From: Bdellovibrionales bacterium
Lineage (GTDB): Bacteria > Bdellovibrionota > Bdellovibrionia > Bdellovibrionales > Bdellovibrionaceae
Direction: 5' to 3'
Assembly: GCA_031370005.1 (NCBI GenBank)
Contig: JANMPT010000110.1
Coordinates: 32,001-96,000 of the forward strand
DNA: 64,000 nucleotides
Shown: in pieces, positions 1 through 64,000 of the stretch
Numbering within the stretch: position 1 is the first letter of the stretch
Layout: every line of letters begins with the position of its first letter
Translations under genes and position numbers: made by a program
The notes under the pieces: generated by a model
The model's input: the letters and a program-made list of their open reading frames with translations, nothing else
Databases searched by the model: none
What the model was told of the DNA's origin: nothing

Positions 1-167
1 AGCTTCACTATGACCAAGGGGAAGGTTTTAAATGTGTTTGTCCGCAAAACCAGAACAATCTTCATAGCTGTGAACACCGCAATGTCATTTGGGGAACAGC
101 AAGTTTTGTGACTGGCGCTTTTGGTCTTAATATCGCTTCGTGGATTGTACGTGAGGTTCTTAAATAA
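1..167 (+). CDS. tcdA: 3' end of ThiF-family tRNA threonylcarbamoyladenosine dehydratase (partial)
   Basis: Frame from nt 3 reads LHYDQGEGFKCVCPQ...CEHRNVIWGTASFVTGAFGLNIASWIVREVLK*, resembling the TcdA C-terminus. Confidence 0.7.
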   Translation, partial: LHYDQGEGFKCVCPQNQNNLHSCEHRNVIWGTASFVTGAFGLNIASWIVREVLK

Positions 168-277
168 TGAGTTTAATTATATTTTTTGGTGGTGTTAGTG
201 TCGTGATAGTTGTTGGGCTTGCTGTGATTATTCATGGATTCTGTCACTACTATTTTGAAGCTAAAAAAACAAACTGA
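167..277 (+). CDS. 36-aa single-TM small protein
   Basis: TAATG overlap with the upstream stop; MSLIIFFGGVSVVIVVGLAVIIHGFCHYYFEAKKTN. Confidence 0.45.
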   Translation: MSLIIFFGGVSVVIVVGLAVIIHGFCHYYFEAKKTN

Positions 278-297
278 ATAAAAAAGAGGTTTAAATT

Positions 298-1278
298 ATG
301 AATACCAAAGGCGCAATCACGCAATTTGTGGATCATCATTATCGTCATTTCAATGCAGCGGCATTAAAAGATGCGGCCATCGGCTATAAAAAACATATCG
401 AAAACAAAGGCCAGATGCTTGTAACATTAGCTGGTGCTATGTCCACAGCAGAGCTGGGTTTGAGCTTGGCTGAAATGATACGCCAAGGAAAAGTGCATGC
501 GATCTCATGTACTGGAGCAAATCTTGAAGAAGATGTGTTTAACCTCGTTGCACATGATCACTATGTGCGTATTCCTAATTATCGGGACTTGACTCCACAA
601 GATGAGCATAAACTTTTAGAAAAACATTTGAACCGTGTTACCGATACATGCATTCCCGAGGAAGAAGCCATCCGTCGTATCGAAAATGTGGTCCTTGAGT
701 ATTGGCAAGATGCGGATAAAAAGGGAGAAGCTTACTTTCCCCATGAATTTATGTATAAGATCCTTCTCTCCGGCAAGCTCGAGAAGTTCTATCAAATCGA
801 TCCAAAAAACTCTTGGTTGCTTGCGGCCGCAGAAAAAAATCTTCAGATGGTTGTTCCAGGTTGGGAGGATTCAACTTTAGGTAATATTTTTGCTGGTCAT
901 TGCATTAAAGGTGACATCAAAAATGTTCATACTGTTAAAGGTGGTATTCAGTATATGAAGTCATGGGCTGAGTGGTACATGGGGGCTTCTAAAAAAAATC
1001 CAGTGGGTTTTTTCCAAATCGGCGGCGGCATTGCAGGAGACTTTCCAATCTGCGTCGTACCGATGTTGGAGCAGGATTTGGGAAATGAAGATGTCCCTTT
1101 GTGGAGCTATTTTGCACAAATTTCGGATTCTACAACTTCCTACGGTTCTTACTCAGGTGCGATCCCAAACGAAAAAATCACCTGGGGAAAGCTCGCCCCA
1201 ACAACCCCAAGCTACATCATTGAATCAGACGCAACAATCTGCGCCCCCCTAATTTTCGCCTACATCCTCGGCTGGTAA
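298..1278 (+). CDS. Deoxyhypusine synthase-like protein
   Basis: LAGAMSTAELG, CTGANLEED, GSYSGAIPNEKITWGK motifs. Confidence 0.9.
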   Translation: MNTKGAITQFVDHHYRHFNAAALKDAAIGYKKHIENKGQMLVTLAGAMSTAELGLSLAEMIRQGKVHAISCTGANLEEDVFNLVAHDHYVRIPNYRDLTPQDEHKLLEKHLNRVTDTCIPEEEAIRRIENVVLEYWQDADKKGEAYFPHEFMYKILLSGKLEKFYQIDPKNSWLLAAAEKNLQMVVPGWEDSTLGNIFAGHCIKGDIKNVHTVKGGIQYMKSWAEWYMGASKKNPVGFFQIGGGIAGDFPICVVPMLEQDLGNEDVPLWSYFAQISDSTTSYGSYSGAIPNEKITWGKLAPTTPSYIIESDATICAPLIFAYILGW

Positions 1279-1314
1279 AAGGGTACCTGGTTACTTTTTG
1301 CTGCGCACTGCGTT
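1277..1314. repeat. REP-like palindrome after a stop codon (copy 1)
   Basis: aaaagggtacctggttacttttt then gctgcgcactgcgtt; similar to 14026-14062. Confidence 0.45.
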
Positions 1315-1430
1315 GTGGATTCTAGGCATTGTAGTTCAGAATATATTACAAGGGACTGACAAATTGCGCCCATTTTTGACTAAATTGAGATTATATCCAC
1401 CCGGCTTCATAACATGGTGGGGAAAATTTT

Positions 1431-2414
1431 ATGAAAAAGCTTGTCTGGATATTCTTGGCGCTTCTCGTTGTTTCTGTAGCGAATGCCGACAGTGGTAATT
1501 TTGGCACTTATGGTTATGCCTATTGGGCTCCAAAAATTATTAGCGAGTATCTTCAAAAAGTAGACAGTAATTCGGCCGCAGAGGGCCCGACCAAGTGTGA
1601 ACGCTTTTATTCCCCAGCACAGAACAAAGGTGTTTTAGATATTCGCTATGCTTTGGGTTATTTCGATGATTCAAATGGCGAAGCAAAAATTTGGAATAAT
1701 ATTAACTACGGAATGTCTCCAAGTTTAGATATTGAAATTTTTAATGCTCTTCGCAATGAACTCACAGCTTCATGTAAAACCCCAACAATGCGACTTTGTG
1801 GCTTTGAAGAAAGTGGCGATCCACAATCAGGCAAGATAGTTTTACAAAAAGAGCTGAGTCTTCAAGGGAAAAAGATTTTAGTGCGTCTCACGCTTACTCA
1901 GGCCTCCGCAAGTCCTTATTTCTTGGAAAATAAAGGAGCCTTTGCTGACCGTCAAAAAGCCTTGACGAAACAGTCTGAAGAGAACTTTTTCGACGGCTTA
2001 AAAATAGCCGATGTCGTGTTTTACAACGGTCACTCTCGCAACGGAGGCGGACCTGACTTTGCGCCACCAATTTTAAATTCCACGAACCACGTAGATTATA
2101 AAGGCTACTACGAGGTGAATCGTCCAGGTATTATCAAAACTATTACTGCTTTAAAGCAAAATCCAAATCAGAAATTTTTGTTAGGGGTTTTTTCATGTTA
2201 TTCCAGAATGCATTTCTACGATACTTTTATGCGAGCAAATCCAAATCAAGGCTTAGTTTTAAGTGCTGAAACCATAAACTATTTTGATTCTTTGAAAGCC
2301 TCAGTGGGTTACCTTGAAGGCATCTTGCGTGGAACTTGTGGTCAAGAGCTGGCGGATACAGCGAAGCAGGGTGAGCAGCTAAAAGCGGATTTCCAAGGTT
2401 ACAACATTAATTAA
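1431..2414 (+). CDS. Secreted hypothetical protein
   Basis: Signal peptide MKKLVWIFLALLVVSVANA; YNGHSRNGGGPDF motif. Confidence 0.75.
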   Translation: MKKLVWIFLALLVVSVANADSGNFGTYGYAYWAPKIISEYLQKVDSNSAAEGPTKCERFYSPAQNKGVLDIRYALGYFDDSNGEAKIWNNINYGMSPSLDIEIFNALRNELTASCKTPTMRLCGFEESGDPQSGKIVLQKELSLQGKKILVRLTLTQASASPYFLENKGAFADRQKALTKQSEENFFDGLKIADVVFYNGHSRNGGGPDFAPPILNSTNHVDYKGYYEVNRPGIIKTITALKQNPNQKFLLGVFSCYSRMHFYDTFMRANPNQGLVLSAETINYFDSLKASVGYLEGILRGTCGQELADTAKQGEQLKADFQGYNIN

Positions 2415-2427
2415 GTTATTCGAGGAC

Positions 2428-2619
2428 TCAGGGTTTTATTAGTTTTTTTCCGCAGTCATGGCAGAATGTATTGCGTTCCTTGCGCCGGGCCGCGTGTTTA
2501 ATCTCATCACATGAGTTTCTTACGGCTGAGTTTACAATCTCCCCACATCCTGGGCAATACTTCACTGGCGCATTGGTGCGGCAGTGATTCATATTCGAGC
2601 ATCGAGCTTTTTGACTCAT
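2428..2619 (-). CDS. Small Cys/His-rich zinc-ribbon protein
   Basis: CPGCG and CHDCG pairs; starts right after the slyD stop. Confidence 0.6.
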   Translation of the reverse strand: MSQKARCSNMNHCRTNAPVKYCPGCGEIVNSAVRNSCDEIKHAARRKERNTFCHDCGKKLIKP

Positions 2620-2620
2620 G

Positions 2621-3097
2621 CTAATGAAGATATTGGGTTGAAATCATGTTGCATGACTCTTCTATTTCGCCGGGAGTAGCGTCTCTAACCGCAGTGGCTT
2701 CGATGTCAAAAACTAAATCTTGCCCTGCAAGTGGATGGTTCCCGTCTAAAGTCACCATATCACCATGAAATTTACCAACACGATAGACTCTGGCTTGTCC
2801 GGTCTTTGAGACAATAGAAATAGTGTCGCCATCGCGTAATAAAACTTGTGGTGCTAATTTTTTTCGAGGAAATAGAATCACTTTTTTTGGATCGTAAAAT
2901 CCATAGGCTTCTTCTGCTGAAAGGGTAATTAATCTTTTCTCTCCTTTTTTCAGATTTTGCAGCCCTTGGGCTAAACCTTTTAAAAGAGCCTCTTGGCCTT
3001 GGACAGAATTAATCACGTCACGGTTTACAGTGGAGCTGATTAGTTTTCCGGCTTTATTCTTTAGGACACAATTGAAGGAGATAATTTGAATACTCAT
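2621..3097 (-). CDS. slyD: FKBP-type peptidyl-prolyl isomerase, SlyD-like, without His-rich tail
   Basis: AEEAYG and DGNHPLAGQDLVFDIE motifs; start taken at MSIQII. Confidence 0.85.
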   Translation of the reverse strand: MSIQIISFNCVLKNKAGKLISSTVNRDVINSVQGQEALLKGLAQGLQNLKKGEKRLITLSAEEAYGFYDPKKVILFPRKKLAPQVLLRDGDTISIVSKTGQARVYRVGKFHGDMVTLDGNHPLAGQDLVFDIEATAVRDATPGEIEESCNMISTQYLH

Positions 3098-3130
3098 GGC
3101 TTTTTCCTCACTTAAGACAAAGTTTTTAAG

Positions 3131-3163
3131 GCAAAAAGCCGACCTCATCGACCGGCTTTTTGC
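3131..3163 (-). terminator. Intrinsic terminator after the RRM gene
   Basis: gcaaaaagccg...cggctttttgc hairpin with A/T tracts. Confidence 0.6.
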
Positions 3164-3199
3164 TAAGAATACTTTTTCAGCTAGAAAAGGCTCGGGGGC

Positions 3200-3520
3200 C
3201 TAGTAACGTGAACGGTTGCCAAAGCCGCCGCCACCACTGCGTCCACCACCGCCGCCGCCACCAGAGCGAGGCTCTTGAGGTTTTGCTTCAGAGACATTCA
3301 TAGCGCGACCTGAAAGGTCCATGCCATTGAGTTTTTCAATAGCAGTTTGAGCTTCGCCTTCGACTGCCATTTCAACAAATGCAAAGCCTTTGCTGCGACC
3401 TGTTTCACGATCTGTGATTACATTTGCAGAGTCGACAGTACCGAACTCAGCGAAAACACCTTGTAGTTGATTTGAATCAACATTGAAGGAAAGGTTACCT
3501 ACGTAGATTTTTTTACCCAT
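3200..3520 (-). CDS. RRM RNA-binding protein with Gly-rich tail
   Basis: IYVGNL (RNP2) and KGFAFVEM (RNP1). Confidence 0.95.
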   Translation of the reverse strand: MGKKIYVGNLSFNVDSNQLQGVFAEFGTVDSANVITDRETGRSKGFAFVEMAVEGEAQTAIEKLNGMDLSGRAMNVSEAKPQEPRSGGGGGGGRSGGGGFGNRSRY

Positions 3521-3758
3521 ATTTGCCTCCTTAGAAAGCTTGGGGGCCATTCGCAGAAGACAAAAGAACATCTAATGAACTCGAGAACGGACATAACTGA
3601 GAACAGTAGAACATTTATTCATCGATATAGATAGGCTTAACTAGGTTTTGAGTGTTTTAGAATAAACCAATAGGTCTAAGCCTTCACCGCTGAGTTGAAG
3701 AAAAATATTCATATTGCTGTTATGACAATAGACAAAAACCAATAAATAAAAAATGCAT

Positions 3759-5111
3759 TTACTTAATATTTTTTCTTAGAAATGTTTGGATAAGATTTTC
3801 AAATCTTAAGGTTAAGAAAATGGCGATCAACATCAGGCCAATAAAGAGGCCCCACCAAATGCCTCTGCCTTCAAGGCCTAAGTGAAAAGCCATGTAGTAG
3901 CCAATTGGCAAGCCGACAATCCAATAAGCAATAAAAGCTAAAATGGAGGGCCACTGGGTATCTTGAAGGCCGCGCAGTGTTCCTACGACCACAGCTTGAA
4001 TACCATCAAAGAATTGAAAAGCGGCAGCCACTGTTAAGTACGCCGCTGCAAAAGAGATAACTCGTAAATCCTTGGTATAAATACTAGCTAAAAATTCACG
4101 TGCACTAAAAATAAAACCAGCACTTGCTAGCATGTATAGGGCCCCCAAAGCCAGCGCCACTCGGCCAGCATAACGAGCTTTTTCAAAGCATTGAAGACCG
4201 ATCTCGGATCCGACGCGGATTGTGCCTGCAGCACCAATGCCCACAGTGACCAAGAAGCTAATGGATGCCAGGTTTAGCGCGATCTGATGAGCCGCAAGTT
4301 GTACTGCCCCCAACCATCCCATCATAACTGAAGAAAAGGAAAAAGCGCCGACTTCAAACACATACGTAAGACCATTCGGAATGCCGAGGTAAAATATTTT
4401 TTTCAATTTTATGTTTTGAAGAAGTTTTCGCCATCGGTGTGAAAAATATTTTTTAAATTTAGGATGACGGTGAATATATATTATCATTGCTAGAGCCATA
4501 AAGCACCGACTAATGAGAGTTGCAAGTCCGGAACCATTTAAACCCAGGGCTGGAGCTCCCCAATGTCCATATATAAAAATATAATTTCCTAAGATGTTAA
4601 TCAGAATGGCAGCAATCATGACATACATGCCTATGGTGGTTTTACCAATGCCATCGCTGAACTGTTTATATGCTTGATACAAAAGAGAGGGCAGGAGGGA
4701 AGCTATTAAGTAGGAGGCAAATCCAATCGACAGATTTACAACCTCTGTAGTTTGTCCCATATGGGCCATTAAAGGCTTCGCGAGCCAAAGAACGAGCATT
4801 ATCCCTAAGGAAATGAGGGTGGCAGCAAAAACAGTATGACGAAGTAGTTCTCCGCCCTCTTCATGCTCGTCGCGGATATGAGCCTGGGCAAAAAGAGCGG
4901 CAGTTGGTGCAAGCAAACCCACGCCAAACAAAAGAAAGACATAAAAAAGACTTCCGGCGAAGCCTGCGGCACCGAGGGAGTTTGCTCCAAGTCGGCCCAC
5001 CATAATATTATCGGAGAACGTAATTAGAGTTTGGCCAACATTGCCAATAATAATAGGGATTGCCAGCCGCATGGTTTTACGGCTCTCAATAATAAATTTA
5101 GATTGCAACAA
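3759..5111 (-). CDS. MATE family efflux transporter (NorM-like)
   Basis: About 12 TM segments; LAIPII, DNIMVGRLG, AAHQIA, FQFFDGIQ. Confidence 0.92.
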   Translation of the reverse strand: MLQSKFIIESRKTMRLAIPIIIGNVGQTLITFSDNIMVGRLGANSLGAAGFAGSLFYVFLLFGVGLLAPTAALFAQAHIRDEHEEGGELLRHTVFAATLISLGIMLVLWLAKPLMAHMGQTTEVVNLSIGFASYLIASLLPSLLYQAYKQFSDGIGKTTIGMYVMIAAILINILGNYIFIYGHWGAPALGLNGSGLATLISRCFMALAMIIYIHRHPKFKKYFSHRWRKLLQNIKLKKIFYLGIPNGLTYVFEVGAFSFSSVMMGWLGAVQLAAHQIALNLASISFLVTVGIGAAGTIRVGSEIGLQCFEKARYAGRVALALGALYMLASAGFIFSAREFLASIYTKDLRVISFAAAYLTVAAAFQFFDGIQAVVVGTLRGLQDTQWPSILAFIAYWIVGLPIGYYMAFHLGLEGRGIWWGLFIGLMLIAIFLTLRFENLIQTFLRKNIK

Positions 5112-5655
5112 CTTCTTGAATCTCTGGGAAGGCTTCTTTCATGCGAACTTCAATGCCTTCTTTCAAAGTTGCCATCGAGCTTGGGCAACCAGCACAGGCC
5201 CCGCGCATATGAATGTATAAAATATTATTTTCATATCTGTTGAAGACGATATCGCCTCCATCCAAGGCAACTACGGGACGAATTTCGACGTTGAGCAAGT
5301 TTTTGATTTGTTTTACGATTGGGGTATCGCTCAGTGTAGCGTTTGGGGAATCATCAGCAACTACCTGGGCTTTGAGTACGACGGGCTCACCCTTATCAAG
5401 ATGCTCCTGTATGAGCCCTGCTAAAGGCTCAGCTAGTAGACTCCAGTCGACCCAGTCTTGTTTGGTTACAGTGATAAAATCCTGGCCCACAAAGACAGAG
5501 CTTGTCCAGGGAAAGCCAAAAAGCTTGGCGGCTAAGGGGGAGCGCTCAGTGTCGTGAGCTGTGGGGCAATCAAAGGCCTCCTCAGTTACTTGGCGCTGGA
5601 GGAGAAATTTAAGAGTTGCAGGGTTTGGAGTACTTTCAAAAGTTACTTTCGTCAT
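5098..5655 (-). CDS. NifU/Nfu family Fe-S cluster carrier
   Basis: ESTPNPATLKF N-domain; IRP...DGGD...GACAGCPSS. Confidence 0.93.
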   Translation of the reverse strand: MTKVTFESTPNPATLKFLLQRQVTEEAFDCPTAHDTERSPLAAKLFGFPWTSSVFVGQDFITVTKQDWVDWSLLAEPLAGLIQEHLDKGEPVVLKAQVVADDSPNATLSDTPIVKQIKNLLNVEIRPVVALDGGDIVFNRYENNILYIHMRGACAGCPSSMATLKEGIEVRMKEAFPEIQEVVAI

Positions 5656-5797
5656 AAAGGCTCCCTTTATCAAGGCAAGCTACATTATAACAGGCTTTCT
5701 GCCAAGCGTGTTAAGTCCATTTTTAATTACCCAAATTCTTGATTAAAAATAGTAAAATGACTACCTTCTCGGGGTACATTCACTTTATTAGGAGCAA

Positions 5798-6724
5798 ATG
5801 ATGACACCAAGAGTAAGAGAAATTTTAAGTTGGTATGGTGCTGACAACCCAGGAGTCTTAACTAACCTGGCTCGCATGATGAATCACGGCAGACTTGCAG
5901 GCACGGGGAAGCTTGTGATTTTACCAGTAGATCAAGGCTTTGAGCATGGCCCGGCCCGTAGTTTCGCAATGAATCCGGATGGCTATGATCCATCCTACCA
6001 TCTTCAACTCGCAATTGAATCTGGTTGTAGCGCCTATGCGGCTCCTCTTGGTGCTCTGGAGGTTTGCGTTCGCGATTTTGCTGGGGAGATCCCACTGATT
6101 CTTAAAATCAATAACTCAGAAACTCTTTATACAAATAAGTCGCCAATTTCTGCCCTTACCTCGCATATTGACGATGCCCTTCGTTTGGGTTGCGTAGGGA
6201 TTGGTTTTACTATCTATCCTGGCAGCTCTGAAAGAAAAAACATGTACGAGGAAATTGCCATGGCGTCTGCAGAGGCAAAAAAGGCTGGGCTGGCAGTGGT
6301 GATTTGGGCTTATGCCCGCGGCGAACAAATCTCTAAAGAAGGCGAGACAGGTATTGATGTCATTGCATATTCGGCTCATATTGCGGCTCAACTGGGTGCC
6401 CATATTATTAAAGTGAAGCCACCAACAGCTCATATTGAGCAAGAAGCAGCGAAAAAGGTTTACCAAGCTCAGGGAATTAAGGTGTCTACATTGGCGGATC
6501 GCATTCGTCATGTGGTTCAATCTTCTTTTAACGGCCATCGCATCGTGATTTTCTCCGGTGGCGAAGCCAAAAGTACTGAGGACCTCTTGAAAGAGGTGAA
6601 AGAACTTGCAGCTGGTGGTGCCTTTGGAAGCATCATGGGACGCAATGCTTTCCAGAGGCCAAAAAAAGAAGCTATTGCCCTGTTGCATGGTGTGATGGAT
6701 TCCTTTGCAGGAAAAGCACTTTAA
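5798..6724 (+). CDS. fbaB: Class I fructose-bisphosphate aldolase
   Basis: ILPVDQGFEHGP, LGAHIIKVK, GSIMGRNAFQ. Confidence 0.92.
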   Translation: MMTPRVREILSWYGADNPGVLTNLARMMNHGRLAGTGKLVILPVDQGFEHGPARSFAMNPDGYDPSYHLQLAIESGCSAYAAPLGALEVCVRDFAGEIPLILKINNSETLYTNKSPISALTSHIDDALRLGCVGIGFTIYPGSSERKNMYEEIAMASAEAKKAGLAVVIWAYARGEQISKEGETGIDVIAYSAHIAAQLGAHIIKVKPPTAHIEQEAAKKVYQAQGIKVSTLADRIRHVVQSSFNGHRIVIFSGGEAKSTEDLLKEVKELAAGGAFGSIMGRNAFQRPKKEAIALLHGVMDSFAGKAL

Positions 6725-8202
6725 TGTCGACTCATGATAATCCACTCAAGGCAGAGAAACGTCGCAAGCTTCATGCTCTTCGTGAAAAAGGCATTAATCC
6801 ATATCCTTACTCTTACAAAAGAACAGGGCATGCGGGAGAGCTAACTGAGAAGTATGCAAATGCAATAAATGCTGGCGATAAAATGCTTGATTCGGTTTAT
6901 CGAATTGCAGGGCGTTTGATGACTTTGCGCTCGATGGGAAAAGCTTCTTTTTTCAACGTTCAAGATCAAACAGGGGTTTTGCAAATCTATATAAAGGTCG
7001 AAGAACTTTCTGAACAAGAGCGCATAGCTTTTGAATTGATCGATCTCGGTGATATTGTCGGCGTAGAAGGTTATGTGTTTAAGACGCAAAAAGGTGAGCT
7101 TTCACTTTATTGCAAAAAATTTGAAATTTTGACAAAAAGTTTAGAACCTTTGCCAGAAAAATTTCACGGCGTTCAAGATATCGAAATCAAGTATCGTCAT
7201 CGTCATTTGGATTTGATGACAGATCCCGCATCCCGCAAAATTTTTGAGACTCGTTCAAAAATTATTAAAGAGATTCGTCGGTTCCTAGATGATCGTGGTT
7301 TTATGGAGGTAGAAACGCCAACATTGCAGCCGATCTATGGTGGCGCGGCAGCAACTCCATTTACGACTCATCACAAAGCTTTGGATATGAAGCTTTATAT
7401 GAGGATTTCTCCGGAACTTTATTTAAAGCGCCTGATTGTTGGTGGGTTTGAAAAAGTTTACGAGATCAGTAAAAATTTTCGCAATGAAGGCATTGATCGC
7501 ACCCACAATCCAGAGTTTTCATTGCTTGAGTTCTATGAAGCCTACACAGATTATGAATATCAAATGAAACAATTTGAAGAGTTAATTTCGACCTTGGCTT
7601 TAAAAATCCTTGGCAGCATGAAAGTAATTTATCAAGAAAGAGAAATTGATTTTACGCCACCTTGGAGACGTTTGACAGTTTATGACGGTGTCCGCGAGTA
7701 TGCAAAGATCGATCCCGAGAAGATCAGCGATGATGAACTCTTTATTGCTTTGCAAAAATATGGCAGTCGAGAAAAGGAAAAGTATGGTCGCGGTGAAATG
7801 CTTATGGAGCTTTTCGAACTCACAGCTGAGCAGCATTTGTGGCAACCTACTTTTGTGATGGATCACCCGATGGAGGTTTCTCCGTTGACTAAGATCCACC
7901 GCAAAGACAAGCGTTTAGTGGAACGTTTTGAGCCGTTCGCTGCTGGAATGGAAATTGGCAATTCTTATTCAGAGTTGAATGATCCTGAAGACCAATTAGC
8001 GCGTCTGAAAGAACAGGAGGCAAATCGTGATAAAAATGAAGAGGCACATCCTATGGATGAGGACTTCCTCATGGCCATCGATTCAGGCATGCCTCCAACT
8101 GGAGGTGTCGGTATCGGGATTGAACGCATTGTAATGATCCTTGTAGATCGCCCAAGTATTCGCGATATTATTTTCTTCCCAACCATGAAGATCACAAAAT
8201 GA
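6724..8202 (+). CDS. lysS: Lysine--tRNA ligase (class II)
   Basis: OB-fold, FRNEGIDRTHNPEF, GMPPTGGVGIGIER. Confidence 0.98.
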   Translation: MSTHDNPLKAEKRRKLHALREKGINPYPYSYKRTGHAGELTEKYANAINAGDKMLDSVYRIAGRLMTLRSMGKASFFNVQDQTGVLQIYIKVEELSEQERIAFELIDLGDIVGVEGYVFKTQKGELSLYCKKFEILTKSLEPLPEKFHGVQDIEIKYRHRHLDLMTDPASRKIFETRSKIIKEIRRFLDDRGFMEVETPTLQPIYGGAAATPFTTHHKALDMKLYMRISPELYLKRLIVGGFEKVYEISKNFRNEGIDRTHNPEFSLLEFYEAYTDYEYQMKQFEELISTLALKILGSMKVIYQEREIDFTPPWRRLTVYDGVREYAKIDPEKISDDELFIALQKYGSREKEKYGRGEMLMELFELTAEQHLWQPTFVMDHPMEVSPLTKIHRKDKRLVERFEPFAAGMEIGNSYSELNDPEDQLARLKEQEANRDKNEEAHPMDEDFLMAIDSGMPPTGGVGIGIERIVMILVDRPSIRDIIFFPTMKITK

Positions 8203-9131
8203 AATACTTAATTTTGACCCTTACTCTTATTCTAATGTCCTGTGCTCCGAAGCCCACAAAAGTGGTATCAGAAAATCCAATCCTTGCTCGAAGGGAGTCG
8301 CAAAAATCCAAGATTACAGCCGAAACCGTAATCTTGGATGTGCGTGCCCCGTTTGAGTTTAATTTGTCTCATATTCCGGGCTCGATCAATGTTGCTTGGG
8401 AGGATTTCTCTCGCCGATCTCCAGATTATCGAGGATTAATTGAAAAAGATATGCACCCCATCGTTCGGCGCTTAGCTTTGGTCGGCATTGATCCTCAAAC
8501 ACCAGCTCTTGTAGTTGGAAAAGGCTTGTTAGGTAGGGGTGAAGAGGGCCGTGTGGCTTGGACTCTTGAATACCTAGGCATCCAAAATGTTCAATTGGCC
8601 GCGGTAGAGGACTTCCGTGAGCGTCGTGAACATCAGGATGCTCTTGAGATCAAAAATAAAAAATTCTGGACAATACAGCTGGATTTATCTTCTGTGATTT
8701 CCTGGGAAGAGCTTCGGGCGAAGATTGAGGGTTCTGCTTACCCAAGCACAAGGGCCCGAAGGCAGGCCCTTGGTGGCGCAAGTCTTCCGGCGAAGGATGA
8801 GAACTTCGCAGTGATTGATGTGCGTTCGCCAGAAGAGTACTCCATTGATAATCTAAATAAAAGAACACCTCGAGTTTTCCATTTTGATAATATTGATTGG
8901 CGTGAGTTTTTCACTGAGAACATGGATCCAAATCCTATTATCGTGAAGGTTCTCAATGACAAGGGGATCACCCAGATGACCGAAATTGATCTAATCAGTA
9001 ACCACGGTGTTCGTTCGGGCTCTGTCGCCTGGGCATTGCAAAAGATGGGTTATAAAAAAGCCCGTAATTTTGCTGGTGGATACGAGCAAGTTCGCTTTAA
9101 TAAGAAAAATCCACGGGATTCACGCAAGTAA
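8199..9131 (+). CDS. Tandem rhodanese-domain lipoprotein
   Basis: Lipobox LMSC; ILDVR...HIPGS; IDVRSPEEY; Ser at the expected catalytic Cys (ISNHGVRS). Confidence 0.8.
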   Translation: MKYLILTLTLILMSCAPKPTKVVSENPILARRESQKSKITAETVILDVRAPFEFNLSHIPGSINVAWEDFSRRSPDYRGLIEKDMHPIVRRLALVGIDPQTPALVVGKGLLGRGEEGRVAWTLEYLGIQNVQLAAVEDFRERREHQDALEIKNKKFWTIQLDLSSVISWEELRAKIEGSAYPSTRARRQALGGASLPAKDENFAVIDVRSPEEYSIDNLNKRTPRVFHFDNIDWREFFTENMDPNPIIVKVLNDKGITQMTEIDLISNHGVRSGSVAWALQKMGYKKARNFAGGYEQVRFNKKNPRDSRK

Positions 9132-9159
9132 TTTTTGGTTTAACAATAAGAAGTACAGA

Positions 9160-9543
9160 TTAAGGTTTTGCGGCCGGCATCTTAACTTTGAGTTCTTCGA
9201 CTTTGCCCCTAACACGAGACTTAACCGAAAGATCATAGGGCTCGTTCCAAGCGGGTAAATCCAAAACGTCGTAGGCCTCTCCGTTTTCTTTGAACCTCAA
9301 AGTCTCCTGCTTTTTTCCGCCCATAGCCGTCACGGATAGGACTACGTGATCTTTTTTCAGATCTAGTTCTCCAGCTTTTTTTCCGGCAAAGAAAAGTTTT
9401 AAGGACTTATCTCCTGGTACAACTCTCAGAACAAGCAGATGTCCTTGCGCCATATAATTGGGATCATAGGGAGGAGGCTTCTGCGCAAAAACAAAAAAAG
9501 AGGCAGAAGCAAGAACCATAAGTAGAATCCTTAGGGGTTTCAT
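9160..9543 (-). CDS. Secreted hypothetical protein
   Basis: Signal peptide ending VFA. Confidence 0.65.
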   Translation of the reverse strand: MKPLRILLMVLASASFFVFAQKPPPYDPNYMAQGHLLVLRVVPGDKSLKLFFAGKKAGELDLKKDHVVLSVTAMGGKKQETLRFKENGEAYDVLDLPAWNEPYDLSVKSRVRGKVEELKVKMPAAKP

Positions 9544-9555
9544 AAAAATCCTTTG

Positions 9556-10074
9556 TTAGGGACTATAGGGACCCATGGAGTCTAAACCATTTTTATCGGT
9601 TCTTTCTAAAATTCTTTTCAATTTTTTACGAAAATTTCGAATTGTTTTTTTCACCTCAGCAACGAGAACTTGATCCATTTCTAAAAAGGGATGATTCACA
9701 GGTTGATTTTGCGTATCTAGATTGGGTTTTGAGTTCGCGTCAAGATTTTGAGCAACTGCCATCAATGTGATTTCCTCTTCAGAGAGCTGACGGGAGTTCG
9801 TCCCAGCTTCTTCTAGAAACTGACTTTGCTGAGAGACAAGCTGAGTGAGTTTTTGCGATTCAACCTCAGTCAGTGCAAGGGCTATAGAGACCCTCTGCGC
9901 TAACTTATGAGAAAGCGGCCTCTTGGCAGAGAGAATTTCAGAGAGCTGGCCTGATGAAACCCCTAAGGATCTTGCAAATGCTCGCAATGAATACCTTGGG
10001 TTCTTCTCTTTTCTATCATTAAAAATAGAAATTAAATAATCTGCTGCTGTTTTTAAATTGTTTACGTCGACCAT
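9556..10074 (-). CDS. TIGR02147-like HTH protein, short form
   Basis: RKEKNPRYSLRAFARSLGVSSGQLSEILSAKRPLS signature. Confidence 0.75.
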   Translation of the reverse strand: MVDVNNLKTAADYLISIFNDRKEKNPRYSLRAFARSLGVSSGQLSEILSAKRPLSHKLAQRVSIALALTEVESQKLTQLVSQQSQFLEEAGTNSRQLSEEEITLMAVAQNLDANSKPNLDTQNQPVNHPFLEMDQVLVAEVKKTIRNFRKKLKRILERTDKNGLDSMGPYSP

Positions 10075-10398
10075 ATACTCCTCATGTATTTAAACATTGT
10101 TGAGAGTACAATGTTTCGTTTTATGTACAATTAATATTGGAGCAAGTTTGCGATATTTTGTCAAAAAATCTTAACATTTAAAAACAATTTTTTATATATA
10201 AAGTATTTATTCTAAAATAAATTAAATAATTTCAATATGATATAAGTTTTAAATTTTTAACTTGCCGCTTAAATATAGCTATTCATATCAATAAATTGAA
10301 CGTGGCGGATGGCGAAATACTAATGTTCGATGGATTTGCTCGCGTTCGAGGAACTAAACAGCTCACATTTTACGAAAGATTGAGGTAATACTTTTCAG

Positions 10399-10872
10399 TT
10401 ATTTTTTTATTTCTAGTGCTTGAAACCCAGGCTGCGCATTTGAAATAGCAGCGGGAGAGCGGCTATTGTCATAGAGACAATTTTCTATAGCCAATTGCTC
10501 ACCTGCTTCCGAACACTTTTTGATCTGGGAACGGGTATAGTCTTTGTTTCTAATTTTTTTTATACAGCTCAAACGAGCCGTGTCAGCTAGGTCTGAGGGT
10601 TTTGCGCAGAGTTCGAGTGCTTCGGGATTGAAGCTTGCTCCTTTGATTTCCTCAAGACATCCCATGAAGTTCTTGTCATCTTGCAATAGAGCGCAGGCTG
10701 AGGAGGCATACCAATCAAGCCCTGCTTTAGACGTCTTTAGCACACAAGCTGCTTTGTCTTTCTCGCTGAGAAAACGATCACATAAGCCCGTCGGGTTGGT
10801 TGGTTCGATAGCAAGTGTGATGAGAGGAATAAGTAAAAAAGCCAGATGAGTTTTTAAGAAAAGTTGTAGCAT
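10399..10872 (-). CDS. Cys-rich secreted hypothetical protein
   Basis: Signal peptide; periodic Cys pairs. Confidence 0.7.
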   Translation of the reverse strand: MLQLFLKTHLAFLLIPLITLAIEPTNPTGLCDRFLSEKDKAACVLKTSKAGLDWYASSACALLQDDKNFMGCLEEIKGASFNPEALELCAKPSDLADTARLSCIKKIRNKDYTRSQIKKCSEAGEQLAIENCLYDNSRSPAAISNAQPGFQALEIKK

Positions 10873-10922
10873 ATGTTATAATCCCAGTTAGGGCCTTCGT
10901 CCCTTTCTTTGTTGGCTGCGGA

Positions 10923-11870
10923 CTAGGCTGCGGCTTTAAGTTTAAACAATACCGAATACATTGCTTTCAAAAAATCAGGGTCGTATCGCCCTGCCAACTT
11001 TTCCTTCATCATAGAGACTGCATCGAAGGGCTTTAAGGGCGAGTTATACGATCGCTGAGTTGTCATGGCATCATAGGTGTCGGTGATGGCTACAATACGA
11101 GCGAAAGGATGAATTTCTTGTCCAGAAATGCCTTGGGGATATCCGTTTCCAGAGAAGCTTTCGTGATGCTCAAAGCAGGCGGCTTTAATTGCATCGCTAA
11201 TGCTAGGGTTTTGATTTAGAATCATAAGGCCATATTGCGGGTGTCGCTTCATTTGCTCCCATTCAGCGTCGTTTAGGCCGCCTTTTTTGCAAAGTATGTC
11301 TAAACTCACGTTGCGTTTGCCAACATCATGAAATAAAGAGCCAACGCCAAGCTCCTCGAGATCTGTTTTATTGAAAGAAAGTGCGGCGCCGAGACCCAGA
11401 GAGTAAATGCTGACATCCAAAGAGTGATTATAAGTGTAAAAATCATGCCCCGAGAGGCTGATCATATAGCCCATGGCTTCGGGAGCTTGTTCCATAAAGT
11501 CGATGAAGTTACGAATAATAGGACGAGATTCATTCAAGGCGGTGTTGACGTCAGGGTTTTCAAAAAGATCTTCCATCAATGCCACGGAGGATTCTCGAAG
11601 GATCTTGCCTTTCTCAAAAGGGTTTAGATCGTCGGAGTTCATTTCCTCTTTTACCCAATCACGATAAGCCTCTTTTTGTGAGGTCAAAACAAAGAACGTA
11701 TTTCCAGTGTCTTTGTCATGTAGGGATTCAATTTTTAAACCAGAAAGTTTGTCGCCGGCCTTAAGATAGTGAACTTTTTGGCCATTTATTTGAATATAAA
11801 TGTCGAAAGAAGTGGCTTTCGATGGACGGATCGTGCTGAGACGTATTCTAAAATAAGTTTCCTGCTGCAT
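10923..11870 (-). CDS. HD-GYP cyclic-dinucleotide phosphodiesterase
   Basis: TYNHS, FHDVGK, HHE...GNGYP, DTYDAMT.QRSY. Confidence 0.92.
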   Translation of the reverse strand: MQQETYFRIRLSTIRPSKATSFDIYIQINGQKVHYLKAGDKLSGLKIESLHDKDTGNTFFVLTSQKEAYRDWVKEEMNSDDLNPFEKGKILRESSVALMEDLFENPDVNTALNESRPIIRNFIDFMEQAPEAMGYMISLSGHDFYTYNHSLDVSIYSLGLGAALSFNKTDLEELGVGSLFHDVGKRNVSLDILCKKGGLNDAEWEQMKRHPQYGLMILNQNPSISDAIKAACFEHHESFSGNGYPQGISGQEIHPFARIVAITDTYDAMTTQRSYNSPLKPFDAVSMMKEKLAGRYDPDFLKAMYSVLFKLKAAA

Positions 11871-11929
11871 CCGCTTATTATTTCATGGATTTATTGACTC
11901 GAAAATCAAAAGATGAAAATTTGGTCAAC

Positions 11930-14023
11930 ATGGCCCTTCGTCTAGACACCTCATTGCAGTATTTGAAGGGAGTTGGCCCCAAGCTAGCTTCGCTTTTCGC
12001 AAGACATAATATTCAAACTATCAGCGAACTGCTGGAGTTTTATCCACGTGGATATGAAGACCAAAGAGCAGCTCGTAATATAGCAAGTCTTAAGGTCGGG
12101 GACATTGTAAGCGTGAAAGCTCAAGTAATGTCTGTTCACAGCATAAACATGGGGCGTTCGCATCGTAAGATGTATGATGTCGTCGTTCGAGATTCTTCCG
12201 GCCAAATTCGATGTAAATTTTTTCGTGTTCCTTATAAAGGCTACTTTGAGCGATTTACTCCCTTCAAGGAAGTGCGAGTAGTGGGTAAGGTCACTGATTA
12301 TCGTGGCAAGGCTCAGTTTCAACATCCGGACATACGCGATATTGATCCTGATGAAGAAAATCAAGATGCACTGATTCCACTTTATACTGAGATTGAGGGG
12401 CTCAGCACAGTTAAAATTCAACGTTTTATCAAAGCGGCTTTGGCGCAGCTTCCTAATGAAGAGTGGCCTGCTGAGCAGTTGCCGTCTTGGATTGTACAAA
12501 AGTATGATTTAATTTCACGCCGTAAAGCTTTGGAGCTTATTCACACCCCCGATTCCAACTTGGGAGCTCAGTATGCGGAGCTTAAAACACCGGCCCATCG
12601 GCGGATCATTTTTGAAGAATTTTTTTGGCTTGAACTTTATTTGGCCTCTAAGAAAACAGGTTTCAAAAAAGAAAAGAGCGTAGCACTTTCATGCGATGGT
12701 AAAAAAATTGAGGAGCTGAAAAAATCCCTGCCTTTTAGCTTAACCAATGCACAAATGAAGGCTTTTCGAGAAATAAAAGAAGATATTGAAAAACCGATTC
12801 CAATGCATCGGATGGTTCAAGGGGATGTTGGCTCAGGAAAAACTTTGGTTTGTTTTATGGCGGCAATTTATACTGCGGAAAGTGGTATGCAAGCTTGCTT
12901 GATGGTGCCAACTGAAATCCTTGCAGATCAGCACTTTAAGAGTGCACAGAAATTGCTCTCTCCACTAGGTATTCGTTTAGGCTTGCTCACCGGAAAAACT
13001 AAAACAGTTGCCAGAAGGGAGCTCTTGCAGCAGCTCGCGTCTGGAGAGATTGATTTTTTAATTGGTACCCATGCCTTGATTGAGGACGAGGTGCAGTTTC
13101 AAAACTTGGCATTGGTCATTGTCGATGAGCAGCATCGTTTTGGTGTAGAGCAACGTGGTGTTCTAAAAACCAAGGGCAAGTCGCCTCATTTTTTGGTGAT
13201 GACAGCAACGCCAATCCCAAGGACTTTGGCAATGACGGTGTATGGCGATCTAGATGTCTCTATTATTGATGAGTTGCCTCCGGGGAGGGGTGTGATTCAA
13301 ACACGGGTGATTTTTGACAGTAAAAAGTCTGCGGCCTTACAGTTTTTGCAAGAGCAAATTGATAAAGGCCGTCAGGCCTATGTAGTTTATCCGCTTGTTG
13401 AGGAGAGTGAGAAAATTGATTTGAAAAATGCCGTGTCTGAATTCGAAAGCCTTCAACTGCAATTTCCAAAAATTAAGATTGGTCTTTTGCATGGGAAAAT
13501 GAAGTCACAAGAAAAAGAGGAAGTAATGACTTGCTTTCGAAATGGTGAGTTACAGCTCCTGGTTTCCACCACCGTGATTGAGGTGGGTGTCGATGTGCCA
13601 AACGCCAATATCATGATTATTGAGCATGCGGAGCGCTTTGGGCTATCGCAATTACATCAGCTGCGAGGACGCGTTGGGCGGGGAGTGCACAAGAGTTATT
13701 GTATTCTTATTATGGGTTATGCTGTTTCGGAAGAGGCCCGGCTTCGCACTGAATTTATGGAGCAAACAACAGATGGTTTTAAGATTGCAGAGTTTGATTT
13801 AGAAATGCGTGGACCCGGCGAATTTATGGGAACACGTCAATCTGGCTTACCCGGATTCAAAATGGCCAACCTTGTCAGAGATATGGCGACTCTTCAAGAG
13901 GCCCGGGAAGCAGCATTTGAGATTTTGCGAAAAGACAGCCAGTTAAAACTTGCTGAAAATGATCCTTTGCGAGAAGAGCTCATGAAAACCCACGGACCAG
14001 CCGCCCTTGCCGGAATCGCCTAA
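11930..14023 (+). CDS. recG: ATP-dependent DNA helicase RecG
   Basis: QGDVGSGKT, DEQHRFG, MTATPIPRT, QLRGRVGRG. Confidence 0.98.
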   Translation: MALRLDTSLQYLKGVGPKLASLFARHNIQTISELLEFYPRGYEDQRAARNIASLKVGDIVSVKAQVMSVHSINMGRSHRKMYDVVVRDSSGQIRCKFFRVPYKGYFERFTPFKEVRVVGKVTDYRGKAQFQHPDIRDIDPDEENQDALIPLYTEIEGLSTVKIQRFIKAALAQLPNEEWPAEQLPSWIVQKYDLISRRKALELIHTPDSNLGAQYAELKTPAHRRIIFEEFFWLELYLASKKTGFKKEKSVALSCDGKKIEELKKSLPFSLTNAQMKAFREIKEDIEKPIPMHRMVQGDVGSGKTLVCFMAAIYTAESGMQACLMVPTEILADQHFKSAQKLLSPLGIRLGLLTGKTKTVARRELLQQLASGEIDFLIGTHALIEDEVQFQNLALVIVDEQHRFGVEQRGVLKTKGKSPHFLVMTATPIPRTLAMTVYGDLDVSIIDELPPGRGVIQTRVIFDSKKSAALQFLQEQIDKGRQAYVVYPLVEESEKIDLKNAVSEFESLQLQFPKIKIGLLHGKMKSQEKEEVMTCFRNGELQLLVSTTVIEVGVDVPNANIMIIEHAERFGLSQLHQLRGRVGRGVHKSYCILIMGYAVSEEARLRTEFMEQTTDGFKIAEFDLEMRGPGEFMGTRQSGLPGFKMANLVRDMATLQEAREAAFEILRKDSQLKLAENDPLREELMKTHGPAALAGIA

Positions 14024-14025
14024 AG

Positions 14026-14062
14026 AAAGGTACGCCGTACCTTTTTCGGATGCGCTGCGTTT
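14026..14062. repeat. REP-like palindrome or terminator after recG (copy 2)
   Basis: aaaggtac-gcc-gtaccttt perfect 8-bp stem then gatgcgctgcgtt. Confidence 0.5.
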
Positions 14063-14160
14063 TTGAATTTATAGAAATTTAGGGAACGCCATTCATTTTT
14101 TCTATATACACTCGTTCGAGCGCATGATCTGATTTCCGAAATGCAGACGAGGAGGAGTAA

Positions 14161-16281
14161 GTGAACTTACTTTCAAAAAGTATCCTAATTATTTTTTCTA
14201 TGTTTTCTTTAGCACAGGCAGGAACGGTTCTTCGATTAAATACAGGAGCCATTGAATCAAAACGCGTTGAGAGCCTGATGAGTACTCAAGCAGGTAACCC
14301 AGCAATTCCTCAAGATCTGATTGTTCAATTTAAAAATGCCATTACGGAAAAAGACAAAGCAGAGCTTAAGGCGCTCGGTGCAGAGATCTTTGGTTATCTT
14401 CCTGATGATGCCTTGATGGTCCGCGCAACAATTCTAAAATTACAACAATGGCGCAGTCACGCCGACGTTGAGGCTATTCTTCCTTTTAAAGCCGATTATA
14501 AAGTTAGTACTTCTTTTGAACCCGCAAGCACCTTCAGTAGGGATGAACAAACAGTAATTTTGGTGAAAAGTTTTAAAGCGGCTGAAACAAAAGATATTGC
14601 TTCAAAGATAAAAAAAATCGATCAATCCACTGTTCATGTTGCAGATGGTAACTCTATCGTAGCTGTCGTTCCTCGAGGAATGGTTCGAGATGTGGCAGCG
14701 CTTCAAGGCGTTGAGCATGTTCAGCCCTACATAGAGATGAAGCCAATGCATATGACTTTCGATGGCGATGAGTCTGGCATAACATTGCCTCAGGGTGCGG
14801 GTGACTATTCTGATATTAATGGTTATGAGACCGGCACTAAAGTGATGGGCTTTGATGCGGCATGGGCAATGGGTTACAAAGGTCATGGTCAAATAGTTTC
14901 CATGGCAGATACTGGTTTAGATATGGGAGAGGGCCAAATAACAGCGGACTTCAAAGACGCAGTTATTAAAGGTTATGTCTTCGGTCTTTTTTCAAAATCC
15001 TGGGATGATCCAATGGGCCACGGAACCCATGTGGCGGGTTCGATTCTTGGCCGTGGAATTTCTTCTGGTGGTAAAATTCATGGTGGAGCTTATGAGGCAA
15101 GTTTCATCCCTGAGGGGATGTGGTCTCCGATGATGAAGAACCTTACAGTACCCTCTAAGATTCAAGATCTTTTTTCTAAAGCCTATGCAGATGGAGCTCG
15201 TGTTCACTCTAACTCTTGGGGCTCTGCTCGCAGCTTTGGCGCCTATGATAACTATGCCTCGAGTGTGGATGAGTTCATGTTTAATAACCCAGATATGTTG
15301 ATCGTTTTCGCAGCCGGTAACAGCGGCGTGGATAAAAACAAAGATGGTCGTATCGATCCAAATTCTGTAGGTTCGCCAGGGACTGCAAAAAATGCTTTAA
15401 CCGTGGGTGCCTCTGAAAACTTACTTAGCACAGGTGGGATTCAAGTTCCAATTAGCAAACTTCGCGCGGCTCCTGAGGAGTGGAGTGCTGAGCCGATTTA
15501 CAGCTCTTATCTTTCAGATAATATTAACGGATTGGCAATGTTTTCGTCCCGTGGCCCAACAGTCGATGGTCGTACAAAACCTGAAATTGTAGCCCCAGGA
15601 ACAAATATCTTAAGTAATCGTTCTCATGTCACAGGCGCAAGCCCACTTTGGGGTGCATATAACGAGGATTATGCATATTCTGGTGGCACCTCAATGTCGA
15701 CGCCTTTAGTTGCTGGTGGAGCAGCTGTGGTTCGCCAGATTTTGCAGGAAAAATTCCAAATTGCCTCCCCATCAGCTGCGCTTTTGAAAGCGACTCTTTT
15801 GCATACTGCAGTTGATATGTATCCTGGCCAATACGGTGAGGTGGGCGTGTCTCATGGACAAGAGCTTGCAACTCGTCGTCCGAATTTTGATGAGGGATAT
15901 GGGCGCATGGACGTTTCAAATGCGGCCAAACTTTCCAATAGCACTCACTTTGTAGATAATAAAAATGGGCTGAGTCAGGGCGAGCAGGAGGCTTTCACTC
16001 TAGTTTTGAGCAAACCCGGCACAATCTTGGCAAATATGGTTTACACAGATGCTCCGGCTTCTCCTGATGCAGCTGTGGCTCTCGTAAACGACCTTGATAT
16101 AACATTGACTGGCGCGGGACAAAGCGTGTCTCCAAACGATCACGTGAATAACAACGAGGTGATTGAGCTCGCTAACTTGCCAGCCGGTTCGTACACTATC
16201 ACTGTGAAAGCTACGAAAGTTCCCCAAGGCAAAAATGGTAAACAGCCTTATGCATTAGTTTATACAGCGCGTGAGAACTAA
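14161..16281 (+). CDS. Secreted S8 subtilisin-like serine protease with C-terminal PPC-like domain
   Basis: Triad motifs ADTG, HGTHVAG, GTSMSTP; AAGN; signal peptide. Confidence 0.95.
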   Translation: MNLLSKSILIIFSMFSLAQAGTVLRLNTGAIESKRVESLMSTQAGNPAIPQDLIVQFKNAITEKDKAELKALGAEIFGYLPDDALMVRATILKLQQWRSHADVEAILPFKADYKVSTSFEPASTFSRDEQTVILVKSFKAAETKDIASKIKKIDQSTVHVADGNSIVAVVPRGMVRDVAALQGVEHVQPYIEMKPMHMTFDGDESGITLPQGAGDYSDINGYETGTKVMGFDAAWAMGYKGHGQIVSMADTGLDMGEGQITADFKDAVIKGYVFGLFSKSWDDPMGHGTHVAGSILGRGISSGGKIHGGAYEASFIPEGMWSPMMKNLTVPSKIQDLFSKAYADGARVHSNSWGSARSFGAYDNYASSVDEFMFNNPDMLIVFAAGNSGVDKNKDGRIDPNSVGSPGTAKNALTVGASENLLSTGGIQVPISKLRAAPEEWSAEPIYSSYLSDNINGLAMFSSRGPTVDGRTKPEIVAPGTNILSNRSHVTGASPLWGAYNEDYAYSGGTSMSTPLVAGGAAVVRQILQEKFQIASPSAALLKATLLHTAVDMYPGQYGEVGVSHGQELATRRPNFDEGYGRMDVSNAAKLSNSTHFVDNKNGLSQGEQEAFTLVLSKPGTILANMVYTDAPASPDAAVALVNDLDITLTGAGQSVSPNDHVNNNEVIELANLPAGSYTITVKATKVPQGKNGKQPYALVYTAREN

Positions 16282-16479
16282 TCTTTAAGTTATTGATATT
16301 ACTTAAAAAAGGCCACGCTAAATTCTTGACCTTCTTGTATTTTTTCCAAGGAAGTCTCTTTCATTTGATAACTCGTGTCAAATTTGTTAAAAACACCATG
16401 GCTCTTATTTTATTATGTTTTCAGAAGTCTGTCTTCTGAAGTCTGTGTCACATATGGGTCAAACGAGGGAGGTCTTCCG

Positions 16480-16974
16480 ATGGTGGCTTTTAATGTTGGT
16501 GACAATGCGGTTTATCCTGGGCACGGCGTGGGTAAAGTCACAGCGATCGAAACGAAGGAGATTCTCGGGAACAAGCAGACTTTTTATTCTATCCAGATAC
16601 TTGATACTGGAATGAAAATCATGATTCCACGTGATAATGTTGAATCTGTGGGTCTTCGACCAATTATTTCAAAGGAAGAGGCCGGTCGCGTTGTAGGTAT
16701 TCTGCGGGAGACCAATGTTAAGATTGATAATCAAACTTGGAACCGCCGTTACCGCGAGTACATGGAAAAAATCAAAACTGGTTCCGTTTTTGAAATCGCT
16801 GAAGTTTTGCGAGATTTATTTTTACTGAAGGTCGATAAAGAGTTGAGCTTCGGCGAGCGCAAAATGCTTGATACGGCCCGCACCCTTCTTTTGAAGGAGC
16901 TAACTTTGGCGACAAGCCAAGAAGAGCTTTTCAAAGAAGAAGAGGTTAAAGCAATTTTCGGAGTTGCTCCATAG
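16480..16974 (+). CDS. carD: CarD/CdnL family transcription factor
   Basis: VGDNAVYPGHGVG, TWNRRYREYMEKIKTG; RBS gagggagg before ATG 16480. Confidence 0.93.
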   Translation: MVAFNVGDNAVYPGHGVGKVTAIETKEILGNKQTFYSIQILDTGMKIMIPRDNVESVGLRPIISKEEAGRVVGILRETNVKIDNQTWNRRYREYMEKIKTGSVFEIAEVLRDLFLLKVDKELSFGERKMLDTARTLLLKELTLATSQEELFKEEEVKAIFGVAP

Positions 16975-17051
16975 GCCCAGTCTAGCTGAGAATGTTCTGA
17001 GCTAAGATCCTCCCTATGTAGTTTGATTTTTTCGTATAAATTAGAGATTAT

Positions 17052-17083
17052 AAAAAGCCTGGGTTAGTCGCTCAGGCTTTTTT
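17052..17083 (+). terminator. Intrinsic terminator
   Basis: aaaaagcctg...caggctttttt. Confidence 0.65.
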
Positions 17084-17100
17084 AATTTTCAGGGGTCTTT

Positions 17101-18570
17101 ATGTCTATGGTTCGCGTCCGTTTTGCTCCATCTCCTACCGGCTACCTACATGTTGGCGGTGCCCGTACAGCCTTGTACAATTATCTTTTTGCTAAAAAAA
17201 ATGGCGGTGAATTCATTCTTAGAATTGAAGACACCGATGAGGCTCGCTCAACTCAGGAATCTTTGCGTGGTGTGATTGATGATATGGTTTGGTTGAATCT
17301 TCTTTGGAACGAGGGAGTGGATCCTGTCACGCTGAGGGACCAGGGGGCCTCGGGGCCGTATAAACAAAGCGAGCGTCAATATATCTATAGTGAAATTGCA
17401 GACAATCTCTTGAATGCGAACAAGGCTTATTATTGTTTTTTGACGGATGAGGAAATAACAACTCAACGTGAGGCCGCTATTAAAGCCGGACGACCGCCTC
17501 AAGTAAATTCTCCATATCAGGATTGGACTTTGGAAAAAGCCAAAGAGAGACTGGCCACCGGAGATAAAGCCGTCGTACGTTTTAAAACACGTGATCTTAA
17601 AAAAGATTATATTTTTACAGATTTGGTTCGTCATGAAGTGAAGTTCCCATCTGACATGGTAGGGGATTTTGTGATTCTTCGCTCTGGAGGGATGCCCGTC
17701 TACAACTTTTGTTGTGCTATTGACGACCACATGATGAAGATCAGTCATGTTTTTCGTGCTGAGGAGCATTTACCAAATACGCTGAGGCAATTGATGCTTT
17801 ATGAAGCTATGGGGTGGCAGCCTCCAGAGTTTGGACACATTTCTTTGATTCTTGATGAAGATCGTCAGAAGCTTTCAAAACGCAAGGGGGCCGTGGCTTG
17901 CGGTCAGCTAAAAGCTGAGGGGTATTTGGCTTCAGCTGTTTTGAATTTTATCGCTCTTTTGGGTTGGTCTCATCCTGAAGGCAAAGAGATTATGACTGTG
18001 GATGATATGATTCAGGCCTTCGATGTTTCCCGATTGAATTCCTCTGGTGCGGTTTTCGATCGTGTGAAATTCAAATGGATGAATGCCATGCATTTGCGAG
18101 CTTTGCCAAATATGGATCTTTGGCAGGAGATCCAGCCCTTCTTAGCTCGTGAGAAAATGGATCTTCCAAAGGATCCTGTCTGGCAGGAAAAGTCTATTAT
18201 GGCCTTTAAGACATCCATGGAAACTTTGGCCGATGCTATTGAGCTGTACAAACCTTTGAATGACATCTCATTTACGATTTTACCAGAGGCAGAAGAGACC
18301 CTGATGTGGGAACCAACAAAGACTGTTTTGCTTGCCTGGAGAGATCTGGTTCAAGCTTCGGGCAAGGACTATTTATCCGAAGCAGAGTTTTTAAAACTAC
18401 AAGATGAGGTAAAAAACAAAACCGGTGCTAAGGGAAAAAATCTCTTTATGCCGATCCGTGTGGCTGTAATCGGTAAGCCCCATGGAACGGAATTGAAGAT
18501 CCTAGTACCACTTATAAAGACTTCATCACTGGTGACTCGTGCGAATAAAGTTTTAGAAAAGATCGGTTAG
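17101..18570 (+). CDS. gltX: Glutamate--tRNA ligase
   Basis: RFAPSPTGYLHVGG, KLSKR. Confidence 0.98.
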   Translation: MSMVRVRFAPSPTGYLHVGGARTALYNYLFAKKNGGEFILRIEDTDEARSTQESLRGVIDDMVWLNLLWNEGVDPVTLRDQGASGPYKQSERQYIYSEIADNLLNANKAYYCFLTDEEITTQREAAIKAGRPPQVNSPYQDWTLEKAKERLATGDKAVVRFKTRDLKKDYIFTDLVRHEVKFPSDMVGDFVILRSGGMPVYNFCCAIDDHMMKISHVFRAEEHLPNTLRQLMLYEAMGWQPPEFGHISLILDEDRQKLSKRKGAVACGQLKAEGYLASAVLNFIALLGWSHPEGKEIMTVDDMIQAFDVSRLNSSGAVFDRVKFKWMNAMHLRALPNMDLWQEIQPFLAREKMDLPKDPVWQEKSIMAFKTSMETLADAIELYKPLNDISFTILPEAEETLMWEPTKTVLLAWRDLVQASGKDYLSEAEFLKLQDEVKNKTGAKGKNLFMPIRVAVIGKPHGTELKILVPLIKTSSLVTRANKVLEKIG

Positions 18571-18573
18571 AAA

Positions 18574-20022
18574 ATGCTTCGAATATACAATACTGAATCC
18601 AGAGCGTTAGAAAACTTTGAGCCTCTAGAGGAGGGCAAAGTGAAGATCTATGTCTGTGGGCCGACAGTTTATAATTTTCTTCATGTAGGAAACTTTCGCG
18701 GTGTTGTGTTTTTCAATCTTGTGCGGAATTGGCTAGAAAGTTTGGGTTATAAGGTTGAATATGCTCTAAATTTTACGGACGTGGACGATAAGATCATTGA
18801 AAGCGCCAATAAACAGGGGATGACTCCTGAGGAATTATCCGAGAAGTATATCGTCGAATATAAAAAAGATTTTTCATTATTGGGACTTCGACCTCACGAT
18901 TACAACCCTAAAGCAACCGAAAGCATAAATGAGATTTGCTCAATTGTGACGAAACTTATCGAGAAAAAGAAAGCTTATGTTGCCGATGGGGATGTGCTTT
19001 TTTCGATTGATAGTTTCCCTAGTTACGGAAAATTGAGTGGCCATCATGTTGAAGATCTTCAAGCCGGCGCCCGAGTGGAGATAGATAAAAAAAAGAAAAA
19101 CCCGTCGGACTTTGTTCTTTGGAAGGGCGTAAAGCCAGGGGAGCCTTCGTGGCCATCTCCTTGGGGGCCTGGTCGCCCAGGCTGGCACATTGAGTGTTCG
19201 GCGATGGTAGAGAAAATCTTTGGTGATCAGATTGATATTCATGGTGGAGGAACAGATTTAATTTTTCCACATCATGAAAATGAAATTGCCCAGAGCGAGG
19301 CCTGCACTGGAAAACATTTTGTAAAATATTGGATGCATTGGAATATGCTAAATTTTGGAAATCAAAAGATGTCCAAGTCCATTGGGAACTTCGTGACCAT
19401 GAGGGAGTTTCTCGAGCGGTATAATTCTGAAATCTATAAGTGGATGATCTTGTCGGTGCATTATCGTTCACCGAGTGACTTTAGCGATGAGGCCGTGGAT
19501 CGCGCGGTTTCCAATTTAGCACGTATTTATTCGGCGCTGGCTGTGGCTGAAAGTCTTTTGGCAAGCGGGCGAGCTGCGCTTGACCCTGATTTTGAAAAAA
19601 TAACGACCGAAGCCTGGGTGAAAGTGACGGAATCTTTAAATGATGATTTTGGGACTCCGAACGCAGTGGCTGCACTTTTTGAGGTGACTCGTTATTTTAA
19701 TAGCCAGGTCAAACGCGGGGTAAAGCCTAGCTCCAGTGCCCTTGGCAAAGCCCAAAGTTTTGTTGATTTTGTTCATAAGTTTGGTCATTTTATGGCGATG
19801 TTTAGTGAGACGGCGAGTGATTTTTTATTAAAACTCGATGATATGTTGCTCGAGCGGAAGAGTCTAAAACGTGAGGAAGTGGACCTTCTGGTCGCAGAAC
19901 GTTCCCGTGCTCGTGCGAATAAAGACTATGCCAAAGCTGATGAGTATCGAAAGAAGCTTACAGATTTGGGGATTTCTGTGAGTGACTCTACAGAGGCCAG
20001 CTTTTGGGAAGTGACAAAATAA
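18574..20022 (+). CDS. cysS: Cysteine--tRNA ligase
   Basis: YVCGPTVY...HVGN, GRPGWHIECS, KMSKS. Confidence 0.98.
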   Translation: MLRIYNTESRALENFEPLEEGKVKIYVCGPTVYNFLHVGNFRGVVFFNLVRNWLESLGYKVEYALNFTDVDDKIIESANKQGMTPEELSEKYIVEYKKDFSLLGLRPHDYNPKATESINEICSIVTKLIEKKKAYVADGDVLFSIDSFPSYGKLSGHHVEDLQAGARVEIDKKKKNPSDFVLWKGVKPGEPSWPSPWGPGRPGWHIECSAMVEKIFGDQIDIHGGGTDLIFPHHENEIAQSEACTGKHFVKYWMHWNMLNFGNQKMSKSIGNFVTMREFLERYNSEIYKWMILSVHYRSPSDFSDEAVDRAVSNLARIYSALAVAESLLASGRAALDPDFEKITTEAWVKVTESLNDDFGTPNAVAALFEVTRYFNSQVKRGVKPSSSALGKAQSFVDFVHKFGHFMAMFSETASDFLLKLDDMLLERKSLKREEVDLLVAERSRARANKDYAKADEYRKKLTDLGISVSDSTEASFWEVTK

Positions 20023-20047
20023 GCGAGCCAGTGCGGCCATGAGGCCT

Positions 20048-20569
20048 TTAAGGTTGGGCTCCGGGTTCAAGGCCAGAACTCCAAATCGTCTCGAAATCCT
20101 GAGCATAATGAGAGACCACCTCTGGATCGTTGAGGTAAATCTGATTTTCAGCATTGTAGTTAGATGCAGAAATGGAATAGTTGTAAGAGCCTGTTTCAAG
20201 CCAAGTCCCATCGACCAAGGTGAATTTGTTGTGCATGACTCCTTTTTGGGAGCCATAGCGGAGTTGGAAGCCTTCTTGGATCAATGAAGGAGTTTGGGAG
20301 GTTTGTCCCAGAGCCTGTTCTCGGTCCACTACCAAGCGAATCTTAACGCCTCTTTGTTTGGCCTGAGCAAGGGCATCGTGGATCTCTTTGAGTGAAAGAT
20401 TATAGATAGCCATATCGATGGTTTTCTTTGCGCTATTAATATAGCCAACAATGACTTGATCGCAGTTCCCACCTGGCGAGAAGCATGTTTGTAGGTTTTG
20501 AACTCCCCAGGCAGTAGTGAGAATGGAATTGCTTACGACAAAGAGCAAAAAGTACTTCAGAAGCTTCAT
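20048..20569 (-). CDS. Secreted single-HKD phospholipase D/Nuc-like protein
   Basis: MHNKFTLVD...GSYN...NAEN; signal peptide. Confidence 0.88.
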   Translation of the reverse strand: MKLLKYFLLFVVSNSILTTAWGVQNLQTCFSPGGNCDQVIVGYINSAKKTIDMAIYNLSLKEIHDALAQAKQRGVKIRLVVDREQALGQTSQTPSLIQEGFQLRYGSQKGVMHNKFTLVDGTWLETGSYNYSISASNYNAENQIYLNDPEVVSHYAQDFETIWSSGLEPGAQP

Positions 20570-20657
20570 ATAGACCCCTCCATATGGTTAGCAACAATAC
20601 CAATAGATTTATTGAAAGCATCAAAAAAATTAAGTAGCCTATATTATCTTCCAACTT

Positions 20658-21281
20658 ATGGAGCGAGTCATGGATATAGAGCTTCGCGGTGTTGAAGTTG
20701 CATCTTTATTTAAGCTGAATCATCTTTTTGTTCCTGCACATGAGAAAGTTTTGATTTTTGGCCCCAGTGGAACCGGGAAAACAAGCTTGTTGCATTTAAT
20801 CGGCGGATTGTGGCGGCCCCTCCATGGTGAAATTCTTTTTAATGGCATCAATCTTTGCGGCATGAGGGATAATGAGCTGAGTCATTTTCGCCGTCGGCAA
20901 GTGGGCCTTATTTTTCAAAGAATGAATCTTATTGAGCATATGACCTGTGAGGAAAATCTGAGCCTTGTTTCCACCCAAAGAAATGGGGAGTATGAAGAAG
21001 TCCTTAGTAAAGTGGGACTTTTGGGCAAGCTCAAAGTGAAGGCTGGATCGTTAAGTCTTGGCGAGCAACAACGTTTGGCGGTGGTACGTGTACTTTTGCA
21101 AAATCCTCAGGTGATCTTGGCAGACGAGCCCACTTCGAGCCTTGATGAGGTCAACGCATTCAACGTTATGCAACTTTTACTTGAGGCCAGTCAGAAAAAA
21201 ACATTGATTATGGTCAGTCACGATTTGCGATTACAAAATCACTTTGATCGCTGTTTGGATTTTGGGAAAATGATAGCATGA
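20658..21281 (+). CDS. ABC transporter ATP-binding protein (LolD/MacB-like)
   Basis: GPSGTGKT, LSLGEQQR, ILADEPT. Confidence 0.92.
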   Translation: MERVMDIELRGVEVASLFKLNHLFVPAHEKVLIFGPSGTGKTSLLHLIGGLWRPLHGEILFNGINLCGMRDNELSHFRRRQVGLIFQRMNLIEHMTCEENLSLVSTQRNGEYEEVLSKVGLLGKLKVKAGSLSLGEQQRLAVVRVLLQNPQVILADEPTSSLDEVNAFNVMQLLLEASQKKTLIMVSHDLRLQNHFDRCLDFGKMIA

Positions 21282-22513
21282 GTCCAGCAAAGATTGCCTA
21301 CCTTCATCTAGTTCGTCGAAAGCTCTCCAGTTTGATTGTTCTCTTGGGGATCACTCTGGCTGTGGCCTCCAGTGGAGTTTTATTGCGCCTTTATGGATTA
21401 AGCAATGAGCGCTTTGGCAGCTTAATTCATACAGGAGACGCTATTGTTGGAGCAAAGTCAGGAGCTCTGGATTTACTTTTAGGAATGCTAAATTTTGAGG
21501 GGGATTATCCTGACTATATCCCTTTAAATCTTTACACCACTTTGAATGCACAGGAATCTATTCACTTTGAAGATCGCGCCACAGTAAATCCGAATATTGT
21601 ACGTAATGTTTTTCCTTTTGTGCTTTTTGCAAAGTTCGATAAGTTTCGCGTTTACGCTACATCAAAAGAGTTTTTTAGCTTTCGTGAGCAAGAGATCCCA
21701 GTGCTTGCAGAAGGAGGCCCTCCTAGTGCCTCAGGCCAAATTGTGCTGGGATTTTCAATTGCGAAGAGTCTGGGGCTAAAATTAGGGGACTCTGTCCCGG
21801 CAAAAACTTGGATCGGAGGGGAGCCCTCGGCGCACTCGGAGCAAAACCTTCAGGTGGTGGGGATTTTTAAAGAAACTCACAGGGCCTGGGACCGAGTGGC
21901 CTTATCAGGGTGGGAAACTGCAGAAAATATTTTTAATGAAAATTTAATTTTATTCCACACGCCCTGGGGTCCAAAGGTTATGAACTTCATATTGGTCTAT
22001 TTAAAGCAGGGTGGCTTTTCCTATTTGGATAGTCTAATCAATCGTCGGACAGTTGCGCAGATGATTTCTGTTGGCAGTGGCTATCGTAAGCTGAATGAGC
22101 TAACCGGCACTGGCCGTCAGATGGGAATTCTCGTGGCGGCAATCATTTTACTTTTAGGGTTTAGCTCCGTCGCCTCAATGATGATTGGGCGCTTTGATAG
22201 TATGAATATACAGCTCGCAGTTTTACGGGCTTTAGGATATTCAAAAAAAGACTTGGTAAAGGTACTTTTATATGAGGCATTGTATTTAGCCATTATCGCT
22301 TGTTTACTGGGAGCACTTTTAGACGCGTCCTTGTTCCCATGGCTTAGATCCTCATTAGGAAGCAATGTGCCCAGTGAAGAGATCGTGTCCATGGGTATTT
22401 GGCGGAGTTGGCCGGTTTGGGCTGCTGTTATTGGAGGGAATGTTCTTTCGGTGCTCTATCCCATTTGGCGCGTTTCTAAACAAAATATTCACACCAGTCT
22501 TAGAAGTATTTAA
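21278..22513 (+). CDS. FtsX/MacB-like ABC permease
   Basis: N-terminal TM, periplasmic domain, LAVLRALG, C-terminal TMs. Confidence 0.88.
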   Translation: MSPAKIAYLHLVRRKLSSLIVLLGITLAVASSGVLLRLYGLSNERFGSLIHTGDAIVGAKSGALDLLLGMLNFEGDYPDYIPLNLYTTLNAQESIHFEDRATVNPNIVRNVFPFVLFAKFDKFRVYATSKEFFSFREQEIPVLAEGGPPSASGQIVLGFSIAKSLGLKLGDSVPAKTWIGGEPSAHSEQNLQVVGIFKETHRAWDRVALSGWETAENIFNENLILFHTPWGPKVMNFILVYLKQGGFSYLDSLINRRTVAQMISVGSGYRKLNELTGTGRQMGILVAAIILLLGFSSVASMMIGRFDSMNIQLAVLRALGYSKKDLVKVLLYEALYLAIIACLLGALLDASLFPWLRSSLGSNVPSEEIVSMGIWRSWPVWAAVIGGNVLSVLYPIWRVSKQNIHTSLRSI

Positions 22514-22531
22514 GATAAGGATTCTGTACTT

Positions 22532-24607
22532 ATGGCAGTCAAAAAAAAATTTGAACTAGTCTCAGAATTTAAACCCTCGGGGGATCAGCCAAAGGCCATC
22601 GAGGACTTATTGCAGAATTTTAAACTAGGTCTGAATCATCAAACTCTATTGGGTGTGACGGGCTCTGGGAAAACCTTTACTATGGCTCATGCCATAGCTC
22701 ATCTCAATGAACCAGCCCTGGTACTTGCTCCGAATAAAACTCTTGCGGCCCAACTTTATGCTGAGTTTAAGGAACTTTTTCCGAAAAACGCAGTGGAATA
22801 CTTTGTTAGTTACTACGATTATTATCAGCCTGAAGCTTATATTCCTTCGACGGACACTTATATTGAAAAAGATTCTGCGATTAATGAACAAATAGATCGC
22901 ATGCGCCATTCGGCCACGCGGTCTTTGTTTGATCGTCGGGATGTCATCATAGTTAGTTCTGTATCATGTATTTACGGTTTGGGCTCGCCGGAGGCCTATG
23001 AAGGAATGATGGTTCAGGTTGTAGCGAATTCTGAATTGAAGCGAGATCACTTTTTGCGAGAGCTCATTCGTATTCAGTACACACGAAATAATGTTGATTT
23101 CCATCGTGGAACGCTGCGGGTGCGCGGAGACATCGTCGAAATTTTTCCCTCCTACGAAGAACAGCGGGCGATTCGAGTTGAGTTCTTTGGTGATTATGTT
23201 GAGCGCATTTCGTGGGTAGATCCACTGACAGGTCAAATTTTAGAGGAGCTTGATCAGATTGGTATTTACCCGGGAAGCCATCACGTAACAGGAGACGAGA
23301 ATCTCAATCGCGCAATTAAAACAATTCAAGATGAATTGCGAGAACAGTTGGTGTTTTTAAAAAACAATTTAAAACTTTTAGAAGCTCAACGACTGGAGCA
23401 AAGAACCTATTATGATATTGAAATGATAGAGCAGATGGGATTCTGTCAGGGGATCGAGAATTACTCGCGCCATATGACGGGACGCAAAGCTGGCCAGCCT
23501 CCGCCAACTTTACTTGAGTACTTTCCGAAAAAATTTGTCACCTTTATTGACGAATCCCATGTCACTGTTCCACAAATTGGCGGGATGTATCGCGGAGATC
23601 GTGCCAGGAAGACCACCTTGGTCGAGCATGGATTTCGTTTACCTAGTGCCTTGGACAATCGTCCGCTGAATTTTCAAGAGTTTGAGCACATGATGGATAA
23701 GGTGGTATATGTCTCGGCGACGCCTGGAAATTATGAATTTCAAAAGTCGGAAGGCGTTATTGTTGAACAGATCATCCGTCCAACCGGATTGATTGACCCC
23801 GTTGTTGAAGTGCGACCAGTTCGCCATCAAGTGGATGATCTTTTGGTGGAAATTCGTGAACGAGTAAAAAATGGAGACCGTGTTTTAATCACAACCTTGA
23901 CGAAGCGAAGTGCCGAAGATTTGACGGAATACTATGAGAGCCTCGGGGTCAAGGTGAAGTACTTGCATAGCGATATTCAAACTATGGAGCGAACCGAAAT
24001 TCTACGTGATTTGCGCCTCGGTGTTTTTGACGTTCTTGTTGGTATCAATTTGCTTAGAGAGGGTTTGGATATTCCTGAAGTTAGCCTTGTTGGTATCACC
24101 GATGCAGATAAAGAGGGCTTTCTACGTTCAGAGAGATCTTTAGTCCAAACAATTGGCCGAGCGGCTCGTAACTTGAATGGCAAAGTGATTCTTTATGGAG
24201 ATCGTATCACTGATTCTATGAGAAAGGCGATGGAAGAGACGGATCGCCGACGTCGGATTCAATCTGAACATAATATTAAATATGGAATTACGCCTGCTTC
24301 AATAAAGAAAAGTATCAAAGATGGTCTTGGTGATGTCTTTGATGGATCATTGGGCGTCCACCTGGTGGATGGACCAGAGAAGAAACTTATGGGTATGGCT
24401 CAGAAGTTTGGCAATGAGCCTAGCAAGGTCGCCCAAGAAATTGAGAAACTTCGAAAGAAGATGAAAGAGTACTCTTCGGATTTGGAATTCGAGGAAGCGG
24501 CCAAGATTCGCGATGAAATTAAACGCCTACAAATTTTAGATCTCAGTATGCGAAGTGGAGTGCTGGAAAAAGAAACGGAAACTATCATTGAGGGCTTCAA
24601 GAAATAG
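22532..24607 (+). CDS. uvrB: Excinuclease ABC subunit B
   Basis: [35 protein letters not shown]. Confidence 0.98.
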
Positions 24608-24608
24608 A

Positions 24609-26489
24609 ATGTCGCAGAAGTTTGAAGAGCTCAAAGAGCTAATTAAAAAATATCCAGTTCAAAGTGGCGTATATCTGATGAAGAGCGCTCTGGATAAAAT
24701 AATATATGTGGGAAAAGCAAAGAACCTGAGAAATCGGGTACGAAGTTACTTTACCGATAGCAAGGACCATACACCGAAAACACGGCTACTGGTTCAAAAT
24801 ATCAATCATATTGAATACATTCTAACCAAGACTGAGGTTGAAGCTTTTTTACTCGAAGCTTCTTTGATAAAAAAACATCGACCCAAATACAATATTCGTC
24901 TTCGCGATGACAAGTCCTATCCCTATATTCGACTAACTTGGAGTGAAGACTTTCCACGTTTATATCTCAGTCGCAAAGTGAAAAAAGATGGCAGTCTTTA
25001 TTTTGGTCCTTACACCAGCGGCGGCGCCGTATTTGGTACCATTCGATTTCTCAATCGCACATTTAAAATCCGTGACTGTACAGATGCTATGTTCAAATCT
25101 CGAAAGCGCCCCTGTATGACTCATCAAATCGGCCGTTGTACAGCTCCCTGTGTTCAATATATTTCCCATGATGACTATCATTCTGAAGTTGAGGGGGCTC
25201 TTTTGTTTTTAAAGGGCAAAAATAAAACTGTCGTAAAAACTATGAAACAGAAAATGCGGACAGCCGCAGAAGAAGAAAAGTTCGAGGTGGCGGCAAGACT
25301 TCGGGACTCTATCGAGGCCATTAAGTCGATTTTGCAAAAGCAATCCGTCATCAATGACACTACTGAGCAGGATCAAGATGCTATTGGCTACTTTGGAGAC
25401 GATCGAGGAACGCTTATTGAAACGATCCACGTTCGCCAAGGCCGGGTAATTGGAACTCGACCACATTTTATTTCATTGTTAGATGTGGTTGATCCCGCCA
25501 GTGATCCCCGAGAGTGGTTGGTTTCTTTCATGAATCAATACTATGAGGACAATATCATCCCTGATGAAGTTCTTTTGCCAACTGAAATTGGTGGGGATCT
25601 GGTAAAGCTCATGGAGGCTGTTTTACATGAGCGTTCGGGTCAAAAAAGTGTTGTACGTTTTGCCACGGATGAAAAAGGGCGGGCATTGGTGGATATGGCC
25701 AATCGGAATGCTGAGGCTCATTTTGAAAAATATGTGTCAAAGTCTGAAGAAAAAATGCGAGGCCTTGATGAAATTAAAGATCGTTTTGGGCTTGCTCAGC
25801 GCCCGACAAGGATTGAATGTTATGACATTTCAAATTTTCAGGGTTCAGAAACTGTAGCTTCTCAGGTGGTCTTTGAAGATGGAGTTCCAAGCAAAGAAAA
25901 TTATCGTCGCTATAAAATTAAGACGGTGGAAGGCTCAAATGATTTTGCTTCCATGTACGAAGTTCTTAGTCGTCGTTTTAAGCATCGCGAGTACGAGGAT
26001 CCGCATTTGCTGGTTGTCGATGGTGGAAAGGGGCAGTTGTCCCAGGCCATAAGAATTCTCGAAGAGATTGGGCGCAAAGACATTTCAGTGGTGGGCTTAG
26101 CGAAAGCTCGAACTGAATCAGATTTTCAGTCTTCTGTAGTTTCGAGCAGTGCTGAGCGGTTTTTTCTGCCTGGCCGACAAAATCCCTTAACCTTTCGAGC
26201 AAACTCTGAGGCTTTGCATATTTTGGTGGGAATTCGCGATGAGGCCCACCGATTTGCAATCACCTATCATCGCAAACTTCGAGAGAACACGAGCCTTGAG
26301 AGTGAGCTTGATTTTATCGTGGGTCTTGGTGAGAAGAGGAAGAAGATACTACTCACGCATTTTAAAGGAGTACAGGAGCTTAAGGAAGCGGATCCGGATG
26401 AGATTGCGAAGCTTAAAGGCTTTAATAGAGTACTTGCCGAGCGTGTGCTTTTGCAGTTGAATGAATCTGACGACGAAGAGGATTCATGA
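24609..26489 (+). CDS. uvrC: Excinuclease ABC subunit C
   Basis: GIY-YIG (GVYLM...YVGKAKNL), RIECYDIS, RDEAHRFAI. Confidence 0.98.
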   Translation: MSQKFEELKELIKKYPVQSGVYLMKSALDKIIYVGKAKNLRNRVRSYFTDSKDHTPKTRLLVQNINHIEYILTKTEVEAFLLEASLIKKHRPKYNIRLRDDKSYPYIRLTWSEDFPRLYLSRKVKKDGSLYFGPYTSGGAVFGTIRFLNRTFKIRDCTDAMFKSRKRPCMTHQIGRCTAPCVQYISHDDYHSEVEGALLFLKGKNKTVVKTMKQKMRTAAEEEKFEVAARLRDSIEAIKSILQKQSVINDTTEQDQDAIGYFGDDRGTLIETIHVRQGRVIGTRPHFISLLDVVDPASDPREWLVSFMNQYYEDNIIPDEVLLPTEIGGDLVKLMEAVLHERSGQKSVVRFATDEKGRALVDMANRNAEAHFEKYVSKSEEKMRGLDEIKDRFGLAQRPTRIECYDISNFQGSETVASQVVFEDGVPSKENYRRYKIKTVEGSNDFASMYEVLSRRFKHREYEDPHLLVVDGGKGQLSQAIRILEEIGRKDISVVGLAKARTESDFQSSVVSSSAERFFLPGRQNPLTFRANSEALHILVGIRDEAHRFAITYHRKLRENTSLESELDFIVGLGEKRKKILLTHFKGVQELKEADPDEIAKLKGFNRVLAERVLLQLNESDDEEDS

Positions 26490-28045
26490 AAAAGCACGCC
26501 TTTTGGGTGGGATTAGGAATATTTTTTAGCCGTGTTGCGGGCCTTGTCCGCGAAAGGGTCTTTGCACACTACTTCGGTAACTCCGACGCCGGGGATGCCT
26601 TTAAAGCAGCGCTCAAAATCCCGAACTTTTTGCAGAATCTTTTTGGTGAAGGCGTTTTGTCGGCGAGTTTTATTCCAGTCTACGCACAGTTACTTGCAAA
26701 AAAGCTCGATGAAGACGCCGCGAAGGTGGCTTCAGTTGTTGGAAGTTTATTGTTTGTAGCCACATCAATTTTAGTTTTAATTGGAGTTTTTGCGACTCCA
26801 TTTTTAATTGATCTGATAGCTCCAGGTTTTCATGCTGAGAAAAAACAACTAACAATCCAGATCGTACAAATTCTTTTTCCAGGGACAGGGTTTTTAGTGA
26901 TGTCGGCTTGGTGCCTGGGGATTTTGAACTCTCATAAGAAGTTTTTTCTTTCTTATGTAGCCCCAGTGATTTGGAATATTGCCATTATCGTGGCGATTTT
27001 AGGGTGGCATCATCAGGATCAGTCTCAATTGGCAATCACGGCCTCTTATGGTCTAGTTGTTGGTAGCTTTTTACAGTTTCTTATTCAATTCCCTTTTGCA
27101 ATTAAGCTTGGAAAAAAGCTTTATCCAAGCCTTAGTTTGAAAACTGAAAGCGCACGAACTGTTTTAAAAAATTTCTTCCCAGTGGTTTTTTCACGTGGAG
27201 TGGTTCAGGTCAGTGCGTATATTGATAATGTGTTAGCAAGTCTTTTACCCACAGGGGCCGTTTCTAGTCTGGCTTATGCTCAAACCTTGTATCTACTTCC
27301 AGTGAGTCTTTTCGGAATGAGTGTCTCTGTAGCTGAGCTTCCGACAATGTCCCAGGCTGTTGGAAGTGATAAAGAGATTAGTTTGTATTTGCAAAAACGG
27401 CTGAACGGTGGATTGAGGCAGATTGCATTTTTTATTATTCCTTCAGTGGTTGGGTTTCTAGCTTTAGGTGATTTGATCGTTGGCGCTATTTTTCAAACGG
27501 GTGCATTTGATCGTAATAGTACAAACTACGTTTGGGCTGTTTTGGCAGGGTCAACAGTAGGGCTTCTTGCTAGTACTATGGGAAGACTTTATTCTTCTAC
27601 ATTTTATTCTTTAAAAGACACAAGAACTCCCCTAAAATTTGCACTTGTTCGCGTTTTCTTCACAACTATTTTGGGTGTGCTGTGTGCTTTCTATTTACCA
27701 GGAATTCTCGGGATAGATCGTAAGTGGGGGACGACCGGTTTGACTGCCTCTGCGGGACTTGCCGGTTGGCTTGAGTTTTACTTACTTCGTCATACACTCA
27801 ATAAGAAAATTGGCGATACTGGTTTGGAACTTTCTTTCCAATTGAAACTTTGGGGAATGGCAGTGGTAAGTGCAGCAGTTGCTTTTTGGTTGAAATTAGT
27901 ATTGAATGACTTTGGTTATATTGTTTTGCGTGCAATGTTTGTTCTGAGTGTTTATGGAGTTTTATATTTTGGATTTGGCTATGTGTTTAAGGTTGAGCAA
28001 GCAGTTTTGCTTGTTGATAAGATAAAGCGAAGAGTTTGGGAGTAA
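26486..28045 (+). CDS. murJ: Lipid II flippase MurJ
   Basis: SRVAGLVRE, IPNFLQNLFGEG.LSASFIP. Confidence 0.95.
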   Translation: MKKHAFWVGLGIFFSRVAGLVRERVFAHYFGNSDAGDAFKAALKIPNFLQNLFGEGVLSASFIPVYAQLLAKKLDEDAAKVASVVGSLLFVATSILVLIGVFATPFLIDLIAPGFHAEKKQLTIQIVQILFPGTGFLVMSAWCLGILNSHKKFFLSYVAPVIWNIAIIVAILGWHHQDQSQLAITASYGLVVGSFLQFLIQFPFAIKLGKKLYPSLSLKTESARTVLKNFFPVVFSRGVVQVSAYIDNVLASLLPTGAVSSLAYAQTLYLLPVSLFGMSVSVAELPTMSQAVGSDKEISLYLQKRLNGGLRQIAFFIIPSVVGFLALGDLIVGAIFQTGAFDRNSTNYVWAVLAGSTVGLLASTMGRLYSSTFYSLKDTRTPLKFALVRVFFTTILGVLCAFYLPGILGIDRKWGTTGLTASAGLAGWLEFYLLRHTLNKKIGDTGLELSFQLKLWGMAVVSAAVAFWLKLVLNDFGYIVLRAMFVLSVYGVLYFGFGYVFKVEQAVLLVDKIKRRVWE

Positions 28046-28052
28046 TATACGT

Positions 28053-28511
28053 ATGAAAATATTAACTATAATTTGCTTATTTTTTATGACAGTTTCTGTG
28101 GCTCATGGGGAAGATCATGCTCTGGGTGTTATTCTCGGAGATCCCTCAGGGCTTTCAGGGAAAATGAAGTATGATGGTCGTCATTCGATTGATGGTGCCC
28201 TCGCATATTCTTCAGGAAGACACAGTGGCTTGCAGTTTCATGCTGATTACTTATGGGATCGCGCTCGAAGCTGGGGAACCACCCACGGGCCTATAGATAT
28301 GTACTATGGATTGGGTGGACGATTAATTTCTTATAACGACGAAGATCATAAAGCTCAAGTTTCTGTCGGACCACGTGGATCTTTGGGACTTGATTTTAAC
28401 ATCAATAACCCAAACATCGAATTCTTCGGCGAGCTAGCTGTTGTTTTAGAGGTGGTGCCCTCAATGACGGCGGATATCGATGCTGGTATCGGTGCGAGAA
28501 TTCGTTTCTAG
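28053..28511 (+). CDS. Small outer-membrane beta-barrel protein
   Basis: Signal peptide; LGVILGDPSGLSGK; C-terminal GIGARIRF. Confidence 0.75.
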   Translation: MKILTIICLFFMTVSVAHGEDHALGVILGDPSGLSGKMKYDGRHSIDGALAYSSGRHSGLQFHADYLWDRARSWGTTHGPIDMYYGLGGRLISYNDEDHKAQVSVGPRGSLGLDFNINNPNIEFFGELAVVLEVVPSMTADIDAGIGARIRF

Positions 28512-29551
28512 TTATTGCCAGGTTCACTATTTATTGTTGAAGCAAAACTGTGGATTAAAACGACCTGAATATTGTTTTTTGGATTTTCAATATCTTCAAG
28601 AATTATTCGACTAACGTTATTGTGGAATTCCGATACAAGGTCCATAAGCTTTTTGGCTGCTTTTTTTGACAAGGCATCCACCCGCACTGATGAAACGCTG
28701 GCATTTTTTTCAATGCCAGTGGGGGATTTTGCTGAAGGCTGTAGGATATATCTTTTCGAAGCCAAATCAGTAACATATTTTGTGAGTCCTCTTAGTTTTG
28801 CGTGTGGTACCCCTGAAAAACTGAAATCAAATGGACAGGGGTGGTATTTGTTTTCGTCAAATGTGATGAGCCCGCAAGTTAACATAATATGAAGCAAACC
28901 ACGGAGGTGTTCAATGGAGCAAGTCGAGTGATAAGCAAGAATTACTTCATTATGCGCGGGCAAGGATTGGTACTCTTCAAGCTGTAAAGCTGCATTAACA
29001 AATACAGACACTGGATTCTGGTGAACTAGTTCAAGTTGTATCATGTAGTGCTCATATCTTGAGCGCAATGCTGAGATATCTGAACAATCAATAAGACAAG
29101 TAAGAAATCCAATCAGCATCGCTGGAACTCGATCAATAATTTCCAGAACCTCTGCAAGATCTGGTGATAGTGCGCCCGAGACCCATTTTTTTATTTTTAA
29201 TGAGTATTTCTGCTGGTATTGTAAGCTCAGATTTAAGTTTTTAGAAAGCTCGGTTAAAGCGCGAGCAGGTGTGAACTCGCCTTCGAAGGTCCAGAACATT
29301 CTTCGAAAATTATTTTCTATGGGAACCTGCTGAATCTCGCACAAATGGATAAAGTCATCCCATTTAATTTGCGTGACTCCACTTTCCCATTTGCCGACCT
29401 GATTATAGGAAAAGCCAAGGGTTGAGCTTAGTTGCCTTTGGCTTACGGAACCGCGCAGTTTTTTAAAAACTTCCATAGCACAATGTTGATAGTCAATGCG
29501 CTCATCAATTAATTTTTGTAGTTTTTCAGGTGTAAGATTACGCTCAATCAT
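28508..29551 (-). CDS. XRE-HTH / DUF4423-like regulator
   Basis: LRGSVSQRQLSSTLGFSYNQVGKWESG HTH; DUF4423-like C-terminus. Confidence 0.65.
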   Translation of the reverse strand: MIERNLTPEKLQKLIDERIDYQHCAMEVFKKLRGSVSQRQLSSTLGFSYNQVGKWESGVTQIKWDDFIHLCEIQQVPIENNFRRMFWTFEGEFTPARALTELSKNLNLSLQYQQKYSLKIKKWVSGALSPDLAEVLEIIDRVPAMLIGFLTCLIDCSDISALRSRYEHYMIQLELVHQNPVSVFVNAALQLEEYQSLPAHNEVILAYHSTCSIEHLRGLLHIMLTCGLITFDENKYHPCPFDFSFSGVPHAKLRGLTKYVTDLASKRYILQPSAKSPTGIEKNASVSSVRVDALSKKAAKKLMDLVSEFHNNVSRIILEDIENPKNNIQVVLIHSFASTINSEPGNN

Positions 29552-29856
29552 TATTCTTGGTTTCTAGCACAACTTGGATTTAGGAACAGCCAAATTAAAA
29601 AAGTCCATTATCCTGGGTATAGGTATGGCTTCGTTGTGTAAGTATTACACTATGGGGGAGTGAGGTTCAAAATTTAAATACGAGTACTTTCGAGTTAAAG
29701 AAGCTCGTCTCAAATTGAAGCGTTCGAGGAAATGCATTCTTTGTATGGGCTGTGAAAAGTTGTTTGACTGTCGGTGCTGCTCAAATCCGTTATATTACTC
29801 AATGGATGCTTTTTTTTGGTCACAAATTTGCTTCCTATTTTGAACAGGGGGAATAA

Positions 29857-30030
29857 ATGGAGAAGCTCTTTTACGAATGCAGGCCGCATCTCTATGTTGC
29901 ATTGTCTATCTGGACATTCCTTAAATTAGGTGATTCTCAGCTTGCCACGGCCTCGGCAATGGCTCTGATGTTCTGTGGGCTTCTCGTTTTGCAGATGCGC
30001 TATGACTACCGTCGGAGTCGCAATAAATAG
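29857..30030 (+). CDS. 57-aa two-TM small protein, not in the ORF track
   Basis: RBS aggggga; MEKLFYECRPHLYVALSIWTFLKLGDSQLATASAMALMFCGLLVLQMRYDYRRSRNK. Confidence 0.6.
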   Translation: MEKLFYECRPHLYVALSIWTFLKLGDSQLATASAMALMFCGLLVLQMRYDYRRSRNK

Positions 30031-30052
30031 ATATCCATGTTAGAGCTGACAT

Positions 30053-30730
30053 ATGCTCAAAAGTCACGACTATACCCAATCGACGATGCGAGAAAAGGAA
30101 ACGGCAAGAGTGGAAGCATTCAGTGATGGGGTTTTTGCCATTGCCATAACGCTGCTTATTCTTGAAATAAAAGTGCCTCGTTTAGGCCAAGGGGCTTCGG
30201 GGCACGACTTGCTAGCTACGTTATTGGACTTGTGGCCGTCGTTTGTGGCTTTTCTAGGAAGTTTCTTGGCAATCCTTATTATGTGGATCAATCATCATGG
30301 ACTGTTTAAACTGATCAACCGTGTCGACTCACAGCTTTTTTTCGCTAATGGACTCTTGCTCATGCTCGTGAGCTTTGTGCCTTTCCCGACGGCCGTCTTG
30401 GCTGAATACCTCAATGGTCAGGGCGCAAATGTAGCCGCAGTGTTTTATTGTGGTACATTTGTTTTGATCAGCGGGGCCTATAATCTATTGTGGTATATAG
30501 CAACTCACCAACGGAGACTAATCAAGGAAGAGGTTCCACAGAAGCTTATCATTAAAATCCGAAAAGCATATCTGATAGCGTTTCCGATCTACATTAGTGC
30601 CATGTTGTTTTCTGCCTGGAGTGCTTTTGGTGGTTTGGCCATTGTTTTATCGCTGTGGGTTCTGTGGACCGTGCTGGACTACAACCACGCCCCGGGGATG
30701 GAGCCAACAGATAGCGGACTGAGTGAGTGA
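30053..30730 (+). CDS. TMEM175 (DUF1211) family potassium channel
   Basis: RVEAFSDGVFAIAITLLILE, WINHH. Confidence 0.92.
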   Translation: MLKSHDYTQSTMREKETARVEAFSDGVFAIAITLLILEIKVPRLGQGASGHDLLATLLDLWPSFVAFLGSFLAILIMWINHHGLFKLINRVDSQLFFANGLLLMLVSFVPFPTAVLAEYLNGQGANVAAVFYCGTFVLISGAYNLLWYIATHQRRLIKEEVPQKLIIKIRKAYLIAFPIYISAMLFSAWSAFGGLAIVLSLWVLWTVLDYNHAPGMEPTDSGLSE

Positions 30731-31621
30731 GTGTTTACTCTCGATAAGGTTTTTCTCATTTTATTTTGTATTGTTAGGTTGGAGATTGCCAGCGCCTTTC
30801 CTCTTTCTATCAAGAACTCTGACTGTGCTTGTCGTTCTGGCAAGACCACTGATTCGCTGGAAGATCCTCTAAGTTATAATTTTGGTAAATTCAATGGTCA
30901 GTGCATAGATTCCTGTCGATTCAGGCCGACTCGTATCATCCATTCCGAGTATAAAAAGATTAAGGTTGGTAATGTTCTTCATCGCGGTATATTTCGTTCA
31001 GGCGTAATTTCATTGGATGATATTAAAGGCGTTGATGCAGGCTTTGAGGAATTTATGCCTGGTATTTACCATGTATTTCTCAAATTTCATTTTTTCGAAG
31101 GCAACCCTCCGCTTCAATTTTTTAGTCAAATCGAGCCTCATCAGCCGGCTATTGAAACCCGCACTCTCGTTTTGTCCCCGGAGGCAGCTCCCCCCAAAAA
31201 TCACAAATACAATCTAATTGACGCCTTTCTTGGGCATTACCTATTAGTGAATCGATTGGTTACTGGTGAGGAGATGGAGCGATGGGCGAGCAAGTATAAA
31301 CATCAAGTTAAATTTTTTCCGCTTCAGCTATCACCTGAACAAGCCTCTAAGATTTTACTTCGCGGCGTGCAGGAGAGTAACCAGTTGATGTTTGAAAATA
31401 ACTATCAACTTTTCACTAATAATTGTTCTACATCTGCCTTTGCTTTAATTGATTTTGCAATAGGCAATACGGCGAACACGGGTTCGGTGTGGAGCAGGTT
31501 CGAGGAGGCATTGCCTATTGCCGGGCCAATTGGCACCCTTCACGCGTTGACAGTGCGCGGGCTCGTGAGTACTCCCCAAGCCTTTACAAATCAAACGAAA
31601 AAAGTTTTAACTTCTCATTAG
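30731..31621 (+). CDS. Secreted DUF4105-like protein
   Basis: H.FLKF and NNYQLFTNNCST motifs. Confidence 0.55.
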   Translation: MFTLDKVFLILFCIVRLEIASAFPLSIKNSDCACRSGKTTDSLEDPLSYNFGKFNGQCIDSCRFRPTRIIHSEYKKIKVGNVLHRGIFRSGVISLDDIKGVDAGFEEFMPGIYHVFLKFHFFEGNPPLQFFSQIEPHQPAIETRTLVLSPEAAPPKNHKYNLIDAFLGHYLLVNRLVTGEEMERWASKYKHQVKFFPLQLSPEQASKILLRGVQESNQLMFENNYQLFTNNCSTSAFALIDFAIGNTANTGSVWSRFEEALPIAGPIGTLHALTVRGLVSTPQAFTNQTKKVLTSH

Positions 31622-33767
31622 CTGAAGGGCCCAATAGTATAATTCTATTTTTATTTGGCGATATATCTATTTGCCAGGGCCCATGATCGCCGTAGCTAAG
31701 TTTCAGCGGTGGTCGACCATCAATCGGAACAAAAACAGCTTCGTCAATTGAATGCAAAGTGCCTAGGGTCAGCGCAAATCCGATGTTTGCAGTTTTTAGA
31801 TTTGAAACTGATCCATAAACACTGGGGAACTCATTGATTAGAGGGCAATCTGTTGCGCCTTTGATTGAATAAAAACGGTAAATTTTAAGAAAATCATCAT
31901 ATGTAAAAAGATAAAGTTTTTGATTTGGCAAAACACTAACAAATAATTTACGTCCGACAGTTGCTTCACAGAATTTTGTTGATGATCCTGTTTTTAAATC
32001 CACCCGGCTCAAGGTCGAATTCTGTATGTCACCTTCAAAACCATAAAGCCATTGATCATTTATTAAAGCTGGGCTATTAGCCGCTGGAAGGGGCCCCAGT
32101 ATAGATCCCTGAACGCTGATTCGATTAAAGTCAGAAGAGCCAAGGTTGGGATCAATGGGTGTTTGGAAGGACTGGCCAGTTTCCATATTATATAAAAGGG
32201 TACTTTTTGTACTGCTATGCCACCCAGCTACGCCGGAAGCAGAATCAATGACTGGCAGGTAGTCACCAAACATAAACCATTTTTTATTTTGAGACGACCA
32301 GGCAATATATTTATTCATAGCAATACGCTGGATGCTACCGTCTTTTAGTGAAATCAAAATTAGGTTTTTATCAATGCGTCCATTACACAGCATTCCTGTT
32401 AACAGGCTTTGCTCGCTCTTGACTGGAGTAAAAAGAAAAAGATCAAGCGAACAGCCTTCTGGTAGATGAACGTTTAGATTACCGGTTGCTTGTGTCGCTA
32501 TGTCATAAATTTGCAGGTTGTTAGCTTGGATGGATTTTTGAAAAACTATAATCACCTTGTTCGATTGTGTTAAGGTTATAAAAGCAACACCTTCATTAAC
32601 ATCAACAAAATTGTTCATAGCGTTTGTTTGCAAATTTAGGTCATGTAAAACAGTTGTGAACGGGTAAAAAGGAATAGATTCAGAATAGATCAGGTGTTGA
32701 TTTTCCGTTACCTCTGGCGGGATCATTAGGTATGTCGGAATGGTTGGTCCACTTTGCAGGTTTGTTAAGCGGGTAACATGTTCGTTTCTGAAATCATAAA
32801 CGTACCATGAGTCAATAATTTCTGAAAACGAACGAGCTTGGAATACGAAAATATTTTTATCAGTCATCCGATATTGAACACTGGATGAATAGTTGTCACC
32901 TAATATTTTTTTTGTGAAATCAATGATAGAATTATCAAAGCCGATTTTGTATATATGACTGACGAATTTAGAGATTTGAAAAGAAAATATTACTTCTCCA
33001 AGCCCCACGAAGTTAAAACGCCATGTTGATAAATCAGTAAGCTGGCGCAAAGGCCAATTTGAAGTATCAAGAGATCCCCCAATGACACAAGTAAGATTTT
33101 GATTTTTAATTTGCTTTAAAGTTGTTGAGTAAATATGCCCTGCATATTTTTTTTGTGGCTGAGAGGGCTTTGAAAAGTTAACTTTGAAGCTGATTCGATC
33201 AGAGACATAGCTTACTTCCTGCGAAGATAAAATCCGGCTGATTGGAAAATCCGGCTCAAGGGCGTCAGGAAAGTAAATTCGTGTCAATGTTTGATTCGTT
33301 TCTCGATCAAAGTGCGTAACAATCTCGAAAGTCGGATTTGCAAAATCATCTCGGCATAAAACTTCAGCTAAATTGTTGGGTATCCCTTGTGGTTTTTCGT
33401 CATAGCGTTTGAATAGTTGATCACGAACAGAAATAAACTCATTTTGGAAAGGTGAAAAATCAATATCGAAAATTGCTATAGGAGCGCCGGAGGTTGAACA
33501 TTGATTACCTTTGTTGTCGTATAGATAGGCTTGTCCATCTTTTATTTCAGTGATTCCTTCGGGCGAAGAATGGCCTGAACAAGTATAATTTGGAATGAAG
33601 TGGTAGTAGGCGCCATCAGGTTTCCCTTCATATCCTCCGCCATTTCCCGAGCTTTTCATTGCAGTTTGGAATGGGAATTTTAATGACGATTGCAAACTAC
33701 AATTCACATACCCGAAAAGAATAAATGTCAGAAGAAAAATCTGCTGAAATTGCTTCTGTATTTTCAT
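31584..33767 (-). CDS. Large exported beta-rich hypothetical protein
   Basis: Leader ending YVNCS; SSGNGGGYEGKP motif. Confidence 0.7.
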   Translation of the reverse strand: MKIQKQFQQIFLLTFILFGYVNCSLQSSLKFPFQTAMKSSGNGGGYEGKPDGAYYHFIPNYTCSGHSSPEGITEIKDGQAYLYDNKGNQCSTSGAPIAIFDIDFSPFQNEFISVRDQLFKRYDEKPQGIPNNLAEVLCRDDFANPTFEIVTHFDRETNQTLTRIYFPDALEPDFPISRILSSQEVSYVSDRISFKVNFSKPSQPQKKYAGHIYSTTLKQIKNQNLTCVIGGSLDTSNWPLRQLTDLSTWRFNFVGLGEVIFSFQISKFVSHIYKIGFDNSIIDFTKKILGDNYSSSVQYRMTDKNIFVFQARSFSEIIDSWYVYDFRNEHVTRLTNLQSGPTIPTYLMIPPEVTENQHLIYSESIPFYPFTTVLHDLNLQTNAMNNFVDVNEGVAFITLTQSNKVIIVFQKSIQANNLQIYDIATQATGNLNVHLPEGCSLDLFLFTPVKSEQSLLTGMLCNGRIDKNLILISLKDGSIQRIAMNKYIAWSSQNKKWFMFGDYLPVIDSASGVAGWHSSTKSTLLYNMETGQSFQTPIDPNLGSSDFNRISVQGSILGPLPAANSPALINDQWLYGFEGDIQNSTLSRVDLKTGSSTKFCEATVGRKLFVSVLPNQKLYLFTYDDFLKIYRFYSIKGATDCPLINEFPSVYGSVSNLKTANIGFALTLGTLHSIDEAVFVPIDGRPPLKLSYGDHGPWQIDISPNKNRIILLGPSANEKLKLFSFDL

Positions 33768-33801
33768 GAAATGACCCCGTCTTTTGATCATACCAGGAAA
33801 G

Positions 33802-33830
33802 TTATCGGTCGAAGCGGGTTTTTACTTTGA
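33802..33830 (-). promoter_or_regulatory. Putative sigma28 (FliA) promoter
   Basis: Minus strand tCAAA-N16-ACCGATAA. Confidence 0.45.
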
Positions 33831-34004
33831 TTTACATTTTGTTCCCATCCCATATTGAGAATCAAGTTGTGTCTCAATATGGGTTATTTTATCTATGACG
33901 TTGAAATGATTGTTTTATTTTAAGCTTGCCGGAAAACTATGTAATTTCTCTTTTATGTTGTGTTCTCTTATTCTGAGTGAAGAAAAACTATAGAGGAGAA
34001 ATTA

Positions 34005-34718
34005 ATGGAAATCTCAAAAGATCAGTCGAAAGACCAAAAGACGTCCAGTCCTTCACTGCAGCCGAAAGCAAAAGGTGCTGATGCTTATCGTGATCCTTCT
34101 TGGTGGTACGATATCAGAGGTTTTTTTATCCTGATAGGCACCTATCAGGTGATGATATGGACGCACCTCATATTTTTTTCAAAAAATTTAGGGAAGCGAC
34201 ATCTCGAGGCAGCGATTGGCTCCGGGACATTTTTATCATTAACTTTAATAACTCAAAGACTTAAGGGCGGGGAAATGCCTGAAGAAATTATCGGAATAGA
34301 TTTTGCTGAGCGCATGCTTGCAGGTGCAAAAAAACTTTTTCGTTTCAAAAAAAAGATAAAACTTATTCAAGCCGACCTGTCGCAAATACAGTACCCTGAT
34401 TCTTATTTTGACTCAGTAAACATAGCACATTCATTTCATGCATTTCCCAACCCAGATAAAATTCTTATCGAACTGCATCGGGTTATGAAACCTGAAGCAA
34501 AACTTTATGTTGATGTTCTAGTCCACCCGCGAGGAGGTGCTCTGAGAAGAAACATTGCAAATCGATTTAATAAATTTTGCTATCGGAAAGGTATCCTGGC
34601 CCGAGTCTGCGATGCGGACGAAACAAAGGCACAATTCGAGGCAAGCCACTTTGATATCGTAGAAAGTTATATAAATGGCAATACTCTTCACTTGATTGCG
34701 CGTAAGTCAAACGCTTAG
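34005..34718 (+). CDS. Class I SAM-dependent methyltransferase
   Basis: LEAAIGSG, GIDFAERML, QADL...FDSV, ELHRVMKP. Confidence 0.85.
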   Translation: MEISKDQSKDQKTSSPSLQPKAKGADAYRDPSWWYDIRGFFILIGTYQVMIWTHLIFFSKNLGKRHLEAAIGSGTFLSLTLITQRLKGGEMPEEIIGIDFAERMLAGAKKLFRFKKKIKLIQADLSQIQYPDSYFDSVNIAHSFHAFPNPDKILIELHRVMKPEAKLYVDVLVHPRGGALRRNIANRFNKFCYRKGILARVCDADETKAQFEASHFDIVESYINGNTLHLIARKSNA

Positions 34719-34755
34719 GCAAGAACCCCCGCTGCGGGTTCCCCTTAGTGGCGGG

Positions 34756-35214
34756 CTAGTTCAATTTATACTTCCGGATAAAGTTTTCGACGTAGTCTTG
34801 ATCAAGGTTTAGTTGGTAGAGATTGACTTGGATGATCTTTTTTTCAGGATTCGTGAGCGGAAGATTCTCGCGATGTGAAGTCCAGCCCCACCCCCAGTGG
34901 AGGCGATTCTGAATCGGAGATTTGTGGCCTTCGCGGACGCCTGTATAAATTAAATTGGCCCAAAAGCTTCCCGCCACGTCCTGCACACATTGTTTTAGGT
35001 AAGTGTCGGCGATATCACGGTCATCCAAAGCCCCACCAAACCAATATCTTAAATCATGTTCAAAACAACAATGTTTCCAAAGATCCGGTTCTTGTATCGT
35101 ACCGTTAGCAAAAAAAGTGCAGTAGTCCGTTTCGAAATTCTGCAAAGACTCATCCTGAGCCCAAATAGGACCACAGATAAGAATAAGGAGTAGTGATAAC
35201 AAAATAATTCTCAT
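34756..35214 (-). CDS. Secreted phospholipase A2-like protein
   Basis: DYCT...WKHCCFEHDLRY...AD..LKQCV (CCxxHD motif); signal peptide. Confidence 0.6.
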   Translation of the reverse strand: MRIILLSLLLILICGPIWAQDESLQNFETDYCTFFANGTIQEPDLWKHCCFEHDLRYWFGGALDDRDIADTYLKQCVQDVAGSFWANLIYTGVREGHKSPIQNRLHWGWGWTSHRENLPLTNPEKKIIQVNLYQLNLDQDYVENFIRKYKLN

Positions 35215-35411
35215 GGGTAATTCTATGATGAATTCATTATAGAATCAAATCAGCAACCCAGTGCTCCAAAGTACAGGGGAGCCAGACTTTAGATCGTAAT
35301 TTTTTGGATCTACACTCAAACCGCTCCGGCACCTGGACTTTGACAAAGATGGAGTTAATTTTCCCTGACTAAGTTCCGATGAGTACTGAGGAATTACATA
35401 AGGGGGAAAAT

Positions 35412-36269
35412 GTGCGATCACTTTTATTTTCACTTTTTGTCTTCATGACTTTGCCAGCGATAGCCTCAGAGAAAATGCTTCTGGTCGGGGATAGCTGGGC
35501 AGTTTTGATGTGTTTAGATGCTTCATTTAACCACGCATTTCAAAAACAGCATGTTGATGCTCGGGTTGATGCATCCTGTTTGCTAACTGCTGAGATTGGA
35601 ATGCGAGCCGAAAGATGGATGGGGTCTTCATTACAAAAAAGAACAGATAAGATCATGAAAAAGTATAGAGACGTTGGAGTGGTTTATTTAAGTCTTGGCG
35701 GAAATGATTTTATCAATCATTGGAATAAAAACCTCACGTCTGCAGAGGAAGATGTCGAGTTCCAGAAGATAAAACAATCTGTTAAATCGGTGATCGACCA
35801 TATTCATTCGATTTTGCCTCAGGCTAAAATACTTCTATCGGGTTATGACTTTGGAAGATTTGTTGATCACCATCCCATCAAGGCCTATCAAAAAGCCTTT
35901 GAAGGAATGGGAAAACCAGCTCCTCAAGAAATTCATACAGCGATTCTTAGACTTTCCAAAGTTTTAAACGAACTCCGTGACGATCAATCTATTTTCTATA
36001 TCCAACACTACGGTCTAGGACATTTTTATGTCGGCAATAAAGAGGGCGGGCTTCAGCCTGGGGTCACGCTAAATCCTGATGAAATTTCAAATCCAAGGAA
36101 TCCAAATCAATCGGGTGGCGATCCGAACTTGCTGCAGCCACCGTCAGTGATGCTTCATATTGGAAGATTTTTGGTGGACGCTTTTCATCTTTCTGCCAAA
36201 AGTTTTGATAGAGTGGCAGAGCACAGTGTGAGTTTGTATCTAAAATACTGGTTTCAGCCAAAGCAATAA
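35412..36269 (+). CDS. Secreted SGNH/GDSL hydrolase
   Basis: VGDSW, LGGND, DAFH; GTG start after agggggA. Confidence 0.85.
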   Translation: MRSLLFSLFVFMTLPAIASEKMLLVGDSWAVLMCLDASFNHAFQKQHVDARVDASCLLTAEIGMRAERWMGSSLQKRTDKIMKKYRDVGVVYLSLGGNDFINHWNKNLTSAEEDVEFQKIKQSVKSVIDHIHSILPQAKILLSGYDFGRFVDHHPIKAYQKAFEGMGKPAPQEIHTAILRLSKVLNELRDDQSIFYIQHYGLGHFYVGNKEGGLQPGVTLNPDEISNPRNPNQSGGDPNLLQPPSVMLHIGRFLVDAFHLSAKSFDRVAEHSVSLYLKYWFQPKQ

Positions 36270-36271
36270 AA

Positions 36272-37345
36272 TTACTTTATGCCAGAGGCTCTCAGCTCAG
36301 TACCACTTGTTAGTGCTGCGACCAGTGAAGATGCATCCGCAAAAAGCGTGATTGCATTGGAGGTTGCATTGAATAAATATATTTTGCGATCATCAGCAAT
36401 GAAAACGATATCGTCACGTCCGGTGAGCTGATGGGCCCCCTGAATCACATGAATTGAAGCCTGCTGCGTATCAATTGGGCTTCCAACAGGGGAGCAGTCT
36501 GTTAATGTTCCAGCTGTACTGCACTTTAAAACGCGATTGTCCGAGGTGCTTCCACCAACATAAGGAAAGGCATAGATATTTCCATTTGTGTGCACAGCAA
36601 CAGAATAAAACATGGAGCTAAGCTTTGTCGGTAAAGAAGTATTAGTGACAAAGCGACCGGTTTCGCTCCAGGAGGTGCCGTTGAACTCAGACATTACAAC
36701 GTCGCCATTTGTATCGGTACCGCCATCGTAATCAACCCAGACCACTTTAGTATTTGAGATCGCCTTGCAGTCACTAAAACTCCATACTTGTGTTGAATTA
36801 AAGGCGCGAAGGAAAGTTCCTGTAGAAGAAAACTCAGCAGCTTTTTTTCCGGACCATTGATCGGCTCCTATAATTATATTTCCATTTGGTAAATGGCAAA
36901 CACCGTACACCCCTGTCATGCCATGACCGGAGCCTAAAGCAAAAGACCCACTGCCACTTGCCGCAAGAGTGTCCGTCAAGATACCAACTCCTAAATAATT
37001 AAAATGTGTTACATAGATATCTCCAGTAGGTCCAATACTCAGGCCGCGATTATTGGCATTTACAAAAGAGCTGCCAAGTACCGTGTTGATGCTAGCTGAA
37101 ATTGATTGAGAGACAGTGTTAGAGTTGAAATCGAGAGTGAGCTTATAGATACCTACAGATTCGTGGGTAACAAAAAAGCTGTAACTCGTTTGTGTGGTGC
37201 TTGGCGTGGGAGTCGGGGTCGGCGTCGGAGTGGCCGTGACAGCGCTGGCCGGACTCGACGACTTACTGCTGCTGCATCCACTGATGAAAGCGAATGAGAT
37301 TGTTAGAAGTAAGAGGGTGGATTTAAAATGATTAATTTTTCTCAT
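36272..37345 (-). CDS. Lipoprotein with Thr-Pro linker and probable beta-propeller
   Basis: Lipobox ISGC; (TP)n linker; beta-rich body. Confidence 0.75.
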   Translation of the reverse strand: MRKINHFKSTLLLLTISFAFISGCSSSKSSSPASAVTATPTPTPTPTPSTTQTSYSFFVTHESVGIYKLTLDFNSNTVSQSISASINTVLGSSFVNANNRGLSIGPTGDIYVTHFNYLGVGILTDTLAASGSGSFALGSGHGMTGVYGVCHLPNGNIIIGADQWSGKKAAEFSSTGTFLRAFNSTQVWSFSDCKAISNTKVVWVDYDGGTDTNGDVVMSEFNGTSWSETGRFVTNTSLPTKLSSMFYSVAVHTNGNIYAFPYVGGSTSDNRVLKCSTAGTLTDCSPVGSPIDTQQASIHVIQGAHQLTGRDDIVFIADDRKIYLFNATSNAITLFADASSLVAALTSGTELRASGIK

Positions 37346-37352
37346 ACATTAC

Positions 37353-37380
37353 TCATCGGTCCGAAATCAAAAAATCTTGA
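37353..37380 (-). promoter_or_regulatory. Putative sigma28 (FliA) promoter
   Basis: Minus strand TCAA-N16-ACCGATGA. Confidence 0.45.
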
Positions 37381-37489
37381 CATTTTTTTGACGTTGGTCC
37401 TGGATGCTTCATATCTATCTGATAATAGGAGGGAAAATTGGATATTAATATCCAGAAAAAATATTTAAAGCGCATTCGCTCGCTTTAAA

Positions 37490-37913
37490 AACAATGAGTC
37501 CAATAGGGGGCTTGGTCTATTCACATACAATGACTTCAATATTCGCAAAGAATCTGTACGTGCCGATGGCGGGAGACTCAGTATCAAAGCGGATATCACA
37601 AATACTAGATATGAACTAAAAATTTTGGGATTATGGACACAGGGACCTGCATATGTGGAAGAGGCCCATCGGAGTATTGATTTTCATTTGGATGAACTGC
37701 GAGATGGAAATGTCATTCTGGCTGGACCTTAATAGCAACAAAATCTGGGATGATAAGCGCACGCTAAACCACACGAGCCTCGTCGCAAAGCTAAAAAACA
37801 AACTTGACCTAACCAGCGCATATCATAATTATTTTAACGAACCCCAAGGAAGTGAGAGTAAAGATTGGATCTCGATCTTTAACATCCCGAATCAGCTGGC
37901 TCGCAGTCTATAA
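37490..37913 (+). pseudogene. Degraded endonuclease/exonuclease/phosphatase family gene
   Basis: GLGLFTY...; GNVILAG then a frameshift near 37727 into LNSNKIWD...SAYHNYFNE. Confidence 0.55.
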
Positions 37914-37959
37914 AATTGGCTTTAGCCATTGATTTTATTGAACTACAATTCGGAAGAAT

Positions 37960-37979
37960 TGGTTGCGGAGACCGATTTT
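37960..37979. repeat. att-like degenerate copy of the tRNA-fMet 3' end
   Basis: tggttgcggagaccgatttt vs tRNA tggttgcgggggcaggattt. Confidence 0.55.
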
Positions 37980-38118
37980 GTATAAACTATTGAAACTATT
38001 AACATAAATTTACATTAATAGCATAGCGGAGCACAACTTAAGTCTTTATTAGTATGCTACAATATACTAATATACCATTTTATACTATAGTTTGCTATAC
38101 TAAATACTGTTATTTTGA

Positions 38119-38132
38119 TATACTATAGTATA
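38119..38132. promoter_or_regulatory. 14-bp palindromic operator
   Basis: TATACTATAGTATA just before the RBS of the HTH gene. Confidence 0.5.
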
Positions 38133-38142
38133 AGGAATTAAT

Positions 38143-38616
38143 ATGAATAAAAGCAGAAAACTATCTAAACCAAAAAGAAGAATACTAGATCAAAAGCTTT
38201 CGCAGTATTCAAAAATCAATTTCGCAGTTCCTAAAAATGGTTGGATCAAAGCTGTCCGAGAAGCCTTGGGAATGACAACCCTACAGCTGGGTGAACGAAT
38301 GAAGATCGCCGCTTCTAACATCACTCTACTTGAAAATAGAGAAATCAACAAAACTACAATGCTTGAAACAATGGATCGCGCGGCTAAAGCAATGGGTTGT
38401 AAGTTTGTCTACGCATTAGTTCCAGATACTTCTCTAGAAGAAGTCGTGAAAACTCAAGCTAAAAAATCTGCGAAGGCATTTATTCAAGAAATTCATCATC
38501 ATATGAAGCTTGAAAAGCAAAAAGTAAATTCAGAAATTGAAAAAGAACAAATCGACGAGCTGGCAGAAGAAATACTAAATAAAATGGATTCACGACTATG
38601 GCGAAAAGAAAATTAG
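38143..38616 (+). CDS. Mobile mystery protein A (XRE HTH)
   Basis: PKNGWIKAVREALGMTTLQLGERM...AMGCKFVYALVP...HHMKLE. Confidence 0.9.
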   Translation: MNKSRKLSKPKRRILDQKLSQYSKINFAVPKNGWIKAVREALGMTTLQLGERMKIAASNITLLENREINKTTMLETMDRAAKAMGCKFVYALVPDTSLEEVVKTQAKKSAKAFIQEIHHHMKLEKQKVNSEIEKEQIDELAEEILNKMDSRLWRKEN

Positions 38617-39215
38617 AACCTCATTTAGAAATGCCAGAAGGATCCACACCTCTTGACCCTGATGAAATTCAAGGGCTGCTCATGGATACAATTACTACTC
38701 AAGCAGAGCTTAATTTCGCTGAACAGCAAAGTATTATTGAATCTTCCAAATGGATTTTTCAAACAAATCATAAAAATATTTTAACCGATCAGTTTTTTAA
38801 GAATCTGCATAAGAAAATGTTTCAATCCGTATGGAATTGGGCTGGTAAGTATCGAACGACGAACAAGAATATTGGCGTGGAGCCTTATAAAATACCGATT
38901 GAAATCAAAAAATTATGCAATGATTGTGATTATTGGATTAAAAATAACACTTATGATTGGAATGAAATCGCAGCACGATTCCATCATAAAGTGGTCTGGA
39001 TTCATCCGTTCGCAAATGGCAATGGCCGTTTTTCGCGGATACTAACGGACATTTTGTTAAAAAAATATCAACAGCCACCCTTAACTTGGGGCCGAAATAC
39101 ATACCCAAAAGATGATTTTACTGACGAATCAAATCTTCGCACCGAATATATTTTAAGTCTTCGTGAGGCAGATAATAAAAAAATTCAGAGACTCATTCAT
39201 TTCGTTAGGAGTTAA
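38598..39215 (+). CDS. Mobile mystery protein B (Fic domain)
   Basis: PEGSTPLDPDE; WAGKYR; HPFANGNGRFSR. Confidence 0.9.
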   Translation: MAKRKLEPHLEMPEGSTPLDPDEIQGLLMDTITTQAELNFAEQQSIIESSKWIFQTNHKNILTDQFFKNLHKKMFQSVWNWAGKYRTTNKNIGVEPYKIPIEIKKLCNDCDYWIKNNTYDWNEIAARFHHKVVWIHPFANGNGRFSRILTDILLKKYQQPPLTWGRNTYPKDDFTDESNLRTEYILSLREADNKKIQRLIHFVRS

Positions 39216-39684
39216 AATTACATACGAAGACGAGTTAGATTACTTCGTGCGCAGTGAGATCGATCAGTACCCAAGATGAACGGAACAGGAAGAACCGTAG
39301 AACCTGAGTGAAGAGAACCTTGTAAGCGTTACCCTTCTAGCTGGATGAAAAATAAAACTTGGAACGAGTTTTTGGGGTGAGTTTTTGCAGGTCACCTTCC
39401 ACAAAGGACACCGTGATCTTTGGCCCGCGCGTGAACGAAGGGCATTATGGGCACAAAAATATTTTCAGCATCCCCAAATGCTGCAATCTTAGACTTAGGT
39501 TGCGGAGATGGAATATTAGATATTTGGCTTTCGTTCCCCAAACTTTTCCTCATGCAAGAGTTGACGGGATACTTGAAGCGCTAAAATATCGATGGAATTC
39601 GACAGTGTAATTTGCCGATCATTTCTTTGCTGTCTGAACTTTGATTTGTATCGAAACGCGTAGAGCTGCAGTCATCTCATGGCT

Positions 39685-40701
39685 TCATTTTTTTTCTTTA
39701 GACGCTGCTGGCTCCGAAAGTCTCTTGCCGAATGAAACGGCATAAGCAGGAGATCTAAATTTCAAAACTGGATCGTCTGAAGCAGTTACTCCATCGGTTA
39801 GGCGCATAGGATCGAAATTAAGTTTCTCACAGGCGCCACCAATTTGAGATTCAACCTTTGTTAATCTTAGAATGCCAAAAATCACTTCCTTACGGGTTGG
39901 TGGCCACTGAAGTGTTGGATCAGTAAGGCTATCGCCCTTCTCAGCGATTGTCACAACCATGGTCCATTCAAGAGGTCCCTTAGAAGCTCGAGATTTAAGT
40001 TCTGCTTCTAAGAAGTCTGGCTTTGCTTTGGATAAATCAGCATCACTAAGAAGAACGATACCGCCTTTTGGCTTAAAACTCCATCTTACAAATTGTTCCC
40101 TATTGGCAGAATCTGTAAACTTAAAAGAATGTAAACTCTGATAAGAGGCACTTGCATAACTTGCGGGCGGATTATTGTTCTTCAGGTATTCAGCAAACGG
40201 TTTAGACTCAGGATGGTGATCGACAAACGCCTTTACCTTTTCTGGATTTGGTTTTCCTGTAGCAGGGTCAGGCGTCGTGGCCTGCAGATTTTCAAGAAAG
40301 CCTTCAGGAGTAGAAACTGAAAAAACCGGCGTATGAAGCATGGTTATATTGTGAACTCTGCCATCGGCGAGTTGGAACTGTAACGCCATCCCACGCGGAT
40401 TTCTTGTTGCATCCGAAATTGTTGGAACTCCTCCTGCCACCGAAAATCGGGCGATGACAGGTATCGATTTTCCGGTAAAAATCGGCGAACGACTCAATTT
40501 CTTGGCTTCAGGCGAGGCCTTGAATTCGCCAAGCGCACAAACGCCCTTGGCATGATTTCGCCTAAATCCGGGGTGAACGCCAAAGTTAGTTTCCATCGTT
40601 TGCACAACGGTAACTGGATTGGCGGGATCCGCATAACCTTCGTTTGCGAAAAATAAAATACAAGGAAGTAGTGCAACGAAACTCAGTCGAATAATCTTCA
40701 T
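39685..40701 (-). CDS. Secreted catalase-related peroxidase (SrpA-like)
   Basis: HPGFRRNHAKGVC, IARFS, NFDP, RSPAYAVS. Confidence 0.9.
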   Translation of the reverse strand: MKIIRLSFVALLPCILFFANEGYADPANPVTVVQTMETNFGVHPGFRRNHAKGVCALGEFKASPEAKKLSRSPIFTGKSIPVIARFSVAGGVPTISDATRNPRGMALQFQLADGRVHNITMLHTPVFSVSTPEGFLENLQATTPDPATGKPNPEKVKAFVDHHPESKPFAEYLKNNNPPASYASASYQSLHSFKFTDSANREQFVRWSFKPKGGIVLLSDADLSKAKPDFLEAELKSRASKGPLEWTMVVTIAEKGDSLTDPTLQWPPTRKEVIFGILRLTKVESQIGGACEKLNFDPMRLTDGVTASDDPVLKFRSPAYAVSFGKRLSEPAASKEKK

Positions 40702-40836
40702 AGAGATCCTTAATCCAATAAATGCAATTTTCGAAAATTAGGTTATAGGAAACCGGGAGTCAGGACAATGCCTTTTATACATGAAGACCCTACGAAACCT
40801 AATAGGCCGTATAAATGAACCATTAACTGTTTTTTA

Positions 40837-41007
40837 TCATTCTTTTTTTTCATGTGGCCCGTAGTAGCTTTCTGTGTGGATATTAAGTTTTACCTTGGTC
40901 TTTTTAATTTCAGAAATTTCACTGAAGCCACCTTCGTAGCCATCAACTAGGACGCTGAGGTTGTCTGGGTAGGAATTCAATTTTTCCTTTAATTCTTTGA
41001 TCGTCAT
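40837..41007 (-). CDS. Small hypothetical protein
   Basis: RBS gagga; MTIKELKEKLNSYPDNLSVLVDGYEGG. Confidence 0.55.
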   Translation of the reverse strand: MTIKELKEKLNSYPDNLSVLVDGYEGGFSEISEIKKTKVKLNIHTESYYGPHEKKE

Positions 41008-41130
41008 GTTGTCCTCTCGCCTGAAAGTGCGCCTGTCTCTTGAAAAAGCCCACTCAGTTTCTTTATGACAGACTCCAAAAGTGCCAAGGCTGATTCGTAT
41101 GTTTTGTTTTCGAGACACGAACCTCACTGG

Positions 41131-41388
41131 CTACTCAACCTTTTTTAGGATTTTTTTCGGCGCTTCATGTTTTAGCTTCCACCACATATATCCGTGAAAG
41201 AAAAATGCCAAGATCCATTTGACCCAAATGGCCGTCGCACCGTGAGCATAGGCATAAATACCGGTTGTGACCGAGGTAAACATTCCCCAACTATGTAGCC
41301 TCACTCGATTCGGCAGAATGATGGAAAAAAGAAAAGTCGCAGTTGAGACCCATCCAATGGCTTCGATGAGGTACGTAATCCAGTCCAT
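41131..41388 (-). CDS. Small three-TM membrane protein
   Basis: MDWITYLIEAIGWVSTATFLFS...; TGATG overlap with the upstream ORF. Confidence 0.65.
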   Translation of the reverse strand: MDWITYLIEAIGWVSTATFLFSIILPNRVRLHSWGMFTSVTTGIYAYAHGATAIWVKWILAFFFHGYMWWKLKHEAPKKILKKVE

Positions 41389-41603
41389 CACGGGTCCTCG
41401 ACGTATCTGTATTTCCAAAGAAACCGTCCCACAAGGATAAAAAGAACAAGAATTGTGGCGACAAGTCCGAAACCATAACCCTCGCCAGGGTAATTTGCAT
41501 AGTTGAGACCAAAATAGAGCATGAACATTTTGTTGACCAGCATCGGTCCCAGGAAAACTTGAATGAAGTCTTTGAGTACAGATGGTGACGTCGTCTTTTT
41601 CAT
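41388..41603 (-). CDS. Small two-TM membrane protein
   Basis: Two hydrophobic segments around YANYPGEGYG. Confidence 0.65.
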   Translation of the reverse strand: MKKTTSPSVLKDFIQVFLGPMLVNKMFMLYFGLNYANYPGEGYGFGLVATILVLFILVGRFLWKYRYVEDP

Positions 41604-41859
41604 AACCCCTCAAAGACGAAACATCTAAGATCAAGACATCTCAGAAAAAAGGCGTAGGTGTGCCTCCTACTCAGCGCCAGTGAGCATGGAACATTTTGCG
41701 CAGCAAATTTTCGATTTTCCGAATCGTGCGCCAATCGTGGTCCCTCAATCTATGGGAAAACCCACGCACCAACGAACCAGGAGCGCGCTTGTTCAAATTT
41801 TCGTTTTTTGATTTTACCTGTGGATTCGATCAGTTACCCAATTTCTTCAGGTGCGAAAT

Positions 41860-41878
41860 TGGTTGCGGGAACCAGATT
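41860..41878. repeat. att-like degenerate copy of the tRNA-fMet 3' end
   Basis: tggttgcgggaaccagatt; upstream flank resembles 57745-57777. Confidence 0.6.
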
Positions 41879-42055
41879 AACGGAACCAGGAAGCGTTGTC
41901 TAATGAAAAATAGCGTGTGGGGATAATGCTATTGTACGAAGTTGACCCAGATTTATTCTGAGCTGCAGCAATTATTATTGGAACCAGGGCATCCATGCTT
42001 CTAGACAATGAATATATTGGTTTACATACACCTATAATGGTGCTAGTGTACCTAT

Positions 42056-42346
42056 ATGAAGGCTCACCTCAGGTATTTCATCAAGAACAAGATTCATGAC
42101 CGATACGTGGTGGAGCTTTCGATATACGAGGTTGGCAAGTCGTCCAAGTACACAGACGGCATCAAGTACGGGCTGATTTGCAAGGATCTTAAGAACGGTG
42201 ACTACGTCCTTTTGGACAATCACCACCCAAAAGGACCGCATGTGCATATTAATGATCGTGAGTTTCCTTACGAGTATGTTAGCGATGACAAACTAATAGC
42301 AGATTTTGAAATGATGGTCCTCAAGGAATTAGGAGTAAAGCTATGA
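42056..42346 (+). CDS. DUF6516/TumE-like toxin
   Basis: Y.DGIKYGL...LLDNHHPKGPHVH...YEY. Confidence 0.75.
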   Translation: MKAHLRYFIKNKIHDRYVVELSIYEVGKSSKYTDGIKYGLICKDLKNGDYVLLDNHHPKGPHVHINDREFPYEYVSDDKLIADFEMMVLKELGVKL

Positions 42347-42711
42347 AAAAATTGATCGTGTCCATTAAGTCTTCCAGTGAAACTCTCTCTGACTTCAAAA
42401 AAGCTCTGAAGGAGGCCCGCAAAGGACGCCTGAAAGGTGATCATTTCGAACTTTCTTTTGATAACAAGAAGGACTTTGATCGTTTCCTAAGAAACCTTGG
42501 GATTTTATCAGCCATCCTGATTCACAAGCCAAAATCGGTCTATGAGCTTGCGAAGCTCGTGGATATGGATGTCTCTAACTTAAATAAGATCATTCTCTTC
42601 TTTGAGACTGTTGGCGCTATCAAGATTAAAACGTCCACAGTGAGCGGTCGAACAGTGAAAACTCCAGTTGTGGAGTATGAGCAGATCGAGTTTGATCTGA
42701 AGGCTGCGTAA
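42343..42711 (+). CDS. HVO_A0114-like wHTH antitoxin
   Basis: KPKSVYELAKLVDMDVSN...GRTVKTP.V.Y; ATGA overlap with the toxin. Confidence 0.75.
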   Translation: MKKLIVSIKSSSETLSDFKKALKEARKGRLKGDHFELSFDNKKDFDRFLRNLGILSAILIHKPKSVYELAKLVDMDVSNLNKIILFFETVGAIKIKTSTVSGRTVKTPVVEYEQIEFDLKAA

Positions 42712-42714
42712 TTT

Positions 42715-43101
42715 CTAAGAGAGCTCGCTCATATTCAATTGTTCAATGCCATCAGAAATGACATTCGCAGGGATCTTTTCTTGTTCAAGGCGCTTTTCAC
42801 CATTCTTGATAAGATGATAAAGCTTAAGTTCAGCCGGTGACAATGCTGTTGGATCGTTGATTCGCTCCGAGGGCTTTCCATTTGTTCCGGTCCAATGAGT
42901 GTTCAAAATCTTTTCAGACATTAAAAACATTTCTGTGTGTGGAAATTGCTCCCGCATAAGCGACAAAATTTCAAGCCCATGTGCATCGATATCACCCCAA
43001 TAAACCACGCGACCACGATCTAAAAATCGGTGGCGATCCAGTGAGCCAACCAAAAAGCCGGAGCCAAAAATAATCACAGTTTTAGGGAGGCTGAAAAGGG
43101 G
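42715..43101 (-). pseudogene. jetD: C-terminal fragment of Wadjet JetD (DUF2220 TOPRIM)
   Basis: IFGSGF, VVYWGDIDAHGLEIL, RLEQEKI; N-terminal part absent. Confidence 0.75.
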
Positions 43102-43140
43102 CTAAGTAGTGGATTTTAGGTCATTTTATAGCTGGGTATT

Positions 43141-44399
43141 CAGACCTGACCGGAAGATTCCCAATAATTTCATGACGTAAAACCGGCAGCAGGACTGGGG
43201 TTCCAACGACATCCGGGCGGTGCCCCGCTGTCTGCAAGGATTCTGTGATTTAGATCGGTTCGGATTGACCGCAGCAGCTGCCAGAGGGTCCCCTCAAAAC
43301 GATCCAGGATTTTCTTAAGCTGTAAAAGCAACTGAACCAGAACTGCGACGGCCAGTTGGGTCTTGATCGAGTTTGGTGTTTTTGTTGGCAGCCGACGGAT
43401 GTTCAGGTGTCCCTTCAACCAGCGGAACAATAATTCCACCGCCCACCTTCGTTTGTAAATTCCTGCAATCATTTTTGCACTGGACTTGAAGTCGGATGTT
43501 ATAAAATGAAAAATCTTTTTTGTAAGTGGATCTCTATAAATCACGTGCCGGAGCTCCTCTGGTTTTTCTTTGAACGGAGTGTAGGGGCCGTCATACAAAA
43601 ATCCATCTTTATCTTTCTGAACCTGCAGTACTTTCATCAACATCATGCGAAGTCTGGGGTGATCTTTCAGGCGAGTGACAAAGTGGGATCTTGCACTCAT
43701 AATTTTTTGCCAAAAATTAAAGTCATTATAAGCCCGGTCAAAGACGTAGGTCTTTCCCGGTAATAGCCGCAGATCAAGGCTTACCGGGGAATCGTTTCTT
43801 CTTCCCGGCGTGACTATAAAATCATCAATCCACTCACCATCAACGTTCCAAACAACGTGAAGTTTTGCCGAGGCCTGATGCTCATCTTTACAATGTTTTT
43901 GCCTCCACCCCGGCTCATTAAAGAGACTCCCATGGACTTTGATTTCCGTAGAATCGATAGCCATAATTTGCCGGATTGCTTTTTTAATTTTTCGACACTC
44001 AGTCTTGGCTCTGATTTCTAACAAAATCATGTCGCACAGTTCCTGGAAAAACCCAAATGCTCTTTCTCGAAGTGCATCACCAAAAGTTGAGTCTGGGATT
44101 TTAAGGGTAGCTTCGACTTCGCGAAAAGATTCGATTCTCATCACAAAACAGCAAATCAAAGCCTGGGTCATTTCCCAGGTTGAAAAGCTTTGGACCCACT
44201 TATCCATGTCCCACTTTTTTACCAGCGCGTTGAATTTTTTTTGATCAATCAATTGAAATAGAGAACGCCCTTTGAGAGAATTCTTCACGGTTGCCGCCTT
44301 CCTTAGCGTTTTAATTTTTTCTTCGCAGATAAATCAAAACAGCTAGGTGAAGGTCTGGCAACTTCTTGTTTTTACTTCAAAATCTTCCGGTCAGGTCTG
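43141..44399 (-). mobile_element. Complete IS4-family insertion sequence (1259 bp)
   Basis: Perfect 19-bp IRs CAGACCTGACCGGAAGATT (43141-43159, 44381-44399); 9-bp TSD CTGGGTATT (43132-43140, 44400-44408). Confidence 0.95.
43170..44288 (-). CDS. IS4-family DDE transposase
   Basis: AIDST, KLHV, VFDRAY, YKRRWAVELLFRWLK. Confidence 0.95.
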   Translation of the reverse strand: MKNSLKGRSLFQLIDQKKFNALVKKWDMDKWVQSFSTWEMTQALICCFVMRIESFREVEATLKIPDSTFGDALRERAFGFFQELCDMILLEIRAKTECRKIKKAIRQIMAIDSTEIKVHGSLFNEPGWRQKHCKDEHQASAKLHVVWNVDGEWIDDFIVTPGRRNDSPVSLDLRLLPGKTYVFDRAYNDFNFWQKIMSARSHFVTRLKDHPRLRMMLMKVLQVQKDKDGFLYDGPYTPFKEKPEELRHVIYRDPLTKKIFHFITSDFKSSAKMIAGIYKRRWAVELLFRWLKGHLNIRRLPTKTPNSIKTQLAVAVLVQLLLQLKKILDRFEGTLWQLLRSIRTDLNHRILADSGAPPGCRWNPSPAAGFTS

Positions 44400-44406
44400 C
44401 TGGGTA

Positions 44407-44435
44407 TTGACAATACGACATATATGTCGTATAAC
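44407..44435 (+). promoter_or_regulatory. Sigma70 promoter with a 20-bp palindromic operator
   Basis: TTGACA-N17-TATAAC; ATACGACATATATGTCGTAT at 44413-44432. Confidence 0.8.
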
Positions 44436-44442
44436 GAAAGAG

Positions 44443-44745
44443 ATGAAATTTAAAGATTTTCAGGGACGTGAGATTATTTTATCAGAAGAGTCTTGGGGTC
44501 ATATTCAAGACTCTCACCCGGAGGTCTCTGTCGAGGAAATCGCGAAAGTTTTGGCGGAGCCAGATGAAGTGCGCAAAAGTAATCATTCCGCAAACGTGGA
44601 GCTGTATTATGTATTTAAGACTCCGGTTCCAAAGCTACGTTACCGCTGTGTAGTTGTTAAAGTTCTTCAATAGGCGTGTTTTGTTTCTTCAGCGATGACC
44701 ACAAGTAGTATGAAAAACGGTGTGATTTTATACAGAAAATCTTAG
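44443..44745 (+). pseudogene. RelE/BECR-fold-like toxin with an in-frame TAG at 44671-44673
   Basis: MKFKDFQGREIILSEESWGHIQDSHPE...VLAEPDEVRKS...VVVKVLQ*ACFVSSAMTTSSMKNGVILYRKS*. Confidence 0.65.
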
Positions 44746-44753
44746 AGGTGTTT

Positions 44754-45143
44754 ATGAATATCACGTATGACAAAGATATAGATTATATGGAGATCTTTTT
44801 TAGTAAGGAAGAAAACTATGGGGATGAGTTAAATGATACTTGTATGGTTTTTAAGTCTGAAAAGACTGATGTGATTATAGGCTATGCTTTTGAGAACGCA
44901 AGCCAAAGCGTTTTTGAGGCCGAGTTTTTACATTTAACTACGAAGCTTGCGGCTATGCTAAAGATGGTCCGGGCTCTTGAAAATCTGACTCAAGAAGAAG
45001 CTGCAAAGAGGATTGGGGATATTACTCTCCGTCATTATCAGCGTTTAGAGGCAGGCGAGGATACGACCTTAGAAACGCTTGAACGAATTACCTTAGCGTT
45101 TCCAGGGCAGGACTTTTCAAAGATGTTTAAGAGGACTGCATAG
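44754..45143 (+). CDS. DUF2283-like domain fused to XRE HTH (antitoxin)
   Basis: ITYDKDIDYMEIFF...IIGY N-domain; LKMVRALENLTQEEAA...YQRLEAG HTH. Confidence 0.75.
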   Translation: MNITYDKDIDYMEIFFSKEENYGDELNDTCMVFKSEKTDVIIGYAFENASQSVFEAEFLHLTTKLAAMLKMVRALENLTQEEAAKRIGDITLRHYQRLEAGEDTTLETLERITLAFPGQDFSKMFKRTA

Positions 45144-45287
45144 TAAAGAACCTGCAGCTATTCACAAAATCGCTCAGAAATTCGGTAAGCGCGGACTTGA
45201 ACTTGCGAGCCTCATCCAAGTTCTCGCAGGCAATAAGTTTCGTAAGGCAAATTAAGTAACCAACCACCTTATCCCGCCCCTAAAATG

Positions 45288-45315
45288 AAAAAGCCCTGAT
45301 TTTAATTCAGGGCTT
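45288..45315. terminator. Hairpin between convergent genes
   Basis: aagccctga...tcagggctt. Confidence 0.5.
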
Positions 45316-45358
45316 AGATGATTATTCTATATCTCGAAAACCAGTGTTAAAAAAATGG

Positions 45359-45622
45359 CTAGTTAGCGTGTGTAGAAAAAGATCTGGAGCTTTTAGGAAA
45401 GGCATGAAGCAATCCAATGATTGCAAAAATATTAATAAGCGCAATGATAAGTAAGCTCTGAGTGTCAACGGCGAGTTTTATGGTCAATAAGATTACATTT
45501 ATATACAAATACGCACGTGAAAGCAGAAGACCAAATTTCACAAAAATGTTTTGTCCAAATGGCAAAAACCATGCGCAAAGTAACACCACTCCGCAAACGC
45601 CAATTAAAAGCAGCGAGCCCAA
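45359..45622 (-). pseudogene. Membrane-protein fragment
   Basis: Three hydrophobic segments; no convincing start. Confidence 0.35.
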
Positions 45623-45695
45623 GGATACCCAGTACGCGTCCTCTTACTCTCAGAATCAGTAAGAATTACTCCATTAAAGGTTTCTCTTAGTTTTT

Positions 45696-46061
45696 TCAAT
45701 TGAGTTTCTCGGCGAGGAAAACTTCCTTGGGCGCGAACCCAGTCGTACCACTTATGATACCGTTCGTGGTTGCGATGGCGCATTGCGCACAGGTTTGAGG
45801 GGCTTTTGTAGGGGGATCAATCTTGGTTTTTTTCCGAAGACGATAGCGGCGCTGGGCCTGTTTGTGATTCTCAGAACCACACTGCGTATTACGGTATGTC
45901 TTTTGGTTTCGGCGATGTCGTTCCTTCCGAGCTTCGTCGGAGCATCCGTCTGAACAATACTTTTGATTCCGCCAACAAGAACGGCAAATCAATAAAATCT
46001 TCGAACAGCGAGGACATTGAACTTCAATGGCAGGCATAGCCTCGGCATTTAATAATTCCAT
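45696..46061 (-). CDS. Cys-rich zinc-finger protein with basic tail
   Basis: CPRC...ICRSCWRNQKYCSDGC...RHRRNQKTYR. Confidence 0.7.
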   Translation of the reverse strand: MELLNAEAMPAIEVQCPRCSKILLICRSCWRNQKYCSDGCSDEARKERHRRNQKTYRNTQCGSENHKQAQRRYRLRKKTKIDPPTKAPQTCAQCAIATTNGIISGTTGFAPKEVFLAEKLN

Positions 46062-46084
46062 ACAATAATGCTAAAAAAATTTCC

Positions 46085-46170
46085 CTGGTCCCTCAAACAC
46101 CGGCATTAATAACTGGACAATGGGACCGGGAAAACGCCCGAAGTGGTCCCTCTCGAAACCGGTGCGTGCA
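46085..46170 (-). mobile_element. Possible IS21-like element end
   Basis: Minus strand starts TG at 46170; repeated tggtccct...ccgg near 46086 and 46144; cuts the adjacent HTH ORF. Confidence 0.4.
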
Positions 46171-46379
46171 GGTCAATTGAAAAATCAGGTTTGACGGTCA
46201 ATGAGATTGTTAAGAAATCTCAAATAGCTAGATCCAAAGTTTCGGCAATTAAAAACGGAGCCTTGTCAGGAATTTCAAGTGATCTCTTTTTTAAAGTTAT
46301 TTCGGCTTGCGGATGGAAAGTAGTTATTAATTTAAAAAAAGATTCGGTAAAAGCGAAAAAAATTAACCAGCCGAAATAA
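46171..46379 (+). pseudogene. 5'-truncated XRE HTH gene
   Basis: IEKSGLTVNEIVKKSQIARSKVSAIKNG...ISSDLFFKVISACG. Confidence 0.55.
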
Positions 46380-46388
46380 TAAAACTTA

Positions 46389-47516
46389 CTATTTACTTGG
46401 TTTCTTTTTAACAACTAGGGCATCAAACGCTTTTTTATTTTTAAAGAATTTGTATTTCCCGGCCCGCTCTTCTATAAGAATTCCCATCAAGGCAAGGGCT
46501 CTTAAGTATTTCGCACATGTTTGCCAATGAATACCAAGGTCGCGCTCCATAAATTTTGCATGAGTTATGGGATGAAGAAAAATATGATCTAGAACTGAAG
46601 AGATGTTGTTTTTACGAATCGGATTTTCTGTCAGGTTAAATAACTGCGTTTTAATTTCCTTCTTAGCATTTTTAAGTTGATAGATTCCGATTTGTGTTTT
46701 GTAGGCCTGTACCGCGAATCCTTGAAGCATGAATTCAATAAATGGCCACCATTCTCCTTTTGTAGTGACGTTGAGAAGAAGTGATTTATAAAGATCTTCA
46801 TGGTCGCTTAAGTAGCTGCTTATAAATAGTGCCGGATAATCTAGTAGATTTTCATGCAGAAGTTGAGCAATCATTAGGATGCGACCGCAGCGTCCATTGC
46901 CGTCTTCGAATGGATGGATAGCTTCAAATTGATAATGGCAAATAGCTACTTTAATGAGAGGAAAAAAAGTTTTATCGTTGAGGATAAATTTTTCCCAATT
47001 GCTAACTAGATCTTCAGTTTTTGTCCACTCTGGAGGGGTATAAATGACTTCGAAAGTGCCATCTTTTCTTTTATTTCCAATTTGATTCTGTACTTTCCTA
47101 AATTCGCCGGGGTTTCCTTTGTCGACATTTAATTTCAAATGAATTGCTTTTATGGTTCGAGAAGACAAGCCATATTTTTTCAAAGATACAGTGCCTTCAA
47201 GTAAAGCTTCTCTGTATTTCATCACTTCTTTATTTTCTTTAGTTCGTTCGTCGACAGGTTTTGTTTCGTCCACCAGTGCAGATATGATAGTAGTATGTAT
47301 GTTTTCGACGGCATTGCTGCTAATTGATTCATTCAAATAGAATGTTGAGAGAAATAATTGCGGACGTTCAATGTCGTCTAAGGCACCCGCTAATTTAGAA
47401 ATCGCCTGTAGTGCATCATTGTGAAGATTCATGAGTTTCAAAAGATCGGGGTGATCTGAAATAGAGAAGGGGGGTGGAAGGTATTTTAGATCGTATGGTG
47501 AGTTTGCGCGAAACAT
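46389..47516 (-). CDS. Fic family protein with Fic-N and C-terminal wHTH
   Basis: ESISSNAVENI; HYQFEAIHPFEDGNGRCGR. Confidence 0.92.
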   Translation of the reverse strand: MFRANSPYDLKYLPPPFSISDHPDLLKLMNLHNDALQAISKLAGALDDIERPQLFLSTFYLNESISSNAVENIHTTIISALVDETKPVDERTKENKEVMKYREALLEGTVSLKKYGLSSRTIKAIHLKLNVDKGNPGEFRKVQNQIGNKRKDGTFEVIYTPPEWTKTEDLVSNWEKFILNDKTFFPLIKVAICHYQFEAIHPFEDGNGRCGRILMIAQLLHENLLDYPALFISSYLSDHEDLYKSLLLNVTTKGEWWPFIEFMLQGFAVQAYKTQIGIYQLKNAKKEIKTQLFNLTENPIRKNNISSVLDHIFLHPITHAKFMERDLGIHWQTCAKYLRALALMGILIEERAGKYKFFKNKKAFDALVVKKKPSK

Positions 47517-47726
47517 ATCGAAAATCCTCGGGCTTATTTATATGTTCGCATGATATATCGTAAAATTCAATATTTTTCGATATATTGGAAATACATATCG
47601 AAAATAATCGATTTACACGTAAGATATTGATTTTAATAGTCATATTTGGCAATGAAAAACTATAAACCAACGGAAATCTCAATATGGAACAAATAATATC
47701 ATCGACATTTTGAAAGATACAGTAAG

Positions 47727-47993
47727 TTGTCACAGAAGGCGCTGGCGGCGCTCTTGAAAACCAGCCAGCAGCAGATTCAGCGTTGGGAAAAAGGACAGGC
47801 TGTAAACCTGCAATGGGCGGTAGTACTCGCTCGTGTTCTCGGTCAAAAGCCGGAAATCATTTTTCCTGCCTTCGAGAAGGTGAAATCCACTGTAGCGAAG
47901 ACGCGTACATCTAAAATGGATCCCGAGAAAATTGAAAGTGAACTACATAAAGCCGGATTTGAGACAGATGCCCCGACGTATTGGTATCGATAG
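47727..47993 (+). pseudogene. XRE HTH regulator, probably truncated
   Basis: SQKALAALLKTSQQQIQRWEKG. Confidence 0.55.
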
Positions 47994-48543
47994 GTTGGTC
48001 GCAACTCAGTCGGGGTTTAAGAACGGCTGTTTGGTTGATACCAATGTTTTAATATCTACAAGTTTGCCAATTGATCCAATGAATGAAGCCGCTGAGAGGC
48101 TTGTTGATAAACTCGCACATTTAAAGATTCCGTTATATTCAAATGTTAATATCCGCGCTGAATTTCTTGAGATACAGCGACGGCTTTTAATTCCAGAAGC
48201 ACTCATCGAGTTCTACGAAAGCCACGGCGACCTTGATGATGTTTTAACGGGAAAACTTCGTTCAATTCAGTCCAGTTATCGAAAATCTATAGATAATAAA
48301 AAGATCTATAAATTCACCGATGATCGAATAAAAGAATTCAGAACCTTGATGTCGAGTTATGAATTCAATGGCAAAAACGGCTGGCTTTTTTTCTGCGCGA
48401 AGTTCTTAGCACCACAGCTTGATATTGTCTGGGACGAAGTCGTACAGATCTGCAATCTCAATTTCATAAAGATTCGCGATGGTGACATTCAACATATGTC
48501 CGATTCGCTTCGAGCACAGGGTAAATTCGTGCTGGAGATATAG
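47994..48543 (+). CDS. PIN-domain-like protein, probably truncated; start uncertain
   Basis: CLVDTNVLIS and NIRAEFLE; the C-terminal PIN acidic motifs are not evident. Confidence 0.55.
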
Positions 48544-48591
48544 TAATGAGGCATTTTAAAGAAGTAGCAGAGAGTTGCTTGGAGATGGTTT

Positions 48592-48762
48592 ATGATTACA
48601 AGTGATAGACAGTTAAAAGTCACAAAAGAGAAGATTGAAAATTTTAAAGCCTCTCTTAAACAAAAGCCTAATGAGAAAATGAATCCTGTCTTGAAAAAAG
48701 CAGCACGAGTTCAAGCTTTAGACGAATTCGGTAAACATGTTCATTTATTGAAAACTCGCTGA
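48592..48762 (+). pseudogene. N-terminal fragment of an XRE/HigA-like regulator
   Basis: RBS ggag; MITSDRQLKVTKEKIENFKASL..., runs into antisense hsdS near 48715. Confidence 0.5.
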
Positions 48763-49744
48763 ATGGAAATCCGTCACCAAACATACTAACTTTGGGTTCA
48801 AACAAGCCAGGCTTTCCACCATCCTTATAAAGTAACACATCTCGATCTTTTACTTTGCCTCTATTTAGTGAGTTATGAAATTCCTCCGGGACATATTTTG
48901 TTTTAGAAAAATCAAAAAAACCTATTCTTACAATACTCTCGGCTCCAATATTGGGGATTCCATGAGTATATCCCGAAACGCCACCTTTAGGTCTATTGCC
49001 TGTTTCCAAAGCCGCAAGTAAATTTTCTAATTTTTCGTACTTCCATCCCTTCGGAATCAGCCCAAGTTCAGATTTTTCAAAGCTATCAGGAAAAAGTGCG
49101 GTGGTTTCATCATCCATCCCAAAAGGCTTTTTGCCTTCGGCTTTTGCTTTCACTGGTCCAAAATCGATGAACCATTCTTTAAAAATAGCTTTCGCCATTG
49201 ATTCAAGTGAATTGTTCATTTGGCTATTAAGCTCAATCTTGTCATTTAAAGATTTTGAGAGTTCGCCTATGAATTGTTGTTTCTCATCTGGAGGGCATGG
49301 GATCAGTAATTTATTTAGTACTTCGGTATCTAGTTTGCCAGCGCCAATTCCTGTAAATTCTACTTTTTCTAACAATTGTCTTTCGGAAGCAATAAGCCAT
49401 GCTAAAAAAAAGTCCGGTTGAATTTCTTTTGTCTTTAGCCTAAGTGCTTTTACATCTTGATTGATTGTAACATGTCTAGTTGGAACGGAGATTGGTATTC
49501 TCTGATGTAAAATGCTACCTCGAACAAGGAGCAGCGGAGTCCCTTTCTCAATAAATTTAATGCCAGACTCGGCGAGTGCCTTTTTGGTAATCTGTTCGGT
49601 AGATGAGCTGACATAAAGTTTATCCATTGAGCTTGCGCTGATCCAGGGTATGTCACCATCCCAAAAAGTCAACTCAGCTTTGGAAGGTGTTTTTCCTGAG
49701 ATCATCTGCACGGCGTCGCCAAATCGAATTGATTTAAAGCTCAT
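48668..49744 (-). pseudogene. hsdS: Type I RM specificity subunit, C-terminally truncated
   Basis: TRD1, spacer LNDKIELNSQMNNSLESMAKAIFKEWF, LGLIPKGW; TRD2 breaks after NEHVYRIR. Confidence 0.85.
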
Positions 49745-51383
49745 TCAATTTCTCCATGATGTTTTTCTGCAAAATGGCTGACACACTAAATTGGTTCTCC
49801 AATTTGACTTTTAGTGTATTAAATCGCTCATCAAATGGTGTCTCATCGTCAATCACGTCCTCTGCGCCAACATATCTCCTAGGAGTCAGAACCCAACCAT
49901 TCTTTTCTATTTCATCAATTTTTACAGCTTTACAGAAACCGGCCTTGTCTTCATAAGTGCCAGCCTCTTTTTCTCCGCGCCAAGAATGATAGAGACGGCT
50001 AACTTCCTTAATTTCCTCATCAGTAAGCTCCTTGCTTACTCTTGAAGTCATCGCTCCTAATTTTCGGCAGTCGATGAAAAGAACTTCTCCAGCGCGATCC
50101 CGGATTCCAGTTTGTTTTTTGTTACGAGTCAGAAACCAAAGACTAGCCGGAATCTGAGTTGTATAAAAAAGCTGCCCCGGAAGCGAAACGATGCAATCAA
50201 CAAGATTAGCTTCAACTAAGGCCTTGCGAATTTCACCCTCGTTTGATTGGTTCGAGCTTAGTGACCCATTGGCCAAAACTATTCCAGCAATTCCATTTGG
50301 AGAAAGGTGGTGGATCATGTGCTGAAGCCAAGCGTAGTTAGCATTCCCTGGCGAAGGAGTTCCATATTTCCAGCGAACGTCGTCTTTTATCCGCTCAGCC
50401 CCCCAGTCGCTAACATTAAAAGGTGGGTTTGCGAGGATGTAGTCGGCTTTTAGATCTTTATGTTGATCGTTATGAAATGTATCACCATTGGTTTCCCCTA
50501 GATTTCCATCAAGACCACGAATCGCAAGATTCATCTTAGCTAGTTTCCAAGTCGTAGGATTTGATTCCTGACCATATACAGAAAGTGCGCCACGTTTACC
50601 GCCGTGGGCCTCCAGAAATTTCTCAGACTGAACAAACATTCCACCGGAACCGCAACAAGGATCGTAGATACGTCCCTTTGTTGGTTCGATCATTTCAACC
50701 AGCAACTTAACGATACAACCGGGAGTATAGAACTGTCCGCCAAGCTTACCTTCAGCAGAAGCAAATTTTCCAAGAAAGTATTCATAGACTCGTCCGAGGA
50801 CGTCTTTTTCTTTATTGGCTTTATCACCTAAGCCAATGCCTGAAATTAAATCCACAAGCTGTCCAAGCATCATTTTATCGAGATCAGGTCGGGCATAGTC
50901 TTTTTGCAGAACTCCCTTAAGGGTTTTGTTCTCTTTTTCAATAGCAACCATGGCATCATCAATGAGCTTTCCGATTTCAGGCTTCTTTGCGCTGTTTTTA
51001 ATGAAATCCCATCGGGCTTGTTTTGGAACCCAGAAAATATTCTCTGCAACATATTCGTCGCGGTCTTCGGCAGCTTGCGGGTCTTCCTTGATCAGTGAGT
51101 TGTATTTCTCTTCAAAAGAGTCAGAAATGTATTTGAGGAACACAAGCCCGAGCACTGTGTGTTTGTAGACTGCAGCGTCCATATGGCCACGAAGTTTATC
51201 GGCGGCAGCCCACAACGTCTCTTCAAATCCAAGGCTGACGGTTTGCTTGGTCTTCTGGGTCTTAGGTGCTTTTGGCTCGGACTGAGCCTGAAGCTCAAGT
51301 TGATTTTTAATCTTTGAAGATTGCTTCCGCTTTTTTTTCAGAATCGTTTTAGCCGCTTTTCCAGGTGTTTTTTTCTTTGCCAT
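49734..51383 (-). CDS. hsdM: Type I RM methyltransferase subunit
   Basis: [33 protein letters not shown]. Confidence 0.96.
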
Positions 51384-51577
51384 AAGTGTAGGTATTACTG
51401 TTCGATGACCCTGAAATTCTATGGCTTTTAGCACTTTAAAACAAATTCAAACCGCACTCAATTTACATCTAAATTCATGGCGGAGCAGGTGGCACGCTGA
51501 GTTGTGCCTCTAATATGGGCAGATTGAGGCGAGCCTCCACTTTTTGATATTACCTAACGTATTTACCCGAAGGAATA

Positions 51578-51655
51578 GCTCTTAGGAGTTTACTGGTTTA
51601 GACGTATTGCCTTCTAAGCAACTGGTCGAAGGTTCAAATTCCCTTGGGAGTACTA
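51578..51655 (+). pseudogene. Degenerate tRNA-Arg(UCU)
   Basis: Anticodon arm ttgc-CTTCTAA-gcaa; GGTTCAAAT T-loop; wobble-paired acceptor gctctta/tgggagt; ends ACTA; D-arm broken. Confidence 0.65.
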
Positions 51656-51670
51656 ATTTCTGCGCAGATA

Positions 51671-51907
51671 CTACAATCCATCTAAAAGCTTCGACAAGGG
51701 CATTTTATAGAGCTTCGCTACTTTGCGGAGAGTGATAACCGTGATGTTTTTGCCGGATTCAATCTTTTGGAGGTGGGTCCAGTCGCCCCAGCCGTGTTCT
51801 TCGACCTCTTCCAATGTCCATCCCTTATCAGTACGTAAAGAGCGGATCCTAGTTCCTAGTTTAACCAAGAAGTTTTTATCATCAGGAGTAATACTGCTTG
51901 TTGCCAT
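51671..51907 (-). CDS. XRE-family HTH regulator
   Basis: KLGTRIRSLRTDKGWTLEEV...HLQKIESGKNIT. Confidence 0.85.
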   Translation of the reverse strand: MATSSITPDDKNFLVKLGTRIRSLRTDKGWTLEEVEEHGWGDWTHLQKIESGKNITVITLRKVAKLYKMPLSKLLDGL

Positions 51908-51924
51908 ATAAAAATGATTGCAAA

Positions 51925-51958
51925 TATGCACGATAATAAGTAAGAATGATCGTGCATA
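51925..51958. promoter_or_regulatory. 10-bp inverted-repeat operator between divergent genes
   Basis: TATGCACGAT-N14-ATCGTGCATA. Confidence 0.6.
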
Positions 51959-51982
51959 ATATGAAATGGGAAATATTAAATT

Positions 51983-52225
51983 ATGAAGTCAGGCAAGAGT
52001 AAGATCCAGCTACAGACAAAGTCTCCCACCGGTCGTAAAGAATCGCACGACTTGGTCCAGAGTCGCCTTTTAGATCTTCATTTTGAGCTGAGCGCTTATG
52101 GGTTCCTTTTTTCGAACTTAAAGAACTGTGAGCTTTGCGAGGATGATCTGTATGGAATGGGAGTTGTCTTCAATAAAATGGCAAAACGGGTGTCGAAGAT
52201 TTCAGAGGAAATCTCCTTAAGCTAA
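51983..52225 (+). CDS. Hypothetical helical protein
   Basis: 80-aa ORF divergent from the HTH gene. Confidence 0.5.
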   Translation: MKSGKSKIQLQTKSPTGRKESHDLVQSRLLDLHFELSAYGFLFSNLKNCELCEDDLYGMGVVFNKMAKRVSKISEEISLS

Positions 52226-52395
52226 TCCTGAGAGGCCAGCTGGAATAGCGTCCTGCTATTCACACAAAACAGCGATGGCAAAATCATAAGCTCCGTCACT
52301 TACGGCGTGCTGAGTAAATCATAAAGTTTTTTGTAGTTACTGTCCTTTTAAAGGTTTATTCGGGTGCCGATCCGTCAATTGCAGGTGACTATATT

Positions 52396-53364
52396 TCAAG
52401 GCAACTGTCTTGCAGTGGTGCGATTAAATTTATCCTTCAAACACTCTGGACACCAGCGACATTTTCGGATCAAAGCAACAGGGGCATTCCATTGATGCCC
52501 TTGAGCGCACTGAAATTTTGCAATTTTAAGATGATAATTTGGTCCTTCATAAATTTCTGAAAGACATTTGCCGCCCATCCGTTTTGCCAATTCATAAGTT
52601 GCCAGAATCGACTTTCTCATTTTTCCACAGGTCGGGCACCACTTCCCCCTACGAACATTGTGCAAGGCGGCTTTAAAACTATGCCCAAATTTGCATTCCA
52701 AAGAGTATTTCTCACCGGACCCGAGAATATGACCGGTCAGTAATTTCCCTCCGTGACCGCGCACCAACTCCTGCAATTCGTTTAAAGCCAACTCCTCATT
52801 GCAGGCCCGGCACCAAGTCTTGCTCCGAAGCAATGCCTTCAAATGCGACTGCCAGGTATGCCCATTTCTGCAAGCAGCCACAGCCTGATGTCTTTCGCCT
52901 TCAACTCTATTGACGACTCCGCTATGGGAGGAAGCAACGGCTTTAACCTTCTGAAATAGGAGGTTTGCCATTTTATTACTGTATTCATTTCGGCTGCATT
53001 TTCGACACCAATTTCCCTGTTGAACGCTGTTCGGTGATGCAAAAAAATGATGCTTGTTCCGACATTCCCATTCTAGCTTTTCACCACTGGTCAGAGAAAT
53101 TTTCGATACCAGCCGACCACCATTTATTTTGGCCATTTTTTGCATTTTTTCAATGCCATCACGTTTTTGCAGTCCGGCTTCTTTCATGGAGCACTTGCAA
53201 CACCACTGTCCGTTCTGAATGTGATGCCAGGCAGTCGACCACCGATGTCCTTTTTGACATTGCCATCGCAGGTGCTGTCGTGCATTGACGTAAGTCACAG
53301 AAAGGCACCGACCGCCCTTTTCGCGTGCCTTCTCTTTGCAGTCTTTGATCGTGTAGGTTTTCAT
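52396..53364 (-). CDS. Protein of five tandem zinc-ribbon repeats
   Basis: Five A..xGG...C..GH.W/F...WC..C units. Confidence 0.8.
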   Translation of the reverse strand: MKTYTIKDCKEKAREKGGRCLSVTYVNARQHLRWQCQKGHRWSTAWHHIQNGQWCCKCSMKEAGLQKRDGIEKMQKMAKINGGRLVSKISLTSGEKLEWECRNKHHFFASPNSVQQGNWCRKCSRNEYSNKMANLLFQKVKAVASSHSGVVNRVEGERHQAVAACRNGHTWQSHLKALLRSKTWCRACNEELALNELQELVRGHGGKLLTGHILGSGEKYSLECKFGHSFKAALHNVRRGKWCPTCGKMRKSILATYELAKRMGGKCLSEIYEGPNYHLKIAKFQCAQGHQWNAPVALIRKCRWCPECLKDKFNRTTARQLP

Positions 53365-53618
53365 TGCCTCTATTACAAATAAATATAATTTAAAACTCTA
53401 GAAAATTTAGTTTAAAACTGATGTTCTTTTCTTTGGTCTAGGGGGTTGACGGGGTGGACCAGGGAAAGGCCGAGGCTTTTTTGATCCTTAAGATCCGGTC
53501 TCGGATCAATGAGCAGAAAATAAGACTCAAGGTCGTCATAGAGTTCAAAAAGCACGAGCGAAGCGAAAAGTACCCTTGGGGCTTTGAGGTTGTCGAGCTG
53601 TCAGATGTTGTTATCTAA

Positions 53619-53972
53619 CTATAGTTTAAGTGAAAGGTGTCTTGCGAGAGCCTCATCGACTAATCGCATGTGCTCATCGGGCAATTTTCCAATTCTTTTC
53701 TGGAGTCGCTTTTTGTCGAAAGTTCTAACTTGGTGGACTTTGACCTTGCTGTTTTTTAGACCGGCAATGCCGTCGACGGAAACTTCATGGGGATATATTT
53801 TTTCCAGCTTTTGTGACGTAATTGGCACCACGCTAACTAGTGGTGAGAAGGTGTTAGCCACGTCATTTGAGACAATCACGCAGGGTCGCGTTTTTTGGAT
53901 TTCCGCACCAATGGTGGGGTCGAAGTTTGCCCAAAAGATATCGCCTCTTTTAATATTCGTCGTCAAGGCCAT
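53619..53972 (-). CDS. mazF: PemK/MazF family toxin
   Basis: KRGDIFWANFDPTIGAEIQKTRPCVIVSND...QVRTFDKKRL. Confidence 0.93.
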   Translation of the reverse strand: MALTTNIKRGDIFWANFDPTIGAEIQKTRPCVIVSNDVANTFSPLVSVVPITSQKLEKIYPHEVSVDGIAGLKNSKVKVHQVRTFDKKRLQKRIGKLPDEHMRLVDEALARHLSLKL

Positions 53973-54195
53973 CTCCAATAGTAGAATCAAGCTCGGCAGC
54001 AAGTTCGCTATCTTCCTTTGCCGTGGCCTTATAGCCTTCGATCATTTCTTGAATCAATGTGTTCTGAGACTTTCCAGCAAAGTACAGTTCCAGTGCCTCC
54101 GCAATCACGGCGGATCTTTCGCGTGGTTTAACCGACTTTCTCAGTTTCTTTGCAACCTTCTCCGGAAGGGAAATATTCATTCTAATTGCACCCAT
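53950..54195 (-). CDS. RHH antitoxin
   Basis: RMNISLP...RSAVIAEAL...MIEGY; overlaps the toxin start. Confidence 0.88.
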   Translation of the reverse strand: MGAIRMNISLPEKVAKKLRKSVKPRERSAVIAEALELYFAGKSQNTLIQEMIEGYKATAKEDSELAAELDSTIGDGLDDEY

Positions 54196-54221
54196 TCAAC
54201 ACCTCGCTTGACTGCCTCCAG

Positions 54222-54243
54222 TATACACACACGGGTGTGTATA
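54222..54243. promoter_or_regulatory. Operator of the RHH-MazF module
   Basis: TATACACAC-acgg-GTGTGTATA. Confidence 0.65.
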
Positions 54244-54254
54244 GTAAAGGCAAT

Positions 54255-54549
54255 TGTGGCTTGGGTTTATCTAAGCAATACAATAGCTTATGGTGGCGTG
54301 AAGCGTATTTCATCGGTCTATAAAGACCTCGGACAGAGCCAAAAAATATACCTCCATGCAGGGTTGATCTCGGTGCTTGATTTTCCGCAGAGTATTATTG
54401 AGGTCCGACTAGGAAATCCAAAAAGTATCAAAGCCCAATTGTCCCAAGTTTCACCAAGAGAGCTGACTCTATATCTTTCGCAGCAAGCGGTGGAACCGAC
54501 CAACCTCATCGTTAAATCTGAAAAGCGTTTCTACGTCTACAAAGATTAG
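54255..54549 (+). pseudogene. Fragment of a conjugation/secretion channel-like protein
   Basis: KIYLHAGLISVLDFPQSIIEVRLGNP...TNLIVKSEKRFY, then an early stop. Confidence 0.4.
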
Positions 54550-54671
54550 AGAGCTTTCCGACGTACATGGAGCGCTAGATACATATTCCGATAAATCGGT
54601 AGCAATATACGCACATGACGGTTTGTCTGCATTTAATGAGCTGATAAGGCCATAGCTAATACTAAACGTTG

Positions 54672-56360
54672 CTATAGTTTTAAAAATTTATCATTTTGTG
54701 AAAGAGTCAGGATCGTGTTGGATTCAACAAGCGAAAGATCAAAACCTTCAATCTTATCTTTTAAGATGGCCACTATATACTGACCGTCAACTCCATTTGC
54801 AATTTCAAACATTGTCTTCAGCTGGTTTACATGAATTTCTTCGAGCTTATCATGAAGTGCAAAACGAATAGTATTAGCAGCGAACTTGCTCAAGAATTCT
54901 AGGTAGGCCAAGTCGAACGCAGTTGTTTGTCCCTTCTTTTTTCCAGAACCAACATTCCCTTTTACGTTGTTAATTTTAAACCTATAAAAAGATCCGGCTT
55001 TTCCTTCGTGATCTTCAAATGACAAGACATACTGCTCGTCGTAGAGTTTTCTCGAAATCTCCGCAAAAATCAGATTGAATGCAGTTATTTTCTTTTCGAG
55101 GTCGGCTTCAAAGTCGGCAATTTGATCGTTAATTTGTGCAAGGTTGGAATTAATATCCTTAATGTTTTGAGTTAGCTCCTCTAGAGTTTTGATGAGAGAG
55201 AGCTTCTTGCCCTTTTCCTCGTGAAGAAGATTTAACTCTTTGTCTATTTTCTGAAGATCAGCCAGTGCCCCCTTGTGAGACAAACCTTTGAGCACTTCCT
55301 TCTCTTCGCCAATGTATTTATTCAGCTGCTTATCTCTTTGCTGGATTTCCGATTCAGTTGAAGATATGGATTTCTGAATAAAGCTAATTTTATTAGAGAT
55401 CATTGATTCGTGGAACTTGAGAACTTCCTCGAAAGATTTCTGTAGCTTGGGAATAGAAGATTTAGCTTCTTCATATAACGATTTTATAGTTTCAGGATTA
55501 ATGTTTCCACGAGATTTGCTCAGCTGTTCAATAGTTTGTAAATTTAGATTATATTTGATCCTCAATTTACTAATAGCAATCGACAATTCTGAAATATGCT
55601 TTCTCAATGATTCAAGCGCTTTAATTTCATTAGTTATGCTGTCTGTAAGTTCAAATTTTTCTTTCTTTCGCTCTTGCTCAGTAATGTTAGTGTCGATTAC
55701 AGCAAGCATCTGCTTGAGTGCCTCGTGCGAAAAGTCCTTTAATGCTAATTTTTGGATTGAAAGTCTTTTTCTGTCTCTTGTAAGAACGCTCTTCTGGGTT
55801 AAAAGATCCTGATCTTGAAAACCAAATAAATATAGGTAAACCGCTTCATATACGTCTTCAGGATTACTAGGATGCAAGAACTTGAGTGTATTACTCATTT
55901 CATGGTTATCGATCCGAATGAATTTTTTAATCAATTGCCTATATGATGGCTTACCTGTTTTTAAACCAAGTAAAATTCTTCCTAAATTAGATTTGAAATC
56001 TTCAAGATCAAGTCCAAACTCCTCACCGTTTATAGTAGGTTTCCGATCAAGGCCTCGCGTAATTACGTATTCGGTGCCTTTAACAGATTTTACAGTAAGT
56101 TTGAATTCAACACTATAGTTCTTAAGATAGTTATAAACCTGTTCATTCTTTGTCTTAAACTCAGGATCTGTGAAAATAGCGGTGCCGTCTGATCCCAGGC
56201 AGAAATCAATGGCTCTCAAAAACGTTGTTTTTCCGATGTCATTACCGGACTCAGTAGAGCGATTGGTTGTTACATCAAATACGAGATTCAATCCCTTTTT
56301 AAAGGTGATCTCTCTCACAACTCCGTTCTTATCTGATACAACGAGATTCTTTAAAAACAT
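54672..56360 (-). CDS. lmuB: Lamassu/ABC-3C SMC-like ATPase (DUF2326)
   Basis: ITFKKGLNLV, GNDIGKTT Walker A, long coiled coil, GSGKKKG signature, FALHD Walker B, GQYI. Confidence 0.88.
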   Translation of the reverse strand: MFLKNLVVSDKNGVVREITFKKGLNLVFDVTTNRSTESGNDIGKTTFLRAIDFCLGSDGTAIFTDPEFKTKNEQVYNYLKNYSVEFKLTVKSVKGTEYVITRGLDRKPTINGEEFGLDLEDFKSNLGRILLGLKTGKPSYRQLIKKFIRIDNHEMSNTLKFLHPSNPEDVYEAVYLYLFGFQDQDLLTQKSVLTRDRKRLSIQKLALKDFSHEALKQMLAVIDTNITEQERKKEKFELTDSITNEIKALESLRKHISELSIAISKLRIKYNLNLQTIEQLSKSRGNINPETIKSLYEEAKSSIPKLQKSFEEVLKFHESMISNKISFIQKSISSTESEIQQRDKQLNKYIGEEKEVLKGLSHKGALADLQKIDKELNLLHEEKGKKLSLIKTLEELTQNIKDINSNLAQINDQIADFEADLEKKITAFNLIFAEISRKLYDEQYVLSFEDHEGKAGSFYRFKINNVKGNVGSGKKKGQTTAFDLAYLEFLSKFAANTIRFALHDKLEEIHVNQLKTMFEIANGVDGQYIVAILKDKIEGFDLSLVESNTILTLSQNDKFLKL

Positions 56361-56605
56361 TTAATAATGTCACCCTTTTCGTCTAAGTTTATCTTGCCCA
56401 GCAAAAACAACCAGTCGAGTGTAAGCATAAAGTAATCATATGAAACCTTTGCGCCTGCCTCCACAGTGCCGTCATTTACAGCTCTGAAAAGTACATTGGG
56501 ATCAACCACGCCAAAATTTGACTCCATCAAAGCATGTATAACTTTTGCACCTAAGAAGTAGAGGCTTTTTGTCGGCTCATTATCTTGATCTATCAAAAGC
56601 GTCAT
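56351..56605 (-). CDS. lmuC: Lamassu/ABC-3C middle component
   Basis: 84 aa; P..SLYFLGA.VI...FMLTLDWLFLLGKI; overlaps both neighbours. Confidence 0.82.
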   Translation of the reverse strand: MTLLIDQDNEPTKSLYFLGAKVIHALMESNFGVVDPNVLFRAVNDGTVEAGAKVSYDYFMLTLDWLFLLGKINLDEKGDIIKCF

Positions 56606-57195
56606 TTGGCTGGCCTCTCCAAAATCTTGCAGTTGATAAAAGCATGGCAGGTCATCGCAATTGATGAAAAATCCAAGTCTTCCTGACTAATACTCACCGA
56701 ATTAGAATTCGACAGATCTTTTTTTACTTCGTTTGCAACTCTCTCAATAATAGTGTCAGCATTTTGGCGAATTATGTCTAGGGGTGTAGTCGTTGAAGAT
56801 TGGCTCTTAAGGACATCACCCTTTATTCGGTCATATCGAGCTTTAAAATTTCGTAGAACTTTAGAGCGTGCTCCAGGACGATGATTGTCTAACTCCTTGT
56901 AGGCTTCATCAATTGCAGCTCCATATTGACCATAATCTTCAATCCAGTGTTTATAGGCCTGCAGGTTATTGTGAGAAATTTTATCTTCGATCGTGTAGGG
57001 TTCATTCGTTTGAGGGACCTGATTAGACACATTTCCAGCGTCGATAATGTCATTCAGCTTAGGAATAAGATCAGCCAAAATACTTGGTAACTTACTAACA
57101 TTTTCCTGGGTTATCGTAATATCCCCACCCGCAGTGATATTATTATTTCCGCTAACTTTTTGCTTAATAGGTCCGGCAGGATTATTTTTTGCCAT
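56602..57195 (-). CDS. lmuA: Lamassu LmuA: ABC-3C C-terminal domain plus short N-terminal G/N-rich motif, no enzymatic domain
   Basis: YTIEDKISHNNL...HAFINCKILERP; RBS ggag before ATG 57195; QKVSGNNNITAGGDI at residues 12-26. Confidence 0.8.
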   Translation of the reverse strand: MAKNNPAGPIKQKVSGNNNITAGGDITITQENVSKLPSILADLIPKLNDIIDAGNVSNQVPQTNEPYTIEDKISHNNLQAYKHWIEDYGQYGAAIDEAYKELDNHRPGARSKVLRNFKARYDRIKGDVLKSQSSTTTPLDIIRQNADTIIERVANEVKKDLSNSNSVSISQEDLDFSSIAMTCHAFINCKILERPAK

Positions 57196-57358
57196 AATCT
57201 CCACCAACGGTGGTATTGCCGTCGCCTTTCACTTTTTGATTGGTTTTGTTAAAGCTGTTTTTTATGCTAAAAACTTGAGAGGCAACAACAAGTGAGACAA
57301 CCAGAGAAAGAATTGAGCAAATGCTTGCAGTCAAATTTATTGTTTCTAATGTTGTCAT
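57182..57358 (-). CDS. 58-aa single-TM micro-protein with a C-terminal motif matching the LmuA N-terminus
   Basis: RBS ggggga; MTTLETINLTASICSILSLVVSLVVASQVFSIKNSFNKTNQKVKGDGNTTVGGDYGKK*; 14-nt overlap with lmuA. Confidence 0.8.
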   Translation of the reverse strand: MTTLETINLTASICSILSLVVSLVVASQVFSIKNSFNKTNQKVKGDGNTTVGGDYGKK

Positions 57359-57405
57359 GGTTCCCCCAACGATCTAGTTATCTAAATCGATCCAATATTA
57401 TGGCC

Positions 57406-57675
57406 TCATATGTTTTCATTTAGTCTATTTGAAATTTTGAATAATGCATCATTTGCGAGTTTCTTTAGCCGCATCACTTCCAACTGATTCTCAAAATTTT
57501 TATCAATGTAATGGATCAACTCTAAAAAGTCGTGCGGATCGATGCTCAAGACACCTTTGTTGATCTCTGGGCTTGAAAATCTCATTGGACATTTTTTAAG
57601 GAATTTTTCGAGGGCGGAGGAGACGAAGGGTATTTGAGTGTCGCGAAGTTTGATTTTTATCTCTTTCACGATCAA
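57406..57675 (-). CDS. Hypothetical protein
   Basis: TTG start after gaagga; 89 aa. Confidence 0.5.
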   Translation of the reverse strand: MIVKEIKIKLRDTQIPFVSSALEKFLKKCPMRFSSPEINKGVLSIDPHDFLELIHYIDKNFENQLEVMRLKKLANDALFKISNRLNENI

Positions 57676-57777
57676 ATTTTCCTTCTACAGTTCTACAAGA
57701 TCTCCACTCCAAAGAGGTTCGAATTTTAAATTTCGTCGTACTTTCAGTTGCTTACCAATTTCATTTTGTAGAAAAAA

Positions 57778-57854
<77 letters not shown>

Positions 57855-58021
57855 ACAAGGGAAATGCTTGAATTAGGGGCCAATATAGGCTCCGGCTTCC
57901 GACACGTCAACCCCCAAAGTCTCATATTTATTTTTTGTTTGTGCTATAAGTGAGCAAAAACTCCTCAAAATTTTGCAAAAATGGTTTTAAGATGAGCTCT
58001 TCAATTGGTTTTGGAGTTTAT

Positions 58022-58975
58022 ATGAAAAAGGCACTTAAGGTTTTCGTTATTATTTTTGGAGCTTTTCTTGTTGTTTTTGTGACAACTATTTTGCTTTATG
58101 TGAAATCCCTTCCCTCATCCTGGCAAATAAAACAAACCATCAGTCCTCGCAAAGCTCAAAACCCTGCATTTGTCGTCAAGCACAAGCCGCCTTTTCAAGA
58201 TAAGGAAAAGGCTTATGAAGACAAAGTTGATGATAGCAAGGCGATTTCAATGCAAGTCCTTAAAGATGACTTCATGAATGAAAAGAAACCATTATCCACA
58301 GTATGTGCTTATCTTGGCAACGCCTCGGCGAGCCATTTTTTGCGAGATGATGGCAGTGGCTCTGCAAATGAGTTTATGAAAAACCTTGCTAACGAAAATA
58401 ATAAAGACCCTTTGGCTGAAGCTGCGGCACCCTTATTTCGGGTCTTGTTCCGTATGGATTCTGTTCGGGATCTTGTTGAGACTGTCGAAAAGGCCGAGGC
58501 CGATAATGATGAAGGAATTTTTAAAAAGGCCGAGTTTTACACTAAGCTTGGACTTGCGGGGCAGGATATACGCTCAAGCAAAGGCAAGCTAGATCAGATC
58601 TTAATGAAAAGTTATAATATGTTTATGTTAAGCAGAGCCGTGGGCAAACATCCAGAGCTTGCGCGTGATTCTGCGACCTTGAGTTACTGTGAACAGATTG
58701 AAAAAAATATTAACTTAAATCTCGACTTCAATGTTGAGGAGCAGGCCACAGAGATGCAGAAATTCTTGGACTATGCTCAGGTAGATCCCAAAGAAATCGG
58801 ATATGATCCGAACTATCGATCCGATTTGCAGTTTTCACTGAGCAAAAAGGCATTTGTTATGAATCTGGTGTGGATCGAAAAACTCTTTGCTCGAGATGTT
58901 GCCAAAGCAAAAAAGGAACTCAAGGAAAAAAATAACGAAGGCTCAAAGGCTGCCGAACACTCAAATCCTATTTAG
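58022..58975 (+). CDS. Membrane-anchored hypothetical protein
   Basis: RBS ggag; N-terminal TM helix; helical body. Confidence 0.7.
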   Translation: MKKALKVFVIIFGAFLVVFVTTILLYVKSLPSSWQIKQTISPRKAQNPAFVVKHKPPFQDKEKAYEDKVDDSKAISMQVLKDDFMNEKKPLSTVCAYLGNASASHFLRDDGSGSANEFMKNLANENNKDPLAEAAAPLFRVLFRMDSVRDLVETVEKAEADNDEGIFKKAEFYTKLGLAGQDIRSSKGKLDQILMKSYNMFMLSRAVGKHPELARDSATLSYCEQIEKNINLNLDFNVEEQATEMQKFLDYAQVDPKEIGYDPNYRSDLQFSLSKKAFVMNLVWIEKLFARDVAKAKKELKEKNNEGSKAAEHSNPI

Positions 58976-59904
58976 CAATTGAGCTTTTCAATTTCAAAAG
59001 GCACGAGCTGCTTTAGGCCCTTTCGACTAGGATGAAGTTGGTATTGATAGGCACAGTTTTTTGAACAAGTGTCTTTTTTAAACTCAAGATGTGAGCACTC
59101 TGTGCATATCAAGCTCACTGAATCGCAACGAATGCATGTAATTTTGATTTCACTCGGCTGTCCACAGTGTGGACAAAGCCCATACTGCGTGCTGGGTTGT
59201 AGGTTCTGATCTAGCGCCACGCGATGATCAAAGACGAAGCATTCGCCTTCAAACTGATCGTTTGGATTTTCTTTAATATAATTGATAATTCCGCCATCTA
59301 ATTGGTAAACATTTTCATAGCCTTGTTTTTGCAATTCAAGAATGCCTTTTTCACAACGGATGCCGCCCGTGCAGAAGATCAGTATTTTCTTTTTTTGTGG
59401 AATCCCTTGAGCCTCAATGTATTGAGGAAAGTCGGTGAACTTTTCAATATTTGGATTCAGAGCCCCTTTAAAAGTGCCAATCTTAAATTCATACCAGTTG
59501 CGCGTATCAATCATCACAAAGTCAGCTTCTTCTTTTAAAACTTTATTCCACTCTGCAGGGGTTAAATGGTGGTTGTTTCCCTCTGGAGGCAGAGTTCCCG
59601 GAATTCCAGCGGTTACAATTTCTTCACGGATTTTAACCTTAAAGCGACGAAAAGGAGCTTTCGGGGAGTTAGAATCCTTAAAAAATAAATTCGCCACTTT
59701 GAAGTACTCACAGATAAACGCCTTCCACGCGTTGAAGCTTTCTAAGGAGTCCGCAGCGCAGGTAGAATTAAAGCCCTCAGGGCCAAGGATGACGAGGCCT
59801 TTAACATTGTATTCAGCAGCTTTAGTTTCGAGGTCTTTTTGAATTTGTGCGGGATTTTCAAGAGTTAGAAACTTATAGAAAGCCGTAACATAATAGTTAG
59901 CCAT
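58972..59904 (-). CDS. trhO: Rhodanese-related tRNA U34 hydroxylase (YceA/TrhO)
   Basis: FYKF, IDTRNWYE..IGTF.GA, FCTGGIRCEK, GECFVFDHR. Confidence 0.9.
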   Translation of the reverse strand: MANYYVTAFYKFLTLENPAQIQKDLETKAAEYNVKGLVILGPEGFNSTCAADSLESFNAWKAFICEYFKVANLFFKDSNSPKAPFRRFKVKIREEIVTAGIPGTLPPEGNNHHLTPAEWNKVLKEEADFVMIDTRNWYEFKIGTFKGALNPNIEKFTDFPQYIEAQGIPQKKKILIFCTGGIRCEKGILELQKQGYENVYQLDGGIINYIKENPNDQFEGECFVFDHRVALDQNLQPSTQYGLCPHCGQPSEIKITCIRCDSVSLICTECSHLEFKKDTCSKNCAYQYQLHPSRKGLKQLVPFEIEKLNC

Positions 59905-60005
59905 GCATATACTCCAATTGTCCTACCTAAGCTGCAAACTCAGGGGAGTTGAAATTGATACTGTGTTAATAGTAGATAAAGAAAAGATCCGTCAAGTCGA
60001 TTGTC

Positions 60006-60464
60006 TTATTTACGCCTGCTTTTTTTGTGGGCATGAGGGCTGTGGTGGCGAAGGGCAAGCTCTTGATCTGTTTTCATCTCGACCTCTTCAATTCCACCTG
60101 GGGTATTTCGAAAAGCAGCACCGAGCTCGGTGCGTGGGCTGTCTTCATCGGCTTGATTTTGTAAACCACGAATGGAGGAATCCATGGCGTCTGCCGCGCG
60201 ATCCATTTGTTCTTTTACGTCAATTTCACCTTCGCTAAAGGCCTTTGGTTCTTTTTCTAGCATGCCGAGAGAGTGGGACTTGGCCCCGAGATTTTCATCG
60301 ATTTGGCGAAGTTTCTTTGTGGCATCTTGATCGGTTAAGATGTCACTTTCATCTTTCTCATCTTCAGAGGCCTCGCCACGGGTGATCTTGGTAAACCCTG
60401 GTGTGGACACTCGTCCATCATTGCTAGGGGCTAGTAATTGGAAAAATAACTTTGGGATGGTCAT
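60006..60464 (-). CDS. Acidic, probably disordered hypothetical protein
   Basis: RBS gaggagga; 152 aa. Confidence 0.65.
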   Translation of the reverse strand: MTIPKLFFQLLAPSNDGRVSTPGFTKITRGEASEDEKDESDILTDQDATKKLRQIDENLGAKSHSLGMLEKEPKAFSEGEIDVKEQMDRAADAMDSSIRGLQNQADEDSPRTELGAAFRNTPGGIEEVEMKTDQELALRHHSPHAHKKSRRK

Positions 60465-60590
60465 ATATCCTCCTCTGGAAATTCTATTAAGGACTCCTTT
60501 TCCTTGGGGGGGAACCTGTATTTTGTCACAAATCCCTTGTCCCAGTGATTTCCATCATTTATAACATTTTTTTGCGCTTAAAGTTGAAGG

Positions 60591-62204
60591 ATGAACATGC
60601 TAGCGACCCCGCTTATTCAAAAAGAAATTCAAAGACGTCGTACTTTCGCGATCATCTCTCATCCGGATGCTGGCAAAACAACTCTCACTGAGAAGTTGCT
60701 TTATCATGGCGGAGTGATTCATGAAACCGGTGAGGTCAAAGGAAAGCATGGAACAAAGGCGGTAACTTCAGACTGGATGGAGCTTGAGCGCCAAAAAGGG
60801 ATTTCAATCACCTCTTCAGTGATGACTTTCGAATATAAGCAATTGCGTGTGAATCTGCTTGATACTCCCGGCCATAAGGACTTTTCTGAGGATACTTACC
60901 GCGTTTTAATGGCTGTGGATTCTGCTTGTATGCTGATTGACGTTGCCAAGGGCGTTGAGGAACGGACAAAGAGATTATATGAGGTCTGTCGTCTTCGACA
61001 AATTCCAATTTTCACCTTTGTTAACAAACTTGATCGTGAGGGTAAAGACCCACTTTCCTTGATTGACGAAGTGGAAAAAACTTTGAATATGCAATGTTAT
61101 CCCGTGACTTGGCCTTTGGGCATCGGACAGCGTTTCCGCGGTATTTATAATCGGATCACTAAAGAGCTTTGGATCTATGATCAGCGCCGCGAAGAGGTGG
61201 AGGACTACAAGGTTATTCCTTTTACTCCAGGCAAGGATGATGCGATTTTGTTTGATTATCTTGATCGAGAATCAGCAGAGCAAGTGATTGGCGAGCTTGA
61301 GTTGATCGAGGGCGCCTTACCTCCTTTTGATGAACAAGCATTCTTAGCTGGCGAGCTTTCTCCGGTGACCTTCGGGTCGGCAAAACAAAACTTTGGAGTG
61401 GAGACATTCTTAAACTTTTTTACGCAGTATGCTCCCGGTCCTCAGTCGCGAAAAACCAAAGGGGGGGCTGCAATAGATCCTTGTGATGCAAACTTTACTG
61501 GCTTTGTATTTAAGATTCAAGCCAACATGGACAAGCGTCATCGTGACCGTATTGCTTTCATCCGTATTTGTTCTGGAAAGTTTGGTCGTGGAATGAAAGT
61601 GCAACACTCACGGCTTGATCGTGAGCTTCGCTTATCTTATGCAAGTCAGTTTATCGCTGCAGACAAGGCCACCATCGAAGACGCCTATGCGGGAGACATT
61701 GTGGGAGTGGGTGATACAGGAAATTTTGCAATTGGTGACTGCGTGTCGTCCGCGGGCAAAGTTCAATTTGAGGATATTCCAAAATTTGCACCTGAGCTTT
61801 TTGGTAAACTTTCAGTGCGAGATGCCCTGAGACGCCAGAAAATGCAAGAGGCCTTGAAGCACTTATCTGAAGAGGGTGCGATTCAGCTTTTTTATGATCC
61901 AGTCTATGGTCCCCAAGATCCCATTGTTGGTGCCGTTGGTGAGCTTCAGTTTGAAGTTTTGATTCATCGCCTAAGCGATGAGTACAACCTGGAGGTGAAA
62001 CTGACACGCTTGCCATTTACTGTGGCCCGTTGGCCACGCAGTGAAGACGGTAAACCAGTGGAGCAACTCAATGGGGGCTTTACAATTTACCGCGATATGA
62101 TCGAGCAACCGATGATTTTGCTAAACCAGGAGTGGGATCTCAACTGGGCTCAACGTGAAAATCCGAAAGTTCAATTCATGACTTCCATTAGTCGAGCGCG
62201 GTAG
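60591..62204 (+). CDS. prfC: Peptide chain release factor 3
   Basis: RRRTFAIISHPDAGKTT, DTPGHKDFSEDTYR. Confidence 0.97.
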   Translation: MNMLATPLIQKEIQRRRTFAIISHPDAGKTTLTEKLLYHGGVIHETGEVKGKHGTKAVTSDWMELERQKGISITSSVMTFEYKQLRVNLLDTPGHKDFSEDTYRVLMAVDSACMLIDVAKGVEERTKRLYEVCRLRQIPIFTFVNKLDREGKDPLSLIDEVEKTLNMQCYPVTWPLGIGQRFRGIYNRITKELWIYDQRREEVEDYKVIPFTPGKDDAILFDYLDRESAEQVIGELELIEGALPPFDEQAFLAGELSPVTFGSAKQNFGVETFLNFFTQYAPGPQSRKTKGGAAIDPCDANFTGFVFKIQANMDKRHRDRIAFIRICSGKFGRGMKVQHSRLDRELRLSYASQFIAADKATIEDAYAGDIVGVGDTGNFAIGDCVSSAGKVQFEDIPKFAPELFGKLSVRDALRRQKMQEALKHLSEEGAIQLFYDPVYGPQDPIVGAVGELQFEVLIHRLSDEYNLEVKLTRLPFTVARWPRSEDGKPVEQLNGGFTIYRDMIEQPMILLNQEWDLNWAQRENPKVQFMTSISRAR

Positions 62205-62206
62205 CT

Positions 62207-63127
62207 ATGAATCCATTAGAAATTGTTAATTTAAAAAAATCATATGGTCCTTTTGAAGCCGTTCGCGGCATAAGCTTTGAGGTGCGGCCTTCTGAAATTT
62301 TTGGTTTGCTTGGCCCTAACGGAGCTGGAAAGACCACAATCATTTCAATTGTTACTACCTTAGAAAAGCTCACTTCCGGGAAAGTAAAGGTTTTTGGCGA
62401 GGATGTTTCTGATAACCCCTTGTTCACAAAAAAACAATTGGGCGTTGTTCATCAAGAGGTGATCAACTCCGGTTATTTTGATGTAGAAGAGATTTTAGAA
62501 TTTCAATCGGGCTATTATGGGTTTCGTAAAAACACCGAACGAATTCACTTTCTTTTGCACAAGTTAAATTTGTATGAGCATCGCCGAAAAAAAGTAAAAC
62601 AACTTTCTGGCGGCATGAAACGTCGTTTGATGATTGCAAAAGCCCTGGTCCATAATCCGAAACTATTGTTGTTGGACGAGCCCACGGCGGGCGTGGATAT
62701 TACGTTGCGGGAAACCCTTTGGGATTTTGTCCGTGAACTTAAAAAAGAAGGCATGAGTATTTTACTTACGACTCACTATCTTGAGGAAGCAGAAGTGCTT
62801 TGTGATCGCGTGGGAATTATTAATCATGGGCGAGTCGAAACCATGGGGCCCACAAGGGGGATCATTAAGGATTTCACTCAGCGCGAAATGGTACTAACAT
62901 TAAACGAGGAGATCCTTGTTCCGAAGCAAATATTACTTGGAAAAGATCATAATATTTATCGAATATTAATTCCTTCCGGAGTCAATATTGGTCAGCTTTT
63001 GTCAGATCTTCACGTGGAAGGTAAAATGATTGTGGATTTGCAAATCAAAGAGGGAAGTCTTGAAGAGGCCTTTTTGCGAGTTCTTAAAAATGAAGCGGAT
63101 AGTTCTTCGAGGGAGACTCAGCCATGA
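62207..63127 (+). CDS. ABC transporter ATP-binding protein (YadG-like)
   Basis: GPNGAGKTT, LSGGMKRR, LDEPTAGVD. Confidence 0.93.
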   Translation: MNPLEIVNLKKSYGPFEAVRGISFEVRPSEIFGLLGPNGAGKTTIISIVTTLEKLTSGKVKVFGEDVSDNPLFTKKQLGVVHQEVINSGYFDVEEILEFQSGYYGFRKNTERIHFLLHKLNLYEHRRKKVKQLSGGMKRRLMIAKALVHNPKLLLLDEPTAGVDITLRETLWDFVRELKKEGMSILLTTHYLEEAEVLCDRVGIINHGRVETMGPTRGIIKDFTQREMVLTLNEEILVPKQILLGKDHNIYRILIPSGVNIGQLLSDLHVEGKMIVDLQIKEGSLEEAFLRVLKNEADSSSRETQP

Positions 63128-63900
63128 ATAGCGGTTTTGTCACTCTTTTCACTCGAGAAATTAAGAGATTCATGAAGGTTGTTGTGCAAACAGTCGTGAC
63201 TCCCTTTGTGAGTTCCTTTTTATATTTGCTAGTTTTCGGCGTGTCCTTGGGGTCTCAAGTTCAGACGCACGGAGGTGTGCCCTATCTTGCATTTTTGATT
63301 CCCGGTTTAATGATGATGGGATTAATAAACAATGCTTTTCAAAACTCATCATCTTCCATTGTCTCTTCAAAATTCTCAGGCGATCTTGAGGATATTCGTG
63401 TAGCACCCATTACGAATCAACAGATCATTTGGGCCATGAGCTTAGGCGGCGTGGTCCGAGGAAGCCTTGTGGCCTTGATTACCTACGTGGTTGGAGCTGT
63501 TTTTTACTATGCCCAACAAAACGAAATTTTGAGCATCGCCCACCCCTTTGTGTTGCTTTACTTTGTAATAATGGGGGGACTCATCTTTGGAATGATCGGA
63601 ATTGCGGTGGCATTTTGGGCAGAAACATTTGACCAGCTCAGTGCTTTTAGTGCCTTTGTACTTTTGCCCCTAACTTATCTGGGGGGTGTTTTTATTTCAG
63701 TGGCGAGTTTGCATCCCTTTTGGCAGACGGTTGCAAAAATGAATCCCTTACTTTATTTGATCAATGGACTTCGTTATGGAGTTCTCGGCGTCAGTGATGT
63801 GGAGGTCGGTCATTCAATTATTCTGAGTCTTATCGGATTTGTAGTGTTCTATGGTTTATCATTGTGGAGTCTTCGTAAAGGGTCCTTTCAGCGCTGGTAA
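63124..63900 (+). CDS. ABC-2 permease (YadH-like)
   Basis: REIKRF...QT, YLAFLIPGL, PLTYLGGVF. Confidence 0.92.
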   Translation: MNSGFVTLFTREIKRFMKVVVQTVVTPFVSSFLYLLVFGVSLGSQVQTHGGVPYLAFLIPGLMMMGLINNAFQNSSSSIVSSKFSGDLEDIRVAPITNQQIIWAMSLGGVVRGSLVALITYVVGAVFYYAQQNEILSIAHPFVLLYFVIMGGLIFGMIGIAVAFWAETFDQLSAFSAFVLLPLTYLGGVFISVASLHPFWQTVAKMNPLLYLINGLRYGVLGVSDVEVGHSIILSLIGFVVFYGLSLWSLRKGSFQRW

Positions 63901-64000
63901 TAGCCCTGCGCATTAAGTGATCTTATTTCTGGAAACTTCGCTTGGATGATGTGGGAAAAAAGCATAAGGCTTAGGCTTTAGAGGGAAAAATGTTCGAAAA

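Follow-up and report, generated by a model that had tools for sequence, protein, structure and literature searches.

A short Lamassu-like operon of a Bdellovibrionales bacterium pairs a headless LmuA with a putative tag-matched membrane micro-effector

How could a Lamassu system abort infection when its LmuA carries no effector domain? Lamassu is one of the commonest anti-phage families, and ABC-3C was reportedly defined by Krishnan et al. in 2020 (NAR). The question is raised by a locus of a Bdellovibrionales bacterium (GCA_031370005.1, contig JANMPT010000110.1), studied here within a window of 64,000 nt, that is, the whole stretch of DNA that was analysed. Four genes on the minus strand (54672-57358) encode a micro-protein, a headless LmuA, LmuC and an LmuB-like ATPase, with consecutive overlaps of 14, 4 and 10 nt; their ORFs lie where the initial annotation had described four overlapping minus-strand genes, a 58-aa TM ORF, lmuA, lmuC and lmuB. 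We think it probable, with some reserve, that this operon encodes an anti-phage system of the short Lamassu (ABC-3C) kind with a split effector, in which headless LmuA works with a tag-matched membrane micro-effector and amyloid-like assembly aborts infection.

Checking the three larger genes with PADLOC and Pfam profiles, as had been proposed, identified all of them as ABC-3C/Lamassu components. LmuC (56351-56605, minus strand; 84 aa), whose gene sits between the A and B genes and overlaps both, matched the Pfam ABC-3C middle component 6 family (PF20293, MC6) at E 7.5e-17, above the cut-off. The LmuB-like SMC/Rad50-type ABC ATPase (54672-56360, minus strand; 562 aa) matched PDC-M68B (E 1.1e-43) and LmuB (E 2e-20) of PADLOC and DUF2326 of Pfam (E 7.5e-16). 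Its Walker A motif reads GNDIGKTT, and no CxxC hook was seen. The PADLOC candidate system PDC-M68 was matched by this B component alone, the other three proteins having no PDC-M68 match at E <= 0.01, and a comparison of the ATPase with PDB sequences gave no match at E <= 0.01. The LmuA-LmuC-LmuB order and the short LmuB are features of type II short Lamassu, as in LmuACB of S. enterica and DdmABC of V. cholerae.

The label lmuA given by the initial annotation holds for the family, the product being a CTD10 protein (PF20275, E 2.6e-11, above the cut-off), whereas the N-terminal effector domain that the name implies is absent altogether. This headless LmuA, or adaptor (56602-57195, minus strand; 197 aa), comprises an N-terminal motif peptide and a helical CTD10 domain, and its ATG start is consistent with homologue P0002. 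In the AF2 model (pLDDT 85.6) residues 1-38 are coil and helices begin at residue 39; these approximately 38 non-helical residues stand ahead of CTD10, with no enzymatic effector domain at the N-terminus. A VIA search with the CTD10 model placed the C-terminal domains of two LmuA structures first, 9nxx_A (Z 7.1, rmsd 4.2, 130 aligned) and 9hqx_A (Z 6.9, rmsd 3.8, 120 aligned), with Z scores that are middling for a helical domain and a next match at Z 5.2. Searching PDB sequences with the CTD10 profile returned chance-level matches only, and Foldseek with the model returned none at E <= 0.001, the top one being 9a6c_B, a YydD-YydB model (E 0.14). The adaptor resembles short Lamassu in a CTD fold nearest to solved LmuA CTDs and departs from it in lacking the enzymatic head of canonical LmuA. 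Because of that lack, we regard the system as a variant, and not a canonical member, of type II (short) Lamassu/ABC-3C. Both gene families and gene order are directly supported.

The operon lies in a defence island with type I R-M, Fic and PemK toxin genes and a tRNA border; the bordering tRNA-Met gene (57778-57854, minus strand; ARAGORN) is outside the system. The CTD10 protein was not found in any of 40 related genomes searched, and phage records contained no CTD10 relative. A promoter and terminator scan of the operon gave a signal no better than that of shuffled sequence. No RNA data set carrying the operon was listed, and four DNA runs yielded nothing more than short contig pieces of variants 90-99% similar to it.

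Upstream of the adaptor gene, and overlapping it, lies the putative micro-effector gene (57182-57358, minus strand). In its 58-residue product, a short N-terminus leads into a single hydrophobic helix, followed by a linker rich in lysine and, at the C-terminus, a G/N-rich motif. Hydropathy predicts a transmembrane helix at about residues 9-30 (57269-57334, minus strand; Kyte-Doolittle 17-aa maximum 2.44). All lysines follow the helix and none precede it, from which the tail is predicted to be cytoplasmic; K/R likewise lie mainly C-terminal of the helix in 10 of 10 single-helix partner proteins, as judged by inspecting the sequences by eye. The micro-protein matched no Pfam or NCBIfam family, HetE-N included, and had no detectable homology to Bell, Bab or HetE-N proteins. 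Its one PADLOC match was weak and involved the helix, against an RT-associated SLATT model (E 0.0022).

This protein and the adaptor share a motif. The copy in the micro-protein tail, QKVKGDGNTTVGGDY (57194-57238, minus strand), and the copy at the adaptor N-terminus, QKVSGNNNITAGGDI (57118-57162, minus strand), are 15 residues each. Recomputation returned the 9 identities in 15 residues first noted, with 29 of 45 bases identical; the accompanying claim that shared residues partly use different codons also held, with four of the nine differing and five the same. When the 40 C-terminal residues of the micro-protein were aligned locally with residues 1-70 of the CTD10 ORF, the score was 53, a value reached by 0 of 1000 shuffles of the tail (mean 23.4, sd 4.6, maximum 46). 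A six-frame scan of the 3.2-Mb genome with a regular expression for the motif matched the two operon copies and nothing else, a test of uniqueness that is partly circular given that the expression is loose and was built from the same two copies. The matched core spans approximately 15-20 aa.

Relatives show the same arrangement. The sample comprised 40 loci, the window and 39 fetched relatives. An upstream motif-bearing ORF at homologous CTD-only LmuA loci, which the initial annotation had made a touchstone of its proposal, was present at all 32 where the CTD10 protein is short and the upstream DNA could be read; in each it was small, adjacent, on the same strand and endowed with a tail matching the N-terminus of its own adaptor. 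One more locus, the 41st, is carried by an annotated plasmid and was arranged identically. The motif differs between lineages yet remains matched inside each locus. When tails at 22 loci were shuffled 1000 times each, the observed score was reached at most once in 20, the weaker loci being L001 (30/1000) and L016 (42/1000). Of 19 non-redundant pairs, 15 had the cognate tail as the top-ranking one for its own adaptor; cognate scores were 50-71 in 16 pairs and 30, 36 and 37 in the other three, against a non-cognate mean of 26.3 (sd 10.2, n=420). Composition of the adaptor N-termini is biased, with at least 28% G/N/Q at residues 4-28 in 116 of 142 short CTD10 representatives, enrichment of G (3.4-fold), N (2.5-fold) and Q (2.5-fold), and reduced L (0.52-fold), K (0.56-fold) and P (0.74-fold); partner tails contain 10% K. 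Partner ORFs are real genes under purifying selection, with dN/dS of 0.07-0.34 in relatives (10 pairs with usable dS). Hosts belong to several phyla (Pseudomonadota, Bacillota, Myxococcota, Bdellovibrionota and Campylobacterota) and include unicellular bacteria and a code-25 (TGA=Gly) lineage. The shared motif, its recurrence, its lineage-specific matching and selection on the partner genes are direct observations. We also discarded a frameshift fusion of the micro-ORF with the adaptor: no slippery site is common to the 19 non-redundant loci, whose junctions span -47 to +11 nt.

Partners are of three types, one-helix membrane proteins, two-helix membrane proteins and Bab-like proteins, each with a tail matched to its own adaptor. 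The Bab-like partners, in L036, L037 and L039, are HetE-N proteins homologous to Babybass (Bab) 9h9v (hmmsearch E 6e-12; Foldseek 37-38% identity, rmsd 2.4; VIA Z 8.6). In 5 of the 40 loci, and in further representatives, HNH-like, Mrr-like or SMEK_N heads are instead fused to CTD10, and at the fused-head loci there is no partner ORF with a matching tail. The HNH and SMEK heads of these sister systems are also listed for short Lamassu in the text of 10.1101/2025.04.02.646746. Judged by sequence, the effector slot is modular, exchangeable with fused nuclease heads and Bab-type death domains. A search for pairs of the Bab/GapS6a type returned four plasmid records and no phage record; the two plasmid records examined, L042 and L043, carry HetE-N proteins beside large proteins without a Pfam match. 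NF047935 was detected in neither of 2 genomes and in none of 401 genomes of one class, in searches whose controls were also silent.

Close parallels come from amyloid signalling. For Bab, the effector of the Bab/Agp abortive-infection system of E. coli ECOR25 (BASS11 motif), the text of a preprint reports activation by amyloid templating via a shared terminal motif (10.1101/2024.11.07.622273). As in Bab/Agp, a gene for a small, putatively membrane-directed effector lies directly upstream of a sensor-side gene, a G/N-rich motif of approximately 20 aa is found at the C-terminal end of the effector and at the N-terminal end of its partner, and the setting is predicted to be anti-phage; moreover, the partner of the Lamassu adaptor in L036, L037 and L039 is a true Bab homologue, which provides independent support for the amyloid analogy. 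Unlike Bab/Agp, the present system is a three-protein SMC-like Lamassu machine with the motif on the adaptor, not on the sensor itself, and the putative window effector is a bare 58-aa helix-plus-tag without Bab/Bell fold. The available text of the Bab/Agp preprint makes no mention of ABC, Lamassu, SMC or LmuB (10.1101/2024.11.07.622273).

With NLR/Bell BASS and fungal NWD2/HET-S pairs, the loci share adjacent, collinear, often overlapping genes and a motif found at the C-terminus of the effector and at the N-terminus of the protein on the receptor side. BASS motifs are described, in the text of 10.1101/2020.01.06.895854, as about 20-25 aa long, G/N/Q(V/I)-rich and P/L/K-poor, and the same text describes an 'all-in-one versus two-gene' pattern and reports BASS1-10 from multicellular Actinobacteria and Cyanobacteria. 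Adaptor N-termini are comparably enriched in G/N/Q and depleted in L/K/P, but the partner tails hold 10% K and the matched core spans about 15-20 aa; fused 'all-in-one' relatives exist, with HNH-like, Mrr-like and SMEK_N heads on CTD10, and relative L001 has a tandem motif repeat. In contrast to NLR/Bell BASS, the motif bearer is the CTD10 adaptor of ABC-3C and not a NACHT/NB-ARC NLR or TPR-GreAB-C-PIN protein, unicellular bacteria and a code-25 lineage are among the hosts, and a Bell/HeLo/Bab-type domain, missing from the putative window effector, is present only in relatives L036, L037 and L039. Among the papers and preprint texts reached by the literature search, none connected Lamassu/ABC-3C with amyloid or BASS motifs.

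We infer that adaptor and micro-protein bind, that their assembly is amyloid in nature and signals from adaptor to effector, and that it leads to membrane damage and anti-phage activity. According to two preprint abstracts, Lamassu is activated when LmuA is liberated and tetramerises. In the resting system proposed here, LmuB and LmuC would hold the headless LmuA, reduced to a CTD10 docking and oligomerisation domain with an N-terminal peptide of approximately 35 residues, and the killing part would be encoded separately upstream as a 58-aa inner-membrane protein displaying the G/N-rich motif of the adaptor on its cytoplasmic tail. Sensing of foreign DNA would free LmuA, whose C-terminal domain would oligomerise as in solved Lamassu systems and so gather the N-terminal motifs to nucleate a beta-sheet assembly. 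This assembly, most likely amyloid-like and self-templating as in BASS/HET-s signalling, would capture and convert matching micro-protein tails, and the clustered membrane helices may damage the membrane and cause abortive infection. Several sequence features sit awkwardly with this scheme. The shared stretch of approximately 15-20 aa is at or under the BASS motif length of 20-25 aa, the K-rich partner tails are unlike BASS motifs, described as K-depleted, and similarity between tail and N-terminus is weak in 2 of 22 tested loci. The micro-protein helix is also hydrophobic enough for constitutive membrane residence, and killing by clustering would be hard to account for with a helix already seated in the membrane. 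Whether prion-like templating is the general firing mode of one SMC-type Lamassu clade, an adaptor seed of roughly 15-20 residues converting interchangeable trans-encoded effectors, strikes us as evenly balanced.

The same split architecture might instead work by ordinary stoichiometric beta-strand pairing with no self-propagating amyloid, the micro-protein acting either as an anchor by which the Lamassu sensor is positioned on the inner membrane, or as an effector held or released through simple binding. We judge this rather unlikely, while noting that the present data fit templating and 1:1 binding alike and that the motif is short and coil in the monomer model. Homotypic coupling of core and effector via a duplicated module is, moreover, established for bacterial conflict systems in the text of Kaur et al. 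2020 (PMC7159879), where EADs similarly place one copy of a coupling module on a core protein and another on a free-standing effector, and other systems fuse these effectors directly. EADs are domains, however, some of them alpha-helical and Death-like, as opposed to the beta-prone peptide of 15-20 aa found here, and the available text of that paper does not use the word ABC (PMC7159879). Weighing against simple pairing are a composition and terminal placement that are those reported for amyloid signalling motifs, and the filling of the same slot in three loci by homologues of Bab, for which amyloid templating is reported. A pure anchor would also leave the system without an effector, whereas sister systems have nuclease-like heads at that position.

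It is improbable that the micro-ORF, though a real gene, encodes no effector but, for example, a regulator or immunity factor, or is what remains of a split gene, the motif likeness then going back to a local duplication and no longer entailing any interaction; in that case the system would be effector-free or have its effector encoded elsewhere. The micro-protein of the window does fall in no curated family, and Haudiquet et al. (10.1101/2025.04.02.646746) describe, among short Lamassu, a clade that 'seemingly lost the effector domain'. For this 'Clade O', whose description resembles the present loci, the available text names no replacement effector and does not contain the word 'transmembrane'. 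Against such a reading, three unrelated partner types all have tails matched to their own adaptors, motifs vary by lineage while matching within each locus, and partner genes are under purifying selection. Furthermore, the two window copies differ at 16 of 45 bases and are therefore not a recent duplication. Shortness and biased composition might suggest that two G/N-rich, low-complexity stretches look alike by chance and that the small ORF is spurious; this is scarcely credible given the shuffling result, an arrangement found in every comparable locus across several phyla and a motif pattern occurring nowhere else in the genome.

Should the split-effector interpretation be correct, the 'effector-less' Lamassu clade would be explained and this branch would gain a concrete killing mechanism, in which short self-matching tags wire an SMC-like DNA sensor to interchangeable, separately encoded death effectors. 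Amyloid immune signalling would acquire a new class of upstream sensor and extend past NLR-type receptors and multicellular bacteria to a far wider host range. The smallest partners, of 45-67 aa (helix plus tag), would be among the smallest regulated cell-death executioners known, and such a minimal effector is well suited to biophysics, while matched tags are orthogonal pairs usable in specificity tests. For annotation, ORFs of 45-110 aa upstream of 'truncated' LmuA genes would be functional parts of Lamassu systems.

Reading of the minus strand of the window showed four overlapping genes arranged head to tail, as the initial annotation had proposed. They encode a 58-aa micro-protein (57182-57358), a 197-aa adaptor (56602-57195) with a match to Pfam CTD10 of ABC-3C systems (2.6e-11), an 84-aa MC6 protein (56351-56605; Pfam middle component 6, 7.5e-17) and a 562-aa ABC ATPase (54672-56360) with matches to Pfam DUF2326 and, in PADLOC, to PDC-M68B (1.1e-43) and LmuB (2e-20). 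The Pfam and PADLOC assignments bear out the proposed lmuA, lmuC and lmuB labels. The adaptor's ATG start was chosen because a 75%-identical homologue (P0002) has the same start. The micro-protein matched no curated family in Pfam or NCBIfam, and its suggested membrane character is reflected in a strongly hydrophobic helix (Kyte-Doolittle 17-aa maximum 2.44). A tRNA-Met gene borders the island in which the operon is found. The island also encodes a DDE (IS-type) transposase (43170-44288), a Fic protein (46389-47516), HsdS and HsdM of a type I R-M system (48668-51434), a small HTH protein (51671-51931), a protein of 322 aa (52396-53364) matching a treble-clef zinc finger (DUF4379) and, at 53619-54195, a PemK/MazF toxin together with an 81-aa gene that overlaps it from upstream. 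Between tRNA-Met and the micro-ORF is a minus-strand 89-aa ORF (57406-57675) without family match, of which no counterpart was seen in related loci. The adaptor was not found in any of the 40 related genomes searched (34 of high quality), a distribution typical of mobile defence cargo. Pieces 90-99% similar to the operon region (54672-57700) occur on short contigs of hot-spring and freshwater metagenomes from two other studies, indicating that close variants of the system exist elsewhere; no piece in these metagenomes spans the entire operon.

The G/N-rich motif said to link the C-terminal tail of the micro-protein with the N-terminus of the adaptor indeed matches at 9 of 15 residues, with 29 of 45 bases identical and, as also remarked, differing codons (at 4 of the 9 shared residues). 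None of 1000 tail shuffles reached the local alignment score of 53. When all six frames of the 3.2-Mb genome were scanned with a loose pattern built from these two copies, the two places alone matched.

An AlphaFold2 model of the adaptor (60-sequence alignment; mean pLDDT 85.6) has a non-helical stretch at residues 1-38 followed by a helical domain at residues 39-187. The two top rows of an all-against-representatives structural search were solved LmuA chains, matched via their C-terminal domains: 9nxx_A (LmuA; Z 7.1, rmsd 4.2, 130 aligned, chain residues 238-383) and 9hqx_A (Salmonella LmuACB; Z 6.9, rmsd 3.8, 120 aligned, chain residues 260-399). RhoGAP domains followed at Z 5.2, and Foldseek alone returned no match to the model at E <= 0.001. 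Because Z scores in this range are only middling when the domain is helical, the structural match supports the Pfam CTD10 call without proving it. The modelling supports the reading of the 197-aa adaptor as a headless LmuA.

A HMMER search of 1.84 billion representatives yielded 359 CTD10 proteins at E <= 0.001. Lengths and composition were compared in 153 proteins (the best 150 of the 359 plus others, including the window's own), 142 of which are 165-230 aa long, 7 longer and 4 shorter. Nearly all short proteins in this sample start with a G/N/Q-rich peptide: residues 4-28 contain at least 28% G/N/Q in 116 of the 142, and the rest of the protein averages 13%. In this peptide G is enriched 3.4-fold and N and Q 2.5-fold, L, K and P are depleted, and the sequence is highly variable, with rough classes visible. 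Among the longer relatives, CTD10 is fused to an HNH-like (weak match), Mrr-like (weak match) or SMEK_N (1e-41) head. The N-terminus of a Myxococcus adaptor (locus L001, 3947-4600) bears two tandem copies of the motif (QGIRGDHNQQ / QSIRGDNNQQ). They recall the pseudo-repeats reported for HET-s and for some BASS motifs, but the doubling here is on the sensor side.

Forty loci were compared: 14 from reference genomes, 25 from metagenomes, and the window. Five have a fused head and are without a matching-tail partner ORF (L005, L006, L011, L029, L031); a fragment (L013) and two loci without upstream DNA (L028, L038) were left out. In the remaining 32 the CTD10 gene is short and the DNA upstream of it could be read. 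Every one has a small same-strand ORF upstream, the recurrence for which the initial annotation had proposed a check, ending between 47 nt inside and 11 nt before the CTD10 ORF, and in all 32 its tail resembles the N-terminus of its own adaptor. Four loci had to be read by hand: L015 (automatic start too far upstream), L004 (frameshifted adaptor gene), L020/L021 (open under code 25 only) and L022 (only the tail visible at a contig edge). With 1000 tail shuffles at each of 22 loci (19 non-redundant plus L015, L020 and L004), the cognate score was reached at most once at 20; the exceptions were L001 (30 times) and L016 (42 times). The anticipated co-variation was also evident, motifs matching within a locus and differing among lineages, as in L002 (IKISVNGDDNTVSGRDI / IKIDVNGNTNTIAGRDI), L012 (STTVVSTGRGSVTV / GLTVVSTGSGGVTV) and L020 (QDNRGNNNKNAGNDFTDKS / QDNRGDNNKNALNDFTDNS). 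When all tails were compared, 15 of 19 adaptors scored best with their own. Non-cognate pairs averaged 26.3 (sd 10.2, n=420, maximum 65), high values representing same-class pairs. Partner genes are under purifying selection: dS was usable in 10 pairs, and their dN/dS is 0.07-0.34. At a further locus, on an annotated plasmid, a partner annotated as hypothetical protein adjoins annotated middle component 6 and DUF2326 genes. Hosts, according to sequence records, include Myxococcus, Bdellovibrionales, Oligoflexia, Oceanobacter, Marinomonas, Pseudomonas, Candidatus Njordibacter, Sulfurospirillaceae and Clostridium.

Several loci have peculiarities of their own. The metagenome contig of L020 (2777-5471; L021 reads the same) yields all four operon genes intact, for a 66-aa membrane protein, a 196-aa CTD10 adaptor, an 83-aa MC6-like protein and a 551-aa ABC ATPase, only when TGA is read as glycine (code 25); under table 11 all genes are broken. 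TGA-encoded glycines fall within the shared G/N motif, and upstream there is an ORF of 510 aa that contains the RT-like motif YRDD. L002 and L003 occupy one contig of a single Bdellovibrionales MAG, about 215 kb apart in opposite orientation, the entire locus and flanking genes occurring twice with identical ORF sequences; a large inverted duplication would explain this, as would an assembly artefact. In the Oligoflexia locus L004 (1658-2228), the adaptor gene is split across two frames and the ABC gene contains a run of X/N; the contig is 4 kb long and of low coverage, and the cause is either a frameshift or misassembly.

Partners fall into three types. One-helix proteins of 45-78 aa occur in the window, L001, L002/L003 (where the helix is short, KD 0.71), L004, L014, L015, L017, L018, L020/L021 and L041; two-helix proteins of about 86-136 aa in L007-L010, L012, L019, L022-L027, L030 and L032-L035; and helical proteins of 111-113 aa in L036, L037 and L039. 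L016 has a hydrophobic 104-aa partner that is counted under none of the three types. Partners of the third type exceed the Pfam threshold for HetE-N (E 1.8e-12 to 2.5e-11) and also hit NCBIfam GapS6a, there with scores under the family cut-off. A profile of nine such proteins retrieved the solved 'Babybass' chain 9h9v (E 6e-12), and a third-type model (pLDDT 65, tail low-confidence) matched the same chain by Foldseek (37-38% identity, rmsd 2.4, probability 1.00) and VIA (Z 8.6, rmsd 2.8, 82/85 residues; next row 5.8). To judge from how its entry is named and dated, 9h9v most probably represents the Bab domain solved by Ibarlosa et al. (bioRxiv 10.1101/2024.11.07.622273), who describe Bab and its neighbour Agp as sharing a terminal motif that forms amyloid and is needed for abortive infection. 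GAPS6, from which the NCBIfam name derives, has been validated as an anti-phage system of two genes, the second of which encodes a protein with TPR and PINc domains. Two Enterobacterales plasmids (L042, 4001-7684; L043, 4001-7095) encode strong HetE-N proteins (E 2.7e-24 and 1.5e-40) directly upstream of large proteins (1113 and 922 aa) without Pfam match, whose N-termini repeat the small-protein tails (HSGSGDNVGG / HSGSGDAVAG; HSGTGDNVGG / HTGTGHNVAG). An 'HSGTGDN'-like peptide also starts 10 of the 142 short CTD10 representatives from the best 150 of 359 plus others.

As outlined in two preprints, LmuB2-LmuC keeps LmuA monomeric by way of the LmuA oligomerisation domain, and liberated LmuA forms a tetramer; a third proposes CTD-driven oligomerisation as general for Lamassu. 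If CTD10 acts like the LmuA oligomerisation domain, activation would cluster several N-terminal peptides, the condition under which oligomerised NLRs of fungal and bacterial pairs are thought to seed amyloid folding. In the micro-protein, K/R residues are lacking ahead of the helix and several follow it, a placement found by eye in 10 of 10 one-helix partners, so the tail is predicted to be cytoplasmic, on the adaptor's side. We infer that clustering might then lead to membrane damage and abortive infection.

Recorded LmuA heads comprise nuclease, protease, hydrolase, lipase, Sir2, TIR, FMO, HNH and SMEK domains, and the available portions of Lamassu reviews and preprints give no membrane or amyloid partner for LmuA. 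The accessible text of Haudiquet et al. (bioRxiv 10.1101/2025.04.02.646746) offers no replacement effector for the seemingly effector-less short-Lamassu clade, which probably is, or is included in, the CTD10 family. The words ABC, Lamassu and SMC were absent from the amyloid-signalling papers word-searched, and a Lamassu plus amyloid literature search returned unrelated papers only, although supplements or the ABC-3C-defining paper might mention the link. Collectively, sequence comparison strongly supports a split-effector Lamassu whose parts are linked through matching tags at the protein ends, and we hold the architecture and its functional coupling, taken together, to be very probable. The micro-protein is likely the effector, and a self-templating amyloid mechanism, suggested by the Bab homology of some partners and by motif features, is an evenly balanced prospect. 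The operon combines two known kinds of system, Lamassu and a pairing of tags that resembles amyloid signalling, in what seems a new way.
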